Part shown: in pieces, positions 1-23,278 of the stretch | How the letters are laid out: each line of letters begins with the position of its first letter | Position numbering within the stretch: position 1 is the first letter of the stretch | Source of the DNA: a virus | Lineage: Duplodnaviria; Heunggongvirae; Uroviricota; Caudoviricetes | DNA length: 23,278 bases | IMG/VR virus record: IMGVR_UViG_2718218100_000005 | Reading direction: 5' to 3' (one strand) | Program-made: the position numbers and the translations under genes | The notes under the pieces: model-generated | The model's input: the letters and a program-made list of their open reading frames with translations, nothing else | Told to the model about the DNA's origin: nothing | Database searches by the model: none

Positions 1-549
1 ATGCAATTTAATATCCCTACGTTGCTTACACTGTTCCGTGTCATCCTTATCCCATTCTTTGTATTGGTCTTTTATCTGCCTGTCACTTGGTCGCCGTTTG
101 CCGCCGCGCTCATTTTCTGCGTCGCGGCGGTGACTGACTGGTTCGATGGTTTTCTGGCACGCCGCTGGAACCAGAGTACCCGGTTTGGTGCTTTCCTTGA
201 CCCTGTAGCAGATAAAGTTCTCGTGGCTATCGCCATGGTGCTGGTAACCGAGCATTACCACAGCTGGTGGGTGACCTTACCGGCGGCAACGATGATCGCC
301 CGTGAAATTATTATTTCTGCGCTACGCGAATGGATGGCGGAGTTGGGTAAACGCAGTAGCGTGGCTGTCTCCTGGATTGGGAAAGTGAAAACCACTGCCC
401 AGATGGTGGCGTTGGCATGGCTGCTGTGGCGTCCGAACATTTGGGTTGAGTACGCCGGTATTGCACTTTTCTTTGTGGCTGCGGTACTGACTCTGTGGTC
501 AATGTTGCAATATTTGAGCGCTGCGCGTGCAGATTTGCTTGATCAGTGA
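1..549 (+). CDS. pgsA: CDP-diacylglycerol--glycerol-3-phosphate 3-phosphatidyltransferase (phosphatidylglycerophosphate synthase)
   Basis: 182-aa ORF from ATG at 1 to TGA at 547-549; hydrophobic multi-TM protein with CDP-alcohol phosphotransferase motif (D-x2-DG-x2-AR...G-x3-D-x3-D); recognised as enterobacterial PgsA; followed by the Gly-Cys-Leu tRNA cluster as in E. coli. Confidence 0.93.
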
Positions 550-599
550 TCGTTTCGGCGCAATTTTCAGCAAACGATCAAAAGTGGTGAAAAATATCG

Positions 600-627
600 T
601 TGACTCATCGCGCCAGGTAAGTAGAAT
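600..627 (+). promoter_or_regulatory. sigma70-type promoter of the tRNA operon (TTGACT -35, 16-nt spacer, TAGAAT -10) with A/T-rich upstream region
   Basis: TTGACT at 600-605 and TAGAAT at 622-627; A-rich tract 581-596 upstream; located about 70 nt upstream of the first tRNA. Confidence 0.45.
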
Positions 628-700
628 GCAACGCATCGAACGGCGGCACTGATTGCCAGACGATAATAAAATCAAGTGATTAACTGATTGCTTGATGAAT

Positions 701-776
<76 letters not shown>

Positions 777-829
777 GTTTAAAAGACATCGGCGTCAGCG
801 GATGTCTGGCTGAAAGGCCTGAAGAATTT

Positions 830-903
830 GGCGCGTTAACAAAGCGGTTATGTAGCGGATTGCAAATCCGTCTAGTCCGGTTCGACTCCGGAACGCGCCT
901 CCA
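830..903 (+). tRNA. cysT: tRNA-Cys (anticodon GCA)
   Basis: 74-nt GGCGCGTTAACAAAGCGGTTATGTAGCGGATTGCAAATCCG...GGTTCGACTCCGGAACGCGCCTCCA; anticodon loop ATTGCAAAT. Confidence 0.93.
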
Positions 904-915
904 CTTTCTTCCCGA

Positions 916-1002
916 GCCCGGATGGTGGAATCGGTAGACACAAGGGATTTAAAATCCCTCGGCGTTCGCGCTGTGCGGGTTCAAGTCCCGCTCCGGGTAC
1001 CA
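916..1002 (+). tRNA. leuZ: tRNA-Leu (anticodon TAA), long variable arm
   Basis: 87-nt GCCCGGATGGTGGAATCGGTAGACACAAGGGATTTAAAATCCCTCGGCGTTCGCGCTGTGCGGGTTCAAGTCCCGCTCCGGGTACCA; class II tRNA with extra arm. Confidence 0.93.
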
Positions 1003-1045
1003 TGGGAAAGCTAAGAATAAAATCAAAGCAATAAGCAGTGTCGTG

Positions 1046-1068
1046 AAACCACCTTCGGGTGGTTTTTT
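1046..1068 (+). terminator. rho-independent terminator of the tRNA operon
   Basis: AAACCACC-TTCG-GGTGGTTT hairpin followed by a T run. Confidence 0.8.
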
Positions 1069-1540
1069 CGTATTTGTATTTTGTGCAATGGCGGTAGAGT
1101 GGCGATGGTGTGGCGATATGCAGAAACAATGGTAGTGCACGTGCTGTTTAAACTCTAAGGATGAAGCAGAATTCTTCTGCAGCTCCTCCGTATTTCGCAT
1201 AGTGAACCAGGACCTCTGTTAAACAAAAATTTTTCTGGGATTTTTCCACTCGACTTTATTTTTCCTCCTGCAATCCACCAACAGGTACCTGCGCTAATCT
1301 ATCTTTTTAATCTGACAACATCTTGGGAAAAGGCAAATTCGTCAGATTTACTGTTTTTCTGCTGCCTCGAATGCCGATGTCTGAAGCACTGATAAGAGTT
1401 CTATCTCTTTGATATAGATCTTTTTTTTGATGAATTGCACGACATATTATCGTTATGACACCTTCTTGTTAAAGGTATTGTGCTCCTCATCTCGATTTTA
1501 TGATGTGGGCTATGATTGGTTAGTAATTGAGTGTATCGGT

Positions 1541-1822
1541 ATGCGATGTGGTTTATTAATGGCAATCTGCCTTTGTTTAGTATCTTTTAGTGGATATGCA
1601 GCAACAGGAAAGTCTGATGCTCAGATCAAAAAAGAAATAATTAAAGAATCCATTGAATCTTATCCAGGCAATTGTGCGTGTCCTTATAATCATGCAAGGA
1701 ATGGTAGTAGATGTGGTGGACGCAGTGCATATAGCCGTAATGGAGGGTATGACGTGGTATGTTATGAGGGTGATGTTACCGATGAAATGATCCGGCAATG
1801 GAAGCAGGAGAATGCTGAGTAA
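1541..1822 (+). CDS. small secreted Cys-rich hypothetical protein (predicted signal peptide)
   Basis: Sub-ORF of 1427..1822 starting at MRCGLLMAICLCLVSFSGYAA (hydrophobic signal-like N-terminus), mature part with 6 Cys (GNCACPYNH...RCGG...VVCYEG); AT-rich surroundings; start codon choice uncertain (alternatives 1427, 1559). Confidence 0.45.
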   Translation: MRCGLLMAICLCLVSFSGYAATGKSDAQIKKEIIKESIESYPGNCACPYNHARNGSRCGGRSAYSRNGGYDVVCYEGDVTDEMIRQWKQENAE

Positions 1823-1861
1823 TCTCTTTTAACAGGTTTGTTGTGCGAGCATTATGTGCCG

Positions 1862-1945
1862 TTAACGGTTCACATCCCGAAAATCTGCGCTTCTGGCTGA
1901 AAGCCTGTCCGGTGGTCCTTCGTGAGCGATTTCATCAACAATGTA
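1862..1945 (-). pseudogene. continuation of the gpD-like gene on the other side of IS30, ending after 27 codons
   Basis: After removing IS30 plus one copy of the AG duplication the gpD frame continues in phase as YIVDEIAHEGPPDRLSARSADFRDVNR-stop; gpD-like similarity stops near 1862, implying a deletion of the remaining approx 300 codons. Confidence 0.5.
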
Positions 1946-2005
1946 AGTGTAGATTCAATTGGTCAACGCAACAGTTATGTGAAAACATGGGGTTGCGGAG
2001 GTTTG

Positions 2006-3018
2006 GAACTATGGAAGAACGGAACAGGCTTCAGTGAAATAGCGAATATCCTGGGTTCAAAACCCGGAACGATCTTCACTATGTTAAGGGATACTGGCGG
2101 CATAAAACCCCATGAGCGTAAGCGGGCTGTAGCTCACCTGACACTGTCTGAGCGCGAGGAGATACGAGCTGGTTTGTCAGCCAAAATGAGCATTCGTGCG
2201 ATAGCTACTGCGCTGAATCGCAGTCCTTCGACGATCTCACGTGAAGTTCAGCGTAATCGGGGCAGACGCTATTACAAAGCTGTTGATGCTAATAACCGAG
2301 CCAACAGAATGGCGAAAAGGCCAAAACCGTGCTTACTGGATCAAAATTTACCATTGCGAAAGCTTGTTCTGGAAAAGCTGGAGATGAAATGGTCTCCAGA
2401 GCAAATATCAGGATGGTTAAGGCGAACAAAACCACGTCAAAAAACGCTGCGAATATCACCTGAGACAATTTATAAAACGCTGTACTTTCGTAGCCGTGAA
2501 GCGCTACACCACCTGAATATACAGCATCTGCGACGGTCGCATAGCCTTCGCCATGGCAGGCGTCATACCCGCAAAGGCGAAAGAGGTACGATTAACATAG
2601 TGAACGGAACACCAATTCACGAACGTTCCCGAAATATCGATAACAGACGCTCTCTAGGGCATTGGGAGGGCGATTTAGTCTCAGGTACAAAAAACTCTCA
2701 TATAGCCACACTTGTAGACCGAAAATCACGTTATACGATCATCCTCAGACTCAGGGGCAAAGATTCTGTCTCAGTAAATCAGGCTCTTACCGACAAATTC
2801 CTGAGTTTACCGTCAGAACTCAGAAAATCACTGACATGGGACAGAGGAATGGAACTGGCCAGACATCTAGAATTTACTGTCAGCACCGGCGTTAAAGTTT
2901 ACTTCTGCGATCCTCAGAGTCCTTGGCAGCGGGGAACAAATGAGAACACAAATGGGCTAATTCGGCAGTACTTTCCTAAAAAGACATGTCTTGCCCAATA
3001 TACTCAACATGAACTAGA
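2006..3018 (+). pseudogene. IS30 transposase (InsI-like), 5' and 3' disrupted
   Basis: ORF 1922..3058 matches IS30 transposase from ELWKNGTGFSEIANILGS... to ...AQYTQHEL; N-terminus upstream of ELWK is read-through of the terminal repeat (no native start), 3' end runs into the IS629 terminus at 3019. Confidence 0.85.
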
Positions 3019-3060
3019 TGAACCGCCCCGGGTTTCCTGGAGAGTGTTTTATCTGTGAAC

Positions 3061-3951
3061 TCAGGCTGCCAGATCATCGTTTCCGATGGAAGCATAATAA
3101 GCTTTTTCTGCTTCTGCCGGAGGAGTATGGCCCAGCCTTCCCAGCAATCGTCGATTGTTATACCAGTCCACCCACGTTAGTGTGGCCAGTTCCACTTCTG
3201 CACGGTTTTTCCAGCTCTTACGGTGTATTACCTCCGCTTTGTAAAGACCATTGATGCTCTCAGCCATCGCGTTGTCATACGAGTCGCCTGTACTCCCTGT
3301 TGATGCCAGTAATCCGGCTTCTTTTAGTCGCTCCGTATAGGCCAGTGACACATACTGAGAGCCTTTATCGCTGTGATGGATGGTGCCAGACGGACGACGG
3401 GCCCACAACGCCTGCTCCAGCGCATCCAGCACGAATGTCGTTTCCATAGACGATGAGACCCGCCACCCCACGATGTATCCGGCAAACACATCAATGATAA
3501 ACGCCACATAGACGAAGCCCTGCCATGTGCTGACGTAAGTAAAATCAGCCACCCACAGCTGGTCAGGTCGTTCTGCCACGAACTGACGGTTTACGCGGTC
3601 GCCTGCGGCAACGGCTTTCCGGCTGATGGTCGTACGGACCTTTTTACCCCGGAGAACACCGGCAAGTCCCATAACCGCCATGAGACGTGCCACTGTACAT
3701 CTGGCCACCCTGATTCCTTCCCGTAACAACTGACGCCAGACTTTACGCACACCGTACACCTGATGATTTTCATCGTATACGCGCTGTATCTCTCTCTTCA
3801 GCCAGTCGTCGTGCTGCGCACGGGCACTGCGTTTATCCGGATGATGTCGCTGTTGCTGACAATGGTAATACGTTGACGGGGCAATATGCAGTTCGCTGCA
3901 TACCGGTCCGACCCCGTACTGCTCACGCAGCTTATCCAGCAGTGGCATCAT
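3061..3951 (-). CDS. IS3-family transposase OrfB (DDE integrase-like catalytic domain)
   Basis: 296-aa ORF overlapping orfA by ATGA; contains DDE-type motifs ([30 protein letters not shown]); probably expressed as OrfAB fusion by frameshift. Confidence 0.85.
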
Positions 3952-4274
3952 TTTTTCCAGAGGCGGTCGAACTCCGCCTTCGCAAAATAAGCGGAAGCCT
4001 GGCGAAGGATATCGTTACTGCGGCGCAGTTCACGATTTTCACGTTCCAGCTCTTTCAGACGCTGACGTTCAGCGCTGGTGAGCCCACCATCACCGCCCCC
4101 GGTATCCCGCTCATGCTGGCGAACCCAGACACGCAGAGTCTCCGGCGTACAGCCAATCTTTGGGGCAATGGAACAAATTGCCGCCCACTGTGAGTCATAT
4201 TCATCCTGACTTTCCAGAACCATACGAATCGCCCGCTGACGGACTTCGGGGGAAAAACGAGTATTTTTAGTCAT
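3948..4274 (-). CDS. IS3-family transposase OrfA (HTH)
   Basis: 108-aa [54 protein letters not shown]...; leucine-zipper-like C-terminus; typical IS629 OrfA. Confidence 0.85.
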
Positions 4275-4329
4275 CCTGTTTACCTCTTTCTCAGGGAGTT
4301 TAGTCTCCAGGATTTCCGGGGCGGTTCAA

Positions 4330-4428
4330 GATCTGGTTGCTGCTCAGCTAAACAACAGACCGAGAAAGACACTGAAGTTCAAAACACCGAAAGAGATAAT
4401 TGAAAGGGGTGTTGCATTGACAGATTGA
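4330..4428 (+). pseudogene. IS30 transposase 3' segment displaced by the IS629 insertion
   Basis: Translation DLVAAQLNNRPRKTLKFKTPKEIIERGVALTD-stop continues the transposase reading frame broken at 3018. Confidence 0.8.
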
Positions 4429-4435
4429 ATCTACA

Positions 4436-4702
4436 AGTGCCTTTTTCTGTCAGCGGTTCTCCTTTCCAGCCAATGAGAACCGTCAGGCGCGCGCCCCGTG
4501 GCGGTAGCTGCAACTGACCATCTGCATCATCCAGCGTGATGGTGAGCTGGTCCGCCTCAAATCCCCGGTTGTCGGTCAGTGACAGGCTCATCAGGCGCTC
4601 TGCCACGCCTGACAGCGTTTTACCCTCCGCGAGAATATCAAAATCCGGCACTTTCACGTGGTCTGTGCCCTGACTGAGCAATTGCATGGTGGTGTCGGTC
4701 AT
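4436..4702 (-). pseudogene. P2 gpD-like tail protein, N-terminal fragment cut by IS30
   Basis: Minus-strand translation MTDTTMQLLSQGTDHVKVPDFDILAEGKTLSGVAERLMSLSLTDNRGFEADQLTITLDDADGQLQLPPRGARLTVLIGWKG...; resembles the conserved N-terminus of phage late control gene D/gpD tail proteins; SD GGGAGGG upstream; frame enters IS30 at 4435. Confidence 0.65.
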
Positions 4703-4859
4703 CTGTTCCCTCCCTGTGCGGCATGGTCGCATGTGCGTGCGGAGGGGGTTACTGCTTTTTGTTGTCGCCGTGGCGGGAGAACGGCGCAGGGGTGAGATTA
4801 CGCGCGTGGTGGGTGATGATTGTTGCCGAATCATTTAACGGATACAAGGGGCTGAAGCT

Positions 4860-6044
4860 ATGAGTGAAACTCGTTTTCATGGTGCCCGTGTTACGGAAAG
4901 TACCGACCTGGTAACAGCGATTAATGATGTTGATTCCAGTGTTATCGGTATCGTGGCAACGGCAGATGATGCGGACGCGGAGCTGTTCCCGCTGAACAAG
5001 CCCACACTGCTGACCCGCGTCAATGACGTGCTGGGAAAATGCGGGACTACGGGGACGCTTTATCGTGCGCTTAAGGCTATCGCAGACCAGGTGAGCACAA
5101 AAGTGATCGTCGTTCGCGTGGCTGAACACAAAGAAGAAGGCGGTAAGACGCAGGATCAACTGGTTATCGGTGGTTCTGAATCTGACGGCAGCTATACGGG
5201 GATGTATGCGCTGCTTGTTGCAGAGCAGGATGAAAGCATCGGATACCGTCCGCGTATTCTGGCCGCGCCGGAGCTGGACACGGAGGCGGTAACAAAATCC
5301 CTGTGCGTGATTGCGGGTAAACTGCGCGCGTTTGTGTATGCCACATGTCATGGTTGTAACACGATGGCTGAGGCGATTACCTACCGCCAGAAATTCAACG
5401 AACGTGAGGTGATGCTCTTATGGCCTGACTTCATCGCCTACAACCTGAAAAGTGGCAAAAACGAAACGTTCCCCGCGCCTGCTTATGCGTGCGGCCTTCG
5501 TGCGTACATTGACCATGAGCAGGGCTGGCACAAATCGCTGTCCAACGTTCCGGTTAAAAATGTGCTTGGGATGTCGAGGCATGTGTTCTGGTCGTTGCAG
5601 GCCGAAGACAGTGATGCCAACAGCCTCAACAACAAAGAAATCACGACCATTATTCGTCGCAACGGGTTCCGCTTCTGGGGCAACCGCACACCGGAAACGA
5701 ACGCCTACATCTTTGAGGTGTATACCCGAACCGCACAGGTGCTGGCTGATTCAATTGCGGAAGCGCAGTTTGAAACCATCGACAGTCCACTGACACCTGC
5801 GAACGTGAAGGATGTTATCAGTGCCATCAGGGCAAAACTGGATTCACTGGTTACTGCCGGGAAACTGATTGGCGCGGAGTGCTGGTATGACATCGAGGAT
5901 AACAGCACCACGAATTTACGTCAGGGGCGTGTGCGTATTCGCTACAAATATACGCCCGTTCCTCCGCTGGAAGACATGGAGCTTTACCAGTCGTTTACTG
6001 ATGAATTCTTTGGTCCCGCATTTGCGGTGCTGGGAGGTGCCTGA
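4860..6044 (+). CDS. contractile tail sheath protein (P2 gpFI family)
   Basis: 394-aa ORF; blocks typical of P2 FI sheath (DADAELFPLNKP, QGWHKSLSNV, RRNGFRFWGNRT, YTPVPPLE); RBS AAGGGG 8 nt upstream; stop overlaps next start (ATGA-type coupling at 6042-6046). Confidence 0.9.
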   Translation: MSETRFHGARVTESTDLVTAINDVDSSVIGIVATADDADAELFPLNKPTLLTRVNDVLGKCGTTGTLYRALKAIADQVSTKVIVVRVAEHKEEGGKTQDQLVIGGSESDGSYTGMYALLVAEQDESIGYRPRILAAPELDTEAVTKSLCVIAGKLRAFVYATCHGCNTMAEAITYRQKFNEREVMLLWPDFIAYNLKSGKNETFPAPAYACGLRAYIDHEQGWHKSLSNVPVKNVLGMSRHVFWSLQAEDSDANSLNNKEITTIIRRNGFRFWGNRTPETNAYIFEVYTRTAQVLADSIAEAQFETIDSPLTPANVKDVISAIRAKLDSLVTAGKLIGAECWYDIEDNSTTNLRQGRVRIRYKYTPVPPLEDMELYQSFTDEFFGPAFAVLGGA

Positions 6045-6556
6045 TGGCTGTACCAAAACATCTTCGCTTTTTTACGCTGTTTGTGGATGGTGAAAACGAA
6101 GTGGGTAAGGTGACGTCCGTCACCCTGCCTAAACTGACGCGCAAAACCGACAGCTACCGGGGTGGTGGCATGATGGGTGCGGTAAGTATTGACCTCGGCC
6201 TGGACGACTCCGCGCTTGATGCGAGCTTTGTCATGGGGGGCGCAGTTCGTGAGCTGTTCCTGAAGTATGGCGGCACGATTGACGGCACGCTACTGCGTTT
6301 TGCGGGGGAATACTACACCGATGATGAAAGCGACCTGTATGAAGTCGAAATGCGCGGACGTGTGACGGAAATTGATATGGGGGAAGCCAAACAGGGCGAA
6401 GCCACATCACACACTTACGCCATTAAAAACACCTACTACAAGCTGAGTGTTAACGATCGCCCGTTGTGGGAGATTGACCTGCTGAACTTCATTTACCGGA
6501 AGGACGGCAAGGACATTGTGCCCGATCGCATCCGTTCCGCGCTTGGGCTTGGCTGA
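6044..6556 (+). CDS. tail tube protein (P2 gpFII family)
   Basis: 170-aa ORF immediately after the sheath gene; LPKLTRKTDSYRGGGM motif as in P2 FII. Confidence 0.85.
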   Translation: MAVPKHLRFFTLFVDGENEVGKVTSVTLPKLTRKTDSYRGGGMMGAVSIDLGLDDSALDASFVMGGAVRELFLKYGGTIDGTLLRFAGEYYTDDESDLYEVEMRGRVTEIDMGEAKQGEATSHTYAIKNTYYKLSVNDRPLWEIDLLNFIYRKDGKDIVPDRIRSALGLG

Positions 6557-6610
6557 TAAGTAATATGCAGGCGGCGCAGTGCGTCGCCTCTGACTGAAAG
6601 GAGTTTCCTG

Positions 6611-6976
6611 ATGAAAGAGACGAAAAACATCGATACCGAAAACACGGTAGTTACTGACACTGTGAAAGAAACCAGTGAGCGTGGTGTAAAACTTACCCAA
6701 CCAATTGAGCGAGGCGGCGAAAAAATCACGTATGTGGAGATCACCGGGGCTATTGAGCAGGCTGGATCTCTGCGAGATTTGTCGCTGTCTGATGTGCTGA
6801 ATCTGAAAGCGGAATCCATGTTTACGCTGCTGTCACGCGTGACATCACCGCGACTGGATGAAGTGACGATCAAAAAAATGGCATCCCGTGACTTTATTCA
6901 GTTATGTGTGGTTGCCGTAAATTTTTTGAGCGGTGCGGACTCTGGCGGGAAGAACGAACAGGCGACGGAAGCCTGA
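6611..6976 (+). CDS. tail assembly chaperone (P2 gpE-like)
   Basis: 121-aa ORF between tube and tape measure genes with SD AAAGGAG; contains slippery heptamer T_TTT_TTG in frame at 6922-6928. Confidence 0.7.
   Translation: MKETKNIDTENTVVTDTVKETSERGVKLTQPIERGGEKITYVEITGAIEQAGSLRDLSLSDVLNLKAESMFTLLSRVTSPRLDEVTIKKMASRDFIQLCVVAVNFLSGADSGGKNEQATEA
6922..6928 (+). other. programmed -1 ribosomal frameshift site (TTTTTTG) producing E+E' fusion
   Basis: Heptamer positioned as X_XXY_YYZ in the E frame; the -1 frame is open from here to 7140 and ends just inside the tape measure gene, the arrangement conserved in P2 E/E' and lambda G/GT. Confidence 0.7.
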
Positions 6977-7140
6977 TCACGGTTGTGTGCTTTGAGCACA
7001 TAGAAGACTTTGTGGCAGATATTGCCGTTATTTTTAACTGGTCGCCCGCCGAAATCTTCATGATGACGCCCGGCGAAGTGGTTAGCTGGCGTGAGCGGGC
7101 GGCACTTCGCAGCGGGAATGCAGACAATGAAGACTCTTGA
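6928..7140 (+). CDS. E' extension (-1 frame) of the tail chaperone
   Basis: 71 codons open in the -1 frame (ERCGLWREERTGDGSLITVV...RERAALRSGNADNEDS) reachable only by frameshifting at 6922-6928. Confidence 0.65.
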   Translation, partial: ERCGLWREERTGDGSLITVVCFEHIEDFVADIAVIFNWSPAEIFMMTPGEVVSWRERAALRSGNADNEDS

Positions 7141-9930
7141 TATCCGGGTCGCTTTCAGCGCCGTTGACAGGCTGACCCGACCTGCCGAAAACGCACGCCG
7201 CCTGATGGGGCAGTTTGGTGACTCCATCCAGCGAACGCAGGGGGCGATCAAAAATCTCGAGCGTCAGGCGCGATCATTTGAGCGCGCCCGCGACGCTGTC
7301 AGTAAAGCGGATGCTGGCATCGTGAAAGCACGACGCCAGCTTAACGCCCTTAATCAGTTACAACGCACGGGTACAGTGCTCAGCGAAAAACAACAAAAGC
7401 TGATGCAGCAGTTAAGCACCCGGCTTGAACGCCTGAATGAATCGCGCACACGGGAAATTCAGAAAATGAGGGAACTTGGCGGAGAGCTGAAACGCCACGG
7501 CATTTCCCTGACAGGCAGCGATAACACCATTCAGCAGGCCATCAGACGCACCGAACAATACAACAACCAGCTTGAACGCGAACGGCAGGCGCTTGCGCGT
7601 GTAACGCAGGCGCGTGAGCGGTATTCGCACGCGCAGGAAACCGCGGGAAAACTGAAAACAGGTGGTGCGCTGGCAATTGGTGCGGCAGCGGCGGGCGGCT
7701 ATGCTGCCGGGCGTTTTTTGCAGCCTGCGATCGGGTTCGGCAAAGAGATGTCCCGCGTTCAGGCACTGACGCGAATCGACAAAAACAGCCCGCAGTTTAA
7801 GGCGCTGCGTGAGCAGGCGTTAAAACTTGCTGAAACACAGTTTACTGCGAGTGATGCCGCCAGTGGGCAGAGCTTTCTGGCAATGGCTGGTTTTACTCCG
7901 CAGGCCATTCAGGCCGCATTGCCCGGTGTTCTTAATATGGCGCTGGCAGGTGGCGTCGAACTCGGCGAGACGGCTGATATAGGCTCCAATATCCTCACAC
8001 AGTTCAACCTGACAGCCGATCAAATGGACCGGGTGGGCGATACGCTGACAGCAGCATTTACCCGGACCAATACTGATTTACGCGCGCTGGGCGAAACCAT
8101 GAAGTATACCGGTCCGGTTGCCGCAAAACTTGGTATCAGTCTTGAAGAAGCGGCGGCCATGGCCGGGATGCTTGCCAATAATGGTCTTCGCGGAAGCGAT
8201 GCTGGCACGGCCATGCGCGCAAGTCTGTCCCGCCTTGCATCACCGCCAAAAGCTGCGGCTGATGCACTGAAAGAGCTGGGGGTGTCAGTTGCTGACGCCA
8301 GAGGCAAAATGCGCCCGATGGAGGATGTGCTGCTTGATCTCTATAAGGCGACACAAAAATACGGACAGGTGGACCAGGTCTCCTTCTTCAAGGACATCGC
8401 CGGAGAAGAGGCGTTCGTTGGTTTGCAGACGCTTGTTGCGGCGGCTGGTTCAGGAGAGCTGCAAAAACTGACCAGAGAATTGCAGGGGGCAAGGGGAGAG
8501 GCCGATCGCGTCGCAAAAGTAATGGCTGATAATCTTGATGGGGACCTGAAAAATCTCGACAGCGCATGGGAAGGTCTTCGTATTCGCATCAGTGATCTGG
8601 TTGACGGTCCGCTGCGTTCTGTCACGCAGTGGCTCACGCGGGGGCTTGAAAAAATCACCTCGCTGGCGCAGGCCCATCCGGTACTGACGCGCCAGCTACT
8701 GATAGCAGGCGGTGCGTTGCTGGCAATGACTGCAACGATTGGCTCGTTGTCGCTGGTTATTGGGGTGCTTTACGGGAAGCTGGCCACCCTGCGTCTTGGT
8801 TTTGACATTCTTACCCGGTCAATGAATGTCGTCAGGGTGTTACCTGCGCTATGGGGAATGGTGACGGGTTCCGTTTCTTTACTGGGAGGCGTTATCGGGG
8901 CGTTGTTCAGTCCGGTTGGTCTTATCGTGGCTGCGCTTGCCGGAGCTGCCGTTCTTATCTGGAAATACTGGGATCCTATCAGGGCTTTCTTTGCCGGGGT
9001 GTTCAGCGGGATTATGGAAAGGCTGACCCCGTTGCGCGACACCTTTGAACGGTTTGGCCCTGTTTTTGACGTAATCGGAAGCGGTTCAGCCAGGTGTTTA
9101 ACTGGTTTAAATCGCTGCTGTCACCGATGGAGTCCAGCAAGGAAACGCTGGATAAATGTACCAGTGCTGGCGAGGTATTCGGTAACGTTCTTGGTGGTGC
9201 GTTACAGCTTGTTCTGACGCCTGCAAAAATGTTGCTGGATACGCTGGCGTGGATACTTGAAAAACTCGGTGTGCTTCCGGATGAAGCGGAAAGGGCGCGC
9301 AAGAAAATCGAAGACGCACAACGTGCGGCCATTCTTCAGGACAAGGTTGCTCTGTTTCAGGGAGACATTGCGAAAATCAATCCGCCGAAGTCTGCGGGAA
9401 ATAGCAATGGCACCGGAGATGATAAACCCAAAGACAACAAACCTCTCACAGACAGCAATACCGGCACGCTACGCAGACTCAGCAAAATTGCTGATAACAC
9501 AGGTAAGCTGGTTGATGAGACAAAAAAACGCATTGGCCCCGGCGATATTGTCTTTAAGAACCTGCCCCGCGCACTTGCTGTTCGTGGGGAGTGGCAGGAG
9601 CGGAAGATTGCGCAGGTCAGTAAGCCTGCCCCCGCAATTAATATCACACCCGTGGTCCCGGCTCCGCTGCCTCCGGCGCTGGTCCCTGTTGTTGCGGCCA
9701 GCTCCCGCCCGGTGGTGGAGGCCATACGATCGCCAGTGGCATCAGTTCCTGCAACTTCCCGTAACCGGGAGCCTGTTGCCTCCGGATTTGGCGGTGAAAT
9801 TCATGTTCATCTGCATAACGTTGTTACGCAGAATCCCCGCGAACTGGCGAAACTGGTCGGCGAAATGGTCAGGGCAGAAATGGAACGGCGCGCCCGTGCC
9901 AGGCGTGGCAGTTTTTACGATAAAGATTGA
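7127..9930 (+). pseudogene. tail tape measure protein (P2 gpT-like) with a reading-frame break near 9068-9095
   Basis: Long coiled-coil N-terminal region, Gly/Ala-rich hydrophobic central segments and a C-terminal region, all typical of tape measure proteins; ORF 7091..9217 and ORF 9094..9930 are in different frames and together span one gene-sized unit (length not a multiple of 3). Confidence 0.75.
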
Positions 9931-9942
9931 GGAGTCATGGCC

Positions 9943-10431
9943 ATGATGATGATCTACGGCATGTTTGTTTTTGAGCTGCGCACGTTGCCGCATCAGCAGT
10001 TACAGCAAAACAAAAGCTGGCGACATGTGAAAAATGAACGCGTTAACCGTTCAGCAAGCTGGCAGTATATCGGTGCAGGTGATGATCGCATCGTTCTTTC
10101 TGGTGTTCTTTATCCTGAGATTACTGGTGGCGAAGTGTCGCTGTCGTTGTTGACCACGCAGGCATATACAGGACGTCCTTGGCCTTTGATTGATGGCGTC
10201 GGGCAGATTTACGGCATGTATGTCCTGACCGGAACGAATACGACCCGCTCCGAGTTTGATCGCTACGGTAAGGCGAAAAAGATAGAATTTTCACTGACTC
10301 TTGAACGCTGTGATGAGGATTTGCGGGAGCGCCTGCAATCCTCATCGTTCAGCGATATGCTGTCCGGCTTCAAAGATAAGGTGACATCATCCCTTAATAG
10401 CGCGGCCAGCTCAGTTAAGGGGCTGCTCTGA
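9943..10431 (+). CDS. tail protein (P2 gpU family)
   Basis: ORF 9937..10431; MMMIYGMFVFELRTLPHQQLQ...WRHV...YIGAGDDRIVLSGVLYPEITGG resembles P2 gpU; SD GAGGAG best spaced for ATG at 9943. Confidence 0.8.
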   Translation: MMMIYGMFVFELRTLPHQQLQQNKSWRHVKNERVNRSASWQYIGAGDDRIVLSGVLYPEITGGEVSLSLLTTQAYTGRPWPLIDGVGQIYGMYVLTGTNTTRSEFDRYGKAKKIEFSLTLERCDEDLRERLQSSSFSDMLSGFKDKVTSSLNSAASSVKGLL

Positions 10432-10507
10432 TTTAACGTATGTCGCCAATTTCCTGATGAAGGTGACTGGCGACTTGCTGTTGTATGTCCTTCTCAGAAA
10501 ATTGTTT

Positions 10508-10536
10508 TTGAATAACAAATAACAGGATTTTATAAT
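10508..10536 (+). promoter_or_regulatory. near-consensus sigma70 promoter (TTGAAT -35, 17-nt spacer, TATAAT -10) for the acetyltransferase cargo gene
   Basis: TTGAAT 10508-10513, TATAAT 10531-10536 in an AT-rich intergenic region. Confidence 0.5.
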
Positions 10537-10587
10537 CTCTTAACCTTATAACATGTGTGGTCTGAAATAATAATTAAGGAGATTATC

Positions 10588-11160
10588 GTGCTATCTTACT
10601 TAATGGCAATTCACTTTGTTTTATTTGGAAACTCTACTAATTTAAAAAACTTCTGGAAACATGAAGTAATTCGGCGGAAACGTATGGATATCTGGAGGCT
10701 TTTAAGAGAGAAAAAGCAGCGTAACCGGAATTTCCTTTTCTGGTGGCGGTTGGCTAACGAAATGTATATTAATGGTAATAAATTACATAAGAAAGCAGCC
10801 AAAAAGTTAAACAGTAAAATAATTAACAAGTTTGGTTGTGAAATAGGATTGGGCGCAAATATTGGAAAAGGGTTGACAATTCCCCATCATGCTGGAATTG
10901 TTGTTCATTTTGCTGTTGATGCGGGTGAAAATCTGGTATTACGACAGAATACTACCATTGGACAGATAGATGGTGATATGCCTAGTTCAAGAGTAAAAAT
11001 TGGTAGTAACGTTGATATCGGAGCTAATTGTTGCATCATTGGATTATCACGTAAAATTGGGGATAATGTAAAAATAGGTGCAATGTCTTTTATAAATAAA
11101 GATATACCATCAAACTGCACATATATAACTAAAAAGAGTGGTGTTGTATTGTATAAATAG
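10588..11160 (+). CDS. hexapeptide-repeat (left-handed beta-helix) acyl/acetyltransferase, serine O-acetyltransferase-like
   Basis: GTG start 7 nt after SD AAGGAGA; tandem hexapeptide repeats (IGLGAN, IGKGLT, IGSNVD, IGANCC, IGLSRK, IGDNVK) and an HHAGIVV...G motif as in CysE/LacA-type transferases; markedly AT-rich versus flanking tail genes. Confidence 0.8.
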   Translation: MLSYLMAIHFVLFGNSTNLKNFWKHEVIRRKRMDIWRLLREKKQRNRNFLFWWRLANEMYINGNKLHKKAAKKLNSKIINKFGCEIGLGANIGKGLTIPHHAGIVVHFAVDAGENLVLRQNTTIGQIDGDMPSSRVKIGSNVDIGANCCIIGLSRKIGDNVKIGAMSFINKDIPSNCTYITKKSGVVLYK

Positions 11161-11170
11161 AGTACATAAA

Positions 11171-11206
11171 GCCATCGATATTTCTGTCGATGGCTTTTTC
11201 TTTTTA
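11171..11206. terminator. rho-independent terminator (8-bp stem GCCATCGA/TCGATGGC plus T run), mainly for the plus-strand acetyltransferase gene
   Basis: Perfect hairpin 11171-11194 followed by TTTTTCTTTTTATT. Confidence 0.7.
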
Positions 11207-11736
11207 TTGTGGGGCGACTGGCCACTCAACATCCGCTGCTACTGTTGTATCAACACGATTCAACAATACCCGATATGTCTTCCATGCAGCCAGTAACGAT
11301 GCCTCTTCCTCCGTCGCAATATCCAAATCTACGGCATCCTGAAGTGGCGCAATATGCTCACTGGCTACCTGCATCAGGCTGTTTTTTGTTTCTTCTGCCT
11401 CCCGTACCCGAAACAGTTTTTCTGCTTCTGCATCTTTCGCCCAGGATGTGCCGTTCCACTTCTGACACTCTCCATCCGGCGACAACCAGGTAACATTTTC
11501 CGGTAACGGACCGAGTTCAGAAATAAATAACGCGTCGCCGGAAGCCACGTCATAAACCGTTTTACCCCGATGATCTTCAACGAGATGCCACGATGCCTCA
11601 TTACTGTTGAAAACAGCCACGAAGCCAGCCGGAATATCTGGCGGTGCAATATCGGTACTGTTTGCTGGCAGACCTGTATGAGGCGGAATGTATGCGTCAC
11701 CTTCACCAATAAATTCATTAGTTCCGGCCAGCAGAT
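11204..11736 (-). pseudogene. tail fibre assembly protein (P2 gpG/Tfa family), 5' end removed by IS629 copy 2
   Basis: Minus-strand frame reads ...[62 protein letters not shown]...[35 protein letters not shown], with the C-terminal motif characteristic of Tfa; open frame runs without start codon up to the IS terminus at 11737. Confidence 0.8.
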
Positions 11737-11790
11737 TGAACCGCCCCGGGAATCCTGGAGACTAAACTCCCTGAGAAAGAGGTAAACAGG

Positions 11791-12117
11791 ATGACTAAAA
11801 ATACACGTTTTTCCCCCGAGGTCCGTCAACGGGCAGTCCGTATGGTTCTGGAAAGTCAGGGCGAATATGACTCACAATGGGCGGCAATTTGTTCCATTGC
11901 CCCAAAGATTGGCTGTACACCAGAGACTCTGCGTGTGTGGGTTCGTCAGCATGAGCGGGATACCGGGGGCGGTGATGGTGGACTCACCACCGCTGAACGT
12001 CAGCGTCTGAAAGAGCTGGAACGTGAAAATCGTGAACTGCGCCGCAGTAACGATATCCTTCGCCAGGCTTCCGCTTATTTTGCGAAGGCGGAGTTCGACC
12101 GCCTCTGGAAAAAATGA
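11791..12117 (+). CDS. IS3-family transposase OrfA
   Basis: 108-aa ORF nearly identical to copy 1 OrfA (differs at a few residues, e.g. AVRMV/QGEYD/LTTAE). Confidence 0.85.
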
Positions 12118-12796
12118 TGCCACTGCTGGATAAGCTGCGTGAGCAGTACGGGGTCGGACCGGTATGCAGCGAACTGCATATTGCCCCGTCAACGTATTAC
12201 CATTGTCAGCAACAGCGACATCATCCGGATAAACGCAGTGCCCGTGCGCAGCACGACGACTGGCTGAAGAGAGAGATACAGCGCGTATACGATGAAAATC
12301 ATCAGGTGTACGGTGTGCGTAAAGTCTGGCGTCAGTTGTTACGGGAAGGAATCAGGGTGGCCAGATGTACAGTGGCACGTCTCATGGCGGTTATGGGACT
12401 TGCCGGTGTTCTCCGGGGTAAAAAGGTCCGTACGACCATCAGCCGGAAAGCCGTTGCCGCAGGCGACCGCGTAAACCGTCAGTTCGTGGCAGAACGACCT
12501 GACCAGCTGTGGGTGGCTGATTTTACTTACGTCAGCACATGGCAGGGCTTCGTCTATGTGGCGTTTATCATTGATGTGTTTGCCGGATACATCGTGGGGT
12601 GGCGGGTCTCATCGTCTATGGAAACGACATTCGTGCTGGATGCACTGGAGCAGGCGTTGTGGGCCCGTCGGCCGTCCGGCACAGTCCATCACAGTGATAA
12701 AGGTTCTCAGTATGTATCACTGGCCTATACGGAGCGACTAAAAGAAGCAAAACTGCTGGCATCAACAGGGAGTACAGGTGACTCGTATGACAATGT
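12114..12796 (+). pseudogene. IS3-family transposase OrfB, 3'-truncated
   Basis: Matches copy 1 OrfB up to ...[11 protein letters not shown] then ends in unrelated sequence (ORF 12114..12806, 230 aa versus 296 aa). Confidence 0.8.
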
Positions 12797-12825
12797 ATTT
12801 TATTAGTTCACATACAATTATCAGA

Positions 12826-13140
12826 TTATTCTGGGAATAAGGTCTGAATATTCTTTTTTATTTTATAAAAATTGCATTCAACTCCGCTAGGCTGATTAGC
12901 CTGGTATGTTTCCTTGATGCTAACGGTATTGAAGGGGAGGTTGTCCTCTGGCCATTCGGCCATCCAGTAGGCAAATGCTGGGTTGCGCTTTATGAGTGCT
13001 AGCCCAGCCAGAAAGGCCGCGCGTTGCGCGCGGCTGCGTTCGGAGGCTGGCAGGCTATCGAGGTAATTGCACGCCTCCTGTTCACTCTTGACGGCGGCGG
13101 GCTTCAGATAGAAACTTATCCGTCTGGTTGGTGTCGTCAT
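12826..13140 (-). CDS. ParR/StbB-like ribbon-helix-helix partition adaptor (possibly C-terminally shortened)
   Basis: 104-aa ORF 4 nt downstream of the parM-like gene; ISFYLKPA...LDSLPASERSRAQRAAFLAGLALI resembles plasmid R1 ParR N-terminal DNA-binding region; 3' end lies in AT-rich DNA next to the IS truncation point. Confidence 0.6.
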   Translation of the reverse strand: MTTPTRRISFYLKPAAVKSEQEACNYLDSLPASERSRAQRAAFLAGLALIKRNPAFAYWMAEWPEDNLPFNTVSIKETYQANQPSGVECNFYKIKKNIQTLFPE

Positions 13141-13144
13141 TGGT

Positions 13145-14104
13145 TTACTCCTTGTTCATTGCGTACAACCCATTAACCAGAGCAAACTGTGGCACCCCGT
13201 CCGCGATGAAAGTCGCATTAACTCCGCAGGCTTCGCGGATAGCGGTTGCCACAATCTCCGCCCCGCCACCGACAACCATCACCCGCCCGTAACCCGAAAA
13301 AACCGCCAGCGCGCGGATCACGCGTTGTTTCAGTGTTTCTTCCTTTTCACGAATAACCGCCATCAGGCTGGCGTAATGCGCGTCATTGTGGATGTGCTGG
13401 CGCAGCCAGGCTTCATCATGGCGATGTTCGATAATGGTATTGGCGATGTGGTGACTGGTGCGCATACCGTTAGTGGCCATCACCGACAGTACGGCATCGG
13501 CCATCAGAGAAACGCCTACGTGTGGATCGCAAAACACCTGGCTGATACCTGCCAGTTGCCCCTGAACCTTTGCCACATCCAGCGTGGTTCCGCCCAAATC
13601 CACAATCAGCAGGGATTCAAACGGACTCATGTCAGCCAGTGCCTTAAAGCCAGCAGGAATGGATTCAGGCATAACCCGTACGTTACGGATAGTGAATGCT
13701 TCGCCGTTCTGGTACTCCACCGGGCGCATGACGTTCGCTTTTTTGCGGTTGATGTTGGCCATGTCCGGCTGTGCGTTTGTATCGAAATACTCGCTCAGTG
13801 GCAGGGTGACAACCACATCCACTTCCTGTGGTGTGATGCCTGATTTGACCAGCGCGTGATGAATGGCAATTACATTCACATCGCTGTACTGGTATTGCGT
13901 GTCGGTCGTCTGGACAAAGCGATCGCTGACCGGATCAAAACCATAGCGCACGCCATCAAGCATGTAGTTCGCGGGCTGCGTGCCACCGAATGGCGCAGAC
14001 CATTCCGACTTGAAGCTGTTCGGGCTGATGGCGTTGCGGCGTTCGCCGTTCTCAGTCCATGCCAGCTTGATGTTGGTGGAGCCGTCGTCGATACAAATTT
14101 TCAT
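13145..14104 (-). CDS. ParM/StbA-like actin-type segregation ATPase
   Basis: 319-aa ORF starting MKICIDDGSTNIKLAW; co-linear similarity to plasmid R1 ParM (ISPNSFK, YSDVNV, HHAL, VMPESIPAG, DLGGTTLD, GVSL, FSGY, GGGAE, LVNG motifs). Confidence 0.8.
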   Translation of the reverse strand: MKICIDDGSTNIKLAWTENGERRNAISPNSFKSEWSAPFGGTQPANYMLDGVRYGFDPVSDRFVQTTDTQYQYSDVNVIAIHHALVKSGITPQEVDVVVTLPLSEYFDTNAQPDMANINRKKANVMRPVEYQNGEAFTIRNVRVMPESIPAGFKALADMSPFESLLIVDLGGTTLDVAKVQGQLAGISQVFCDPHVGVSLMADAVLSVMATNGMRTSHHIANTIIEHRHDEAWLRQHIHNDAHYASLMAVIREKEETLKQRVIRALAVFSGYGRVMVVGGGAEIVATAIREACGVNATFIADGVPQFALVNGLYAMNKE

Positions 14105-14180
14105 GTCGCTTTTCCTTATGTTGATTAATTAATCGGTTACAGGATTTTTAAATCCCGCTTTTGCCTGTTTTGTGCGCGCT

Positions 14181-17003
14181 TCATATATCGCGGCGCGTTT
14201 TTTGCTCATTTACGGGATTTGTGAGTCCCGTTTCTGTCTGTTTTTTGTTTCCACTGGTCAGGCCACCCCGCAGCAGGTCTGCTTTGCGGCTGGCGCGTTC
14301 AGTGGTTTCACTGATTCTCTGTGCGTGCTCTGCGTCGCGGATGGCGCGCAGCATGTCAGAAAGCACGGTAACGGGTGTTTTCATGGTGTTCTGGTCCTGC
14401 TGAAGTGTGGATGCCAGGCGTGCGGCGGCTTCAGGGTCTGATGCCCCCAGCTGTGCCAGATAGCTGGCGACCGGGTTATGGCGGATCTCCGTGCTGCTTA
14501 CGCCATGATTACGGCTCAGGCGCTGCCAGAGCTGCGTGATTCGGCTGTCCGGGCGGGTATCCGGTTTGCGTACAATTTCAAATCCCTGCGGTGCAATGAT
14601 GCTGCCGTCAACGTACAGACTGCCGCCCCGTAACAGGTGCTGCATCTGTTGTTCACCGATATGCAGGCCGAGAGATTCAGCAGACTCCCGCCATTCTTTA
14701 GCGAGTAATTCGTGGTTATCAGGCAAAGGCCGCTGCTGTTTGCGGCTCTGTGTCCAGCTCTGCATTTCATCACTGCTGTTTTTTGCCTGTTTGTCACGAA
14801 GCGAACGCATCAGCGCCCGGCGTTCGTGCCGTTTCAGTGAGCGCATCCATTCGTTCACGTCAACGCCGTCAGGAAGCTGCGGCCACGGTGCTGGCCGTTC
14901 TTCCGGCTGTTCTGTCCCGTTGTTGTCCGTTTCCTGTACACGGGGACAGTTATTGCCACGAGTCCAAGGGGCGGCAGGGCCGCCCTGAAGGTCAAAACCA
15001 TTTTCGCGGGCGCTGTCTTCTACTCCCGGTTTACGTCTTACCAGCTTCCAGTTATCCGGGTGCGTGCACACACGGGAGGATTCCCCGATGAGTGGTGACC
15101 AGATCCCGTAAATCTGTACGCTCTGTTCGCCGTAATCGTTCAGCTCATCTGCGAGGTCGTAGGCGGTGCGAATCAGGTAGTCCTTGCGTGGAACAAGTAC
15201 GCCTCCCTGTTTCTCAATGTAGGTGGTAAAACATCCGGCATCAGCGGCAGCAAGAACCGCATCCATTGCGTCATCCTTCAGCCGTTGCGGGCCTTCCGGG
15301 TTGCGTGCCATCTGGCTGGCAAGGCGACGCAGTTCACGCCACACCTGACGGGAGGGGATGCCAAAGAACTGGAACTGGCGGACCCGGTGAAGGCGCGCCC
15401 AGCCAATGGCGCGTTCCACGCTCTCGGTCATTGATTTTCCGGTTTCGTGGTCAACGCGTGGTTTGCCTGTTTTCGGGTCGATGCCATCCACGGCGCGGCT
15501 GTCCAGGTTTTTTCCGATGTAGGTGGCGATGTAGCTGGTTGGCGTGCCTTTTGAGCCGTCGACATACTCCGCCTTAAAGCGCGGAGTAATATCATCGCCC
15601 AGCTCGTGACGATCTTCCTGAATGGCAATATCGCGGGTGTGGGACACAATGGTGTCGATTTCTTCCGGATGAGCAAAGACCATCATATGCCAGTGCACGG
15701 TGCCGTCATGGTGAGGCTCCACCGTGCGGATGCCATACCAGCGCAGGCCGTCGCGGTTCAGTTTCTTGCGGACCGCCGCAAAAAACGTGTTAACCAGGTA
15801 ATCGCTGGAGTCGCGCATGGTGGCCCCGTTCCATTTGGGATTCGGATGACCGTTCTCTGTTGTAGCGTGGTATTTTGACGGGCAGGTGACAGTCAGAAAC
15901 ACCGCTTTGTCGCCACGGGCTTCGGCCAGAAGTTCCAGCCCCTTCATGGTGGCCATCATTTCTGCCTTACGGTGAACCGGGTTACTTACTCCCGCGTAAT
16001 ACACTGTCTCGAGATCAATCGTGAACCCGTCTTCGTTTTCCAGCATGAAACTTTTCAGGAAATCGCGTGTTTTCTCGCGCTGTGCGCGAAACTCGCTTAA
16101 CGCGTCCTGGCTCAGATAGGGCGATGTTTTTCTGGAAACCAGACAGGCGGCGCGGAGTTGTTCTTCTCTCCACTCGCAACGTAACAGCCACAGTTTGCGT
16201 TTCCACCATTCCGCACAGGTCAGGCGAAGGATTGCGCCCGGCAGCAGCTCCGTGTCCGGTTCGTTCCTCCGGTCTTTGTCTGTTGTCAGTGCGTCATAAT
16301 GTGGAGGCATGGCGTGCAGGTGTAACGCCATGCGGGCCAGCATCTGATACGCCTTCAGCGTTACATCCATGGTCAGTTCGCCATCGGTCGCGCCAAAGCC
16401 ATCGCAGAGTTTTTCGAAGGTGCTGCTGAACATCGCCGCCGTCATGGTGGCCAGCGTCTGTATCTGGTGTTTGTTGAGCTGCGGCAGGTAAAGCAAATCG
16501 TCCAGGCGTTCGCGTCCGGCAAGGGAGCGATAACCCTGTGTCAGCCAGCGGTGATCGGTGCGCTCCAGACGTTCGAATATTTTGCGCAGGTTTCCGCGCG
16601 CGTAGCGTTCAGCCTGCCAGCTCTTTTTGCCTTTCTGACGATCGGCTTCCTGTTTTTTGCGCAGGAAGGAGAGGTGGCGAATAAGCGGATCGCGCAGATA
16701 GGACGGCAGCAGGCGCAGCGAGGCCATGGCTTCATCCACCGCACCGCGTGCCTGTTTTCTGGCGTCTCCTGCCAGTGTGATGGTTTTGTCCTGTTTTTCC
16801 TGTGCGTCCAGGCTTTTATTAATCAGGTTGCCCAGCGGCGTTGCGGAGAACGCCGCATCAGCCATTTCCTGGCGGCGCTCGTTCTCTACCCGGTAGGCAT
16901 CCAGCCAGGAGGAAAGCGCGGATTCAGGAGCGGGGATCCCCGTTCCTTCACGCCCCACTGCGTGGCGCGGTTGTTGCCAGTCCCTGATGTACTCTGCCGT
17001 CAT
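14181..17003 (-). CDS. rolling-circle replication initiator endonuclease (P2 gpA family)
   Basis: 940-aa ORF with HUH-type motif (GTVHWHMMVF) and tyrosine motif (TSYIATYIGKN) typical of P2/186 gene A proteins. Confidence 0.85.
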   Translation of the reverse strand: MTAEYIRDWQQPRHAVGREGTGIPAPESALSSWLDAYRVENERRQEMADAAFSATPLGNLINKSLDAQEKQDKTITLAGDARKQARGAVDEAMASLRLLPSYLRDPLIRHLSFLRKKQEADRQKGKKSWQAERYARGNLRKIFERLERTDHRWLTQGYRSLAGRERLDDLLYLPQLNKHQIQTLATMTAAMFSSTFEKLCDGFGATDGELTMDVTLKAYQMLARMALHLHAMPPHYDALTTDKDRRNEPDTELLPGAILRLTCAEWWKRKLWLLRCEWREEQLRAACLVSRKTSPYLSQDALSEFRAQREKTRDFLKSFMLENEDGFTIDLETVYYAGVSNPVHRKAEMMATMKGLELLAEARGDKAVFLTVTCPSKYHATTENGHPNPKWNGATMRDSSDYLVNTFFAAVRKKLNRDGLRWYGIRTVEPHHDGTVHWHMMVFAHPEEIDTIVSHTRDIAIQEDRHELGDDITPRFKAEYVDGSKGTPTSYIATYIGKNLDSRAVDGIDPKTGKPRVDHETGKSMTESVERAIGWARLHRVRQFQFFGIPSRQVWRELRRLASQMARNPEGPQRLKDDAMDAVLAAADAGCFTTYIEKQGGVLVPRKDYLIRTAYDLADELNDYGEQSVQIYGIWSPLIGESSRVCTHPDNWKLVRRKPGVEDSARENGFDLQGGPAAPWTRGNNCPRVQETDNNGTEQPEERPAPWPQLPDGVDVNEWMRSLKRHERRALMRSLRDKQAKNSSDEMQSWTQSRKQQRPLPDNHELLAKEWRESAESLGLHIGEQQMQHLLRGGSLYVDGSIIAPQGFEIVRKPDTRPDSRITQLWQRLSRNHGVSSTEIRHNPVASYLAQLGASDPEAAARLASTLQQDQNTMKTPVTVLSDMLRAIRDAEHAQRISETTERASRKADLLRGGLTSGNKKQTETGLTNPVNEQKTRRDI

Positions 17004-17009
17004 AGTGAT

Positions 17010-17375
17010 TTACTTCGTCATGCCATTCAGGGTGTCGCGGCAGGCTGTAGCCAGCCGCTGAATTTCCAGCACGGTGTCTTCTGTGTCGGCATGGCGATGT
17101 GTGATGCGGATGCTGTCGGCAATCACATCGACGATTGCAGAGGATGGGCGCTGGTAAATGCCAATAACGGACGGGGTGCCACCTTCAATGCGGTAAAGCC
17201 TGTAATTTCCCTCGTGGCTGTCAATCATGTAGCGACCATCAATAACAATCTTTCCGTCAGCGAGCTGCGGTACAGGCAGGGATTTCAGGTACATGTCATA
17301 ACGATCACGCACGCGAGCGGCAAGATCACGTTCTGTGTTGAGCAGGTATTCAAGAAAGTCGTTGGCGAGAATCAT
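17010..17375 (-). CDS. hypothetical protein immediately upstream of the replication gene
   Basis: 121-aa ORF with SD AAGAGGA 8 nt upstream of ATG; no function recognised. Confidence 0.5.
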   Translation of the reverse strand: MILANDFLEYLLNTERDLAARVRDRYDMYLKSLPVPQLADGKIVIDGRYMIDSHEGNYRLYRIEGGTPSVIGIYQRPSSAIVDVIADSIRITHRHADTEDTVLEIQRLATACRDTLNGMTK

Positions 17376-17447
17376 TGCGGCAATCCTCTTGTTACAGATG
17401 TGCGAAGGCCTCCCGCCGCAAGGTGCAGGAAAGGCCCGGAACAGGAA

Positions 17448-17678
17448 TTAATGGAGTTTGTTTTGCTGCTGGATGAGCTGTTGAAACTCGTGCAGATCAT
17501 CCGCCAGATAGCTGAAAACAGAGGCGGAATAAATGTTTGATAGTGCGTGGCTGCGCTCATGCAGCATATTGATGTGCATGATTTGCGCGACGCGTGATGC
17601 GCGGGAAAGTCTGCGGTTGATTTCAGTCTGGATGTGACGACGCTCCGCGATAGCGCGGTGCTGTTTGCGGTCTGCCAT
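17448..17678 (-). CDS. hypothetical basic small protein
   Basis: 76-aa ORF with strong SD AAAGAGG 7 nt upstream; Arg/His-rich, possibly nucleic-acid binding. Confidence 0.5.
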   Translation of the reverse strand: MADRKQHRAIAERRHIQTEINRRLSRASRVAQIMHINMLHERSHALSNIYSASVFSYLADDLHEFQQLIQQQNKLH

Positions 17679-17857
17679 GGTGTGGCCTCTTTGCTCGGTG
17701 ATAGAAATAACTCACCATCCAGAGTTGAGAATCTCGGGGTGGCGAGACGTACAGGGTTCTCAACACCGGAGAGCAAAGAATCCGGCCCGACCGAAGTCGG
17801 CCCCGTACGCCCCGCCATAATTCTGACGCGAAAAAGACGTGGCAATACAGTACGCAC

Positions 17858-17878
17858 AAAAAAACCGCTAGCGCGGTT
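17858..17878 (-). terminator. candidate rho-independent terminator for the minus-strand early operon
   Basis: On the minus strand AACCGC-GCTA-GCGGTT hairpin followed by T7; short stem, so moderate confidence. Confidence 0.4.
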
Positions 17879-17950
17879 ATGCGCTTTGCTCTGTATCGGG
17901 TTGAGAATCCCGGCACCCGTTTTATGAGGTGCAGCGGAAATGTAACCTGA

Positions 17951-17979
17951 CCGATTGCGGCATGGCAAGCGGTTTTTTT
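17951..17979 (+). terminator. candidate plus-strand rho-independent terminator
   Basis: CCGATTGC-GGCATG-GCAAGCGG hairpin (one mismatch) followed by T7. Confidence 0.4.
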
Positions 17980-18000
17980 GTGTGTGCATGTTCTGGTTTC

Positions 18001-18300
18001 TTACTGGTTCAGAAAAAAATCAAAAACGTTATCGATGCGTTGCAGCAGCTCTTGCTGCATTGCTTCCGGCGTTTCCGGTTCGCCAGGTGCCCCCAGCGTT
18101 GCGCAGAAATCAGCGATTTCATGATGGAGCGTGAGGCGAATGGCAGGAGCCGTGGTTCTGGCGTGCTCCAGCTGATCCAGCAGTGCCAGCACAGCAGACG
18201 GCGAGAGCATTGCGCGAAATGCCAGTAATTTTTGAGGCGTTGCCATTCGTTGCAGGGCAAATGCCAGTTCGCGTAGCTTCTGGTGGTTGATGGTGCTCAT
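18001..18300 (-). CDS. hypothetical protein (early operon)
   Basis: 99-aa ORF whose start overlaps the stop of the upstream ORF by 4 nt (translational coupling). Confidence 0.5.
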   Translation of the reverse strand: MSTINHQKLRELAFALQRMATPQKLLAFRAMLSPSAVLALLDQLEHARTTAPAIRLTLHHEIADFCATLGAPGEPETPEAMQQELLQRIDNVFDFFLNQ

Positions 18301-18563
18301 GCTCTGGCTTCCTTCAGTAGCTGGTTAAACATGTGAGTAAGTGGATTGCTACACCCGAACGGCATCGGGTTTACGTGGTAAGAAGCCTGGCCTCCTGTTT
18401 TGCGAGCGCGACCACCTGTGCTGCGGTTTGTTCTGATGACTAAGCCGCCGCGCCAAAGTCGGCGTAACTCAGCATTAATGGCTGTGGTTGGGGTATTCAG
18501 TGCTGCGGCGATCTCTCCGCCGCTACACCCCGGATGAGTAGCGATGTAGTCCAGAATGGTCAT
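18297..18563 (-). CDS. small winged-helix-like DNA-binding protein (predicted)
   Basis: 88-aa ORF; ILDYIATHPGCSGGEIAAALNTPTTAINAELRRLWRGGLVIR resembles MarR/ArsR-type recognition helix region; coupled to neighbours by 4-nt overlaps. Confidence 0.5.
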   Translation of the reverse strand: MTILDYIATHPGCSGGEIAAALNTPTTAINAELRRLWRGGLVIRTNRSTGGRARKTGGQASYHVNPMPFGCSNPLTHMFNQLLKEARA

Positions 18564-18763
18564 CTGCGTGGCTCCTGTACCTGTCGGATAAGATTTACTC
18601 GCGCCACGTTGGTGGCGCAGAAGTAAGTGCCGTCAGTGAGGTAGATGTGGTGTGCATCCTTTTCCGAACGATGTTTGTCGATAGTGGTAATCAGGCGTTC
18701 GTCGACCTCGTATTCGCGCCCTCTGGAGGTAAAGCGAACGACGGGAAAATGCTTAATTGCCAT
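18560..18763 (-). CDS. hypothetical protein (early operon)
   Basis: 67-aa ORF, coupled start/stop overlap with downstream gene. Confidence 0.4.
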   Translation of the reverse strand: MAIKHFPVVRFTSRGREYEVDERLITTIDKHRSEKDAHHIYLTDGTYFCATNVARVNLIRQVQEPRR

Positions 18764-18786
18764 TGCGCCCCCTTTGTCCAGTAACC

Positions 18787-19203
18787 CTATGCGTTAAATA
18801 CGGCACGTTGCGCGTCATCAATGAATACAGCTTGAGAGCGTTCTATCAGGCGGAGATTTGTCAGAAGCTCTGACTCTTTTGTGTGGTAAGGCGTTATCAG
18901 GTATTTGCCGTGCAGTTCGGCAATAATGGTGTATTGCAGCATCATTGCTGAACCAAGAATATAAATGCAGCGTCCAATGCTGGACGGATTCATGGCTGCA
19001 ACTGTTGACTGTGTTTTAAGAGTGTCGATTTCTTTGCTCTGTTCCTCAATAACTTTGGCTGCTTCAGGGGTGGCTATTGCGATGGTCAGTGCGTAAAGCG
19101 CTGCCATATGTTGATTATCTTTCTGGGCTGCCCTGGACAGCTTGTCTTGCTCTGCTGACACTATTTTTAATGTATTGATAATATTTTTTTCTTTTGCGTT
19201 CAT
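18787..19203 (-). CDS. hypothetical protein (early operon)
   Basis: 138-aa ORF with SD GGAG 7 nt upstream of ATG. Confidence 0.5.
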   Translation of the reverse strand: MNAKEKNIINTLKIVSAEQDKLSRAAQKDNQHMAALYALTIAIATPEAAKVIEEQSKEIDTLKTQSTVAAMNPSSIGRCIYILGSAMMLQYTIIAELHGKYLITPYHTKESELLTNLRLIERSQAVFIDDAQRAVFNA

Positions 19204-19295
19204 TTTATATCTCCGTTATTTACGTGTGCGAATACCTCCGCGAATGCGGATAGTTTTCAGGTTTTCGGGTTTAATCTGGTGTTCTGTTTAAGCTG

Positions 19296-19409
19296 TTATT
19301 TGTCAGTGAAAAAGCGTTCAATCTTTTTTACTGAATGAATAATTCGCATAATCCCAATGGCGCAGGCCACCGAAATAATCAGAACAAGCCATGAGATAAA
19401 TATACTCAT
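19296..19409 (-). CDS. 37-aa single-pass hydrophobic peptide (not in supplied ORF track)
   Basis: ATG overlaps stop of the upstream 80-aa ORF (ATGA); translation MSIFISWLVLIISVACAIGIMRIIHSVKKIERFFTDK has one TM helix followed by a basic tail. Confidence 0.35.
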   Translation of the reverse strand: MSIFISWLVLIISVACAIGIMRIIHSVKKIERFFTDK

Positions 19410-19648
19410 GCGATATTCCCCAGCTTATATGGTTCAATGTGTTCCCCGCATTCTGCGGCACAGATCAGCTCGGAAAGTTCGTTAAGTGCATCCAGATCAT
19501 CAGCGTAAAAAGCAACGTCATACAAACTCCGGATTGCCCTGGTCAATGAGTCACGGGCTGCACGTTCAGCATGAGCGCCTGATGCACTTAAGCGAAAATA
19601 AAATCGTTCAGGTGCTTTGTTAATGAGAGTTTTATATTCTTTGCCCAT
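19406..19648 (-). CDS. hypothetical protein (early operon)
   Basis: 80-aa ORF, acidic C-terminal half. Confidence 0.45.
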   Translation of the reverse strand: MGKEYKTLINKAPERFYFRLSASGAHAERAARDSLTRAIRSLYDVAFYADDLDALNELSELICAAECGEHIEPYKLGNIA

Positions 19649-19659
19649 CGCAACGCCCT

Positions 19660-19938
19660 TTAATCTGCTTTCTGAATTTCAGCTTCTGAATCCATACAAA
19701 TAATTTCGATATAGGGTTCATCGCCATTAACCTGACGAGCCTTTTCAGCTTCGCTAATGATTTCTCGTACGGTCTGGTACGGAAGCTCCACAGTCAGGCG
19801 CGTACCGTTCAGATAAACGTAAGTAGCTGCGTTTTTTTCGGATGGAACAATTCCGTCAATGGCTGATGCGCGTAATAACAGTTCACCGCGAAAATCAATA
19901 AAACGGATAAATACACCTTGTGCATGCTCTTTGGTCAT
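19660..19938 (-). CDS. hypothetical protein (early operon)
   Basis: Sub-ORF of 19660..19998 starting at MTKEHAQGVF with SD AGGTG about 5 nt upstream; the longer ORF start would overlap the upstream gene. Confidence 0.45.
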   Translation of the reverse strand: MTKEHAQGVFIRFIDFRGELLLRASAIDGIVPSEKNAATYVYLNGTRLTVELPYQTVREIISEAEKARQVNGDEPYIEIICMDSEAEIQKAD

Positions 19939-19948
19939 AAAGCACCTG

Positions 19949-20299
19949 TTATAAATCAGCCTGTTTAATAAAACTTTGCCCGCGAAGCAGACGATCAACC
20001 GTGCGAAGTGCTTCGTATAATGTGAAATCCTGCCCGAAGTGATTGTCGCCGCAGTTCAATGCAAAAATGCGGTTCCCGGTAAACGGATTGCGTGGGCATT
20101 TGTGGACCACGATTCCAGCTTTCTCAATCAGCCAGGCATGTTCGCCGATTTGTTTTACAGCGTGGCCATCCGGTGTTGCATGCGTCTCGTTCAGGTTATA
20201 GCGACTGTTACTACGTGATGCACTGGTAGCGACGTGGTGTACATGGCGTTCTACGCCATTACGAAATTTGGAGTATGGATTATTAGCGTTTTTTTTCAT
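19949..20299 (-). CDS. hypothetical protein with His/Cys cluster (possible metal-binding regulator)
   Basis: 116-aa ORF; HHV...H...HKC...C pattern; no confident family assignment. Confidence 0.45.
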   Translation of the reverse strand: MKKNANNPYSKFRNGVERHVHHVATSASRSNSRYNLNETHATPDGHAVKQIGEHAWLIEKAGIVVHKCPRNPFTGNRIFALNCGDNHFGQDFTLYEALRTVDRLLRGQSFIKQADL

Positions 20300-20320
20300 G
20301 ATGGTGCTCTGTTCATTGTT

Positions 20321-20524
20321 TTAGCTGTTAGCCAAAGCGTCTTTTAACATCGCCACAAGGTTTACTTCAGGCTTTTCCATTTTGGCGCGTTTGGGGCGGA
20401 TAATAATTCGACCGTCAGCCAACATCTTTTTGCATGTATTAAGAGGGATACCTGTTATCTCTGCATATTTCTGCAGGGATACATAGGGGGCATTCACATT
20501 GATATTGATGGTTATACCTGACAT
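20321..20524 (-). CDS. small HTH protein, Cox/Apl/excisionase-like
   Basis: 67-aa ORF with SD AGGAGG; YVSLQKYAEITGIPLNTCKKMLADGRI resembles excisionase-type HTH proteins; second gene of the lytic operon, divergent from the repressor. Confidence 0.5.
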   Translation of the reverse strand: MSGITININVNAPYVSLQKYAEITGIPLNTCKKMLADGRIIIRPKRAKMEKPEVNLVAMLKDALANS

Positions 20525-20540
20525 CCCACTAGCCTCCTGA

Positions 20541-20747
20541 TCAGGAAGATTTGTTTTGTTCTTTCTGGGTTAGCTCTAGGCCGCGAAGGGAGATCATGCG
20601 CGCCATGTTAGAGGATGAGCGTTGTTCTTTAGCTGCCATTTCATCAATGACGGCTCGCTCCTCGAGGGACAGCCGAAGTGCCAGTCTTGGACCTGTGGCG
20701 GTGTTACGCGGAATGCGTGATCTGGTATCGTGAAGAACTTGTTTCAT
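20541..20747 (-). CDS. ribbon-helix-helix-like small DNA-binding protein, first gene of the lytic operon
   Basis: 68-aa ORF; RLALRLSLEERAVIDEMAAKEQRSSSNMARMI fits a beta-strand/helix/helix RHH pattern; weak SD, so start uncertain. Confidence 0.4.
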   Translation of the reverse strand: MKQVLHDTRSRIPRNTATGPRLALRLSLEERAVIDEMAAKEQRSSSNMARMISLRGLELTQKEQNKSS

Positions 20748-20784
20748 AGTGGTATATTGTGATCATCTAATAGCTCGTGAAATC

Positions 20785-20813
20785 ATTTTGGTATCAAAAA
20801 AGATACCTGTCAA
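20785..20813 (-). promoter_or_regulatory. candidate lytic (early) promoter: TTGACA -35 and CAAAAT -10 on the minus strand, 17-nt spacer
   Basis: Minus-strand TTGACA (plus coordinates 20808-20813), spacer containing the palindrome, -10 at 20785-20790; sits 30-60 nt upstream of the RHH ORF. Confidence 0.45.
20790..20807. promoter_or_regulatory. candidate operator: perfect inverted repeat GGTATC-AAAAAA-GATACC
   Basis: 6-bp arms separated by A6, located within the spacer of the candidate lytic promoter and 17 nt upstream of the repressor start codon. Confidence 0.5.
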
Positions 20814-20823
20814 GGGTTTTTGT

Positions 20824-21228
20824 ATGAAAAATGATATTGGTCGGCGGTTGCGTGAGGAAAGGGAAAGATTGGGACTTAGTCAAGTTGCCATGAGCGACAT
20901 TGGTGGAGTCAAAAAGCTAACTCAGCTTAGATATGAGAAAGGAGATAGCTTTCCTGATGCTGCGTATTTGGCAGCGCTGTCTCGTTTTGGCCTTGATGTT
21001 CAGTATGTTGTGTTGGGAATTCACTCACCTGAAACTTATAACGATGATGAGCAGGAATTGATTACTCGCTTTCGAGCAGCTTCGTTAGATGTGAAAAACG
21101 CGGTGATTGGGGCTTTAAAAGGTGCGATCAGTGAAAAGGAAACTCAGCCATCAGGACGTGAGTTAAATATTTCTGGTGGTAATAACCGTATCGCTGGTCG
21201 TGACTATAACGAAACTAAGGGTAGGTGA
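20824..21228 (+). CDS. XRE-family HTH repressor (P2 C / 186 CI analogue by position)
   Basis: Sub-ORF of 20749..21228 starting at MKNDIGRRL with RBS AAGGG; IGRRLREERERLGLSQVAMSDIGGVKKLTQLRYEKGDSFP is a canonical HTH_XRE domain; divergent from the lytic operon and upstream of integrase. Confidence 0.75.
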   Translation: MKNDIGRRLREERERLGLSQVAMSDIGGVKKLTQLRYEKGDSFPDAAYLAALSRFGLDVQYVVLGIHSPETYNDDEQELITRFRAASLDVKNAVIGALKGAISEKETQPSGRELNISGGNNRIAGRDYNETKGR

Positions 21229-21243
21229 TAGTAGGGAGGTGAC

Positions 21244-21894
21244 ATGGCCGTCAACTCAAACGGTTCAAACAATCGCGTTGCTGGGCGTGATTTTCACGAA
21301 AAGAATATTCAGATAGAGCGATATGATGGTTCTCATACCGTCAATATCGCAATCCCTTCGAATAATGATGATGACGATCGCCCTTTGCTTAAGGCTCAGC
21401 GTAAGGAGCTAAATAGCTTGGTTGCTGCTATTGCAGAAGCTAGCAATACTGAAGCGTTTATTATTTGGCAAAAAGTACATGCGGAGATTGGTGTAGCTGG
21501 TATTGATGATATGACAGTAAATCAATATAAAACAGCGGAGAGTTTTCTGCATGCAATGCTTGAGCGATGTAAAGATCATGATGCCTGTAAGGCTCTTGTA
21601 AGTTTATTACTACGTAACAGTGAAGACTGTGGACTTCGACAAAAACTTCTGCGGTATTGCCATATCAATTTCGGTACAGGACGTTTAAACGATCTTACTC
21701 GTTCTCAGTTACAGTCTGCATTGTCGTGGTTAGAGCAACAATCGGCATCAAGCCACATAGAGAGTTCGACCTTACCAGAAGTCCGACTTCGTGCTTCAGA
21801 ATTAATCCGACTTTATCCAAAAGAAATAATATTCTTTATCTGCGTAGGGGTTTTGGTAGGCGGTGTCATTTCTAGGGCGTTTTTTAATTTGTAA
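21244..21894 (+). CDS. hypothetical protein with C-terminal transmembrane anchor (cargo gene downstream of repressor)
   Basis: 216-aa ORF with strong RBS GGGAGGTGA; N-terminal NNRVAGRDF motif echoing the repressor C-terminus; hydrophobic C-terminus EIIFFICVGVLVGGVI; AT-rich. Confidence 0.55.
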   Translation: MAVNSNGSNNRVAGRDFHEKNIQIERYDGSHTVNIAIPSNNDDDDRPLLKAQRKELNSLVAAIAEASNTEAFIIWQKVHAEIGVAGIDDMTVNQYKTAESFLHAMLERCKDHDACKALVSLLLRNSEDCGLRQKLLRYCHINFGTGRLNDLTRSQLQSALSWLEQQSASSHIESSTLPEVRLRASELIRLYPKEIIFFICVGVLVGGVISRAFFNL

Positions 21895-21923
21895 TCTTAC
21901 TTGAGCTAAATTGAGGTAATGAT

Positions 21924-22271
21924 ATGAAAGTAAAAAAGGTTCAACTATTAGTTACTTTTTTATCTATGTTTTCTTTTTCCGCCGTCGCAATGCCTTTTAA
22001 AACTATTGAACGTGAGAGTTTCAATGGGGTATGGCCATTTAATACTGATGAGGTTCAATTACAGTGTCTTGATGGTAATCCTTATGTGATGAATTTTGAC
22101 GATAATAAGTTATATGCACTTACAGGTTTGGCTCGAATAAAAGGTAAAACATTTGGTGCGTTACCGTTAGATAACAATAATCCATTTTGGCTAGATAATG
22201 ATGCCGCCCCAGGGTTAAAAAAGAGTCTGGGGGATGTCACTAAGGCTGCATTTGATTTATGTGATAAGTAA
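21924..22271 (+). CDS. small secreted/periplasmic hypothetical protein
   Basis: 115-aa ORF with RBS GAGGTAA; N-terminal signal-like sequence MKVKKVQLLVTFLSMFSFSAVA; two Cys (possible disulfide); AT-rich. Confidence 0.55.
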   Translation: MKVKKVQLLVTFLSMFSFSAVAMPFKTIERESFNGVWPFNTDEVQLQCLDGNPYVMNFDDNKLYALTGLARIKGKTFGALPLDNNNPFWLDNDAAPGLKKSLGDVTKAAFDLCDK

Positions 22272-22276
22272 CTAAA

Positions 22277-23278
22277 ATGTCGGTTCGTAAGATTCCATCA
22301 GGTAAATGGCTTTGTGAATGTTATCCCTACGGGGCATCGGGAAAACGCATTCGTAAACAGTTTGCGACAAAAAGTGAGGCGCTCTCTTATGAGCGCCGTT
22401 TAATGAATAGTAGAGTTGGAGACGAGTTTCAAGATGGTTCTGGTCCTCGTCTTTCTGAGTTGATTGCTCGTTGGTTTGAGATGTACGGTAAAACCTTGTC
22501 CTCTGGTGCAGAGCGCAAAGTCAAACTTGAGGCGATTTGTTCCAGGCTGGGAGATCCATTTGCTTCTCAGTTTGACAAAAATATGTTTGCTACTTATCGG
22601 GAAAGAAGGCTATCAGGAGAATGGAATCCCAAGGGGAAGAAAAAACTTAGTGAAGCAACCGTTAATCGCGAGCAGTCATATCTACATGCTGTTTTTGCCG
22701 AACTGAAGCGCCTTGGGGAGTGGTCTGGTGAAAACCCCCTGACTGGTATTCGCAAGTTTCGTGAGGAAGAAAAGGAACTGGCGTTTCTGTATGTAGATGA
22801 GATTGAACGCCTTCTGATTGCGTGTGATGAGTCACGGAATAAAGATTTGGGGGTTGTTGTCCGTATTGGGCTTGCGACTGGTGCTCGGTGGAGTGAAGCA
22901 GAAGGATTAAAGCAATCTCAAGTACTGCCCGGTCGAATCACATTTGTTAAAACTAAAGGAAAGAAGAACCGCACTGTACCGATTTCACCTCAATTGCAAG
23001 CTATGCTTCCTAAAAAACGAGGAGCGCTATTTTCACCATGTTATGAGGCTTTTGACGCTGCAATTAAGAGAGCGAAGATCGAGCTTCCTGATGGGCAATT
23101 AACTCATGTGCTACGTCACACGTTTGCCAGTCATTTTATGATGCGGGGTGGAAATATTCTTGTGTTGCAAAAAATACTGGGGCATAGCGATATAAAAATG
23201 ACTATGCGTTATGCGCATTTTGCTCCAGGTCATTTAGAGGCTGCTGTTGAATTGAACCCTTTTGACAATAGAGGGTAA
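22277..23278 (+). CDS. tyrosine recombinase/integrase (P2 Int family)
   Basis: 333-aa ORF; conserved integrase residues in LATGARWSEA, HVLRHTFASHFMMRGGNI, LGHSDIKMTMRYAHF; stop codon is the last triplet of the window. Confidence 0.9.
   Translation: MSVRKIPSGKWLCECYPYGASGKRIRKQFATKSEALSYERRLMNSRVGDEFQDGSGPRLSELIARWFEMYGKTLSSGAERKVKLEAICSRLGDPFASQFDKNMFATYRERRLSGEWNPKGKKKLSEATVNREQSYLHAVFAELKRLGEWSGENPLTGIRKFREEEKELAFLYVDEIERLLIACDESRNKDLGVVVRIGLATGARWSEAEGLKQSQVLPGRITFVKTKGKKNRTVPISPQLQAMLPKKRGALFSPCYEAFDAAIKRAKIELPDGQLTHVLRHTFASHFMMRGGNILVLQKILGHSDIKMTMRYAHFAPGHLEAAVELNPFDNRG

Follow-up and report, generated by a model that had tools for sequence, protein, structure and literature searches.

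The window, by which we mean the whole stretch of 23,278 nucleotides analyzed here, is a segment of the Escherichia coli O157:H7 chromosome with the gene order pgsA, tRNA genes for Gly, Cys and Leu, and a P2-like prophage remnant. This remnant lies beside leuZ and is named Sp13 in the annotation of strain Sakai. Within it, an IS629 element is located in a crippled copy of IS30, which in turn is located in tail gene D of the decayed prophage. The genes for the sheath, the tube, E and the tape measure adjoin the D remnant, and D is divergent from the tail sheath gene at 4860. A first-pass annotation, made from the letters alone, had proposed a nested insertion of this kind at 1948-4435, and comparisons with reference elements and with empty target sites bear it out at exactly these coordinates. 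The nesting itself is correct and ordinary, and it has been annotated before in O157:H7 genomes. The features of the locus are as follows.

1866-1873, no strand: junction of a deletion of approximately 3.3 kb; the position is approximate (near 1869-1873), with a CA duplication and 1-2 nt of microhomology
1874-1947, minus strand: remnant of tail gene D to the left of IS30, codons 90 to about 113, assigned by identity to D of FHI_NMBU_03; AG copy at 1946-1947; in-frame loss of 6 nt near 1902
1948-3018, plus strand: left part of IS30, assigned by alignment to K-12 IS30A; left inverted repeat at 1948-1973, transposase codons 15 to about 351
3016-3018, no strand: left AGA target duplication from IS629; IS30A has a single AGA
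3019-4328, minus strand: complete IS629 (IS3 family), 1310 bp, 100% identical to depositor-annotated IS629
3019-3043 and 4304-4328: inverted repeats of IS629, 25-nt arms that are 88% complementary and start with TGAACCGCCCCGGG
3061-3951, minus strand: IS629 orfB, 296 aa; Pfam HTH_21 and rve
3877-3993: ALIL frameshift pseudoknot in IS629 (Rfam RF01497, 121.5 bits)
3948-4274, minus strand: IS629 orfA, 108 aa; Pfam HTH_Tnp_1
4329-4435, plus strand: right part of IS30, assigned by alignment to IS30A; right AGA at 4329-4331, last 32 transposase codons, right inverted repeat at 4410-4435
4436-4702, minus strand: N-terminal 89 codons of tail gene D, assigned by identity to full-length D; AG copy at 4436-4437

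Anatomy of the nested elements

The two D fragments (1874-1947 and 4438-4702), when joined, are in frame, and 113 of 115 residues agree with the first 115 of the D protein (369 aa) that strain FHI_NMBU_03 encodes. The latter protein matches the Pfam family Phage_GPD (5e-17). A Pfam search with the joined 116-aa fragment alone gave no match, and the fragment is assigned to Phage_GPD through this matching homologue, with whose N-terminus it shares 98% identity. The N-terminal part has been annotated as 'phage late control D family protein, missing C-terminus'. Indeed, D is incomplete: codons 1 to about 113 are left, and the remainder was lost in a 3.3-kb deletion that cuts the gene approximately 75 bp to the left of IS30, homology to intact D beginning at position 1873. 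This deletion took hok, ogr, a yecA-like gene and approximately the C-terminal two thirds of D. In strains LSU61 and PV15-279, hok, ogr and the yecA-like gene are present between the same left flank and D. The first-pass annotation had missed this separate truncation. Its statement that the D reading frame continues in phase across IS30 is correct for the joined fragments, but to the left of IS30 the frame runs for only about 24 codons before it meets the deletion junction.

Without the second AGA, the two parts of IS30 (1948-3018 plus 4332-4435, 1175 bp) align end to end with the 1221-bp IS30A of K-12, with four substitutions, one of which changes Val to Leu, and one lesion at the 5' end. The identity amounts to 99.7% across 1174 aligned bases. 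The terminal 26-bp imperfect inverted repeats are those of IS30A, with no mismatch at the outermost bases of either end. This alignment confirms both the termini and the internal deletion, and the 5' region is not intact. At 2004-2006 a single G (2005) replaces nt 58-104 of IS30A (47 nt), so that the net loss is 46 bp rather than the approximately 40 bp estimated at first; the accompanying claim that the start codon is lost was right. The lesion takes out the ATG (IS30A nt 63) and codons 1-14, while the GGAGG Shine-Dalgarno sequence is kept. On both sides of the element an AG is found (1946-1947 and 4436-4437), and the uninterrupted D gene of FHI_NMBU_03 reads CAACAATGTAAGTGCCTTTTT, with a single AG, which equals the two window flanks joined. 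The proposed 2-bp duplication at codon 89/90 of D is thereby substantiated, and 2 bp is the length known for IS30 target duplications (PMC9333248). On the opposite strand, the right half of this D site is GAAAAAGGCAct, which is similar to AAAAAAGGCTac, the left half of the site that IS30A occupies in K-12; the D site may be one of the nearly palindromic hot-spot sequences into which IS30 inserts.

The reconstituted IS30 open reading frame matches HTH_38 (7.5e-23) and rve (4.1e-14), but in the window the transposase is neither complete nor translatable, since the start codon and codons 1-14 are gone and the frame is split by IS629. The copy is thus a family member by descent, yet defective, and 'doubly inactivated', as it had been called, is an apt description of the window copy. 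An in-frame GTG at 1979 survives the deletion; it has no evident ribosome-binding site, and a product started there would lack the first 14 residues. In relatives without IS629, the NCBI pipeline nonetheless calls an intact transposase of 377-378 aa from this GTG. Judged from its sequence, this GTG-initiated form is probably inactive as well. 

The element at 3019-4328 had been labelled 'IS629-like'. It is IS629 itself, being 100% identical over its full length to the 'insertion sequence:IS629' of phage CP-1639 and to the 'IS629 transposase' element of VT2phi_272. The same element goes by the name IS1203 in NCBI and in the Sakai repeat annotation, where 'IS1203 Family: IS3' and 'IS629 transposase OrfB' occur side by side. 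Its overlapping orfA and orfB are predicted to be joined by programmed -1 frameshifting, and the NCBI pipeline calls an intact programmed-frameshift transposase in strain 17B6-2, the sequence of which equals that of the window over 1700-4700. IS629 is complete and is the only member of the nest that looks active. It is oriented opposite to the IS30 transposase gene, in the 3' part of which it resides. AGA is present at 3016-3018 and 4329-4331, where IS30A reads CATGAACTAGATCTGG with a single AGA, so the 3-bp duplication holds; duplications of 3-4 bp are known for IS629 (PMC3271280). The interruption was placed between HEL and DLVAAQ, which is essentially right, the break lying inside the Asp codon next after His-Glu-Leu. 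As flanks of 2 and 3 bp can match by chance (1 in 16 and 1 in 64, respectively), it is the empty-site comparisons, and not the repeats, that settle both insertions.

O157 genomes carry approximately 20 copies of IS629. Such repeats are a classic source of misassembly, and a chimera of mis-joined IS copies would therefore have to be considered. We regard this as having practically no chance of being true, because the same junctions are found in nine independently sequenced complete genomes, the duplications agree at both junctions, and the rejoined flanks fit IS30A perfectly.

Order of events and natural intermediates

The first-pass annotation had ordered the events as prophage acquisition, IS30 insertion into D and IS629 insertion into IS30. 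This order is supported by the anatomy, and most of its steps can be seen as natural intermediates. The O157:H7 strain LSU61 has the same prophage at the leuZ-side locus, with a D gene that lacks IS30. PV15-279, also O157:H7, has IS30 at the same position in D with the 5' end intact, and EDL933 has IS30 with the 46-bp deletion and without IS629. We determined frequencies with junction-specific 40-mers in 5,426 complete E. coli genomes. The D/IS30 junction was found in 268 genomes, the junction of the 46-bp deletion in 254, and the window IS629 junction (2999-3038) in nine, always at one copy per genome and, for the last, always at the prophage locus. These counts agree with the proposed order. 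The junction of the 3.3-kb deletion was counted separately and was likewise found in 254 genomes, again once in each. The deleted IS30 occurs at no second locus in the 5,426 genomes, as expected of an immobile copy.

The boundaries, duplications, empty sites, intermediates and population frequencies were observed directly, and the locus is best explained as a decaying P2-like prophage that mobile elements struck one after another, each event being independent. First, an intact IS30 of 1221 bp would have entered D at codon 89/90 with its usual 2-bp AG duplication. In the lineage leading to typical O157:H7, nt 58-104 of IS30 would then have been lost and the separate deletion of about 3.3 kb would have occurred, in either order. 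Much later, and in a small sub-lineage, an intact IS629 would have jumped into the IS30 transposase gene, in its 3' part and facing the other way, duplicating AGA. Both elements presumably moved by copy-out-paste-in transposition. 

In a different scenario, an IS30::IS629 composite formed elsewhere would have entered D as one unit, mobilized by an IS30 transposase acting in trans. In non-O157 E. coli, nests of IS30 with IS629/IS1203-type elements are widespread on plasmids and elsewhere on chromosomes, and for IS629 at nt 744 of IS30 the same junction recurs both on plasmids and in the prophage. However, EDL933 and many other genomes carry this very IS30 at its D site, 46-bp lesion included, but free of IS629, and strains such as BB24-1, 1613 and 7784 retain a pristine target with an ORF of 1137 nt. 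Moreover, IS629 occupies 13 other positions of this same IS30 in other strains, and the window junction is confined to the nine genomes mentioned above, at the prophage locus. We therefore consider entry as a composite highly improbable, and we hold with great confidence that the locus is a fossil stack of successive events, to which we ascribe no function and in which IS30 is immobile by itself and D is dead. It provides a clean worked case in which the order of events can be read from nested insertion sequences and most steps are confirmed by natural intermediates.

In strain 2014C-3011, an IS30 with an intact 5' end is found at the identical position in D, in a related prophage at another chromosomal locus, on the flk side. 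D may offer a preferred site that IS30 entered on several occasions; alternatively, recombination may have spread the segment.

IS629 insertions and a 3-bp loss in the IS30 copy

Across different O157:H7 strains, IS629 is present at at least 14 different positions within the IS30 copy of about 1.2 kb, seven of them in the last 130 bp or so. The duplications read CTG, GTT, CCG, CAC, AAC, CAC, AGA, AGA, GGT and CAAC. A search for a target consensus among these IS30 sites revealed no pattern in the flanks. Strain CEC96047 carries another IS629 variant only 10 nt from the window site.

The first 14 IS629 alleles sampled (11 in IS30 and three beside it) all had the same orientation, but they were drawn from a list that joined only pieces on the same strand. 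A control query with IS629 flipped found nine O157 genomes with the opposite orientation; the five of these that were examined represent three positions in IS30 and two beside it. The apparent orientation bias is thus a sampling artefact, and the tally of 14 versus five is not significant by our own binomial estimate on unevenly sampled genomes. A link of orientation with replication likewise found no support, as six Sakai copies, which we assigned to replichores by what we take to be their K-12 map positions, are of mixed orientation on both replichores. The coordinates in Table S2 of Rump et al. 2011 proved unsuitable as orientation data, two Sp13 entries that are opposite in sequence both being listed in ascending order. 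Finally, 163 genomes that cover at least 80% of 1700-4700 could not all be counted as the prophage locus. About 50 are, and the others have IS30 plus IS629-type nests elsewhere, on chromosomes or plasmids, that cover only 249-2747 of the query.

EDL933 reads CATGAAGATCTGG where IS30A has CATGAACTAGATCTGG, a loss of 3 nt that directly abuts the AGA duplicated around the window IS629. The 40-mer for this loss occurs once in each of 80 genomes, among them Sakai, EDL933 and 86-24. For Sakai Sp13, the published listing gives a truncated IS629 only (Rump et al. 2011, Table S2). In Sakai, EDL933 and the 78 other genomes, one candidate origin of the loss is excision, which would make it a scar of the type ascribed to the IS-excision enhancer IEE. 

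The position and the spread of this putative scar would fit a history in which the IS629 at the window site is old: the ancestor of a large O157:H7 clade would have carried it, imprecise excision would have removed it later, and the nine genomes would retain the ancestral state. Yet the scar may be the product of another round of insertion and excision at a hot site, as the CEC96047 variant nearby illustrates, or it may be unrelated. By a rough estimate, a 3-nt deletion placed at random would abut one of the 14 known IS629 sites in a few percent of cases, which is not negligible. In addition, at least one genome with the EC4115-type IS629 variant, CDC#03-98, contains the scar 40-mer, and its span is 2998 nt, as the scar would predict; this hints at homoplasy or recombination. 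We consider an old IS629 a possible but not the favored reading, and retain a late insertion in a small sub-lineage. 

Similarly tentative is the idea that the dead IS30 copy acts as a landing pad with repeated entry and exit of IS629; the 46-bp and 3.3-kb deletions might then be IS629 excision scars of the same kind. If true, the locus would document cycles of insertion and excision in compact, natural form, and would be a candidate for a regional hot spot of IS629, the target preference of which is said to be unknown. The many independent IS629 insertions in one IS30 and the possible excision scar in reference strains may be of interest to IS biologists. The practical value is limited: the rare junction 2999-3038 (9 of 5,426 genomes) could serve as a lineage marker that fits the existing typing of O157 by IS629 sites, and annotations disagree, the deleted IS30 being 'partial' in Sakai but called as an intact transposase in some of the RefSeq genomes.

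Comparison with known elements and loci

The window IS30 has in common with IS30A (insI1) of K-12 the 26-bp ends, the 2-bp duplication and a transposase with HTH_38 and rve domains. Unlike IS30A, it has G in place of nt 58-104, has lost its start codon, differs by four substitutions and has its gene split by IS629. The window IS629 corresponds to the element of EHEC O157:H7 in its length of 1310 bp, its orfA and orfB, its ALIL -1 signal and its 3-bp duplication. No difference was found within the element, and the insertion site alone is unusual (9/5,426). A published counterpart is IS.33 of EC4115 and TW14359 (Rump et al. 2011), an IS629 in the same IS30 copy of the same prophage and in the same orientation, which the authors entered under 'Sp 13' without mention of IS30. 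The site is different, since IS.33 lies at nt 246 of IS30 with a CTG/CAG duplication, is a sequence variant of IS629 and was found in 20 genomes. Sakai Sp13 represents the same locus with the same gene content, and is annotated at this spot as 'prophage Sp13, P2-like phage', 'IS30 partial' and 'insI1'; Sakai and EDL933 differ from the window by the 3-bp loss at the window IS629 site, and the EDL933 IS30 lacks IS629. A comparable nest is IS911A::IS30A in the cryptic prophage CP4-6 of K-12, where both halves of the interrupted element are likewise annotated in a defective prophage. There, IS30 invades an IS3-family element, whereas in the window the roles are reversed.

Setting of the locus and state of gene D

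The window corresponds to O157:H7 chromosomes of E. coli and aligns over its full length, at 99.9% identity, with strain 17B6-2 (NZ_CP038414.1, 2155375-2178652). Its left part carries pgsA and tRNA genes followed by a P2-like prophage remnant, annotated in Sakai as 'prophage Sp13, P2-like phage'. The nested insertion sequences occupy the left end of the remnant, where the minus-strand D fragment is divergent from the plus-strand sheath, tube, E and tape-measure genes. The tape-measure gene (7127-9930) is annotated as frameshifted both in the near-identical 17B6-2 and in EDL933, which represents further decay in the prophage tail module.

Features of the locus
Left end of window: pgsA, then tRNA genes for Gly, Cys and Leu
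1866-1873 (approximately 1869-1873): junction of a deletion of about 3.3 kb, with a CA duplication, about 75 bp left of IS30
3019-4328, minus strand: IS629, 1310 bp, with 25-nt imperfect terminal repeats
Within IS629, minus strand: orfA, 108 aa, HTH_Tnp_1
Within IS629, minus strand: orfB, 296 aa, HTH_21 and rve

The first-pass annotation had proposed that IS30 is flanked by a 2-bp AG duplication and that the D frame continues in phase over the insertion. AG is indeed present on both flanks (1946-1947 and 4436-4437), and when the two flanks were joined with one AG and searched in all complete E. coli genomes, an uninterrupted match over the junction was obtained in many of them. Since the empty site of strain FHI_NMBU_03 (...TTCATCAACAATGTAAGTGCCTTTTTCTG...), with its single AG, is identical to the joined window flanks, the duplication is real and not a chance match. 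D of this strain is a 369-aa ORF that matches Pfam Phage_GPD; the joined window fragments are identical to it at 113 of its first 115 residues, and the reading frame is preserved over the IS30 site (codon 89/90). What had escaped notice is that D homology ends at about position 1873. In the O157:H7 strains LSU61 and PV15-279, the left-flank gene that they share with the window (WP_001303543.1) is separated from D by hok, ogr and a yecA-like gene, and the rest of D is present too, from which it follows that the window underwent the deletion of about 3.3 kb, which removed these three genes and the C-terminal two-thirds or so of D (compare extracts L007, 174-3530, and L017, from PV15-279, 1100-4480). 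The D remnant also has a 6-nt in-frame deletion at about position 1902, with loss of Thr-Val, relative to FHI_NMBU_03 and LSU61.

The IS30 and IS629 copies

As reference for IS30 we used the annotated 1221-bp mobile element of K-12 MG1655 (IS30A). Positions 1948-3018 plus 4332-4435 align with it from the first to the last base (1175 bp), with four substitutions and one 5' lesion, in which IS30A nt 58-104 (47 nt, TTTGAATGAGACG...CTCTGTTTTT) are replaced by a single G at position 2005. The net loss is thus 46 bp, close to the roughly 40 bp including the start codon that had been noticed earlier; the ATG (IS30A nt 63) is lost together with codons 1-14, the GGAGG Shine-Dalgarno sequence is kept, and the reconstituted ORF contains the HTH_38 and rve domains (Pfam). 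By accident, the deletion brings an upstream GTG (1979) in frame, and in IS629-free relatives the NCBI pipeline calls an 'intact' transposase of 377 or 378 aa starting at this GTG, whereas the Sakai annotation of the same copy reads 'IS30 partial'. No ribosome-binding site was seen upstream of the GTG, and we infer that the GTG-initiated ORF is inactive. As by-products of insertion and 46-bp deletion, two ORFs (1843-2037 and 1922-3058) extend from the D remnant, on its antisense strand, across the left end of IS30; one of them is RefSeq hypothetical protein WP_115801851.1.

The inner element, previously described as 'IS629-like', is IS629 itself: from end to end it matches the depositor-named IS629 of phages CP-1639 and VT2phi_272 with 100% identity. 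The NCBI pipeline and the Sakai repeat annotation use the name IS1203 for the same element, beside 'IS629 transposase OrfB'. It also contains the ALIL frameshift pseudoknot (121.5 bits). The predicted 3-bp AGA duplication is present at 3016-3018 and 4329-4331, with a single AGA in IS30A within CATGAACTAGATCTGG, and the transposase, reported as split after His-Glu-Leu, is broken inside the following Asp codon.

A second, truncated IS629 (11737-12793, plus strand; nt 1-1057) shares 97.2% identity with the full copy and is the one that Rump et al. list as 'IS.14, Sp 13'. Relative to 17B6-2 it has 21 differences clustered at 12116-12605, the rest of the 23 kb differing by one SNP and one indel, a pattern that suggests gene conversion between IS629 variants.

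Order of events in the genome population

Each junction was counted in 5,426 complete E. coli genomes with a centred 40-nt query that reports the exact junction only, and each was present once per genome.

Genomes with each junction, among 5,426
D / IS30 left end: 268
46-bp lesion: 254
3.3-kb deletion: 254
IS30 / IS629 of the window: 9

Intermediates exist as well: LSU61 has D without IS30; in PV15-279, IS30 is present in D, its 5' end is intact and the 3.3-kb deletion is absent; and EDL933 has the lesioned IS30 without IS629. Sakai shares the scar 40-mer of EDL933 described below, and a truncated IS629 is the only one that Rump et al. list for its Sp13. Counts and intermediates together support the order proposed at first, from prophage to IS30 in D to IS629 in IS30, and add the 46-bp and 3.3-kb deletions, in either order, as further steps. 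The lesion 40-mer revealed no deleted IS30 at a second locus among the 5,426 genomes, as expected for an immobile copy.

A full-length IS30 occupies the identical D position in a related P2-like prophage of 2014C-3011, next to flk at another chromosomal site (extract L016, 4521-7054), and holds an IS629-type element at IS30 nt 1074. IS30 prefers hot-spot sequences (PMC9333248), so that repeated insertion at the D site is possible; recombination or exchange between prophages is another possible origin. The right half of the D target, read on the other strand (GAAAAAGGCAct, 4438-4455), is similar to AAAAAAGGCTac (extract L002, 2520-2541), which forms the left half of the target of K-12 IS30A in IS911, and the two may represent a shared half-site of this preference.

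Recurrent IS629 insertions and a possible excision scar

In other O157 genomes IS629 was located by its terminal repeats and annotated transposase gene. At least 14 distinct positions, in both orientations, were found in this one IS30 copy across strains, seven of them in the last 130 bp or so.

Approximate IS629 positions (IS30 nt)
Opposite to the IS30 gene: 246, 384, 429, 609, 744, 811, 1074, 1108, 1118 (window), 1152, 1197
Same direction as the IS30 gene: 975, 1071, 1176

Another five sites, spread over the D fragments, the spacer between D and sheath and the sheath gene itself, fall within a distance of about 1.5 kb. The nt-246 allele (20 genomes) corresponds to 'IS.33, Sp 13' in Rump et al. 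2011, who described no sequence hot spot for IS629 but noted 'IS islands'. We found no consensus among the IS629 duplications and flanks in IS30. The nt-744 junction (extract L009, 926-965) is shared by Sp13 copies that have the 46-bp lesion and copies that lack it (PV15-279, PA2, F3113), and it recurs on the plasmids of unrelated E. coli, E110019 being one example. An apparent orientation bias, the first 14 alleles all running one way, was an artefact of drawing genomes from a hit list that joins same-strand pieces only. A control query with IS629 flipped returned nine O157 genomes with the opposite orientation, and six of the IS629 copies in Sakai are of mixed orientation on both replichores; hence, no bias is claimed. 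In PV15-279, IS629 in IS30 directly adjoins the middle of the tape-measure gene (L017, 5264-6580), an IS629-adjacent deletion having removed the IS30 3' part and the D, sheath, tube and E genes.

At the site of the window's IS629, EDL933 reads CATGAAGATCTGG (extract L004, 5025-5035; window 3010-3018 / 4329-4335), having lost 3 nt (CTA or ACT) that abut the AGA duplicated in the window. The scar 40-mer is a single-copy, exclusively chromosomal match in 80 O157 genomes, among them Sakai, EDL933 and 86-24. Because IEE-dependent excision of IS629 is reported to leave adjacent deletions of a few nt upward (PMC9943667), this loss may be the imprecise-excision scar of a lost IS629, although another IS629 lies 10 nt off in CEC96047 and, with 14 known sites, the probability that such a loss abuts one of them by chance is not negligible. 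A like origin could apply to the 46-bp and 3.3-kb deletions.

Overall, the initial observation is right, and so is its interpretation, once three points are corrected: the loss in IS30 amounts to 46 bp, a deletion has also truncated D, and the inner element is IS629 proper. IS30 copies with IS629/IS1203-type elements are common at other places, for instance on the large plasmids that poultry isolates carry. The nest belongs to a familiar class of IS stacks in defective prophages and, since public O157:H7 genomes contain it in annotated form, is ordinary and already known.

Follow-up and report, generated by a model that had tools for sequence, protein, structure and literature searches.

The P2-like prophage at the leuZ-yecA locus

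The stretch of DNA analyzed here (23,278 nucleotides, called the window below) matches Escherichia coli O157:H7 chromosomes at 100%. It is the leuZ-yecA locus of that organism, with the decayed P88-like (P2-like, Peduoviridae) prophage Sp13, and the Sakai annotation at the matching locus reads "prophage Sp13, P2-like" (NC_002695.2). The left boundary of the prophage is an attachment repeat (positions 948 to 1068, no strand assigned) that overlaps the 3' end of the tRNA-Leu gene leuZ (916 to 1002, RefSeq annotation), and a second 121-nt copy of this repeat, 99% identical, lies just past the integrase gene in strains LSU61, 4276, and Sakai. The characters that place the element among the P2-like/P88-like Peduoviridae are an integrase, a C/Cox switch, the replication endonuclease A, the bounding att repeats, and P2-type tail genes in the order of the family. 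Sp13, which is without most morphogenetic genes, still excises and replicates (PMC2669165).

The residual tail module (4860 to 10431, plus strand, RefSeq annotation) consists of the sheath gene FI (4860 to 6044), the tube gene FII (6044 to 6556), tail genes E (6611 to 6976) and E' (6985 to 7140), the tape measure gene T (7127 to 9930), which is frameshifted by the loss of one G near 9082 relative to LSU61, and tail gene U (9943 to 10431). The module is 92% identical to that of phage P884B11 and keeps that phage's native order. With P2 as the model, the FI-U block could be taken as inverted relative to gene D and tfa, but we rejected this interpretation because the order is native to P88-like phages and because LSU61 has the same order without any IS. 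The P88-like phages (Xuanwuvirus, e.g., P884B11 and 520873) and the LSU61 prophage have the gene order of the window, carry FI-U on the strand opposite D as the window does, and share its replication, parMR, and integrase modules. In P884B11 and 520873, as in other P88-like phages, a DNA invertase and an invertible fiber segment lie between U and tfa, whereas the O157 prophage has a serine O-acetyltransferase-like accessory gene (10588 to 11160, plus strand) in place of that region. The adjoining tail fiber assembly gene tfa (11204 to 11736, minus strand, Pfam Caudo_TAP) belongs to a type that also occurs in a P1-like phage and has lost its first 46 nt; it is intact, at 579 bp, in LSU61 and in phage Ro157c2YLVW.

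Tail gene D survives as two minus-strand pieces separated by an IS30. One is an internal fragment (1873 to 1947), recognized by blastn to gene D of P884B11 and to LSU61; the other, recognized by blastn to P884B11, is the 5' fragment with the first 89 codons (4436 to 4702), which RefSeq labels "late control D, missing C-terminus." The IS30 (1948 to 4435, plus strand) has both terminal inverted repeats and a 2-bp target duplication, AG, at 1946 to 1947 and 4436 to 4437, and the uninterrupted gene D of P884B11 confirms the insertion site. In the window, this IS30 is itself split into 1948 to 3018 and 4332 to 4435 by a copy of IS629, while it is unbroken in strains 114, Z1834, 7636, DEC4E, and Sakai. 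At this end of the prophage, a 3.3-kb deletion with its junction at 1872|1873 (blastn against LSU61) removed the 3' part of D, a yecA-like gene, ogr, and hok/gef.

The two IS629 copies

The IS629 within IS30 (copy 1) is a complete, IS1203-like (subtype I) element of 1,310 bp, with base-level boundaries at 3019 to 4328 on the minus strand. Both of its imperfect terminal inverted repeats can be read (the element starts TGAACCGCCCCGG), and it is flanked by a 3-bp target duplication, AGA, at 3016 to 3018 and 4329 to 4331, across which the IS30 sequence is continuous in strain 114. Translation gives overlapping orfA (4274 to 3948) and orfB (3951 to 3061), both on the minus strand, the former with a helix-turn-helix and the latter with Pfam HTH_21 and rve matches and the DD(35)E Glu kept. 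The HTH_Tnp_1 match was scored on orfA of the second copy, from which that of copy 1 differs by two residues. RefSeq describes copy 1 as [quoted passage not shown] the frameshift being of the -1 type, and annotates a pseudoknot. Copy 1 thus has every structural character of IS629/IS1203 (IS3 family), including the length of ~1,310 bp and a target duplication of 3 to 4 bp. It is 100% identical to copy 1 of strain F6667, and nt 14 is the one position at which it differs from the canonical copy of strain 4276.

In all, 65 complete genomes share the junction of copy 1. The element is missing from Sakai, 114, DEC4E, and 7636, all of which carry the second IS629 copy and the large deletion described below. 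Copy 1 lies in IS30 as a simple insertion with its own target duplication, and four deletion-bearing strains are without it; we conclude that it is a later, independent insertion that had no role in the deletion. Three independent IS629 insertions are found within this one IS30, in identical orientation and two of them 11 bp apart. In TW14359, a subtype-III-like IS629 lies at window position 2146, away from the copy 1 site (3018). Two IS629 sites have been catalogued in Sp13, IS.14 and IS.33 (PMC3271280), and of these IS.33, as catalogued for TW14359/EC4115, appears to represent an insertion distinct from copy 1.

The second copy (copy 2; 11737 to 12793, plus strand, 1,057 bp) consists of IS nt 1 to 1057 only. 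Its intact left inverted repeat adjoins the truncated tfa at 11736/11737. Similarity to IS629/IS1203 is 95 to 97% over these nucleotides and stops at nt 1057; the remaining 253 bp (nt 1058 to 1310) are missing, and the right inverted repeat with them, which leaves the element one terminal repeat instead of two. Its OrfB ends in GDSYDNVFY and a stop codon, four residues short of the DD(35)E Glu, the one in the AMAES motif, which leaves the DD(35)E transposase incomplete. Having neither a right inverted repeat nor the catalytic Glu in its transposase, copy 2 is an immobile scar. It is annotated in Sakai as "IS1203 family: IS3 partial."

A repeat search of the window returned one inverted pair, 3272 to 4329 against 11736 to 12793 (1,058 nt, 97%), and a match of this kind cannot be chance. 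The 1,058th base of the match is a coincidental flank match. A sequence-only reading of the window had proposed two IS629-like copies in inverted orientation around the tail module, the first complete and on the minus strand, the second truncated in the 3' part of orfB, with an intact left terminus in the 5' end of tfa. The repeat search and base-level boundaries, the pairwise comparison of the copies, and the comparison with LSU61 bear this out, with the coordinates of the copies correct to within 1 to 3 bases.

The 16.4-kb deletion at copy 2

Strain LSU61 (O157:H7) carries an intact isogenic prophage at the same site. It shares the U, acetyltransferase, and ParR proteins with the window, while its ParM and replication endonuclease have different accessions, i.e., are allelic. 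Window positions 11736 and 12794 correspond to positions 3608 and 20009 of the LSU61 sequence (L011), which means that 16,400 bp, or 21 genes, are missing from the window. The lost DNA is contiguous with the insertion point in tfa and comprises the tfa 5' end, a macro-domain gene, the genes for tail fiber, baseplate, tail completion, lysis, head, terminase, and portal, and two small genes. From 12794 onward the sequence is again that of the phage, with a 32-nt spacer between this point and the stop codon of parR (12826 to 13140, minus strand), which is followed by parM (13145 to 14104, minus strand). The comparison with LSU61 therefore agrees with the sequence-only reading that head, baseplate, fiber, and lysis genes are gone and that prophage DNA resumes at parR/parM, but the loss of about 20 kb given there is too high: 16,400 bp are missing at copy 2, and the 3.3-kb deletion at the other end is a separate one.

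That reading had also called the loss an IS-adjacent deletion, and this holds in part. The missing DNA does extend contiguously from the insertion site, but the junction (12793|12794) falls within the IS, at nt 1057, rather than at an intact IS end, with a microhomology of 0 to 1 nt. A simple adjacent deletion made by transposase leaves the IS whole. Because the junction is within the IS and has at most 1 nt of microhomology, at least one step of the deletion history was not anchored on an IS end. O157 carries IEE, an IS-excision enhancer that promotes excision of IS629 and deletions flanking it; IS629-associated deletions are a recognized source of polymorphism in O157, and in the models for IEE either one IS end attacks a wrong site or a strand switch is guided by microhomology (10.1101/2023.06.07.543989). 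The products of IEE end at an IS end or at a microhomology, whereas the window junction is at neither.

Copy 2 and both of its junctions are present in 263 complete genomes. Strains 493/89, PV15-279, and F3113 have an uninterrupted tfa and extra bases in the parR flank, and the O55:H7 strain DEC5B has an uninterrupted tfa (only tfa was seen there). Eight genomes, of which strain 4276 is an example, have a full-length IS629 at the copy 2 site, with its intact right end abutting the 8 bases tgttggta, after which the sequence continues as in the window from 12794 onward. These 8 bases are LSU61 sequence, and the window-type junction therefore cannot be ancestral to the 4276 type. One or two inversions between the copies, a nested insertion, or gene conversion would not turn the window type into the 4276 type, as none of these accounts for the 8 additional phage bases, for which the window offers no template. 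That eight genomes have a full-length IS629 abutting 8 more bases of phage DNA suggests a two-step history, in which a deletion anchored on an IS end was followed by a small truncation, and the distance of only 8 bp between the endpoints favors common descent of the two types.

The 4276 type is nevertheless not a simple ancestor of the window type, because it has 4 bp less of tfa, its IS is of the canonical rather than the divergent subtype, and its left side is rearranged, with a full-length divergent IS adjoining an 11- to 15-bp IS629 fragment. A shared mdfA mutation groups 4276-type strains (2149, Gim1-1, NE92) with window-type strains (F6667, DEC4E, 7636) (PMC10758439), which conflicts with a relic status of the 4276 type if Sp13 has not passed from strain to strain. 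SNPs within the prophage give no informative sites for the 4276 type, the differences being either private or between LSU61 and the rest. Searches among the genomes did not find an IS in tfa with the remaining prophage intact, or a full-length divergent IS flanked by agat and tgttggta.

A single illegitimate deletion of 16.65 kb, starting at IS nt 1058, ending 32 nt past parR, and made without transposase, would leave the 4276 type as an independent event. The position of the junction within the IS, its 0 to 1 nt of microhomology, and the failure to find a full-length divergent-subtype intermediate fit such an event, and independent origins explain the reported clustering of 4276-type with window-type strains as well as descent does. 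However, two independent 16.4-kb deletions would then end 8 bp apart on one side and 4 bp apart on the other, and with random endpoints the right-end coincidence alone is expected roughly once in a thousand; we consider a one-step origin unlikely. RecA-dependent recombination between an IS629 in tfa and a directly repeated one immediately past parR, with the resulting hybrid then truncated by a small deletion, is rather improbable as well. It would leave one IS without a target duplication, as is seen in strain 4276, differing crossover points could give both the canonical 4276-type and the divergent window-type products, and IS629 insertion hot spots are tight here (three insertions in one IS30). 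On the other hand, none of the genomes listed has an IS629 past parR with the remainder of the prophage intact, and the 4-bp difference on the tfa side is left unexplained.

Based on these comparisons, we favor, at a probability of roughly 0.8, an account in which an IS629 in tfa was followed by the 16.4-kb loss and the truncation and later, without connection, by copy 1. An IS629-family element would have inserted 46 nt into tfa of an intact prophage of ~38.6 kb, after which 16.4 kb would have been lost between the IS and a point 32 to 40 nt beyond parR, and the element would also have lost its last 253 bp, and with them its right inverted repeat and the catalytic Glu codon for its transposase. 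In the order that we infer and prefer, a deletion anchored on the intact right IS end, the product of either aberrant transposition or recombination between the IS and another copy in direct orientation, would have come first, and a small deletion of ~261 bp would then have removed the IS 3' end and 8 bp of flank. Copy 1 would have inserted later and separately, with its 3-bp target duplication, into the IS30 already present in gene D.

The mosaic center of copy 2 and the inverted pair

Two IS629 subtypes, which differ by 55 to 60 bp, are known in O157 (PMC3271280). Copy 2 of the window is a mosaic of the two: IS nt 380 to 869 match copy 1, and the remainder is of the divergent subtype. The 30 differences between the copies are confined to IS nt 14 to 254 and 908 to 1043, with nt 255 to 907 identical, and the identity of the pair is 97%, compared with a usual 95.3%. 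Sakai Sp13 is like the window in its leuZ-yecA locus, gene set, 1,057-bp partial IS, IS30 in gene D, and frameshifted tape measure gene; it is unlike the window in that only the window has copy 1 in IS30 and 20 canonical bases in the middle of copy 2. This central patch either arose by gene conversion or is an artefact of the assembly.

Consensus building or polishing with reads from the ~20 canonical IS629 copies could have overwritten the divergent interior, which would give both the 97% and the patch, and we put this possibility at somewhat short of even odds. Copy 2 exactly as it stands in the window is found in no genome of the collection, the patch is interior (>250 bp and >150 bp from the unique flanks), and two differences private to the window, both in G runs (8643 and 20814), suggest an imperfect consensus. 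In contrast, CEC96047 has nearly the same patch (380 to 854) beside a fully divergent interior in another IS629 of the same assembly, and copy 2 of F6667 has a two-site patch (720 and 761) that 2571 and F6321 may share, their copy 2 score (98.2%) being equal to that of F6667. Patches also occur in Z1834 and PNUSAE146743, strains without any copy 1. The idea that the patch tracks the presence of copy 1 was rejected, since most copy 1 genomes (e.g., FDAARGOS_293 and F6667) are unconverted at copy 2 and there are patched strains without copy 1. We regard it as possible, but doubtful, that exchange among IS629 copies has been recurrent at this locus (independent conversion tracts in copy 2 of at least five strains) and that the eight 4276-type genomes are a separate Sp13 line from the end-anchored intermediate.

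The sequence-only reading had further named the inverted pair as a substrate for recombination that would flip the tail segment. In principle the pair could recombine, as RecA-dependent recombination requires no site-specific invertase, but a synthetic IS30-IS629-tfa junction, representing the inversion isomer, was found in 0 of the 65 complete genomes with the pair, so that the segment occurs among these isolates in a single orientation. Two inversions with different crossovers would also produce a mosaic like the canonical patch at IS nt 380 to 869. That the patch is the product of two such reciprocal crossovers, in a segment flipped back and forth, is very improbable, given that copy 1 has no reciprocal divergent patch, that patched strains without copy 1 exist, and that the inversion junction is absent from all 65 genomes.

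The two IS copies flank a 7.4-kb segment, as in a composite transposon able to move the tail module, and the likelihood of this is close to nil. Copy 2 has neither an outer (right) end nor a functional transposase, the insertions differ in age and subtype, and the segment was seen nowhere but in its native place within the prophage. The outer flanks of the pair are IS30 and the parR spacer, with no duplication around the unit, and copy 1 has a duplication of its own. We conclude that the tail genes came to lie between inverted IS copies by accident, through two insertions that differ in age and occurred independently.

The IS pair and the deletion in Sp13 are ordinary genome decay that is already annotated, the partial IS included, and the IS629 sites in Sp13 are already published; the significance beyond O157 genomics is little. 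As the mosaic of copy 2 warns, gene conversion or mis-polishing may affect the IS copies of finished genomes. If the 4276 type is indeed a separate line, then, given its reported place amid window-type strains, the excisable Sp13 remnant would need to have passed between O157 strains or to have been rebuilt through IS-mediated flips and deletions of the tail segment. The outcome of this work is a base-exact account of the loss of virion genes from Sp13, with LSU61, PV15-279, F3113, and 493/89 identified as carriers of an uninterrupted tfa and parR flank; for LSU61, the status of intact ancestor was checked in full. Lineage markers for IS629-based typing could be drawn from the site of copy 1, from the insertions nested in IS30, and from the variants of copy 2.

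Locus and structure of the two IS629 copies

E. coli O157:H7 chromosomes contain the window at 100% identity; in the RefSeq annotation of one of them, it starts with pgsA and the tRNA genes glyW-cysT-leuZ and ends at the integrase gene of a phage, adjoining yecA. The Sakai record labels the same interval "prophage Sp13, P2-like phage." A 121-nt repeat (948-1068), which overlaps the leuZ 3' end and has its second copy beyond the integrase gene, marks the att sites. The nearest phages are the P88-like Peduoviridae Xuanwuvirus P884B11 and phage 520873 (90 to 97% identity, 39 to 55% of the window covered). Sp13 is without most morphogenetic genes, yet it is excisable and replicates (Asadulghani et al. 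2009, PMC2669165). The Sakai record already contains the partial IS and the IS30 as features, and the arrangement is an ordinary one that was known before. Among the O157 loci compared, only two differences, at 8643 and 20814, are private to the window; both lengthen a G run (GGGTG to GGGGG and GG to GGG), and such changes suggest minor errors in the consensus of the source assembly.

The window contains a single inverted repeat (1058 nt, 97% identity), and reading of its ends base by base bears out the sequence-only reading that there are two inverted IS629-like copies and that copy 2 is truncated. The interpretation given there holds in broad terms and needs correcting on three points: how much was lost, what part copy 1 played, and the simple adjacent-deletion mechanism. 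Copy 1 (3019-4328, minus strand) is 1310 bp long, with both terminal inverted repeats, the direct repeat AGA on its flanks, and an intact orfB. Copy 2 (11737-12793, plus strand) consists of IS nt 1 to 1057. Its similarity to IS629 stops abruptly past nt 1057. From base 12794, which is 32 nt downstream of the parR stop codon, the window continues with sequence that runs unbroken in intact phages. Pfam matches confirm the presence of HTH and rve domains. The copy 2 orfB ends with GDSYDNVFY and a stop, four residues before the Glu that we take, from the known IS3-family DD(35)E spacing, to be the third catalytic residue. Because its right end is missing and its orfB stops short of this Glu, copy 2 has no active transposase and is immobile.

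Extent of the deletions relative to strain LSU61

In O157:H7 strain LSU61, this prophage occupies the same site, but its tfa contains no IS. The U, acetyltransferase, and ParR proteins of LSU61 are identical to those of the window; for ParM and the replication endonuclease, the accessions differ. The LSU61 tfa-parR interval contains a complete gene set: a macro-domain protein, the tail fibre, I, J, W, V, S, R, lysis genes, X, L, M, N, O, P, Q, and two small genes. In the alignment, window positions 11736 and 12794 correspond to LSU61 positions 3608 and 20009 (locus L011). In place of 16,400 bp, comprising 21 genes and the first 46 nt of tfa, the window has 1057 bp of IS. The proposed loss of structural and lysis genes at copy 2 is upheld by this comparison, at 16,400 bp and not at the suggested size of about 20 kb. 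An uninterrupted tfa is also found in 493/89, PV15-279, F3113, and O55:H7 DEC5B, and the first three have the extra parR-flank bases without a preceding IS629 right end. Since LSU61 is intact and these other strains have an uninterrupted tfa or parR flank, the loss took place within the O157:H7 lineage.

A further deletion, at the other end of the prophage, spans 3,322 bp (LSU61 locus L016, 7686-11007) and includes hok/gef, ogr, a yecA-like gene, and the 3' portion of D; its junction (between 1872 and 1873) lies within the short imperfect repeat GTTAACGGT / GTTTAACGTT. The tape measure gene (7127-9930) has a 1-nt deletion at about 9082 relative to LSU61 that causes a frameshift and is common to the window, Sakai, strain 114, FDAARGOS_293, all window-type strains, and 4276. 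Because this gene is frameshifted, the IS-bracketed tail module is itself non-functional. Inversion of the tail block relative to D and tfa was considered and rejected; the gene order is native to P88-like phages and is also that of LSU61. Between U and tfa, other P88-like phages have a DNA invertase and an invertible fibre segment, whereas the window prophage has an acetyltransferase-like gene and a tfa there (10438-11736). This tfa and those of the P1-like phage vB_EcoM-Ro157c2YLVW share 91.5% identity, a likeness that points to an exchange of modules across phage families.

Origin of the copy 2 junction and its mosaic interior

On the left, copy 2 ends at a point of insertion within tfa; on the right, its junction with phage DNA falls within the IS and shares one base at most. 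The right junction does not fit the simple adjacent deletion that had been suggested; a classical transposase-made adjacent deletion leaves the IS whole. IEE-associated deletions are anchored at an IS end or at microhomology (review, 10.1101/2023.06.07.543989), but the window junction has neither.

In eight genomes of a second type (4276, 9234, 2159, 2149, 1130, Gim1-1, NE92, and NCCP 13918), the copy 2 site is occupied by a full-length IS629 with its right inverted repeat abutting tgttggta, followed by window 12794 onward. Because these 8 bases are the exact LSU61 sequence and have no template in the window, the 4276 type cannot descend from the window-type junction. Four tfa bases (agat) that are kept in the window are missing from the 4276 type. 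The simplest common ancestor would have a whole IS flanked by agat and tgttggta. It would represent an IS-end-anchored 16.4-kb deletion, produced through either aberrant transposition or recombination with another IS copy in direct orientation. From that ancestor, the window type would arise by further loss of 253 bp of the IS and 8 bp of flank. We infer this order, an IS-end-anchored deletion and then a small truncation; no intermediate was found among the genomes of the collection.

O157 strains have two IS629 subtypes, 55 to 60 bp apart (PMC3271280), in agreement with the 57 differences that we find between full-length canonical and divergent elements. The 4276 type is rearranged (strain 4276 locus L009, reverse complement, 6339-7659 and 14597-15913), with a canonical IS629 on the right and a full-length divergent IS629 on the left. 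The latter is identical in 4276 to copy 2 over nt 1 to 1057 and joins window 1732 to an 11- to 15-bp IS629 fragment (IS nt 1115-1101) and window 4796, with GGTG/ATTAC microhomology where the fragment meets window 4796; window 1733-4795 is lost. The 4276 type could not be derived from the window type. A published tree groups three 4276-type strains with window-type strains by a shared mdfA mutation (PMC10758439), and SNPs of the locus give no resolution of this placement.

Copies 1 and 2 of the window have 30 differences, all in IS nt 14 to 254 and 908 to 1043. Fifty sites separate copy 2 from copy 1 (95.3% identity) in Sakai, strain 114, FDAARGOS_293, and most others, and at the 20 extra sites (IS nt 380 to 869; window 12116-12605) the window has the canonical base of copy 1 where the Sakai type has the divergent one. 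Copy 2 patches also occur in CEC96047 (nt 380 to 854), Z1834 (nt 830 to 869), PNUSAE146743 (nt 380 to 517), and F6667 (nt 720 to 761). They are independent of copy 1, since Z1834 and PNUSAE146743 have patches and no copy 1, and window copy 1 has no reciprocal patch. If real, the patches result from non-reciprocal gene conversion, with any of the roughly 20 canonical copies as donor, and not from a double crossover. For the mosaic in the window, an artefact of assembly has to be considered seriously as well: the exact copy 2 of the window is in no genome of the collection, and the window's only private differences are both in G runs. Against an artefact stands the CEC96047 assembly, in which the interior of another IS629 copy is still divergent throughout. 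The patches stem either from gene conversion between IS629 copies or from errors in the consensus.

Copy 1, the inverted pair, and the IS30 in gene D

Tail gene D is in two adjacent pieces (1873-1947 and 4436-4702) parted by an IS30 (1948-4435), which has both inverted repeats and a 2-bp duplication (AG) and contains copy 1. Based on the AGA duplication and on the IS30 sequence of strain 114, which is continuous across the AGA site, copy 1 is a simple insertion. Sakai, strain 114, Z1834, PNUSAE146743, 7636, and DEC4E have copy 2 and the deletion and lack copy 1, and the window IS30-IS629 junction is present in 65 complete genomes compared with 263 for both copy 2 junctions. For these reasons, copy 1 is younger than copy 2 and played no part in the deletion.

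A search with a synthetic junction specific to the inverted arrangement (the left part of IS30, a whole IS629, and reverse-complemented tfa) found no genome with >74% coverage except the eight of the 4276 type and two unrelated loci, all of them starting at the IS. The tail segment is inverted in 0 of the 65 finished genomes with the IS629 pair, and the flipping envisaged for it was thus not seen in this set. P884B11 and 520873 carry a site-specific invertase, but the window locus has none.

Two IS629 sites, IS.14 and IS.33, are listed for Sp13 (Rump et al. 2011, PMC3271280). IS.14, found in all four genomes compared there, is evidently copy 2, and IS.33, reported in EC4115 and TW14359, is taken to be the TW14359 insertion at window 2146, in the same IS30 and not at the copy 1 site. 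Since IS.14 and IS.33 are accounted for in this way, the copy 1 site, present in 65 RefSeq genomes, is not in the published list.

This one IS30 copy has received three independent IS629-family insertions, all on the minus strand: at window 3018 (canonical subtype, duplication AGA), 11 bp left of window 3018 in CEC96047 (divergent, CAAC), and at window 2146 in TW14359 (divergent, CTG). The CEC96047 and TW14359 elements (L015 909-2218; L019 1548-2857) are mutually identical. The IS30 in gene D is a local hot spot for IS629 insertion. Without IS629 and the duplication, it comprises 1,175 bp (1948-3018 plus 4332-4435) with both inverted repeats; the strain 114 IS30 encodes a 378-aa transposase, and the Sakai label is "IS30 partial." At the exact IS30 insertion point (window 1947/4436; L016 about 11085-11100), LSU61 has GTAAG-TGTAG-TTTCTG, compared with GTAAGTGCCTTTTTCTG in P884B11. 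IS30 begins with the 5 nt TGTAG, and the site has lost 8 bases of flank, so that this stretch of LSU61 gene D looks like the scar of an imprecise IS30 excision. If it is a true excision scar, the IS30 in D would predate the split from LSU61, and D would be damaged in LSU61 too.

Follow-up and report, generated by a model that had tools for sequence, protein, structure and literature searches.

The plus-strand tail block of the defective prophage Sp13/CP-933T of Escherichia coli O157:H7 follows the gene order of its P88-type relatives

Gene content of the Sp13/CP-933T locus

The window (the whole stretch of DNA analysed, 23,278 nucleotides, IMG/VR record IMGVR_UViG_2718218100_000005) is the E. 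coli O157:H7 leuZ–yecA locus carrying the defective P2-like prophage Sp13/CP-933T. Gene identities and strands were taken from the RefSeq annotation of an identical O157:H7 genome and converted to window coordinates. The plus strand carries FI-FII-E-E'-T-U (4860-10431). This block consists of the tail sheath gene FI (4860-6044), the tail tube gene FII (6044-6556), the tail chaperone genes E and E' (6611-7140; E at 6611-6976 and the GpE-family gene at 6985-7140), the gene for the tape measure protein T (7127-9930), which is a pseudogene annotated as "frameshifted", and the gene for the tail protein gpU (9937-10431; 9943-10431 in RefSeq). The reading frame of E' (6904-7140) overlaps that of E in the -1 register and a slippery run, TTTTTTG, lies at 6922-6928. 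The pair thus has the features of a -1 frameshift site, and frameshifting is predicted here. Pfam models matched in the window include Phage_sheath_1, Phage_tube, Phage_P2_GpU, and Caudo_TAP.

To the left of the block, on the minus strand, are the N-terminal 89 codons of the tail/baseplate hub protein gpD (4702 down to 4436), annotated as a partial "phage late control D family protein". The 89-aa remnant aligns with residues 15-85 of P2 gpD (59% identity, E = 3e-26). It is below the length needed by the Pfam model, Phage_GPD, which is matched by the full-length gpD of phage P88; the remnant is collinear with the P88 protein and corresponds to its N-terminus. With gpD included, homologues of FI, FII, gpU, and gpD are all present, which is the contractile-tail gene set of P2-like phages (Peduoviridae). 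A second gpD fragment, about codons 89-115, was recovered at 1873-1947 (minus strand) by blastn of the window against P88, where it falls inside gpD (2137-2219 of the P88 sequence), and against the prophage of strain UTAK-4 (14394-14474 of that locus).

To the right of the block is a low-GC serine O-acetyltransferase gene (10588-11160, plus strand; RefSeq and Pfam), here referred to as a moron. It converges on a minus-strand gene for the tail fibre assembly protein Tfa (11736 down to 11204; 11204-11734 in RefSeq; also Pfam), which is truncated at its 5' end. Between the two is a terminator-like hairpin with a 13-bp stem (11168-11197). Further right, the minus strand carries StbB-like and ParM partition genes and the replication gene A (12826-17003, collinear with P88 and UTAK-4), with the replication endonuclease gene A itself at 14181-17003 in RefSeq. 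RefSeq, Pfam, and the gpD alignment therefore agree with the initial annotation, which placed FI-U on the plus strand and the gpD remnant, Tfa, and gene A on the minus strand.

Insertion sequences and decay of the tail module

The two gpD fragments (1873-1947 and 4436-4702) are parted by an IS30 element that is itself split by IS629. The IS30 copy (approximately 1948-4435, plus strand; RefSeq "IS30-like transposase, partial") has terminal inverted repeats at 1937-1973 and 4410-4446, and the C-terminus of its transposase resumes at 4329-4435. Nested within it is a full-length IS629/IS1203 (3019-4328, minus strand), with terminal inverted repeats at 3019-3043 and 4304-4328. A partial IS629 in the opposite orientation (11737-12793, plus strand) lies beyond Tfa, and the two copies form a 1058-nt inverted repeat that is 97% complementary.

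Comparison with intact relatives revealed what has been lost. A deletion of ~1.5 kb to the left of 1873-1947 removed the rest of D, along with ogr and hok. The partial IS629 at 11737-12793 replaces about 15.3 kb that, in the UTAK-4 prophage (21789-37075 of that locus), encodes fibre, baseplate, lysis, head, and packaging genes. Tfa, cut at 11737 by the end of this IS629, lacks only about 15 N-terminal codons (the full-length UTAK-4 homologue is 579 nt). Alignment with T from P88 and UTAK-4 shows that the T pseudogene has lost 1 nt near 9082 and, in frame, another 3 nt at 7829. The genuine local lesions are thus the IS30/IS629 insertions, two deletions, and the frameshifted T. With D split and truncated, ogr deleted, a frameshift in T, and some 15 kb of virion genes gone, the tail module is dead in O157. 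The same element was previously described as a P2-like prophage that has lost ogr and most genes for morphogenesis yet can still excise and replicate on mitomycin C treatment (Asadulghani et al., 2009, PMC2669165). The passages searched in that paper carry no comment on the orientation of the tail block or on a P88-type affiliation.

The tail block is inverted relative to P2

In the P2 record, G, FI to U, D, ogr, and A are all on the plus strand and fun(Z) is on the minus strand, so the co-directional order attributed to P2 in the initial annotation is correct. The P2 F operon (pF-FI-FII-E-E'-T-U-D) shares with the window its gene set, the internal order FI to U, and the overlap of E and E' with a T6G slip site, for which the P2 record annotates an E+E' -1 frameshift. 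Both also have a moron slot beside the fibre assembly gene, and fun(Z) is antiparallel to G just as the window moron is antiparallel to Tfa. P2 ends its F operon with D, and all the genes there run the same way as G and A, whereas in the window FI-U occupies the other strand and D opens a divergent unit of its own; protein identity to P2 is only 31-49%. The canonical P2 operon, in which FI to U and D are co-transcribed in the direction of G and A, is therefore absent. Flipping FI-U would reproduce the P2 order, as had been proposed. However, it would not place Tfa, the moron, and FI to D on one strand, because the moron is already on the plus strand and flipping FI-U alone cannot align all three.

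The initial annotation implied a rearrangement of the prophage itself, or a misassembly. A recent inversion of FI-U in the O157 prophage, by an unknown mechanism, would have its ends in 4703-4859 and 10432-10587. The strand switches do fall in these two intergenic regions, and P2 itself is co-directional. No inverted repeats linking the two junctions were found (the initial annotation had seen no long ones), which counts against such an event, and comparison with related phages makes it very improbable.

Collinearity with P88-type phages and a same-site prophage

Window positions 4435-10437 form one collinear piece, with 91-97% identity, in phages P88, 500465-2, PhiR44_2, P884B11, and Citrobacter ΦSM. 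The annotations of these P88-group phages place D on the minus strand, FI to U on the plus strand, an invertase gene on the minus strand, and Tfa, H, the baseplate genes, and A on the minus strand. P88 (Xuanwuvirus), 500465-2 (Gemsvirus), PhiR44_2, P884B11, and ΦSM thus resemble the window from D through a variable slot to Tfa/H, ParM, and A. P88 is about 96.6% identical to the window over the ParM/A region, and the retained parts of the window are 94-97% identical to P88 (genera are delimited by ICTV by whole-genome nucleotide identity to the type phage). The P88-group phages are complete and viable, whereas the window is missing ogr, most of D, and about 15 kb of genes for the virion, and its T is frameshifted.

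The UTAK-4 prophage (NZ_CP157156) is near-complete and is integrated at the same pgsA-glyW-cysT-leuZ site. Its ogr and D are on the minus strand, FI to U and the serine acetyltransferase gene on the plus strand, and Tfa, H, and, further along, A on the minus strand. Window positions 4435-11737 align to it as a single piece with 95% identity, and the two share the junction at which U is followed by the acetyltransferase gene facing Tfa. In contrast to the window, UTAK-4 still has ogr and hok, as well as H and the genes for baseplate, lysis, head, and packaging; its D is annotated as shortened, and its IS3-family element lies elsewhere than the IS copies of the window.

Because the window is collinear with these phages and this prophage across both 4703-4859 and 10432-10587, neither region is a breakpoint relative to its true relatives. 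In related phages and prophages the tail block naturally diverges from D and G, so the local-rearrangement reading is refuted, although the inversion relative to P2 stands.

The IS629 copies offer another route to inversion, by homologous recombination between 3272-4329 and 11736-12793. The 1,058-nt inverted repeat, 97% complementary, flanks 4330-11735, and IS629 is active at this locus, since eight O157 strains differ in their IS629 configuration. However, the IS copies (3019-4328 and 11737-12793) lie away from the strand-switch points, and an exchange between them would turn round D and Tfa along with FI-U, so the observed pattern cannot result. The segment between the IS copies is also oriented to gene A as in IS-free relatives, and none of 5,426 complete E. 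coli genomes fully matched a chimeric query built for the inverted configuration. We consider this explanation barely credible.

An assembly artefact has in its favour the IS copies flanking the region and nothing else. Against it, in each of 261 complete genomes a single region matches at least 80% of the window with about 99.9% identity, and independent phage genomes have the same layout. The suggestion of misassembly is therefore dismissed as having a practically negligible chance of being correct.

Distribution of the layout among relatives

We surveyed the orientation of D relative to the tail block in IMG/VR and in GTDB species representatives, both of which are samples of up to 80 loci. 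In IMG/VR, D was on the minus strand upstream of a plus-strand FI in all 78 loci with a D match, among the matches listed. In GTDB, minus-strand ogr and D, plus-strand FI to U, and minus-strand J were found in 23 of 23 loci of the clade of the window's FI (defined by FI at least 58% identical to that of the window), again among the matches listed. These 23 loci span about 13 enterobacterial genera and one record labelled Vagococcus. Thus, all 101 informative relatives among the matches listed have the same layout, which further argues against a recent inversion in O157. The informative GTDB loci with a P2-like FI all had J, FI, U, D, and ogr on the plus strand, among the matches listed; seven GTDB loci that carry no information on D were assigned to the P2 type by FI similarity only. 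The same D–FI junction as in the window is contiguous in 1,357 of the 5,426 complete E. coli genomes (a quarter), and SEN4 and Serratia KSP20 likewise have the arrangement.

In a neighbour-joining tree of 85 FI sequences, the loci with this arrangement form one bipartition (100 of 100 bootstraps), and the FI of the window falls within this P88-type clade. P2, 186, Fels-2, and phiCTX constitute the co-directional sister group. The layout common to the relatives is ogr and D on the minus strand, FI to U on the plus strand, a moron or invertase gene, and then Tfa, H, and, further along, A on the minus strand. The window has the same minus-strand D diverging from plus-strand FI to U, with Tfa and A on the D strand, and ogr itself deleted. 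Sp13/CP-933T is a decayed member of the P88-type branch of the Peduoviridae, with relatives in Xuanwuvirus, Gemsvirus, and Senquatrovirus.

We therefore conclude that the apparently inverted tail block is very probably (probability about 0.93) the inherited, ordinary gene order of the P88-type branch of P2-like phages, without local rearrangement. P88, ΦSM, and SEN4 can be induced or form plaques (PMC5285337, PMC6456863, PMC5261728). Since relatives that include plaque-forming phages share the layout, the inversion with respect to P2 is old, defines the clade, and does not preclude a viable phage.

The slot between U and Tfa is variable; in P88 it holds a DNA invertase gene and a putative invertible fibre segment, and in the window the acetyltransferase moron. 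A DNA invertase gene adjoins the U end in 33 of the 78 close relatives, as well as in P88 and 500465-2. It is conceivable that FI-U is a programmed invertible segment, switched by this Hin/Gin/Pin-family invertase, but this is highly unlikely. The block occurs in one orientation only in the 78 IMG/VR and 23 GTDB relatives, among the matches listed, and the window has neither an invertase gene nor inverted repeats at the block ends (4703-4859 and 10432-10587). Moreover, the P88 invertase gene flanks convergent tail-fibre and Tfa cassettes, which, from their annotation and general knowledge of Gin/Cin/Pin systems, we take to be an invertible fibre segment.

Origin of the layout

Across the whole P88-type branch, the tail operon pF-FI-FII-E-E'-T-U runs opposite to D-ogr, the baseplate/fibre operon, and gene A. 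Compared with P2, this block was probably inverted in situ in an ancestor of the branch; every descendant examined has retained it, with no flip in O157. That a single ancestral inversion occurred is suggested by monophyly in the 85-sequence, single-gene FI tree rather than by a whole-genome phylogeny.

Alternatively, a foreign tail module may have been imported in reverse orientation. Mosaic exchange is common in phages, and FI is just 45-46% identical to P2 FI. However, P88 differs from P2 to a similar extent within the block (amino-acid identity FI 46%, FII 42%, U 46%; range 31-46%) and beyond it (D 49%, N 41%, P 44%, Q 47%; range 26-64%). In addition, the block has kept a P2-style pF box, whose distance from FI is close to that in P2 (88.5 nt in the window against 82.5 nt). 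Import is accordingly unlikely, though less so than the other alternatives. Whether by in-situ inversion or import, the event belongs to the ancestry of the clade and is not local.

A predicted activator box between D and FI

The divergent D–FI control region (157 bp, 4703-4859) was aligned with those of P88-type phages (24 spacers). By this alignment and the P2 consensus, it contains a candidate Ogr/Delta-type activator box, TGTCGCCGTGGCGGGAGA, at 4763-4780. The P2-type activator consensus is TGT-N12-ACA (PMC3931495), and the window box has one mismatch to it, reading TGT-N12-AGA. Measured from the centre of this box, the FI ATG is 88.5 nt away and the D ATG 69.5 nt away. In 25 of 27 spacers, whose flanks vary, a single TGT-N12-A(C/G)A box lies 78.5-88.5 nt ahead of the FI start codon, at the matching place in the alignment, and is accompanied across P88-type spacers by a conserved GAT(T/G)AT hexamer. 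In the window this -10-like hexamer is GATGAT (4815-4820, plus strand). A weaker -10-like element on the D side, GACCAT (4728 down to 4723, minus strand), matches the consensus at 3 of 6 positions in the window.

The FI promoter would combine the GATGAT element with the box about 55 nt upstream of it, and its predicted start lies near 4827; relative to the start predicted from the conserved hexamer, the box sits at about -55. In Ogr/Delta/B-dependent late promoters the TGT-N12-ACA dyad is centred near -55 of a weak sigma-70 promoter. On the other strand, the D promoter would have the box at about the same distance from the weaker -10-like element, with a predicted start near 4716. One activator site would thus serve two divergent late promoters, as at P2 pP/pO, where the P2 record shows one activator site common to divergent promoters with start sites 111 bp apart. 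This precedent and the spacing suggest that the box may drive both D and FI, the transcription starts and bidirectional use being predicted by analogy.

We tentatively propose, at somewhat less than even odds, that the D–FI spacer of P88-type phages acts as a late promoter in both directions, with a single Ogr-type box activating the FI-U operon and a separate D-ogr unit, and that it was created by a single ancient inversion that removed gpD from a P2-style F operon. If so, expression of ogr, downstream of D, would be coupled in a new way to its own box. An explicit description of the clade-defining rearrangement or of its regulatory consequence was not found in the literature searched.

In both P2 and the window, a box of the TGT-N12-NCA type precedes the FI start codon by about 82-89 nt; its right half-site is AGA in the window. 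Most P88-type members also have AGA rather than ACA, the P2 promoters pF and pO read CCA, and two degenerate relatives (L097 and L143) carry AGG.

A defective prophage with the gene order of P88-type phages

O157:H7 chromosomes match the window end to end at 99.9% identity, and at least 80% of it is covered in a single place in 261 complete genomes. In the RefSeq annotation of one matching genome, the prophage remnant is flanked by pgsA-glyW-cysT-leuZ and yecA; the tRNAs were also found separately. The remnant is Sp13 of strain Sakai, which we take to be the same element as CP-933T of EDL933. Its published description presents Sp13 as a defective P2-like prophage that is without most morphogenetic genes and ogr, yet excises and replicates (PMC2669165).

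The RefSeq annotation assigns to the minus strand a partial gene for “late control D” (4436-4702), a gene for tail fibre assembly (Tfa, 11204-11734) and the replication endonuclease gene A (14181-17003). The plus strand carries FI to U (4860-10431), with genes for the sheath and tube, for E and E', for the tape measure protein (frameshifted) and for gpU, followed by a serine O-acetyltransferase gene of low GC content (about 38-41%; 10588-11160). Pfam models agree with the assignments of sheath, tube, gpU and Tfa and gave no match for E or for the 89-amino-acid D remnant. The remnant was therefore assigned to D by collinearity with P88 and by pairwise comparison with P2 gpD, which it matches over residues 15-85 with 59% identity (E = 3e-26). 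These results bear out the gene identities and strands of the initial annotation. The P2 record likewise agrees with its premise that G, FI to U, D and A are co-directional in P2, as is ogr; the fun(Z) moron, between G and pF, is antiparallel.

From that premise, the FI to U block had been read as locally inverted, with breakpoints in 4703-4859 and 10432-10587. Megablast of 4275-11790 against phage genomes recovered window positions 4435-10437, which span the D remnant, the divergent spacer and all of FI to U, as one collinear piece with 91-97% identity in P88, 500465-2, PhiR44_2, P884B11, Citrobacter phage ΦSM and others. The gene order in these phages is D(-), FI-FII-E-E'-T-U(+), DNA invertase(-), an alternative fibre/Tfa cassette(+), Tfa(-) and H(-), then baseplate, lysis and head genes(-), Q and P(+), and ParM and A(-). 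In strain UTAK-4, the same leuZ site is occupied by an almost complete prophage, whose order includes hok(-), ogr(-), D(-), FI to U(+), the acetyltransferase(+) also present in the window, Tfa(-) and H(-), and window positions 4435-11737 align to it as a single 95%-identical block through both proposed breakpoints. The block is thus inverted relative to P2 and not relative to close relatives, which share the layout. Judged from these alignments, the layout of Sp13/CP-933T is the usual one, known from earlier sequences, in a large, common P2-like branch, and there was no local rearrangement. The anomaly vanishes once the right relatives serve as reference; the layout then shows to which P2-like branch Sp13/CP-933T belongs and is no unexplained rearrangement. 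Both the P88-type layout, as sequenced, and the status of Sp13/CP-933T as a defective prophage are already known.

No inverted repeat links 4703-4859 with 10432-10587. A 15-nt pair at 4600-4614 and 9897-9911 looks like chance. The two copies of IS629 constitute an inverted repeat of 1,058 nt that lies away from the strand switches. Inversion by recombination between them was considered and rejected: a chimeric junction query was fully matched in none of 5,426 genomes. Its nine partial matches came from eight O157 strains and one O39 strain. The one O157 strain inspected, O157:H7 strain 4276, has another IS629 arrangement in the same orientation, in which another IS629 directly adjoins FI, with loss of both IS30 and the D remnant. 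In this alternative configuration, in strain 4276 and the seven other O157 strains, the IS629 copy on the right is of full length. IS629 is reshaping the prophage locus within O157, in the same orientation.

Distribution and origin of the divergent layout

Among the best 80 of 427 IMG/VR matches (FI 97-100% identical), D lies upstream of FI on the opposite strand in all 78 loci with a D match; an invertase adjoins U in 33 loci and an acetyltransferase in 20. A broader survey, using an alignment of the window and P2 FI as query, covered the best 80 of 165 matches in GTDB species representatives. Here, all 23 loci with FI at least 58% identical to that of the window have the order ogr(-) D(-) / FI to U(+) / J(-), and all informative loci with P2-like FI have J, FI, U, D and ogr on one strand. 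These 23 loci come from Salmonella, Citrobacter, Edwardsiella, Enterobacter, Kosakonia, Symbiopectobacterium, Mixta, Erwinia, Pantoea, Trabulsiella, Izhakiella, Klebsiella, Pectobacterium, an Enterobacteriaceae isolate and one Vagococcus-labelled contig. Two enterobacterial P2-like loci (L088 and L140) occur in this Gram-positive-labelled genome, GTDB “Vagococcus sp. WN89Y,” with FI 97% identical to that of the window; they are probably due to assembly contamination or mislabelling.

In a neighbour-joining tree of FI, the divergent-layout loci group together as a single bipartition in all 100 bootstraps. Salmonella phage SEN4 (Senquatrovirus) also has this layout, as does a 2009-era Serratia KSP20 fragment, annotated with gpD-like(-) and gpFI-like(+) genes. 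The co-directional group holds P2, 186, Fels-2 and phiCTX, at 46-48% FI identity. The layout supports a viable virion, as P88, ΦSM and SEN4 are inducible or plaque-forming (PMC5285337, PMC6456863, PMC5261728). A contiguous D|FI junction of the same type was found in 1,357 of 5,426 complete E. coli genomes. With the P88-type layout in about a quarter of these genomes, a change of strand at D|FI or after U should not be counted as a rearrangement, and P2 is no universal template for annotating or scanning P2-like prophages.

Compared with P2, the inverted stretch begins slightly upstream of the pF activator box and finishes where U ends; the variable moron/invertase slot still adjoins the fibre genes and D-ogr is still at the prophage end. 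Within the block, proteins of P88 and P2 share 46% (FI), 42% (FII), 33% (T) and 46% (U) identity, and beyond it the values are about the same, with 49% for D, 54% for J, 41% for N, 44% for P and 47% for Q. An old in-situ inversion of pF-FI to U in the ancestor of the clade fits this better than the recent import of a foreign tail module, which is the less likely origin. Searches by keyword and in the P88, ΦSM, SEN4 and Sp13 papers yielded no explicit account of the inversion; those papers show genome maps and leave orientation undiscussed.

A candidate shared promoter between D and FI

Because D is the first gene on its strand past the spacer, it would need its own promoter there. Alignment of 24 D–FI spacers from diverse hosts revealed a conserved core amid variable sequence. 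In 25 of 27 sequences, the element TGT-N12-A(C/G)A, at 4763-4780 in the window (centre 4771.5), occurs exactly once, in the aligned position and 78.5-88.5 nt ahead of the FI ATG, and it is a perfect TGT-N12-ACA in SEN4, KSP20 and the relatives' loci L105 and L107/L108. It fits the consensus of the P2 late promoters that Ogr recognises (PMC3931495); the pF and pO boxes in the P2 record are TGT-N12-CCA. The box in the window has one mismatch to TGT-N12-ACA and is convincing only via the comparative alignment, and an exact scan of the window for TGT-N12-ACA gave a sole match at 19143, below chance expectation.

A conserved GAT(T/G)AT hexamer (4815-4820) predicts a start near 4827, with the box centre at about -55. 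For the opposite strand, the start predicted from GACCAT (4728 to 4723) is near 4716, which also leaves about 55 nt to the centre of the box. The two predicted starts are about 111 bp apart, the spacing of the divergent pP/pO pair of P2, for which the P2 record annotates one activator site common to both promoters. A generic sigma-70 and terminator scan of 4300-11800 gave no promoter-like match in the D–FI spacer, as expected of activator-dependent promoters, and promoter-like matches across the region were no commoner than in shuffles. From these motifs and spacings, we infer a putative bidirectional Ogr-dependent promoter shared by D and FI, in which a single Ogr-type box would drive FI to U one way and D(-ogr) the other. 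This is a testable prediction, although only a modestly new angle and a modest side benefit.

Local decay and other features of the locus

Local lesions were read against UTAK-4 and P88. IS30 (about 1948-4435) entered D after codon 89, and a full IS629 (3019-4328) then entered this IS30. A second, 75-bp D fragment (1873-1947) remains, beyond which a deletion of about 1.5 kb relative to UTAK-4 (locus L004, 12859-14393) comprises the rest of D (3' part), ogr and hok. A partial, 1,057-bp IS629 (11737-12793), inverted relative to the first copy, removes about 15 codons of Tfa and takes the place of about 15.3 kb (L004, 21789-37075) with genes for fibre, baseplate, lysis, head and packaging. The adjacent ~200 bp (12794-12994) match neither UTAK-4 nor P88. 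T has an in-frame 3-nt deletion at 7829 and a frameshifting 1-nt deletion near 9082, so what is left of the tail block is not functional in the O157 lineage. In the otherwise better-preserved relatives UTAK-4 (L004, 13630-14483) and B-1109 (locus L005), D is annotated as 801 nt plus a small partial ORF, with a 467-bp gap before FI, which suggests that D is disrupted in this sublineage too or that its start codon was miscalled.

The -1 overlap of E and E' (6904-6976) contains TTTTTTG at 6922-6928, with AAATTTT before it at 6919, at the position of the annotated programmed E+E' frameshift of P2. The moron slot that the acetyltransferase occupies in the window (10438-11197) is filled in P88 by a DNA invertase together with an invertible fibre cassette. 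The acetyltransferase and Tfa pair is also present in the unrelated large phages JL22 and Ro157c2YLVW, and in the window a hairpin with a 13-bp stem (11168-11197) separates the two convergent genes. A 20-nt inverted repeat, 85% complementary, joins 10448-10467, just downstream of U, with 11696-11715, at the 5' end of Tfa; by analogy with the invertible segment of P88, it is perhaps left over from a second Tfa cassette in the opposite orientation. Immediately downstream of gene A are ParM and StbB-like plasmid-partition genes (12826-14104), which are unusual for an integrating P2-like phage and are conserved in P88 (locus L002, 25684-26959) and UTAK-4.

What the first reader, a model, noticed from the sequence alone, without database searches (positions are those of the whole stretch)
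10440..11206. Self-contained AT-rich acetyltransferase moron at the tail-fibre-assembly/sheath junction
A single hexapeptide-repeat (CysE/LacA-like) acyltransferase gene sits between gpU and the Tfa remnant with its own near-consensus sigma70 promoter (TTGAAT-17-TATAAT), a strong SD and a perfect-stem terminator. Its base composition is far more AT-rich than the neighbouring tail genes. After correcting for the inversion it occupies the position of the P2 Z/fun cargo locus, a site known to hold phage-exclusion or lysogenic-conversion genes. An acetyltransferase here could modify a surface polysaccharide or a small molecule, but the substrate is unknown.
Basis: partly seen in the sequence, partly recalled or inferred. 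Interest (0 to 1): 0.6.

Follow-up and report, generated by a model that had tools for sequence, protein, structure and literature searches.

The report
Tail-fibre-linked prophage acetyltransferase cargo gene
A small, intact, AT-rich acetyltransferase gene rides next to the tail-fibre genes of a decayed P2-like prophage of E. coli O157:H7; it is mislabelled a cysteine-pathway enzyme and more likely acetylates the cell's lipopolysaccharide, the surface these phages bind.

Summary
Window 10588-11160 (+) encodes a 190-aa left-handed beta-helix acetyltransferase. It has a conserved sigma70-like promoter, a Shine-Dalgarno site and a terminator. Its G+C is 33-37%, against 50-60% in the flanks. It lies between gpU and a 5'-truncated tfa in a degraded P2-like prophage of E. 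coli O157:H7.

The gene is under purifying selection (dN/dS 0.1-0.2) and occurs in 529 of 5426 complete E. coli genomes. RefSeq calls it serine O-acetyltransferase. It fails the CysE tests: score far below cut-off, short N-domain, no Ser-binding Arg-His, no C-terminal tail.

Relatives sit convergent with tail-fibre-assembly genes in canonical P2-likes (the exact Fun(Z) slot), inside the invertible C segment of P1-like phage-plasmids, and in Mu-like and Proteus prophages. The acetyltransferase, tfa and the fibre tip moved together between P2-like and P1-like phages.

Chromosomal relatives (44-46% identity across the full-length alignment) are operonic in LPS-core clusters of Leminorella and several Pseudomonas lineages.

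Best reading, inferred and untested: a lysogenic-conversion O-acetyltransferase acting on LPS, probably the core. This would be a new member of a known kind, and the substrate is unproven.

The parts
9937..10431 (+). gpU tail gene, the last gene of the FI-U tail operon and the upstream neighbour. A terminator-like hairpin at 10407-10425 overlaps its end.
   Evidence: Pfam Phage_P2_GpU, 131.5 bits; hairpin.
10508..10536 (+). Sigma70-like promoter, TTGAAT-17-TATAAT.
   Evidence: 10 of 12 matches. The block is near-identical in L060 and in L003, where the protein is only 71% identical. It is replaced by other promoter-like sites in P1-like and canonical P2-like contexts.
10576..10581 (+). Shine-Dalgarno AAGGAG, 6 nt before the GTG start.
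   Evidence: Sequence; conserved in the alignment.
10588..11160 (+). 190-aa acetyltransferase: a five-helix N-domain (residues 1-82) followed by a left-handed beta-helix.
   Evidence: NCBIfam, PHROG, PDB, model and fold search. dN/dS 0.1-0.2. Catalytic His100 and acidic Glu85 are conserved.
11168..11197 (+). Intrinsic terminator in the 43-nt gap between the convergent acetyltransferase and tfa genes.
   Evidence: 13-pair stem with a T-run. An analogous terminator is found in L183.
11204..11734 (-). Tail-fibre-assembly gene (tfa), 5'-truncated: 176 codons against 192 in intact relatives. It is convergent with the acetyltransferase.
   Evidence: Pfam Caudo_TAP, 138 bits; RefSeq annotation; comparison with intact tfa genes.
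11791..12806 (+). Truncated IS3-family element. It replaces the rest of the tail-fibre, baseplate and head region and marks the boundary of decay.
   Evidence: RefSeq 'IS3 family transposase, frameshifted, incomplete'; ALIL pseudoknot at 12072-12188.

Best explanation
The gene is a functional lysogenic-conversion moron.

Shown: it is an autonomous, intact, selectively maintained gene for a cytoplasmic acetyl-CoA-dependent O-acetyltransferase with the serine-acetyltransferase architecture. It lacks the features needed to use serine. It is physically coupled to the host-range module (tail-fibre tip plus Tfa chaperone) and moves with it between phage families.

Inferred: the prophage expresses it from its own promoter. 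[quoted passage not shown] The most likely target is the LPS core oligosaccharide. The modification changes the surface that these LPS/OmpC-binding fibres and other phages recognise. That would give the lysogen adsorption-level exclusion, with possible effects on host interactions.
For: Enzyme and fold:
- NCBIfam EpsC 76 bits, cysE 62, WcaB 55.
- PDB CysE E 1.5e-12.
- Model pLDDT 83.6; the top Foldseek hits are all serine acetyltransferases.
- The catalytic His (H100, aligned to CysE His158) and the acidic partner (E85, aligned to Asp143) are conserved in 42 relatives.

Functional gene:
- dN/dS is 0.02-0.28, typically 0.10-0.20.
- It is present in 529 of 5426 complete E. coli genomes.
- It is retained although the rest of the tail-fibre and head region is deleted.

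Cargo anatomy:
- Own promoter, Shine-Dalgarno site and terminator; low G+C.
- It has the same topology as P2 fun(Z).
- CFT073 neaT, a different acyltransferase family, sits in the same slot, is also AT-rich, and has shown virulence and aggregation phenotypes (PMC3573123).

Linkage to the fibre module:
- Of 33 clusters at 90% identity, 11 have a convergent tfa within 200 nt and one has a convergent tail-fibre gene.
- This arrangement is seen in P2-like, P1-like (inside the Cin-invertible segment), Mu-like and Proteus prophages.
- A block of 1.8-2.25 kb at 93-96% nucleotide identity is shared between P2-like and P1-like phages. It runs from acetyltransferase codon 3 through tfa into the last 200-350 codons of the fibre gene.

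Substrate lead:
- In Leminorella the relative is the last gene of waaG-waaP-GT4-GT8-waaY-waaZ-acT, convergent with waaL.
- In three Pseudomonas lineages it lies between a GT2 gene (downstream of the wapO-like carbamoyltransferase) and a membrane protein in the waaP...msbA core cluster. In the two P. mendocina-group lineages its start overlaps the end of the GT2 gene.
- The best local alignment to one such member is 51% identical over 142 aa.
- The Leminorella gene's nearest relatives are tfa-linked phage genes.
- Pseudomonas core is known to be O-acetylated and the transferases are unidentified (PMC8005017).
- The linked fibre tip is about 61% identical to the T4 gp37 C-terminus. T4 gp37 binds OmpC/LPS (established knowledge).
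Against: - No biochemical or phenotypic data exist for any member. The JL22 paper says the role is unknown.
- The LPS-core inference rests on relatives only 44-46% identical across the full-length alignment, in other genera.
- O-acetyl groups are not described for the E. coli R3 core or the O157 antigen (my knowledge; base-labile groups are often lost in analysis).
- Many family members are orphans between housekeeping genes, on plasmids or in islets. That pattern equally fits a ubiquitous small-molecule substrate.
- Co-transfer with tfa may reflect only adjacency at a recombination hotspot.
- Expression in the lysogen is not shown. The protein was not found in an O157 proteome supplement, but that file was cut when stored.
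Confidence: 0.45

Rival explanations
1. It O-acetylates another envelope glycan (O-antigen unit, enterobacterial common antigen, colanic acid or capsule). Its main benefit is serological or host-interaction change, not phage exclusion.
For: - The closest named families are EPS and colanic-acid acetyltransferases (EpsC, WcaB).
- NeuO is a precedent: a beta-helix capsule O-acetyltransferase on prophage CUS-3 (my knowledge).
- neaT in the same P2 slot affects virulence and aggregation.
- In L103 the core-cluster segment carrying the gene is followed by WbpA/B/D/E-like sugar-nucleotide genes.
- A homologue lies on bfp-type virulence plasmids.
Against: - Four independent chromosomal members are in core clusters, not O-antigen or capsule clusters.
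- Orphan members occur in hosts with unrelated O-antigens. That argues for a conserved acceptor.
Confidence: 0.22
2. It is a genuine, minimal serine O-acetyltransferase, or it acetylates another small metabolite. In that case it is a metabolic auxiliary gene that boosts O-acetylserine and cysteine supply or signalling.
For: - RefSeq and UniProt name it so.
- The nearest solved structures are all serine acetyltransferases.
- The catalytic dyad is conserved.
- Many orphan copies sit in unrelated genomic contexts.
Against: - TIGR01172 cysE scores 62.4 against a cut-off of 210.65, and PRK11132 scores 36.6 against 397.
- There is no SATase_N domain hit. The N-domain is 82 aa, against about 140 in CysE.
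- CysE Asp157, Arg192 and His193 align to Pro99, Ser134 and Arg135, in a loop that is variable across the family.
- There is no C-terminal CysK-binding tail; the protein ends ...VLYK.
Confidence: 0.1
3. It is an intracellular anti-phage or anti-defence factor, or a xenobiotic or antibiotic acetyltransferase, and has nothing to do with the envelope.
For: - The P2 Fun(Z) slot holds an exclusion gene that blocks T5.
- P2 hotspots are rich in defence systems (PMC9122126).
Against: - There is no PADLOC match.
- There is no match to CatB or Vat-type xenobiotic acetyltransferase models in NCBIfam.
- It is a single gene with no sensor or effector partner.
- Operonic membership in LPS-core clusters points elsewhere.
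Confidence: 0.1
4. In O157:H7 it is merely a surviving passenger of a decaying prophage, with no current role.
For: - The prophage is heavily degraded: IS30 and IS3 insertions, a truncated D gene, a frameshifted tape-measure gene, a truncated tfa, and the head genes lost.
- The protein was not found in a proteome table (incomplete file).
Against: - The ORF, promoter, Shine-Dalgarno site and terminator are intact. They are 100% identical across many O157 genomes.
- The family-wide dN/dS is 0.1-0.2.
Confidence: 0.08

Closest known systems
NeuO, the K1 capsule O-acetyltransferase of prophage CUS-3 (my knowledge of Deszo et al. 2005; not re-read here)
   Same: A phage-borne, stand-alone hexapeptide-repeat (left-handed beta-helix) cytoplasmic O-acetyltransferase. 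It sits next to the receptor-binding (tailspike) gene and modifies the very glycan the phage recognises.
   Different: NeuO belongs to the NodL/LacA-like branch and is phase-variable through heptanucleotide repeats. The window gene has the SAT/WcaB-like architecture, no repeat tract, and no shown substrate.
NeaT of E. coli CFT073 P2-like prophage phi-b0847 (PMC3573123)
   Same: The same 'moron position 2' between G and FI, the same opposite orientation, extreme AT-richness (30% G+C), and an acyltransferase with phage-hopping relatives. NeaT has shown effects on aggregation, phagocyte interaction and systemic virulence.
   Different: NeaT is an integral-membrane Acyl_transf_3 protein (PF01757) and is unrelated in fold. 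The window protein is a soluble beta-helix enzyme.
P2 Fun(Z)
   Same: The same slot and topology: convergent with G and divergent from FI in canonical P2-likes. It is a non-essential lysogenic-conversion gene.
   Different: It is an unrelated 528-aa protein that blocks T5. In this window the FI-U operon is inverted, so the gene lies between U and tfa.
CysE serine O-acetyltransferase
   Same: The overall architecture (helical N-domain plus beta-helix) and the catalytic His/acidic dyad. It is the best match among solved structures.
   Different: The window protein scores far below the family cut-off. Its N-domain is shortened, the Ser-binding Asp157, Arg192 and His193 are absent, and there is no CysK-binding tail.
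WcaB (colanic acid) and EpsC-type EPS acetyltransferases
   Same: Short SAT-like beta-helix enzymes of 160-190 aa that acetylate lipid-linked sugar repeat units in the cytoplasm. They are the best NCBIfam matches.
   Different: Scores are 54-76 bits against cut-offs of 150-196, so the window protein is not an orthologue. Those genes sit in EPS operons, not on phages.
Oac, OacB-D and GtrC O-antigen acetyltransferases of Shigella and Salmonella phages
   Same: Prophage-encoded O-acetylation of LPS that gives serotype conversion and blocks superinfection.
   Different: They are membrane acyltransferase-3 enzymes that act in the periplasm, and they are usually located near int/att rather than next to tail-fibre genes.

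Membership tests
Left-handed beta-helix (hexapeptide-repeat) acyltransferase superfamily | Tandem hexapeptide repeats that form a left-handed beta-helix | tested here: met
   Pfam Hexapep alone is sub-threshold (24.1 against 27). NCBIfam EpsC/cysE match at E 2e-21 and 5e-17, and PDB CysE at E 1.5e-12. The model matches solved serine acetyltransferases with probability 1.0 and TM about 0.65.
Left-handed beta-helix (hexapeptide-repeat) acyltransferase superfamily | Catalytic histidine with an acidic partner | tested here: met
   His100 aligns to the CysE catalytic His and is conserved in at least 90% of 42 relatives. Glu85 (Glu or Asp in relatives) aligns to CysE Asp143.
Serine O-acetyltransferase CysE (EC 2.3.1.30) | Score at or above the curated equivalog cut-off | tested here: not met
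   TIGR01172 scores 62.4 against 210.65. PRK11132 scores 36.6 against 397.
Serine O-acetyltransferase CysE (EC 2.3.1.30) | Full SATase_N helical domain | tested here: not met
   No PF06426 hit. The model has only five helices in residues 1-82.
Serine O-acetyltransferase CysE (EC 2.3.1.30) | Serine/cysteine-binding Asp157, Arg192 and His193 (E. coli numbering, from my knowledge) | tested here: not met
   They align to Pro99, Ser134 and Arg135. The loop is variable and gapped across the family.
Serine O-acetyltransferase CysE (EC 2.3.1.30) | C-terminal tail ending in Ile that binds CysK | tested here: not met
   The protein ends ...SGVVLYK directly after the beta-helix.
WcaB colanic-acid acetyltransferase | Score at or above the equivalog cut-off, and location in the wca operon | tested here: not met
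   Scores are 54-56 bits against cut-offs of 195-196. The gene is in a prophage.
PHROG 2154 (phage protein family, unknown function) | Full-length profile match | tested here: met
   291.9 bits, E 2.9e-87, residues 13-190.
P2 'moron position 2' (Z/fun slot) cargo | Located between tail-fibre-assembly gene G and sheath gene FI | tested here: inconclusive
   In this window it lies between U and tfa, because this lineage has FI-U inverted. Relatives 45-70% identical lie exactly between G and FI.
P2 'moron position 2' (Z/fun slot) cargo | Transcribed opposite to and convergent with G, with its own signals and atypical composition | tested here: met
   The gene is convergent with tfa across a 43-nt gap that holds a terminator. 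It has a promoter-like site and a Shine-Dalgarno site. G+C is 0.33-0.37.
Known anti-phage defence systems (PADLOC) | Match to any defence-protein model | tested here: not met
   No family at E up to 0.1.
LPS-core O-acetyltransferase (proposed; no curated family exists) | Operonic with waa/core genes; transfers acetyl to a core sugar | not testable with these tools
   Relatives in Leminorella and Pseudomonas core clusters meet the context criterion. No member has a demonstrated activity, and the window gene itself is on a prophage.

The most novel reading that the evidence does not exclude
This SAT-like family (PHROG 2154) comprises the long-unassigned cytoplasmic O-acetyltransferases of the LPS core. 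Temperate myoviruses (P2-, P1- and Mu-like) carry them welded to the tail-fibre tip and Tfa, forming a single exchangeable cassette. One half of the cassette binds the receptor. The other half masks that receptor in the lysogen.
Probability: 0.3. Interest if true: 0.65.

Novelty: new member of a known kind. Interest (0 to 1): 0.48.

Why it matters
About one in ten complete E. coli genomes, all the O157:H7 genomes listed among the best matches, and many P1-like phage-plasmids carry this gene. It goes under a name, 'serine O-acetyltransferase', that the sequence does not support.

If the enzyme acetylates LPS core, four things follow.
- It would identify a class of enzymes still unassigned for core O-acetylation. 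PMC8005017 states that the transferases remain to be identified.
- It would add a cryptic, base-labile surface modification to a major pathogen.
- It would explain part of phage host-range and typing variability.
- It would show that receptor-binding and receptor-masking functions are exchanged between unrelated phage families as one unit. That is relevant to phage therapy and to engineering host range.

If instead the gene turns out to have no envelope role, the correction of the annotation is the only lasting outcome.

Tried and rejected
- PADLOC: no hit.
- Pfam alone is sub-threshold for Hexapep and has no SATase_N hit. Fold assignment therefore needed NCBIfam, PDB and a structure model.
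- Literature: the P2/P4 hotspot papers (PMC9122126, PMC13586616) do not mention an acetyltransferase, and neither discusses the G/FI (Z/fun) slot in the text searched. The JL22 paper only notes the gene and calls its role unknown. The C. rodentium prophage paper lists a 'serine acetyltransferase' as a fitness gene without data. Searches for CP-933T plus acetyltransferase, and for locus tags, gave nothing useful.
- O157 proteome supplement: no entry for Z2982-Z2986. The file was cut when stored, so this is inconclusive.
It was still useful for chromosomal contexts.
- The neighbours of 14 species-representative relatives are mostly unrelated housekeeping genes, so there is no single conserved partner.
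- A 20-nt inverted repeat flanking the acetyltransferase and tfa (10448-10467 and 11696-11715) looked like a remnant of an invertible segment. It scores only at the upper edge of shuffled controls and was set aside.
- Rfam found no RNA element in 10432-11203.
- I considered that the gene modifies the fibre or Tfa protein itself. I set this aside because beta-helix acetyltransferases act on sugars and small molecules, and because the gene has its own promoter opposite the late operon. The idea is not excluded.
Full report
WHERE THE WINDOW COMES FROM

The 767-bp finding is 100% identical to many E. coli O157:H7 chromosomes, including EDL933. RefSeq annotation of EDL933 places it in a degraded P2-like prophage (CP-933T) between tRNA-Leu and yecA. 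The gene order there is:
- IS30;
- a truncated D gene (minus strand);
- FI, FII, E, E', a frameshifted T and U (plus strand);
- 'serine O-acetyltransferase' (plus strand);
- tail-fibre-assembly protein (minus strand);
- a truncated IS3-family element;
- StbB/ParM, the replication endonuclease, the early genes and the integrase.

Compared with EDL933, the window has about 1.3 kb more upstream, which is an additional IS3-family copy.

CHECK OF THE OBSERVATION

- The ORF is 10555-11160. Its real start is GTG 10588. That is the RefSeq start, and P1-like copies have ATG at the same codon. It is preceded by AAGGAG at 10576-10581.
- A TTGAAT-17-TATAAT site lies at 10508-10536, and a 13-pair hairpin with a T-run lies at 11168-11197.
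- G+C falls to 0.33-0.37 across the gene, from 0.50-0.60 in the tail genes.
- The number of promoter-like sites is not above chance in this AT-rich DNA (4 found, 3.7 expected). However, this particular block is almost identical in relatives whose protein is only 71% identical. In P1-like and canonical P2-like contexts it is replaced by other well-placed promoter-like sites.
- gpU and Tfa are confirmed by Pfam. The tfa gene lacks about 16 N-terminal codons relative to intact relatives and abuts the IS3 remnant.

WHAT THE PROTEIN IS

Pfam Hexapep is just below threshold. Other evidence settles the fold.
- NCBIfam gives EpsC 76 bits, cysE 62, WcaB 55 and a tail of other beta-helix transferases. 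All are far below their equivalog cut-offs.
- PHROG 2154 ('unknown function') matches at 292 bits.
- PDB sequence search gives serine acetyltransferases at E 1.5e-12.
- An AlphaFold model built on 42 homologues (pLDDT 83.6) has five N-terminal helices (residues 1-82) followed by a beta-helix. Its best Foldseek matches are all solved serine acetyltransferases, with TM about 0.65.

Using the HMMER alignment to N. gonorrhoeae CysE and the family alignment, I mapped the CysE active-site residues.
- The catalytic His (E. coli His158) corresponds to His100, which is nearly invariant.
- The acidic partner (Asp143) corresponds to Glu85, which is Glu or Asp throughout the family.
- Asp157, Arg192 and His193, which hold serine or cysteine in CysE (numbering from my knowledge of the CysE structures), correspond to Pro99, Ser134 and Arg135. 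These lie in a loop that is variable and gapped in the family.
- There is no SATase_N hit, and the protein ends immediately after the helix. So there is no CysK-binding tail.

The RefSeq name is therefore a fold-level transfer, not a supported function. PADLOC has no match.

IS IT A LIVE GENE?

Pairwise Nei-Gojobori dN/dS among ten alleles is 0.02-0.28, typically 0.10-0.20. This holds at dS up to about 2. Homologues occur in 529 of 5426 complete E. coli genomes, at 533 chromosomal and 66 plasmid places. They also occur in 35 plasmids that are mostly P1-like phage-plasmids of 87-105 kb. Two isolated P1-like phages carry the gene: JL22 and vB_EcoM-Ro157c2YLVW, the latter held as two records. The gene is intact in O157 although the adjacent tail-fibre, baseplate and head genes are gone.

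GENOMIC HABIT OF THE FAMILY

The arrangement D(-) | FI..U(+) | acT(+) | tfa(-) | H(-)... is not an accident of decay. It is the native order in dozens of 33-36 kb prophage contigs and in complete-looking prophages next to serS.

Phage P2 itself has H, G, a terminator, fun(Z) on the opposite strand, then FI. Family members 65-70% and 45-48% identical to the window protein have exactly that topology in canonical P2-like prophages of E. coli and Leclercia. This lineage simply carries the FI-U operon inverted, which leaves the gene convergent with tfa and downstream of U.

The same convergent pairing with a tail-fibre-assembly or tail-fibre gene recurs in several other settings:
- in P1-like phage-plasmids, inside the Cin-invertible C segment (602-bp inverted repeats at L002 4401-5002 and 9263-9864; the gene is at 7000-7572);
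- in a Salmonella prophage with a Mu-like baseplate;
- at the end of a Proteus prophage;
- in contigs only 45% identical.

Clustering all copies I held at 90% identity gives 33 clusters. Eleven have a convergent tfa within 200 nt. One more has a convergent fibre gene. Fourteen have fibre or tfa genes within 3 kb. Sampling is biased, because part of the set came from a viral collection.

BLASTN between P2-like carriers and JL22 shows one shared block of 1.8-2.25 kb at 93-96% identity. It starts at codon 3 of the acetyltransferase and runs through tfa into the last 200-350 codons of the fibre gene. The enzyme, the chaperone and the fibre tip have therefore been exchanged between unrelated phage families as one piece, while the promoter was left behind.

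The fibre tip is about 61% identical to the T4 gp37 C-terminus. That fibre class binds OmpC and LPS (established knowledge).

Other members sit at a prophage end beside copA, on bfp-type plasmids, in a Salmonella islet next to an integrase, and as orphans between housekeeping genes.

THE SUBSTRATE LEAD

Among species-representative genomes, the relative in Leminorella grimontii is 45% identical across the full-length alignment (48% over its tblastn segment). It is the last gene of an operon. Pfam and NCBIfam identify the other members as waaG, waaP, a GT4, a GT8, waaY and waaZ (WaaZ scores 402 bits against a cut-off of 200). The operon is convergent with the O-antigen ligase waaL. The whole outer-core block there is low in G+C, like the gene.

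In Pseudomonas sp. HAR-UPW-AIA-41 and in two P. mendocina-group lineages, each seen in 45-50 collection blocks, the relative lies between a GT2 gene and a membrane protein. This is inside the cluster of waaP-type kinases, the wapO-like carbamoyltransferase, msbA, Mig-14 and PIG-L. In the two P. mendocina-group lineages its start overlaps the end of the GT2 gene. The cluster matches the published P. aeruginosa and P. syringae core-OS cluster (PMC8005017).

Identity of these Pseudomonas members to the window protein is 44-46% across the full-length alignment. The best local alignment to one of them is 51% over 142 aa.

In a neighbour-joining tree, the Leminorella gene groups with tfa-linked genes of Leclercia, Salmonella and Proteus prophages (47-59% identity to the Leminorella gene). 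Phage cargo copies and core-operon copies therefore interleave.

[quoted passage not shown] Pseudomonas cores are heavily O-acetylated, and the paper states that the transferases remain to be identified.

INTERPRETATION

Shown:
- an autonomous, conserved, selectively maintained beta-helix acetyltransferase gene;
- not a credible CysE;
- linked to and co-transferred with the tail-fibre host-range module;
- with homologues that are bona fide members of LPS-core operons.

Inferred:
- it is expressed in the lysogen;
- it O-acetylates LPS, probably the core;
- this alters adsorption of phages that use that surface, including phages bearing the linked fibre.

The closest functional precedents are:
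- NeuO of CUS-3, a beta-helix capsule O-acetyltransferase next to the tailspike gene (my knowledge);
- NeaT of CFT073, a different acyltransferase family in the same P2 slot, with the same orientation and AT-richness, and with shown effects on aggregation and systemic virulence;
- the Oac and GtrC O-antigen acetyltransferases.

Rivals are listed separately with their tests. They are another envelope glycan, a true SAT or small-molecule role, an intracellular defence role, and a functionless passenger.

VERDICT

It is a new, uncharacterised member of a known kind of prophage cargo, with a misleading database name. It now carries a concrete, testable hypothesis about its substrate. Interest is moderate.

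Noticed in passing
window 11241-11439 (-): Rfam IS009 (RF02111) matches at 191 bits inside the tfa coding region, on the coding strand. It is probably a family built on a conserved prophage tfa segment rather than an independent sRNA.
   Followed up: no
window 17735-17822 (-) and 17858-17932 (-): Rfam C4 antisense RNA (78.5 bits) and isrK (63 bits) lie side by side in the early region of the prophage. This is a P1/P7-type antisense immunity element inside a P2-like remnant.
   Followed up: no
window 12826-14104 (-): A StbB/ParM plasmid-partition gene pair lies inside the prophage (Pfam Plasmid_stab_B, StbA_N and ParM_N). Rousset et al. 2022 report that about a quarter of P2-like phages carry such a system in their hotspot.
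   Followed up: partly
window 1922-4274 and 11791-12806: The window has about 1.3 kb more than EDL933 between tRNA-Leu and FI. The extra DNA is a full IS3-family copy (ORFs 3948-4274 and 3061-3951, minus strand, with an ALIL pseudoknot at 3877-3993) abutting IS30 (1922-3058). A second, truncated copy at 11791-12806 cuts the 5' end of tfa.
   Followed up: partly
window 7091-9930: The tape-measure gene is split into two overlapping ORFs (7091-9217 and 9094-9930). RefSeq marks it as frameshifted.
   Followed up: no
window 10448-10467 and 11696-11715: A 20-nt inverted repeat (17 of 20 matches) brackets the acetyltransferase and tfa. The left arm resembles the tfa 5' coding sequence. Its local-alignment score is 25, against 18.6 +/- 2.1 (maximum 26) in shuffles. 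It is borderline and probably chance.
   Followed up: yes
L003-L007, 8617-9605: In prophages next to serS, a second cargo unit lies between the acetyltransferase and the full-length tfa. It consists of a SAM-dependent methyltransferase (222 aa) and an 87-aa tfa 3' remnant. Tandem 'cargo plus tfa-end' units suggest serial insertion by recombination within tfa.
   Followed up: partly
L002 (phage JL22) 4401-9864: The acetyltransferase sits in the unique centre of the Cin-invertible C segment. Its orientation relative to the late tail-fibre operon therefore flips with inversion. In one orientation it is convergent with tfa. In the other it would lie downstream of U and co-directional with it.
   Followed up: partly
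L069 and L077, about 160 nt upstream of the gene: A short fragment of a cin/gin-like DNA invertase (35 aa, 66-69% identity) lies just upstream of 93%-identical copies of the gene. This hints at an ancestral invertible tail-fibre segment in that lineage.
   Followed up: no
L008-L012 and L003-L007: A hok-like toxin ORF (46 aa, weak Pfam HOK_GEF match) lies about 200 nt upstream of the 57%-identical copy at a prophage end next to copA. Another lies beside ogr in the serS prophages.
   Followed up: no

Follow-up and report, generated by a model that had tools for sequence, protein, structure and literature searches.

A predicted R1-type ParM/ParR segregation pair, typical of P88-like phages, in a defective O157-lineage prophage

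The closest described relatives of the locus reported here are the parMRC loci (stbAB) of IncF plasmids such as R1 and R100. In R1 the parM gene is followed by parR, and the centromere parC, located upstream of parM, consists of ten 11-bp iterons with an embedded promoter; the carrier is a low-copy plasmid. An actin-type type II locus, srpMRC, is found on the SXT/R391 integrative conjugative elements, which are usually integrated, can excise and replicate as rolling circles. Its function has been demonstrated, and ahead of the ATPase gene it has a compact centromere built from a small number of direct and inverted repeats (Carraro et al. 2015, PMC4489591). In the case of the CGP3 prophage of Corynebacterium glutamicum, the AlpAC/alpS system, whose induction is early, has the circular phage DNA as its target: AlpAC tethers the circular prophage DNA and is required for its efficient replication (Donovan et al. 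2015, PMC4446434).

We compared with these systems a ParM/ParR gene pair located in a window of 23,278 nucleotides (the whole stretch of DNA analysed; IMG/VR record IMGVR_UViG_2718218100_000005). The pair shares with R1 the order of the two genes and the PF10784 family of the ParR protein, and the candidate cis-acting site likewise lies directly upstream of parM. However, the carrier is an integrating P2-family phage, and the candidate site consists of two 38-nt repeats, one of which is inside the replication gene A. The resemblance to srpMRC lies in the lifestyle of the carrier, which is usually integrated, excises and replicates as a rolling circle, and in the compactness of the candidate centromere. 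Whereas SrpM and SrpR are only distant relatives of R1 ParMR, the present pair is close to R1; its function, on a phage, is predicted. AlpAC may be regarded as a functional analogue, although it belongs to another actin-like family, has another gene order (operon alpAC) and operates in a Gram-positive host. The locus comprises the following features.

14181-17003, minus strand: gene A, encoding the P88-type rolling-circle replication endonuclease gpA (940 aa; PF05840, E 2e-131, residues 179-503)
14105-14180, minus strand: gap between gene A and parM (76 bp), with the Shine-Dalgarno sequence AAGGA 8 nt ahead of the ATG
13145-14104, minus strand: parM, encoding the actin-like segregation ATPase (319 aa)
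12826-13140, minus strand: parR, encoding the adaptor protein (104 aa, PF10784)
12794-12825, minus strand: phage DNA 3' of the parR stop codon, 32 bp retained up to a deletion junction
11736-12793, plus strand: truncated IS629-type copy of the IS3 family, with an intact orfA, an orfB interrupted at about residue 226 and the right end gone

On the minus strand the genes thus follow each other in the order gene A, parM, parR, with 4 nt between the last two; the 76-bp distance between gene A and parM given in a preliminary description was exact. The surrounding element is a defective O157-lineage prophage of the Sp13/CP-933T type, in which the head, portal and terminase genes are missing and the tape-measure gene is frameshifted. 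Its P88-type gpA, early-region synteny, P2-type tail genes and integrase place it among the P88-like phages (Peduoviridae, Xuanwuvirus). The gpA protein is 98% identical to those of P88, P884B11 and 569R5, and comparison with P88-like phages gave 98% DNA identity across parR, parM and gene A. The IS629-type copy adjoining parR is about 250 bp shorter at its right end than a full copy at 4329-3272, and it marks the deletion that took the cargo, portal, terminase and head genes. The 3' end of parR had been described as abutting this truncation point. The truncated copy is indeed the neighbour of parR, but the stop codon (12826-12828) is separated from it by the 32 bp of phage DNA, which correspond to the sequence of vB_EcoM-569R5; divergence from this phage starts past the junction.

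The product of parM matched the StbA_N profile (PF06406, E 2e-82) and the ParM C-terminal domain (PF21523, E 4e-69), and it aligned with the R1 ParM structures 1MWK/4A62 over residues 2-316 (E 7e-93). Both domains are present together with the phosphate-1, phosphate-2 and adenosine motifs of the actin fold, and the segments DDGSTNIK, MPESIPAG, DLGGTTLD and GGGAE are conserved with respect to R1 ParM. The protein is 47% identical over its full length to an IncF R1-type ParM. The match to ALP_N was weak (E 1e-5, below the cut-off), and Pfam places the protein in StbA/ParM. These comparisons fully support its prediction as an R1/StbA-type ParM. P88-type ParM proteins nevertheless form a clade separate from the plasmid ParMs, with at most 53% identity to any of them.

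The prediction that the second gene product is a ParR/StbB-type adaptor is fully supported as well. The protein covers positions 1-70 of the 72 of PF10784 (Plasmid_stab_B, E 8e-29), is small, is encoded directly 3' of parM and has a predicted N-terminal DNA-binding domain of the ribbon-helix-helix type. Its match to the N-terminal domain of pB171 ParR (2JD3) was weak (E 0.012), and AF2 modelled the monomer with low confidence (pLDDT 55). A search for ParR homologues returned proteins of the Escherichia group alone, with an invariant N-terminus; the apparently distant matches were frameshifted copies. The identification of a ParM homologue followed by a ParR-like adaptor downstream of gene A was therefore correct.

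The same description had suspected that this ParR is truncated and lacks the tail that interacts with ParM. The protein is short, 104 aa as compared with 116 aa for R1-type ParR, but the difference is due to the lack of about 18 internal residues. The ParR of the intact phage vB_EcoM-569R5 likewise has 104 aa and is 99% identical, and 39 of the 40 protein variants collected from 84 loci measure 102-104 aa. At the C-terminus, the motif KKNIxxLF aligns with the R1-type tail KKNAMKLI, giving a common KKN-x3-L[IF] pattern. Within the tail, N-I-x-x-x-F-P is invariant across 39 alleles, as is the N-terminal RRISFYLKP among the alleles compared, whereas the linker (residues 64-93) is hypervariable. 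The pN/pS ratios follow the same division, with 0.12-0.15 for the DNA-binding domain, 0.5-0.7 for the linker and 0.05-0.20 for the tail. By these comparisons ParR is full length and carries a predicted ParM-binding tail. ParM, for its part, has 319 aa at all 84 loci, with a pN/pS of 0.064. The ratios show strong purifying selection on parMR, with the domain and the tail of ParR constrained and the linker free.

The pair had also been interpreted as a relic of a plasmid-like lifestyle or as captured cargo, in the position where P2 carries variable genes. Its distribution, together with the purifying selection, speaks against both. ParM and ParR are encoded in all 14 phage records with a P88-type gpA (Xuanwuvirus), whereas the 368 phage records with another gpA lack the pair. 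The gpA proteins show 86-98% identity only among these 14 records, while those of other Peduoviridae do not exceed 43% identity and can be aligned only over residues 9-796. In phage comparisons the variable cargo starts after parR, or within parR at about codon 18, and the arrangement seen in the window is stable in 263 complete genomes. A ParM scan of IMG/VR gave 242 contigs, with 98-100% identity among the 80 kept, and a scan of genome contigs gave three loci, all 97-99% identical. These results indicate that parMR is a fixed and selectively maintained core module of the P88-like lineage. The main outcome is thus a correction: the pair is already annotated, ordinary and typical of its phage lineage, and what had looked like a damaged oddity is an intact gene pair for predicted actin-type segregation rather than a broken relic or odd cargo.

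Elsewhere among 50,697 phage records, an R1-type ParM was found only in D6, a P1-like phage-plasmid whose StbA-type ParM is 48% identical to the one described here. The D6 prophage presumably replicates as a plasmid, and a partition system would be expected on such an element. P88-like phages, instead, encode an integrase and are found integrated. The module is carried by 1303 of 5426 complete E. coli genomes (24%), and 1441 of its 1443 copies in these genomes are chromosomal. The low-copy extrachromosomal carrier that is usual for R1-family systems is therefore not what is seen here, nearly all copies being chromosomal prophages, and a stable plasmid state would be rare at best. One circular plasmid record of 34.5 kb is a whole P88-like phage genome; this phage is integrated in another strain of the same study. 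A plasmid origin of the C-terminal extension of gpA was also considered and rejected, as the extension occurs in only six plasmid records, all of which carry a P88-type ParM and one of which is the whole phage.

We searched the DNA around parM for a centromere and for transcription signals. No tandem array was reported by Tandem Repeats Finder between 12500 and 14700, the DNA upstream of parM showed no resemblance to R1 parC iterons, and no repeat array was present downstream of parR in intact phages. Phasing of A-tracts at 10-11 bp, a signature of R1 parC, was not significant upstream of parM (best period 10.5 bp, reached by about 7% of shuffles, as compared with 1.6% for an R1-type control). 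To this extent the earlier statement that no iteron array is evident was justified. However, a direct repeat in two copies lies directly upstream of parM.

14137-14174, no strand assigned: repeat copy B (proximal), 38-nt direct repeat in the intergenic region between gene A and parM, with its palindrome at 14139-14158
14210-14247, no strand assigned: repeat copy A (distal), 38-nt direct repeat within the last codons of gene A, with its palindrome at 14212-14231

The two copies, spaced by 73 bp from start to start, flank the gene A stop codon. Each contains a 20-bp palindrome with the consensus ACGGGAT-N6-ATCCCGT. In the window, box A reads ACGGGAC-N6-ATCCCGT, and box B departs from the consensus at two positions (GCGGGAT-N6-ATCCTGT on the gene strand); in most relatives box B is the perfect palindrome ACGGGATTTCAGAATCCCGT. 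The variant box B of the window also occurs at loci outside the O157 lineage. Across the 84 loci the palindromes keep their arms while the 6-nt spacers vary; about 10 loci have one box only, and the box type is not correlated with the type of the ParR core. With up to two mismatches, the palindrome matched twice in the window as compared with 0.12 times in shuffles. In the window, in 569R5 and in P88, the two-copy repeat (38-42 nt) is the longest direct-repeat family or among the two longest. Because the palindrome is confined to these two sites in a complete 34.5-kb phage genome, the repeat pair is a candidate for a minimal parC-like centromere that ParR may bind. Copy A overlaps a clade-specific C-terminal extension of gpA, formed by its last 144 aa or so (14181-14612).

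The palindromes may have another function. On the plus strand a T-rich run follows each stem, as in an intrinsic terminator, and box A was flagged as terminator-like; the boxes could thus protect gene A against antisense transcription. An RNA or DNA hairpin would account for the conserved arms and variable loops no less than a protein site would, some loci keep a single box, and the P2 origin lies inside gene A, so that hairpins or sites for gpA or a regulator (for example in origin function or strand transfer) are also conceivable. Under such a reading the true ParR site would lie elsewhere or be much simpler. Against it stand the location of the repeats directly upstream of parM, as for R1 parC, srpC and alpS, and the presence of a site, unique in the genome, within the gpA extension specific to the clade that bears parMR. 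Moreover, terminators 1.3 kb into a convergent operon would be unusual, and the P2 ori nick-site 20-mer had no match in the window with up to three mismatches. We consider a function other than that of a centromere possible, if not what we expect.

As for transcription, a sigma-70 consensus scan of 14105-14260 on the gene strand (the gap and the DNA upstream of it) gave no match of at least 9/12, and with it no sign of the autoregulated promoter embedded in parC that is expected of R1-family systems; such a scan relies on the consensus alone and could miss a weak promoter. No gene-strand terminator was detected by the scan between gene A and parM, and the predicted RNA fold of the region upstream of parM was unremarkable (z = -1.8). 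The parMR module closes the early replication operon, and this organization suggests that it is probably transcribed together with gene A; because of this it would be made during the derepressed, extrachromosomal phase of the phage.

The reading that we favour, and hold to be reasonably probable, is that of an intact R1-family type II ParM/ParR cassette, a core module of Xuanwuvirus, that segregates extrachromosomal phage circles by means of the two-repeat site. Most likely, parMR would serve to move or retain phage circles outside the chromosome for as long as the early operon is expressed. Upon derepression, ParM and ParR would be expressed with gene A; dimers of ParR would bind both palindrome repeats around the gene A stop codon, a compact parC-like site, and their C-terminal tails would capture the ends of ParM filaments, whose polymerisation would move or separate the circular genomes. 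A circle replicating in the rolling-circle mode, excised or not yet integrated, would in this way be inherited or well positioned and not lost, a benefit that would parallel that of srpMRC for SXT/R391 elements and that of AlpAC for CGP3. Several observations fit this explanation less well: the candidate centromere has two sites as against about ten iterons in R1, about 10 of the 84 loci have a single box and box B of the window has two mismatches, and the palindromes look like plus-strand terminators.

A role closer to that of AlpAC, in which ParMR positions or spreads replicating circles for replication or packaging and takes no part in segregation at division, seems rather improbable to us. 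This role would agree with the module coming last in the early replication operon, right after gpA and with no detected promoter of its own, with the CGP3 precedent and with the packaging of monomeric circles by P2-family phages. It would also agree with the integrated state of nearly all copies, plasmid-type maintenance not being their normal state. On the other hand, the bipolar pushing of sister replicons, which is the mechanism of R1-family ParM, suits partition, and the O157 defective prophage, which produces no virions itself, has kept the module intact.

That the pair is a decaying relic or a passive cargo, its centromere absent, degenerate or lost with the IS629 event, is very unlikely. 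The missing R1-type iteron array, the two deviations in box B, the heavy rearrangement of the prophage with loss of head and packaging genes, and the deletion of all DNA more than 32 bp downstream of parR would be in keeping with decay. However, both reading frames are intact, ParM is identical to copies at other loci, and parM and the two functional parts of ParR are constrained. The variant box B is not peculiar to the O157 lineage, intact phages show no array beyond parR for such an event to have removed, and the arrangement is stable in the complete genomes. A device directed against competitors, by which the phage ParR and ParM would disturb the parMRC of resident IncF-type plasmids or of other phages without serving phage DNA, is scarcely credible even if IncF plasmids with R1-type parMR are frequent in the hosts (matches in more than 5000 plasmid records), given the distance between the phage and plasmid ParMs, a ParR identity of at most about 41% restricted to the N-terminal domain, upstream DNA unlike R1 parC iterons and the lack of supporting literature.

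If active, as the favoured reading holds, the module would be a phage counterpart of srpMRC and AlpAC in E. coli, the best-studied host, and its compact two-site centromere would be of use for studies of the ParR/ParM mechanism; we found no experiments on P88-type parMR in the searchable literature. A bolder extension, that P88-like phages possess an R1-type actin spindle with a two-palindrome centromere at the 3' end of gene A and use it in a facultative plasmid-like carrier state, is tentative and somewhat doubtful. If true, the spindle would also help defective prophages that can still excise, such as Sp13 of O157, to escape loss. Since the prophage of the window cannot make virions, the role of parMR in a viable phage may be irrelevant here. 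Active parMR might nonetheless help to explain why the virion-less, excising Sp13 is stably kept in O157:H7. The Sp13 prophage of O157 Sakai excises, forms circles and replicates; mitomycin C raises the number of circles about 30-fold, and induction of the early genes is seen despite the missing head genes (PMC2669165).

Gene A, parM and parR are co-oriented, with a gap of only 4 nt between parM and parR, and are arranged in the window as follows.

14181-17003, minus strand: gene A, 940 aa (Pfam PF05840, E 2e-131)
14105-14180: gap of 76 bp between gene A and parM, with a good Shine-Dalgarno sequence ahead of parM
13145-14104, minus strand: parM, 319 aa (StbA_N PF06406, E 2e-82, and ParM C-terminal domain PF21523, E 4e-69)
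12826-13140, minus strand: parR, 104 aa (Plasmid_stab_B PF10784, E 8e-29, profile positions 1-70 of 72)

The 319-aa protein matched the solved structures of R1 ParM over residues 2-316 (E 7e-93) and keeps their motifs DDGSTNIK, MPESIPAG, DLGGTTLD and GGGAE. Its identity to ParM from an IncF plasmid is 47%. ParR gave a weak match to the N-terminal domain of pB171 ParR (2JD3, E 0.012). Together with the Pfam assignments, these matches indicate that the gene pair is real and correctly named, confirming the preliminary description, which had placed an R1/StbA-type ParM and a ParR adaptor 3' of gene A at a spacing of 76 bp. The parMR pair is an intact, already annotated and lineage-typical cassette of the R1 family, real but ordinary, and it sits in a defective prophage of the P88-like kind. 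ParM residue 287 (13246-13244) is Thr in the window and in one other locus (L006) only, and Pro in 82 of the 84 loci compared; as the corresponding residue of R1-type ParM is Asp, this site seems tolerant of change.

ParR had been suspected of being truncated at the IS629 copy and perhaps of having lost its ParM-interacting tail. Neither suspicion was borne out. IS629 homology stops at 12793 and phage homology starts at 12794, leaving 32 bp of phage DNA between the junction and the parR stop codon (12826-12828), and in the intact phage vB_EcoM-569R5 ParR is also 104 aa long and 99% identical to that of the window. The C-terminal region of R1 ParR is the ParM-binding peptide; the window ParR ends in FYKIKKNIQTLFPE, which aligns with the R1-type end ETKKNAMKLIN. 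The phage protein is shorter than R1-type ParR (116 aa) because it is missing about 18 residues from its interior. At 84 loci drawn from phage records, IMG/VR contigs and genome contigs we found 40 ParR protein variants, 39 of 102-104 aa and one truncated to 79 aa. Across 39 diverse alleles, neither RRISFYLKP at the N-terminus nor N-I-x-x-x-F-P in the tail varies, while residues 64-93 are hypervariable. Nei-Gojobori counts over the 84 loci gave a pN/pS of 0.064 for parM (pS 0.074), 0.12-0.15 for parR codons 1-62, 0.5-0.7 for the linker and 0.05-0.20 for the tail. Judged from these sequences, constraint on the DNA-binding domain and on the tail, with freedom in the linker, is the pattern that a working adaptor should show.

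We then surveyed 50,697 phage records by tblastn. P88-type gpA (at least 86% identity over the full 940 aa) was present in 14 of them, and ParM and ParR occurred in exactly these 14. The only other R1-type ParM among the phage records was that of the P1-like phage D6 (48% identity). In IMG/VR, ParM was found on 242 contigs, and the 80 of these that were kept are 98-100% identical. The parM gene with its upstream segment was present in 1303 of 5426 complete E. coli genomes, at 1441 chromosomal places and on plasmids twice. Six plasmid records carry a ParM 95-100% identical to the phage protein, all with P88-type gpA and at least one being a whole phage; every other plasmid ParM is at most 53% identical. 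The idea that the pair is a relic or captured cargo thus did not hold: it is found in the same records as P88-type gpA, with parM under strong constraint. The variable cargo of P88-like phages starts after parR, and DNA homology between allele groups breaks at about parR codon 18. This break lies near 13086 in the window (L006-L088 among the compared loci). ParR alleles are mosaic, with core types SLPASERSRAQR and SLTPEARKSGQR joined to differing linkers and tails, as in the chimeric allele P0056; together with the homology break, this places the boundary of the variable cargo within parR. A ParM 97% identical was also seen on a 226-kb contig labelled Vagococcus sp. WN89Y (NZ_JBQPOM010000071.1, L087), a Gram-positive genus; the probable explanation is contamination by enterobacterial DNA or an assembly with the wrong label.

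No other gpA of the Peduoviridae exceeds 43% identity, and all of them align to residues 9-796 only, so that the last ~144 residues (codons ~797-940, window 14181-14612) are specific to the clade bearing parMR. This extension had no Pfam match, and in the plasmid collection it was found in only six records, all also with P88-type ParM and one of them a whole phage. The A-rich repeat region ahead of parM codes for the K/N/Q/T-rich end of the extension, and the replication gene and the putative centromere therefore overlap.

The preliminary description had seen no iteron array of the kind typical of a parC centromere. This was right in that no tandem iteron array was found near parMR and the phage upstream DNA showed no similarity to the A/C-rich 11-bp iterons upstream of R1-type parM, but a conserved palindromic repeat is present. 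The strongest repeat of the locus is a direct repeat of 38 nt in two copies (14137-14174 and 14210-14247), 79% identical and 73 bp apart from start to start; in 569R5 and P88 the same repeat is 42 nt long and ranked first or second among direct repeats. Each copy holds a 20-bp palindrome (consensus across relatives ACGGGAT-N6-ATCCCGT) whose arms are conserved and whose 6-nt spacers vary. Of the two boxes, the distal one falls within the final codons of gene A and the proximal one within the 76-bp gap; the latter is a two-mismatch variant in the window (GCGGGAT...ATCCTGT), also seen in loci beyond the O157 lineage. At up to two mismatches the palindrome has exactly 2 matches in the window, against 0.12 expected from shuffles, and a complete 34.5-kb P88-like genome contains these two sites only. 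The N-terminus of ParR is invariant in all homologues found. A-tract phasing upstream of parM was not significant. Its position, uniqueness and conservation pattern make the two-palindrome repeat the best candidate for a compact parC, although both stems, read on the plus strand, precede a T-rich run, as in a terminator. In about 10 IMG/VR loci, including L029, a 73-bp deletion between the repeats (equivalent to 14137-14247) leaves one palindrome and shifts the gene A stop to a TAA in the former intergenic region. A GC-rich inverted repeat (CGCGC...GCGCG, 14176-14200), read by eye, straddles the stop codon of gene A, with T6 after it on the plus strand, and resembles a terminator that would act on transcripts running from the parM side into gene A; the terminator scan did not flag it, probably owing to an overlong loop.

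The chromosome of E. coli CEC96047 matches the window at 100% identity, and many O157:H7 genomes do so at 99.5%. The element is flanked by a tRNA-Leu gene and yecA. Its integrase gene, early region and tail genes of P2 type are present, portal, terminase and head genes are missing, and it carries several IS elements; we take it to be Sp13 of O157 Sakai, a defective P2-like prophage. The phages closest to it are P88, P884B11, phiSM and vB_EcoM-569R5 (Peduoviridae, Xuanwuvirus), whose DNA is 96-98.6% identical over parM and the gene A 3' end; a match across all of parR is limited to 569R5-type records. The IS629-type copy next to parR (11736-12793) is truncated, lacking ~250 bp of its right end. 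It is 97.2% identical to a second IS629-type IS3 copy in opposite orientation (3020-4329), and an IS30-family transposase gene lies at 1922-3058. The tape-measure gene (7091-9930) is split into two ORFs that overlap (7091-9217 and 9094-9930); the matching RefSeq record annotates it as a frameshifted pseudogene. A gene D fragment on the opposite strand upstream of the sheath gene shows rearrangement in the tail region. A hexapeptide-repeat gene of low GC content (10555-11160, GC 0.34), annotated as serine O-acetyltransferase and located between gene U and a tail-fibre assembly gene in reversed orientation, looks like moron cargo.

P88-like phages belong to the P2 family and integrate, yet they maintain a partition system of plasmid type under strong selection. 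Literature searches found no paper on the function of the P88-like module, and one paper names the phiSM protein merely as a putative fitness factor. Scanning the interval between gene A and parM revealed neither a sigma-70 consensus promoter nor a gene-strand terminator, so that read-through from the early operon is the simplest reading of parMR transcription. ParMR would then be made alongside gpA, at a time when the phage DNA is derepressed and extrachromosomal. In O157 Sakai, Sp13 excises and circularises spontaneously, its circles increasing ~30-fold after mitomycin C with induction of the early genes; it lacks head and packaging genes, yet excises and replicates circles (Asadulghani et al., PMC2669165). 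Two analogues have experimental support: srpMRC stabilises the excised, relaxase-replicated ICE R391 (PMC4489591), and the circular DNA of prophage CGP3 requires AlpAC, which tethers it to actin-like filaments, for efficient replication (PMC4446434). The Sp13 circles and these analogies favour a role for parMR in moving or retaining the circular phage genome, which may concern either inheritance at division or positioning for replication. A 34,461-bp circular, non-mobilizable "plasmid" record of a cat E. coli isolate (NZ_CP148288.1, L089), closed at attP, is a whole P88-like genome with integrase, early region, parMR and all structural genes. This phage is integrated in another strain of the same study, and 4.1 kb of the record (portal gene to gene A) are 100% identical to the integrated prophage in strain Z1323HEC0067. 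The record is either a true episome or an assembled excision product and, as a single case, hints that the circular form of a P88-like phage can be abundant.

Follow-up and report, generated by a model that had tools for sequence, protein, structure and literature searches.

The switch region and its genes

Sequence comparison assigns the window (the whole analysed stretch of 23,278 nucleotides) to Sp13, a defective prophage of the P2-like kind in E. coli O157:H7, and the switch region of this element lies within it. This region has 100% identity to the O157:H7 prophage beside yecA and 96% to the Peduoviridae phage 520873. It is also widespread, as the switch region is present in 524 out of 5426 complete E. 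coli genomes (~10%). Sp13 is inducible both spontaneously and by MMC, and is mobilised in O157:H7, while its repressor has been described as lacking a peptidase motif (PMC2669165). The genes and signals discussed below are the following.

20321–20524, minus strand: Cox-like excisionase/repressor, 67 aa, second gene of the early operon (PHROG 575, E=1.2e-27)
20541–20747, minus strand: ribbon-helix-helix (RHH, Arc-like) protein, 68 aa, first gene of the early operon (PHROG 3431 'Arc-like repressor', E=4e-27)
20750–20758, plus strand: extended −10 (TG-G-TATATT) of the predicted repressor promoter Pc, estimated start ~20765, facing Pe
20785–20790, minus strand: −10 (CAAAAT) of the predicted early promoter Pe, from a promoter scan, estimated start ~20778
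20790–20807, no strand: O1 dyad GGTATC-AAAAAA-GATACC, an exact 18-bp palindrome and putative XRE dimer site
20808–20813, minus strand: −35 (TTGACA) of the predicted early (lytic) promoter Pe, from a promoter scan
20821–20838, no strand: TGTATG-AAAAAT-GATATT, possibly a second, weak operator site, overlapping the XRE start codon
20824–21228, plus strand: XRE-type immunity repressor, 134 aa, with HTH residues 5–64 and recognition helix 31–39
21244–21894, plus strand: tail-anchored membrane protein (216 aa), encoded after the repressor gene and in the same direction (PHROG 5825, function unknown)

By position, the RHH gene corresponds to Cro or Ner. Its reading frame is open and conserved in all enteric classes. 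A 45-aa plus-strand ORF annotated by PGAP on the opposite strand was also considered; its third codon positions are shared with RHH, it has no conserved start and its conservation per residue is lower (BLOSUM 1.93 vs 2.79 for RHH). We judge RHH to be the better gene call on these grounds. A search of the variable intergenic centre for an RHH binding site yielded no convincing class-specific repeat. As for the Cox-like protein, BLASTP against P2 Cox and 186 Apl revealed no similarity.

Architecture of the intergenic region

The region between the RHH and XRE genes spans 20748–20823, which is the 76 bp that the sequence-only reading had ascribed to it, with 33% GC. The promoter scan recovered the minus-strand elements of that reading as a 10/12 match, with the −35 at 20813–20808, the −10 at 20790–20785 and a 17-nt spacer between them. 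The palindrome, described as filling this spacer, does cover it entirely, but at 18 bp it is one base longer and its outer G:C pair is also the first base of the Pe −10. On the other side, the last two bases of the Pe −35 overlap the Shine-Dalgarno sequence of the XRE gene (AAGGG, 20812–20816, plus strand). The layout had been called divergent, which holds for the two genes but not for the predicted promoters; these stand face-to-face, with −10 elements 26 bp apart and estimated starts ~13 bp apart. The extended −10 (TGGTATATT) proposed for the repressor gene is present on the plus strand and lies within a block, CTTGTTTCATAGTGGTATATTGTGATC (20738–20764), that is nearly invariant across heteroimmune classes. 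It is plausible as a repressor promoter. Both promoters are predicted from consensus matches.

In the window alone, the palindrome and the −35/−10 pair are statistically unremarkable. Perfect 6+6 inverted repeats (gaps 0–12) occur 126 times, which corresponds to 0.41 expected per 76 bp, and there are 6 promoter-like sites matching at least 10/12 positions vs 4.1 in shuffles. Extended −10 matches, on the other hand, are rare (2 in the window vs 9.6 in shuffles). Support for the palindrome and the promoter pair therefore rests on conservation and covariation in relatives.

The XRE repressor

The repressor matches PHROG 8 (E=2.6e-14) as well as the Pfam families HTH_31, HTH_19 and HTH_3, the latter as hits that all fall short of the curated cut-offs (E=4.5e-5 to 1.4e-3). 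Its AlphaFold model (mean pLDDT 74.5) has five helices at residues 5–64, followed by helices at 74–103 and a disordered tail (residues 105–134) with the motif NNRIAGRDYNE. In the PDB, the operator complex of P22 c2 (3jxb) is the closest fold (TM 0.83). Helix 3 of the model has residue 32 at its second position, and in the sequence alignment L32 lies opposite P22 c2 V33, a base-contacting residue. A Pfam search of the 134-aa protein revealed no S24 peptidase domain, and the C-terminal part of the model consists only of the two helices and the disordered tail. Homologues fall into at least 213 protein clusters whose names are only generic ('XRE family' or 'helix-turn-helix').

Conservation of the dyad and its position

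The arrangement of an 18-bp dyad, TGTCAAG, about 10 nt and the XRE start recurs in enteric P2-like prophages, in Hafnia and Methylomonas, and in the Mu-like phages BcepMu and Ps59. In KS10, despite a tblastn match, the dyad, −35 and Shine-Dalgarno layout was not found upstream of the repressor. In all relatives compared, Methylomonas, BcepMu and Ps59 included, the sequence [T/A][G/A]TCAA adjoins the dyad without a gap. TTGAC[A/T], 17 nt and CAnAAT hold an exact register with the dyad; the −10 pattern is kept as CA[A/C/G]AAT in the enteric classes and as xAxxxT in distant phages.

While its place is fixed, the sequence of the dyad varies symmetrically by lineage, for example to GGTGTG..CACACC or GGTACG..CGTACC. 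In 18 diverse relatives, dyad symmetry held in 92.6% of cells, vs 82% in shuffles (0/500) and 28–55% in slid controls, and double changes preserve the symmetry at 3 out of 6 position pairs. The outer bases GGT/ACC are kept as sequence, beyond mere pairing.

A repressor-alignment scan of genome contigs returned 2 loci, and the protein and pattern scans of viral contigs yielded far more. A blind scan of viral contigs with the pattern TGGT-N12-ACCTGTCAAG found 120 loci, at 64 of which an XRE homologue follows. Full symmetry at positions 4–6, which the pattern leaves unconstrained, was seen in 20 of the 31 distinct operators vs 9 of the 45 unlinked pattern matches. The spacer of the operators is also richer in A+T (mean 4.3/6 vs 3.4/6 in unlinked matches). 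In the operators of 434 and P22, the non-contacted centres are A+T-rich.

Covariation with residue 32 and natural swaps

Half-site positions 4–5 follow residue 32 of the XRE recognition helix. Leucine goes with AT (15/16 half-sites), glutamine with AC (10/12) and arginine with G (24/24), whereas the remaining lineages pair T with TC, K with AA, H with AG and W with GT. The mutual information of 2.04 bits was not reached in any of 10000 permutations, a statistic that ignores phylogenetic non-independence. Two out-of-sample loci fit the rule, namely P0004 (Q32, operator GGTACG..CGTACC) and P0091 (R32, TGTGCA..TGCACA). A third, P0086 (T32), breaks it with TGCACT..AGTGCA instead of the predicted GGTTC, although both the dyad and its placement are kept. 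The BcepMu repressor also runs counter to the rule, as its Q32 is paired with GGTAT/GGTAA. Taken together, the covariation suggests that L32 is largely the specificity residue of the repressor.

Further evidence comes from natural swaps. Two lineages, L180 and L004, match at ~100% identity as far as the last base ahead of the operator, and the match resumes at XRE codon ~59; their differences are confined to the operator and the HTH domain, and their RHH proteins are identical. The breakpoints coincide exactly with the edge of the operator and the end of the HTH domain. Another lineage, L193, carries an RHH region and a repressor C-terminal half of the window type, but combines them with a Q32 HTH domain and a GGTAC operator. 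Both cases read as natural recombinants that exchanged exactly the operator and the HTH domain while retaining the same RHH gene.

Because of the symmetric double changes, the residue-32 covariation and the joint exchange of operator and HTH domain, we assign the dyad to the XRE protein, of which it is very probably the operator. Our literature search found no operator description for this repressor family.

Possible further operator copies

As the sequence-only reading had noted, only one good copy of the operator is visible. One candidate for a second operator, at 20435–20452 in the Cox-like gene, has 2 mismatches and lies 355 bp away, a position reminiscent of FL in 186. We rejected it, as it is not conserved: the site derives from Gly-Ile-Pro codons, is degraded by synonymous changes in L003 and L048, which share the operator and repressor of the window, and is absent from the GGTGTG class.

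The look-alike over the XRE start codon is 13/18 identical to O1 and lies 31 bp downstream, that is, three helical turns away. Within the window, the frequency of sites with at most 4 mismatches in the arms is 0.002 per position. A class-level permutation test of the +31 look-alike gave p=0.002 but is confounded by shared ancestry. Good second sites are found at +31 to +33 in four lineages (L057, L109, L122 and L184), and the L180 lineage has no such site. We regard 20821–20838 as a possible, weak second operator.

Alternative explanations of the dyad

It is hardly credible that the palindrome is a functionless product of chance. Such repeats are indeed common in the window, but this one keeps its position, register and symmetry across dozens of lineages although its sequence has changed. 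A better-founded competitor is the neighbouring gene, given that RHH proteins often recognise short inverted repeats within the promoters of their own genes. The dyad would then be an autoregulatory operator of the Arc-like protein, comparable to the action of Arc on Pant in P22, and the RHH beta-strand does differ among immunity classes. Nevertheless, the same RHH protein occurs with GGTGTG..CACACC in L004 and with GGTACG..CGTACC in L180, which ties the operator to the XRE HTH domain and not to RHH. Moreover, L122 and L161 combine near-identical RHH beta-strands with different operators, and 30 of the 45 family contexts lack an RHH gene, with the dyad still in the same place. A phmmer comparison of these contexts found the divergent gene to be Ner-like in 30, RHH in 7 and other in 8, though Pfam support for 'Ner' is weak (HTH_35, E=0.009, one member). 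Accordingly, RHH autoregulation through this site seems highly improbable, and comparison of the lineages indicates that the RHH protein is not the binder of O1.

The repeat might also work at the RNA level, as a hairpin in the 5′ leader that controls the stability or translation of the repressor mRNA, instead of as protein-binding DNA. With a Pc start at ~20765, the transcript would include the repeat, ~17 nt ahead of the start codon; a stem would likewise be preserved by compensatory changes, and some of the asymmetric variants still allow G-U pairing on the plus strand. The stem is weak, however, and missing from the minimum-free-energy fold, the z-score of the leader is only −1.06 (no better than shuffles), and an Rfam search of the region gave no family match. 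Nor would a stem account for variable positions that follow one recognition-helix residue, for outer bases kept as sequence, or for a spacer more A+T-rich than that of unlinked pattern matches. We consider the hairpin very unlikely, if slightly less so than an RHH operator. Somewhat more room, albeit still little, should be given to the idea that XRE does bind the dyad but acts chiefly on its own operon, where it would roadblock or autoregulate the plus-strand transcript, with the early promoter elsewhere. The predicted Pc transcript runs across the dyad, and the Pe hexamers, which are consensus matches only, belong to a kind barely more frequent in the window than by chance (6 sites vs 4.1). 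Against this, even in very distant phages the −35/−10 pair stands in exactly the same register relative to the dyad, and the lytic transcript of phage Fc02 starts in the short intergenic region between its repressor and ner genes (PMC9936078).

A model of the switch

The best explanation, which we hold with considerable confidence, is that the dyad in the Sp13 switch is the XRE operator within the predicted Pe, and that repressor binding would silence the early operon. Early-promoter occlusion, the layout proposed from the sequence, is the natural reading because the place of the dyad inside the predicted minus-strand promoter spacer is kept across the whole family.

We suppose that a repressor dimer with an HTH domain like those of P22 c2 and 434 reads both half-sites. 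L32, the second residue of the recognition helix, would specify A-T at half-site positions 4–5, the part of the model in which the covariation was observed. As the whole Pe spacer is taken up by the operator, bound repressor would, judging by this geometry, exclude RNA polymerase and thereby silence the early operon from RHH and the Cox-like gene on to the replication genes. Since Pc faces Pe at so short a distance, shutting off Pe should relieve interference on Pc, by analogy with 186 and P2. More speculatively, the operator would occupy nt ~25–43 of the predicted Pc transcript, and when highly occupied it could reduce repressor synthesis; the weak look-alike over the XRE start codon could have the same effect.

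As for induction, the repressor is devoid of a self-cleavage domain, so another factor would have to be involved. No LexA box was found near the switch or near the epsilon-like gene (17448–17678).

Comparison with known switches

The switch resembles those of P22 c2 and 434 in the five-helix HTH fold, the 18-bp dyad with an A+T-rich centre, an operator that overlaps the (here predicted) lytic promoter, and the setting of specificity by the first residues of helix 3. Sequence identity, however, is only ~25%, and the XRE protein has two helices and a disordered tail motif in place of the S24 self-cleavage domain. There is also one good operator here instead of the three tandem, cooperatively bound sites of P22, 434 and lambda, and the predicted promoters are face-to-face, whereas those of lambda are back-to-back.

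Closer in kinship is P2, a member of the same phage family. In both phages the repressor is non-cleavable and encoded on the same strand as int, the −35 of the lytic promoter (predicted here) adjoins the repressor start codon, the operator is within this promoter and the early operon has a Cox-like gene. In P2, Pe and Pc are annotated as convergent, with overlapping transcripts, and the hexamers predicted here would give the same topology. Yet the P2 repressor C binds two direct repeats, O1 and O2, that flank the −10 (PMC2995052), in contrast to the single inverted repeat in the spacer here. The two repressors share only generic HTH similarity (33% over 46 aa), the −10 elements are 49 bp apart in P2 vs 26 bp here, and Cox leads the early operon of P2, whereas RHH comes first and the Cox-like gene second in Sp13.

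Phage 186 likewise has face-to-face promoters (pR and pL, annotated there and predicted here), inverted-repeat operators and a non-cleavable repressor. According to its annotation, the lysogenic promoter becomes active when the lytic one is repressed, to which we liken the present switch. The CI protein of 186 has a wheel-forming C-terminal domain. It acts at three sites at pR and at the distal FL and FR, as opposed to the single good operator here. We found no similarity between the XRE and 186 CI HTH domains, and we identified no CII homologue for the Sp13 switch.

The nearest counterparts are the transposable phages of the B3/BcepMu type. Their repressors are true homologues (35–52% identity by tblastn to BcepMu, B3, Ps59 and KS10), the order of dyad, TGTCAAG and start codon is the same in BcepMu and Ps59, and they too have a downstream membrane protein with an N-terminus matching the repressor tail. 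Nonetheless, their first lytic gene is a Ner-like HTH gene rather than RHH followed by the Cox-like gene, and these phages transpose instead of integrating. In Fc02, whose RepC we assume to be homologous to the XRE repressor from its B3-family membership, genetics established RepC as the immunity repressor: G64E is a temperature-sensitive mutant and the cloned gene confers immunity (PMC9936078). The lytic transcript mentioned above appears once the repressor is inactivated, and the Fc02 paper describes no operator (PMC9936078). In Fc02 lysogens, a distal promoter is the main source of repressor transcripts (PMC9936078), so that the proximal Pc of Sp13 may be secondary and not the sole source of repressor mRNA.

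The downstream membrane protein

The 216-aa protein encoded behind the repressor has an N-terminal motif, NNRVAGRDFHE, that mirrors the NNRIAGRDYNE of the XRE C-terminal tail. Across relatives, the tail motif and the N-terminus of the membrane protein co-vary, an observation that is perhaps more novel than the operator itself. A Pfam search of the protein returned nothing significant; for a homologue, there is a precomputed match to PF27202 (Flk_N).

These features lead us to a tentative idea, which we regard as possible but rather less than likely, of a widespread portable immunity cassette, made up of operator, repressor and membrane protein, that P2-like and Mu-like phages exchange with each other. 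The operator and HTH domain would form one specificity unit, residue 32 would largely set immunity, and the tail would be under a co-evolving membrane-linked partner or decoy that tunes or triggers the switch. If this is true, such a partner could explain how a non-cleavable repressor is induced.

Significance

The switch adds no new principle; its design is classical, found here in a repressor family without an operator description in the literature we searched. As the mechanism is textbook, the value lies in annotation, in the prediction of immunity groups and in a compact orthogonal set of repressors and operators. For a family annotated only in generic terms, the results offer a testable operator together with a one-residue specificity rule. 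The operator and the predicted promoters also make it approachable how Sp13, with its non-cleavable repressor, is induced. For P2-like phages as a group, the arrangement would represent a third type of switch, built from a module common to transposable phages.

Identity and gene map of the element

The region studied here has 100% identity with a prophage that lies next to yecA/tyrP in many E. coli O157:H7 genomes and 96% identity with the Peduoviridae phage 520873 (genus Xuanwuvirus). The element is Sp13, a defective P2-like prophage of O157 Sakai. It has been shown to excise and replicate spontaneously, and mitomycin C increases this about 30-fold; its repressor lacks a peptidase motif, yet the prophage is inducible (PMC2669165). 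The genes around the switch are as follows.

Beyond the Cox-like gene, minus strand: DUF4761, DUF4754 and further genes up to the replication endonuclease
20321-20524, minus strand: Cox-like protein, 67 aa (PHROG 575)
20541-20747, minus strand: ribbon-helix-helix (RHH) protein, 68 aa (PHROG 'Arc-like repressor', E=4e-27)
20824-21228, plus strand: XRE regulator
21244-21894, plus strand: 216-aa protein with a C-terminal membrane helix
Between the 216-aa protein and the integrase, plus strand: DUF2511 protein
22277 onward, plus strand: integrase

RefSeq/PGAP annotation of O157 genomes calls a 45-aa plus-strand 'hypothetical protein' (20596-20733) and omits the opposite-strand RHH gene, which is annotated in other records. 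The two frames have their third codon positions in common; the RHH frame is the better conserved, and the start of the 45-aa ORF is not conserved. Antisense genes overlapping ner have been reported in the B3-family phage Fc02 (PMC9936078).

Further along the minus strand lies a gene for a P4 epsilon-like 'derepression protein' (17448-17678), proposed as the route of mitomycin C induction of Sp13 (PMC2669165). In its upstream region (17679-18000) are a hairpin resembling a terminator (17878..17863) and hexamers resembling a promoter (17845..17817); the region has no LexA box.

Motifs of the intergenic region

The sequence-only reading had placed an operator within a lytic promoter. The minus-strand -35 TTGACA (20813..20808) and, after a 17-nt spacer, the -10 CAAAAT (20790..20785) are indeed present, as is the plus-strand extended -10 TGGTATATT at 20750-20758. 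The palindrome GGTATC-AAAAAA-GATACC is also in place (20790-20807); rather than just filling the spacer, it is 18 bp long and takes the first -10 base as well.

Within the window these motifs are unremarkable, the extended -10 alone being rare. Perfect 6+6 inverted repeats with gaps of 0-12 number 126, which gives 0.41 expected per 76 bp, and promoter-like sites scoring at least 10/12 occur 6 times vs 4.1 in shuffles. The extended -10 (TGnTATAAT, at most one mismatch) was found twice in the whole window vs 9.6 times in composition-matched shuffles, i.e., it is about five-fold rarer. The case must therefore come from relatives.

Conservation of the dyad

In L004, an E. coli relative with 73% identity, GGTGTG-GAAAAA-CACACC occupies the same position, adjoining an unchanged CTGTCAAGG. 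Protein-guided scans of viral contigs and genomes yielded further dyad classes, namely GGTATA..TATACC, GGTATT..AGTACC, GGTACG..AGTACC in Hafnia and GGTACT..AGTATC in Methylomonas. Homologous repressors of the Mu-like phages BcepMu (GGTATG..ATTACC) and Ps59 (GGTGCC..TGCACC) are preceded by the same layout as in the window, i.e., the dyad, TGTCAAG, about 10 nt and the start codon. In an ungapped alignment of 18 sites, 92.6% of cells were symmetric vs 82% in shuffles (0/500 reaching it) and 28-55% in a slid-arm control, with changes on both sides at three of the six position pairs. Such conservation rules out a chance palindrome.

The neighbouring promoter elements are also maintained. [T/A][G/A]TCAA, which is both the minus-strand -35 and part of the repressor Shine-Dalgarno sequence, is retained in every relative, and the -10 pattern CAnAAT across the enteric classes. 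Across heteroimmune classes the block CTTGTTTCATAGTGGTATATTGTGATC (20738-20764), which comprises the start codon of RHH together with the extended -10, hardly varies. Its flanks diverge, and the adjoining 20765-20784 is class-specific. The block probably acts as a promoter or regulator site common to the classes. It also serves as a recombination anchor.

Between the -35/Shine-Dalgarno sequence and the repressor start codon (20814-20822) we observed a homopolymer length polymorphism: GGG+T5 in the window, GG+T5 in most identical prophages and GG+T6 or GG+T4 in some. These variants shift the Shine-Dalgarno-to-ATG spacing by one base. In the viral contig L049 (~2391-2500), the repressor gene directly follows the 3′ end of a further repressor-like gene (…GHRIAGRDYNETKG*) and the operator right half alone is present (GATACC-TGTCAAGG), which suggests tandem duplication or recombination within the dyad.

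Which protein reads the dyad

A blind scan with the pattern TGGT-N12-ACCTGTCAAG, leaving half-site positions 4-6 and the spacer free, recovered 120 viral loci, 64 of them with an XRE homologue just downstream. Among distinct XRE-linked operators, 20/31 were perfectly symmetric at the free positions vs 9/45 unlinked hits. Half-site positions 4-5 vary with residue 32 of the repressor, a leucine in the window (GVKK-L-TQL).

Residue 32 of the repressor and half-site positions 4-5 of the operator
L: AT, 15/16 half-sites
Q: AC, 10/12 half-sites
R: G + any base, 24/24 half-sites
T: TC, 4/4 half-sites
K: AA, 2/2 half-sites
H: AG, 2/2 half-sites
W: GT, 2/2 half-sites

The mutual information is 2.04 bits, a value reached by none of 10000 permutations and uncorrected for phylogeny. 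Three out-of-sample look-ups, all with a perfect 18-bp dyad abutting the -35, gave two matches and one miss: the homologues P0004 (Q32, GGTACG..CGTACC) and P0091 (R32, TGTGCA..TGCACA, with G at position 4) agree with the rule, and P0086 (T32, TGCACT..AGTGCA) disagrees. In sequence alignment L32 lies opposite V33 of P22 c2, a base-contacting residue in the c2-operator complex. The AlphaFold model places residue 32 second in helix 3 (residues 31-39), and its closest match among solved structures is P22 c2 in complex with its operator (3jxb, TM 0.83).

The palindrome could also be read as an RNA hairpin in the repressor leader. This is unlikely: the stem is weak and missing from the minimum-free-energy fold (z=-1.06), no Rfam family matches, the outer dyad bases are kept as sequence, and the inner ones track an amino acid.

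A further rival reading, in which the dyad is an operator for RHH autoregulation, is contradicted by natural swaps. L180 and L004 match almost completely over the Cox-like gene, RHH and the conserved promoter block, as far as the last base in front of the dyad, and identity resumes at repressor codon ~59. Between these breakpoints, one at the dyad's left edge and one close to codon 59, they differ completely: L180 has GGTACG..CGTACC with VRKQAQ and L004 has GGTGTG..CACACC with VKKWTQ. The exchanged cassette of ~210 bp (L180 4205-4415 vs L004 2554-2764) is exactly the operator plus the HTH domain. A second recombinant, L193 (590-1087, encoding P0004), combines a Q32 HTH and a GGTAC operator with an RHH region and a repressor C-terminal half that are both window-type. 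Moreover, among 45 distinct contexts the divergent gene encodes a small Ner-like HTH protein in 30, RHH in 7 and another protein in 8. Judged from these sequence comparisons, the swaps and the variety of divergent genes assign the dyad to the XRE repressor, not to RHH.

Number of operators

The claim of a single operator copy holds with respect to a 2-mismatch copy at 20435-20452, which we rejected as a second operator; it is lost in relatives whose operator is the same. A similar sequence at 20821-20838 (TGTATG-AAAAAT-GATATT), 13/18 identical to the dyad, 31 bp away and over the start codon, may be a second site. Sites as good occur at 0.002 per position. Four other lineages have a clear second site at +31 to +33, and further lineages have one at -24, -77 or -84 (shuffled flanks gave 1 hit); the L180 lineage has none. 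A class-level test gave p=0.002, confounded by ancestry.

Five weak operator-like 18-mers (2-4 arm mismatches) cluster at 20435-20501 inside the Cox-like gene, and 8/47 of the window's operator-like sites with at most 4 mismatches fall within 750 bp of the switch. The cluster is likely a coding-sequence coincidence, because its best site is not conserved in close relatives.

Proposed switch and known systems

The genes diverge and their predicted promoters converge. For Pc, the predicted repressor promoter, the -10 is 20753-20758 and the start is estimated at ~20765; for Pe, the predicted early promoter, the -10 is 20790..20785 and the start is estimated at ~20778. As the estimated starts are ~13 bp apart, polymerase footprints would overlap. 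Repressor bound to the dyad would keep polymerase off Pe, and this repression would also free Pc from interference. The predicted Pc transcript covers the dyad at ~25-43 nt from its start, so that repressor bound there may also be a mild roadblock. No RHH or Cox-like binding sites were recognised in the switch region.

The annotated topologies of P2 (Pe/Pc) and 186 (pR/pL) show the convergent arrangement that is predicted here, and the 186 record describes pL as inhibited by convergent pR and activated once CI represses pR. The predicted -10 elements are closer together here, at 26 bp, than in P2 (49 bp) or 186 (76 bp). The proteins are different: P2 C has only generic HTH similarity to our repressor (33% over 46 aa), the 186 CI HTH region has none, and BLAST found no similarity of the Cox-like protein to Cox or Apl. 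A survey of P2-like regulatory regions distinguished a P2 type, a 186 type and heterogeneous 'less common' regions of foreign genes (PMC3448106); the switch falls into this last group.

Its immunity module is common to B3/BcepMu-type transposable phages. A caveat on the predicted Pc comes from Fc02, which, like the repressor homologues B3 and Ps59, belongs to the B3 family; in its lysogens the repressor is transcribed mainly from a distal promoter, and inactivating a temperature-sensitive repressor switches on the lytic operon from the short intergenic region (PMC9936078). That paper describes no operator, and our literature searches found none for this repressor family, whose homologues are widespread in Enterobacterales and beyond, all under generic names. 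As a mechanism the switch is textbook.

Repressor tail and the downstream membrane protein

One motif occurs both in the repressor's disordered C-terminal tail (…NISGGNNRIAGRDYNE…) and at the N-terminus of the protein encoded downstream (…NGSNNRVAGRDFHE…). In the window it reads NR[IV]AGRD[YF]xE and is encoded at 21165-21228 (repressor) and 21244-21320 (tail-anchored membrane protein), the two DNA copies differing at many synonymous sites. From lineage to lineage the motif varies in step in both proteins, giving at least four types, and the pairing recurs in loci L004, L053-L067, L068, L070, L078, L094, L115, L133 and L162. For 35 non-redundant pairs, the local-alignment score averaged 37.1 with the true partner vs 23.8 with non-partners (0/5000 permutations). 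A membrane-protein homologue has a precomputed Pfam Flk_N hit. This covariation suggests that the repressor and the membrane protein are coupled, physically or functionally, which is the most novel lead from the region.
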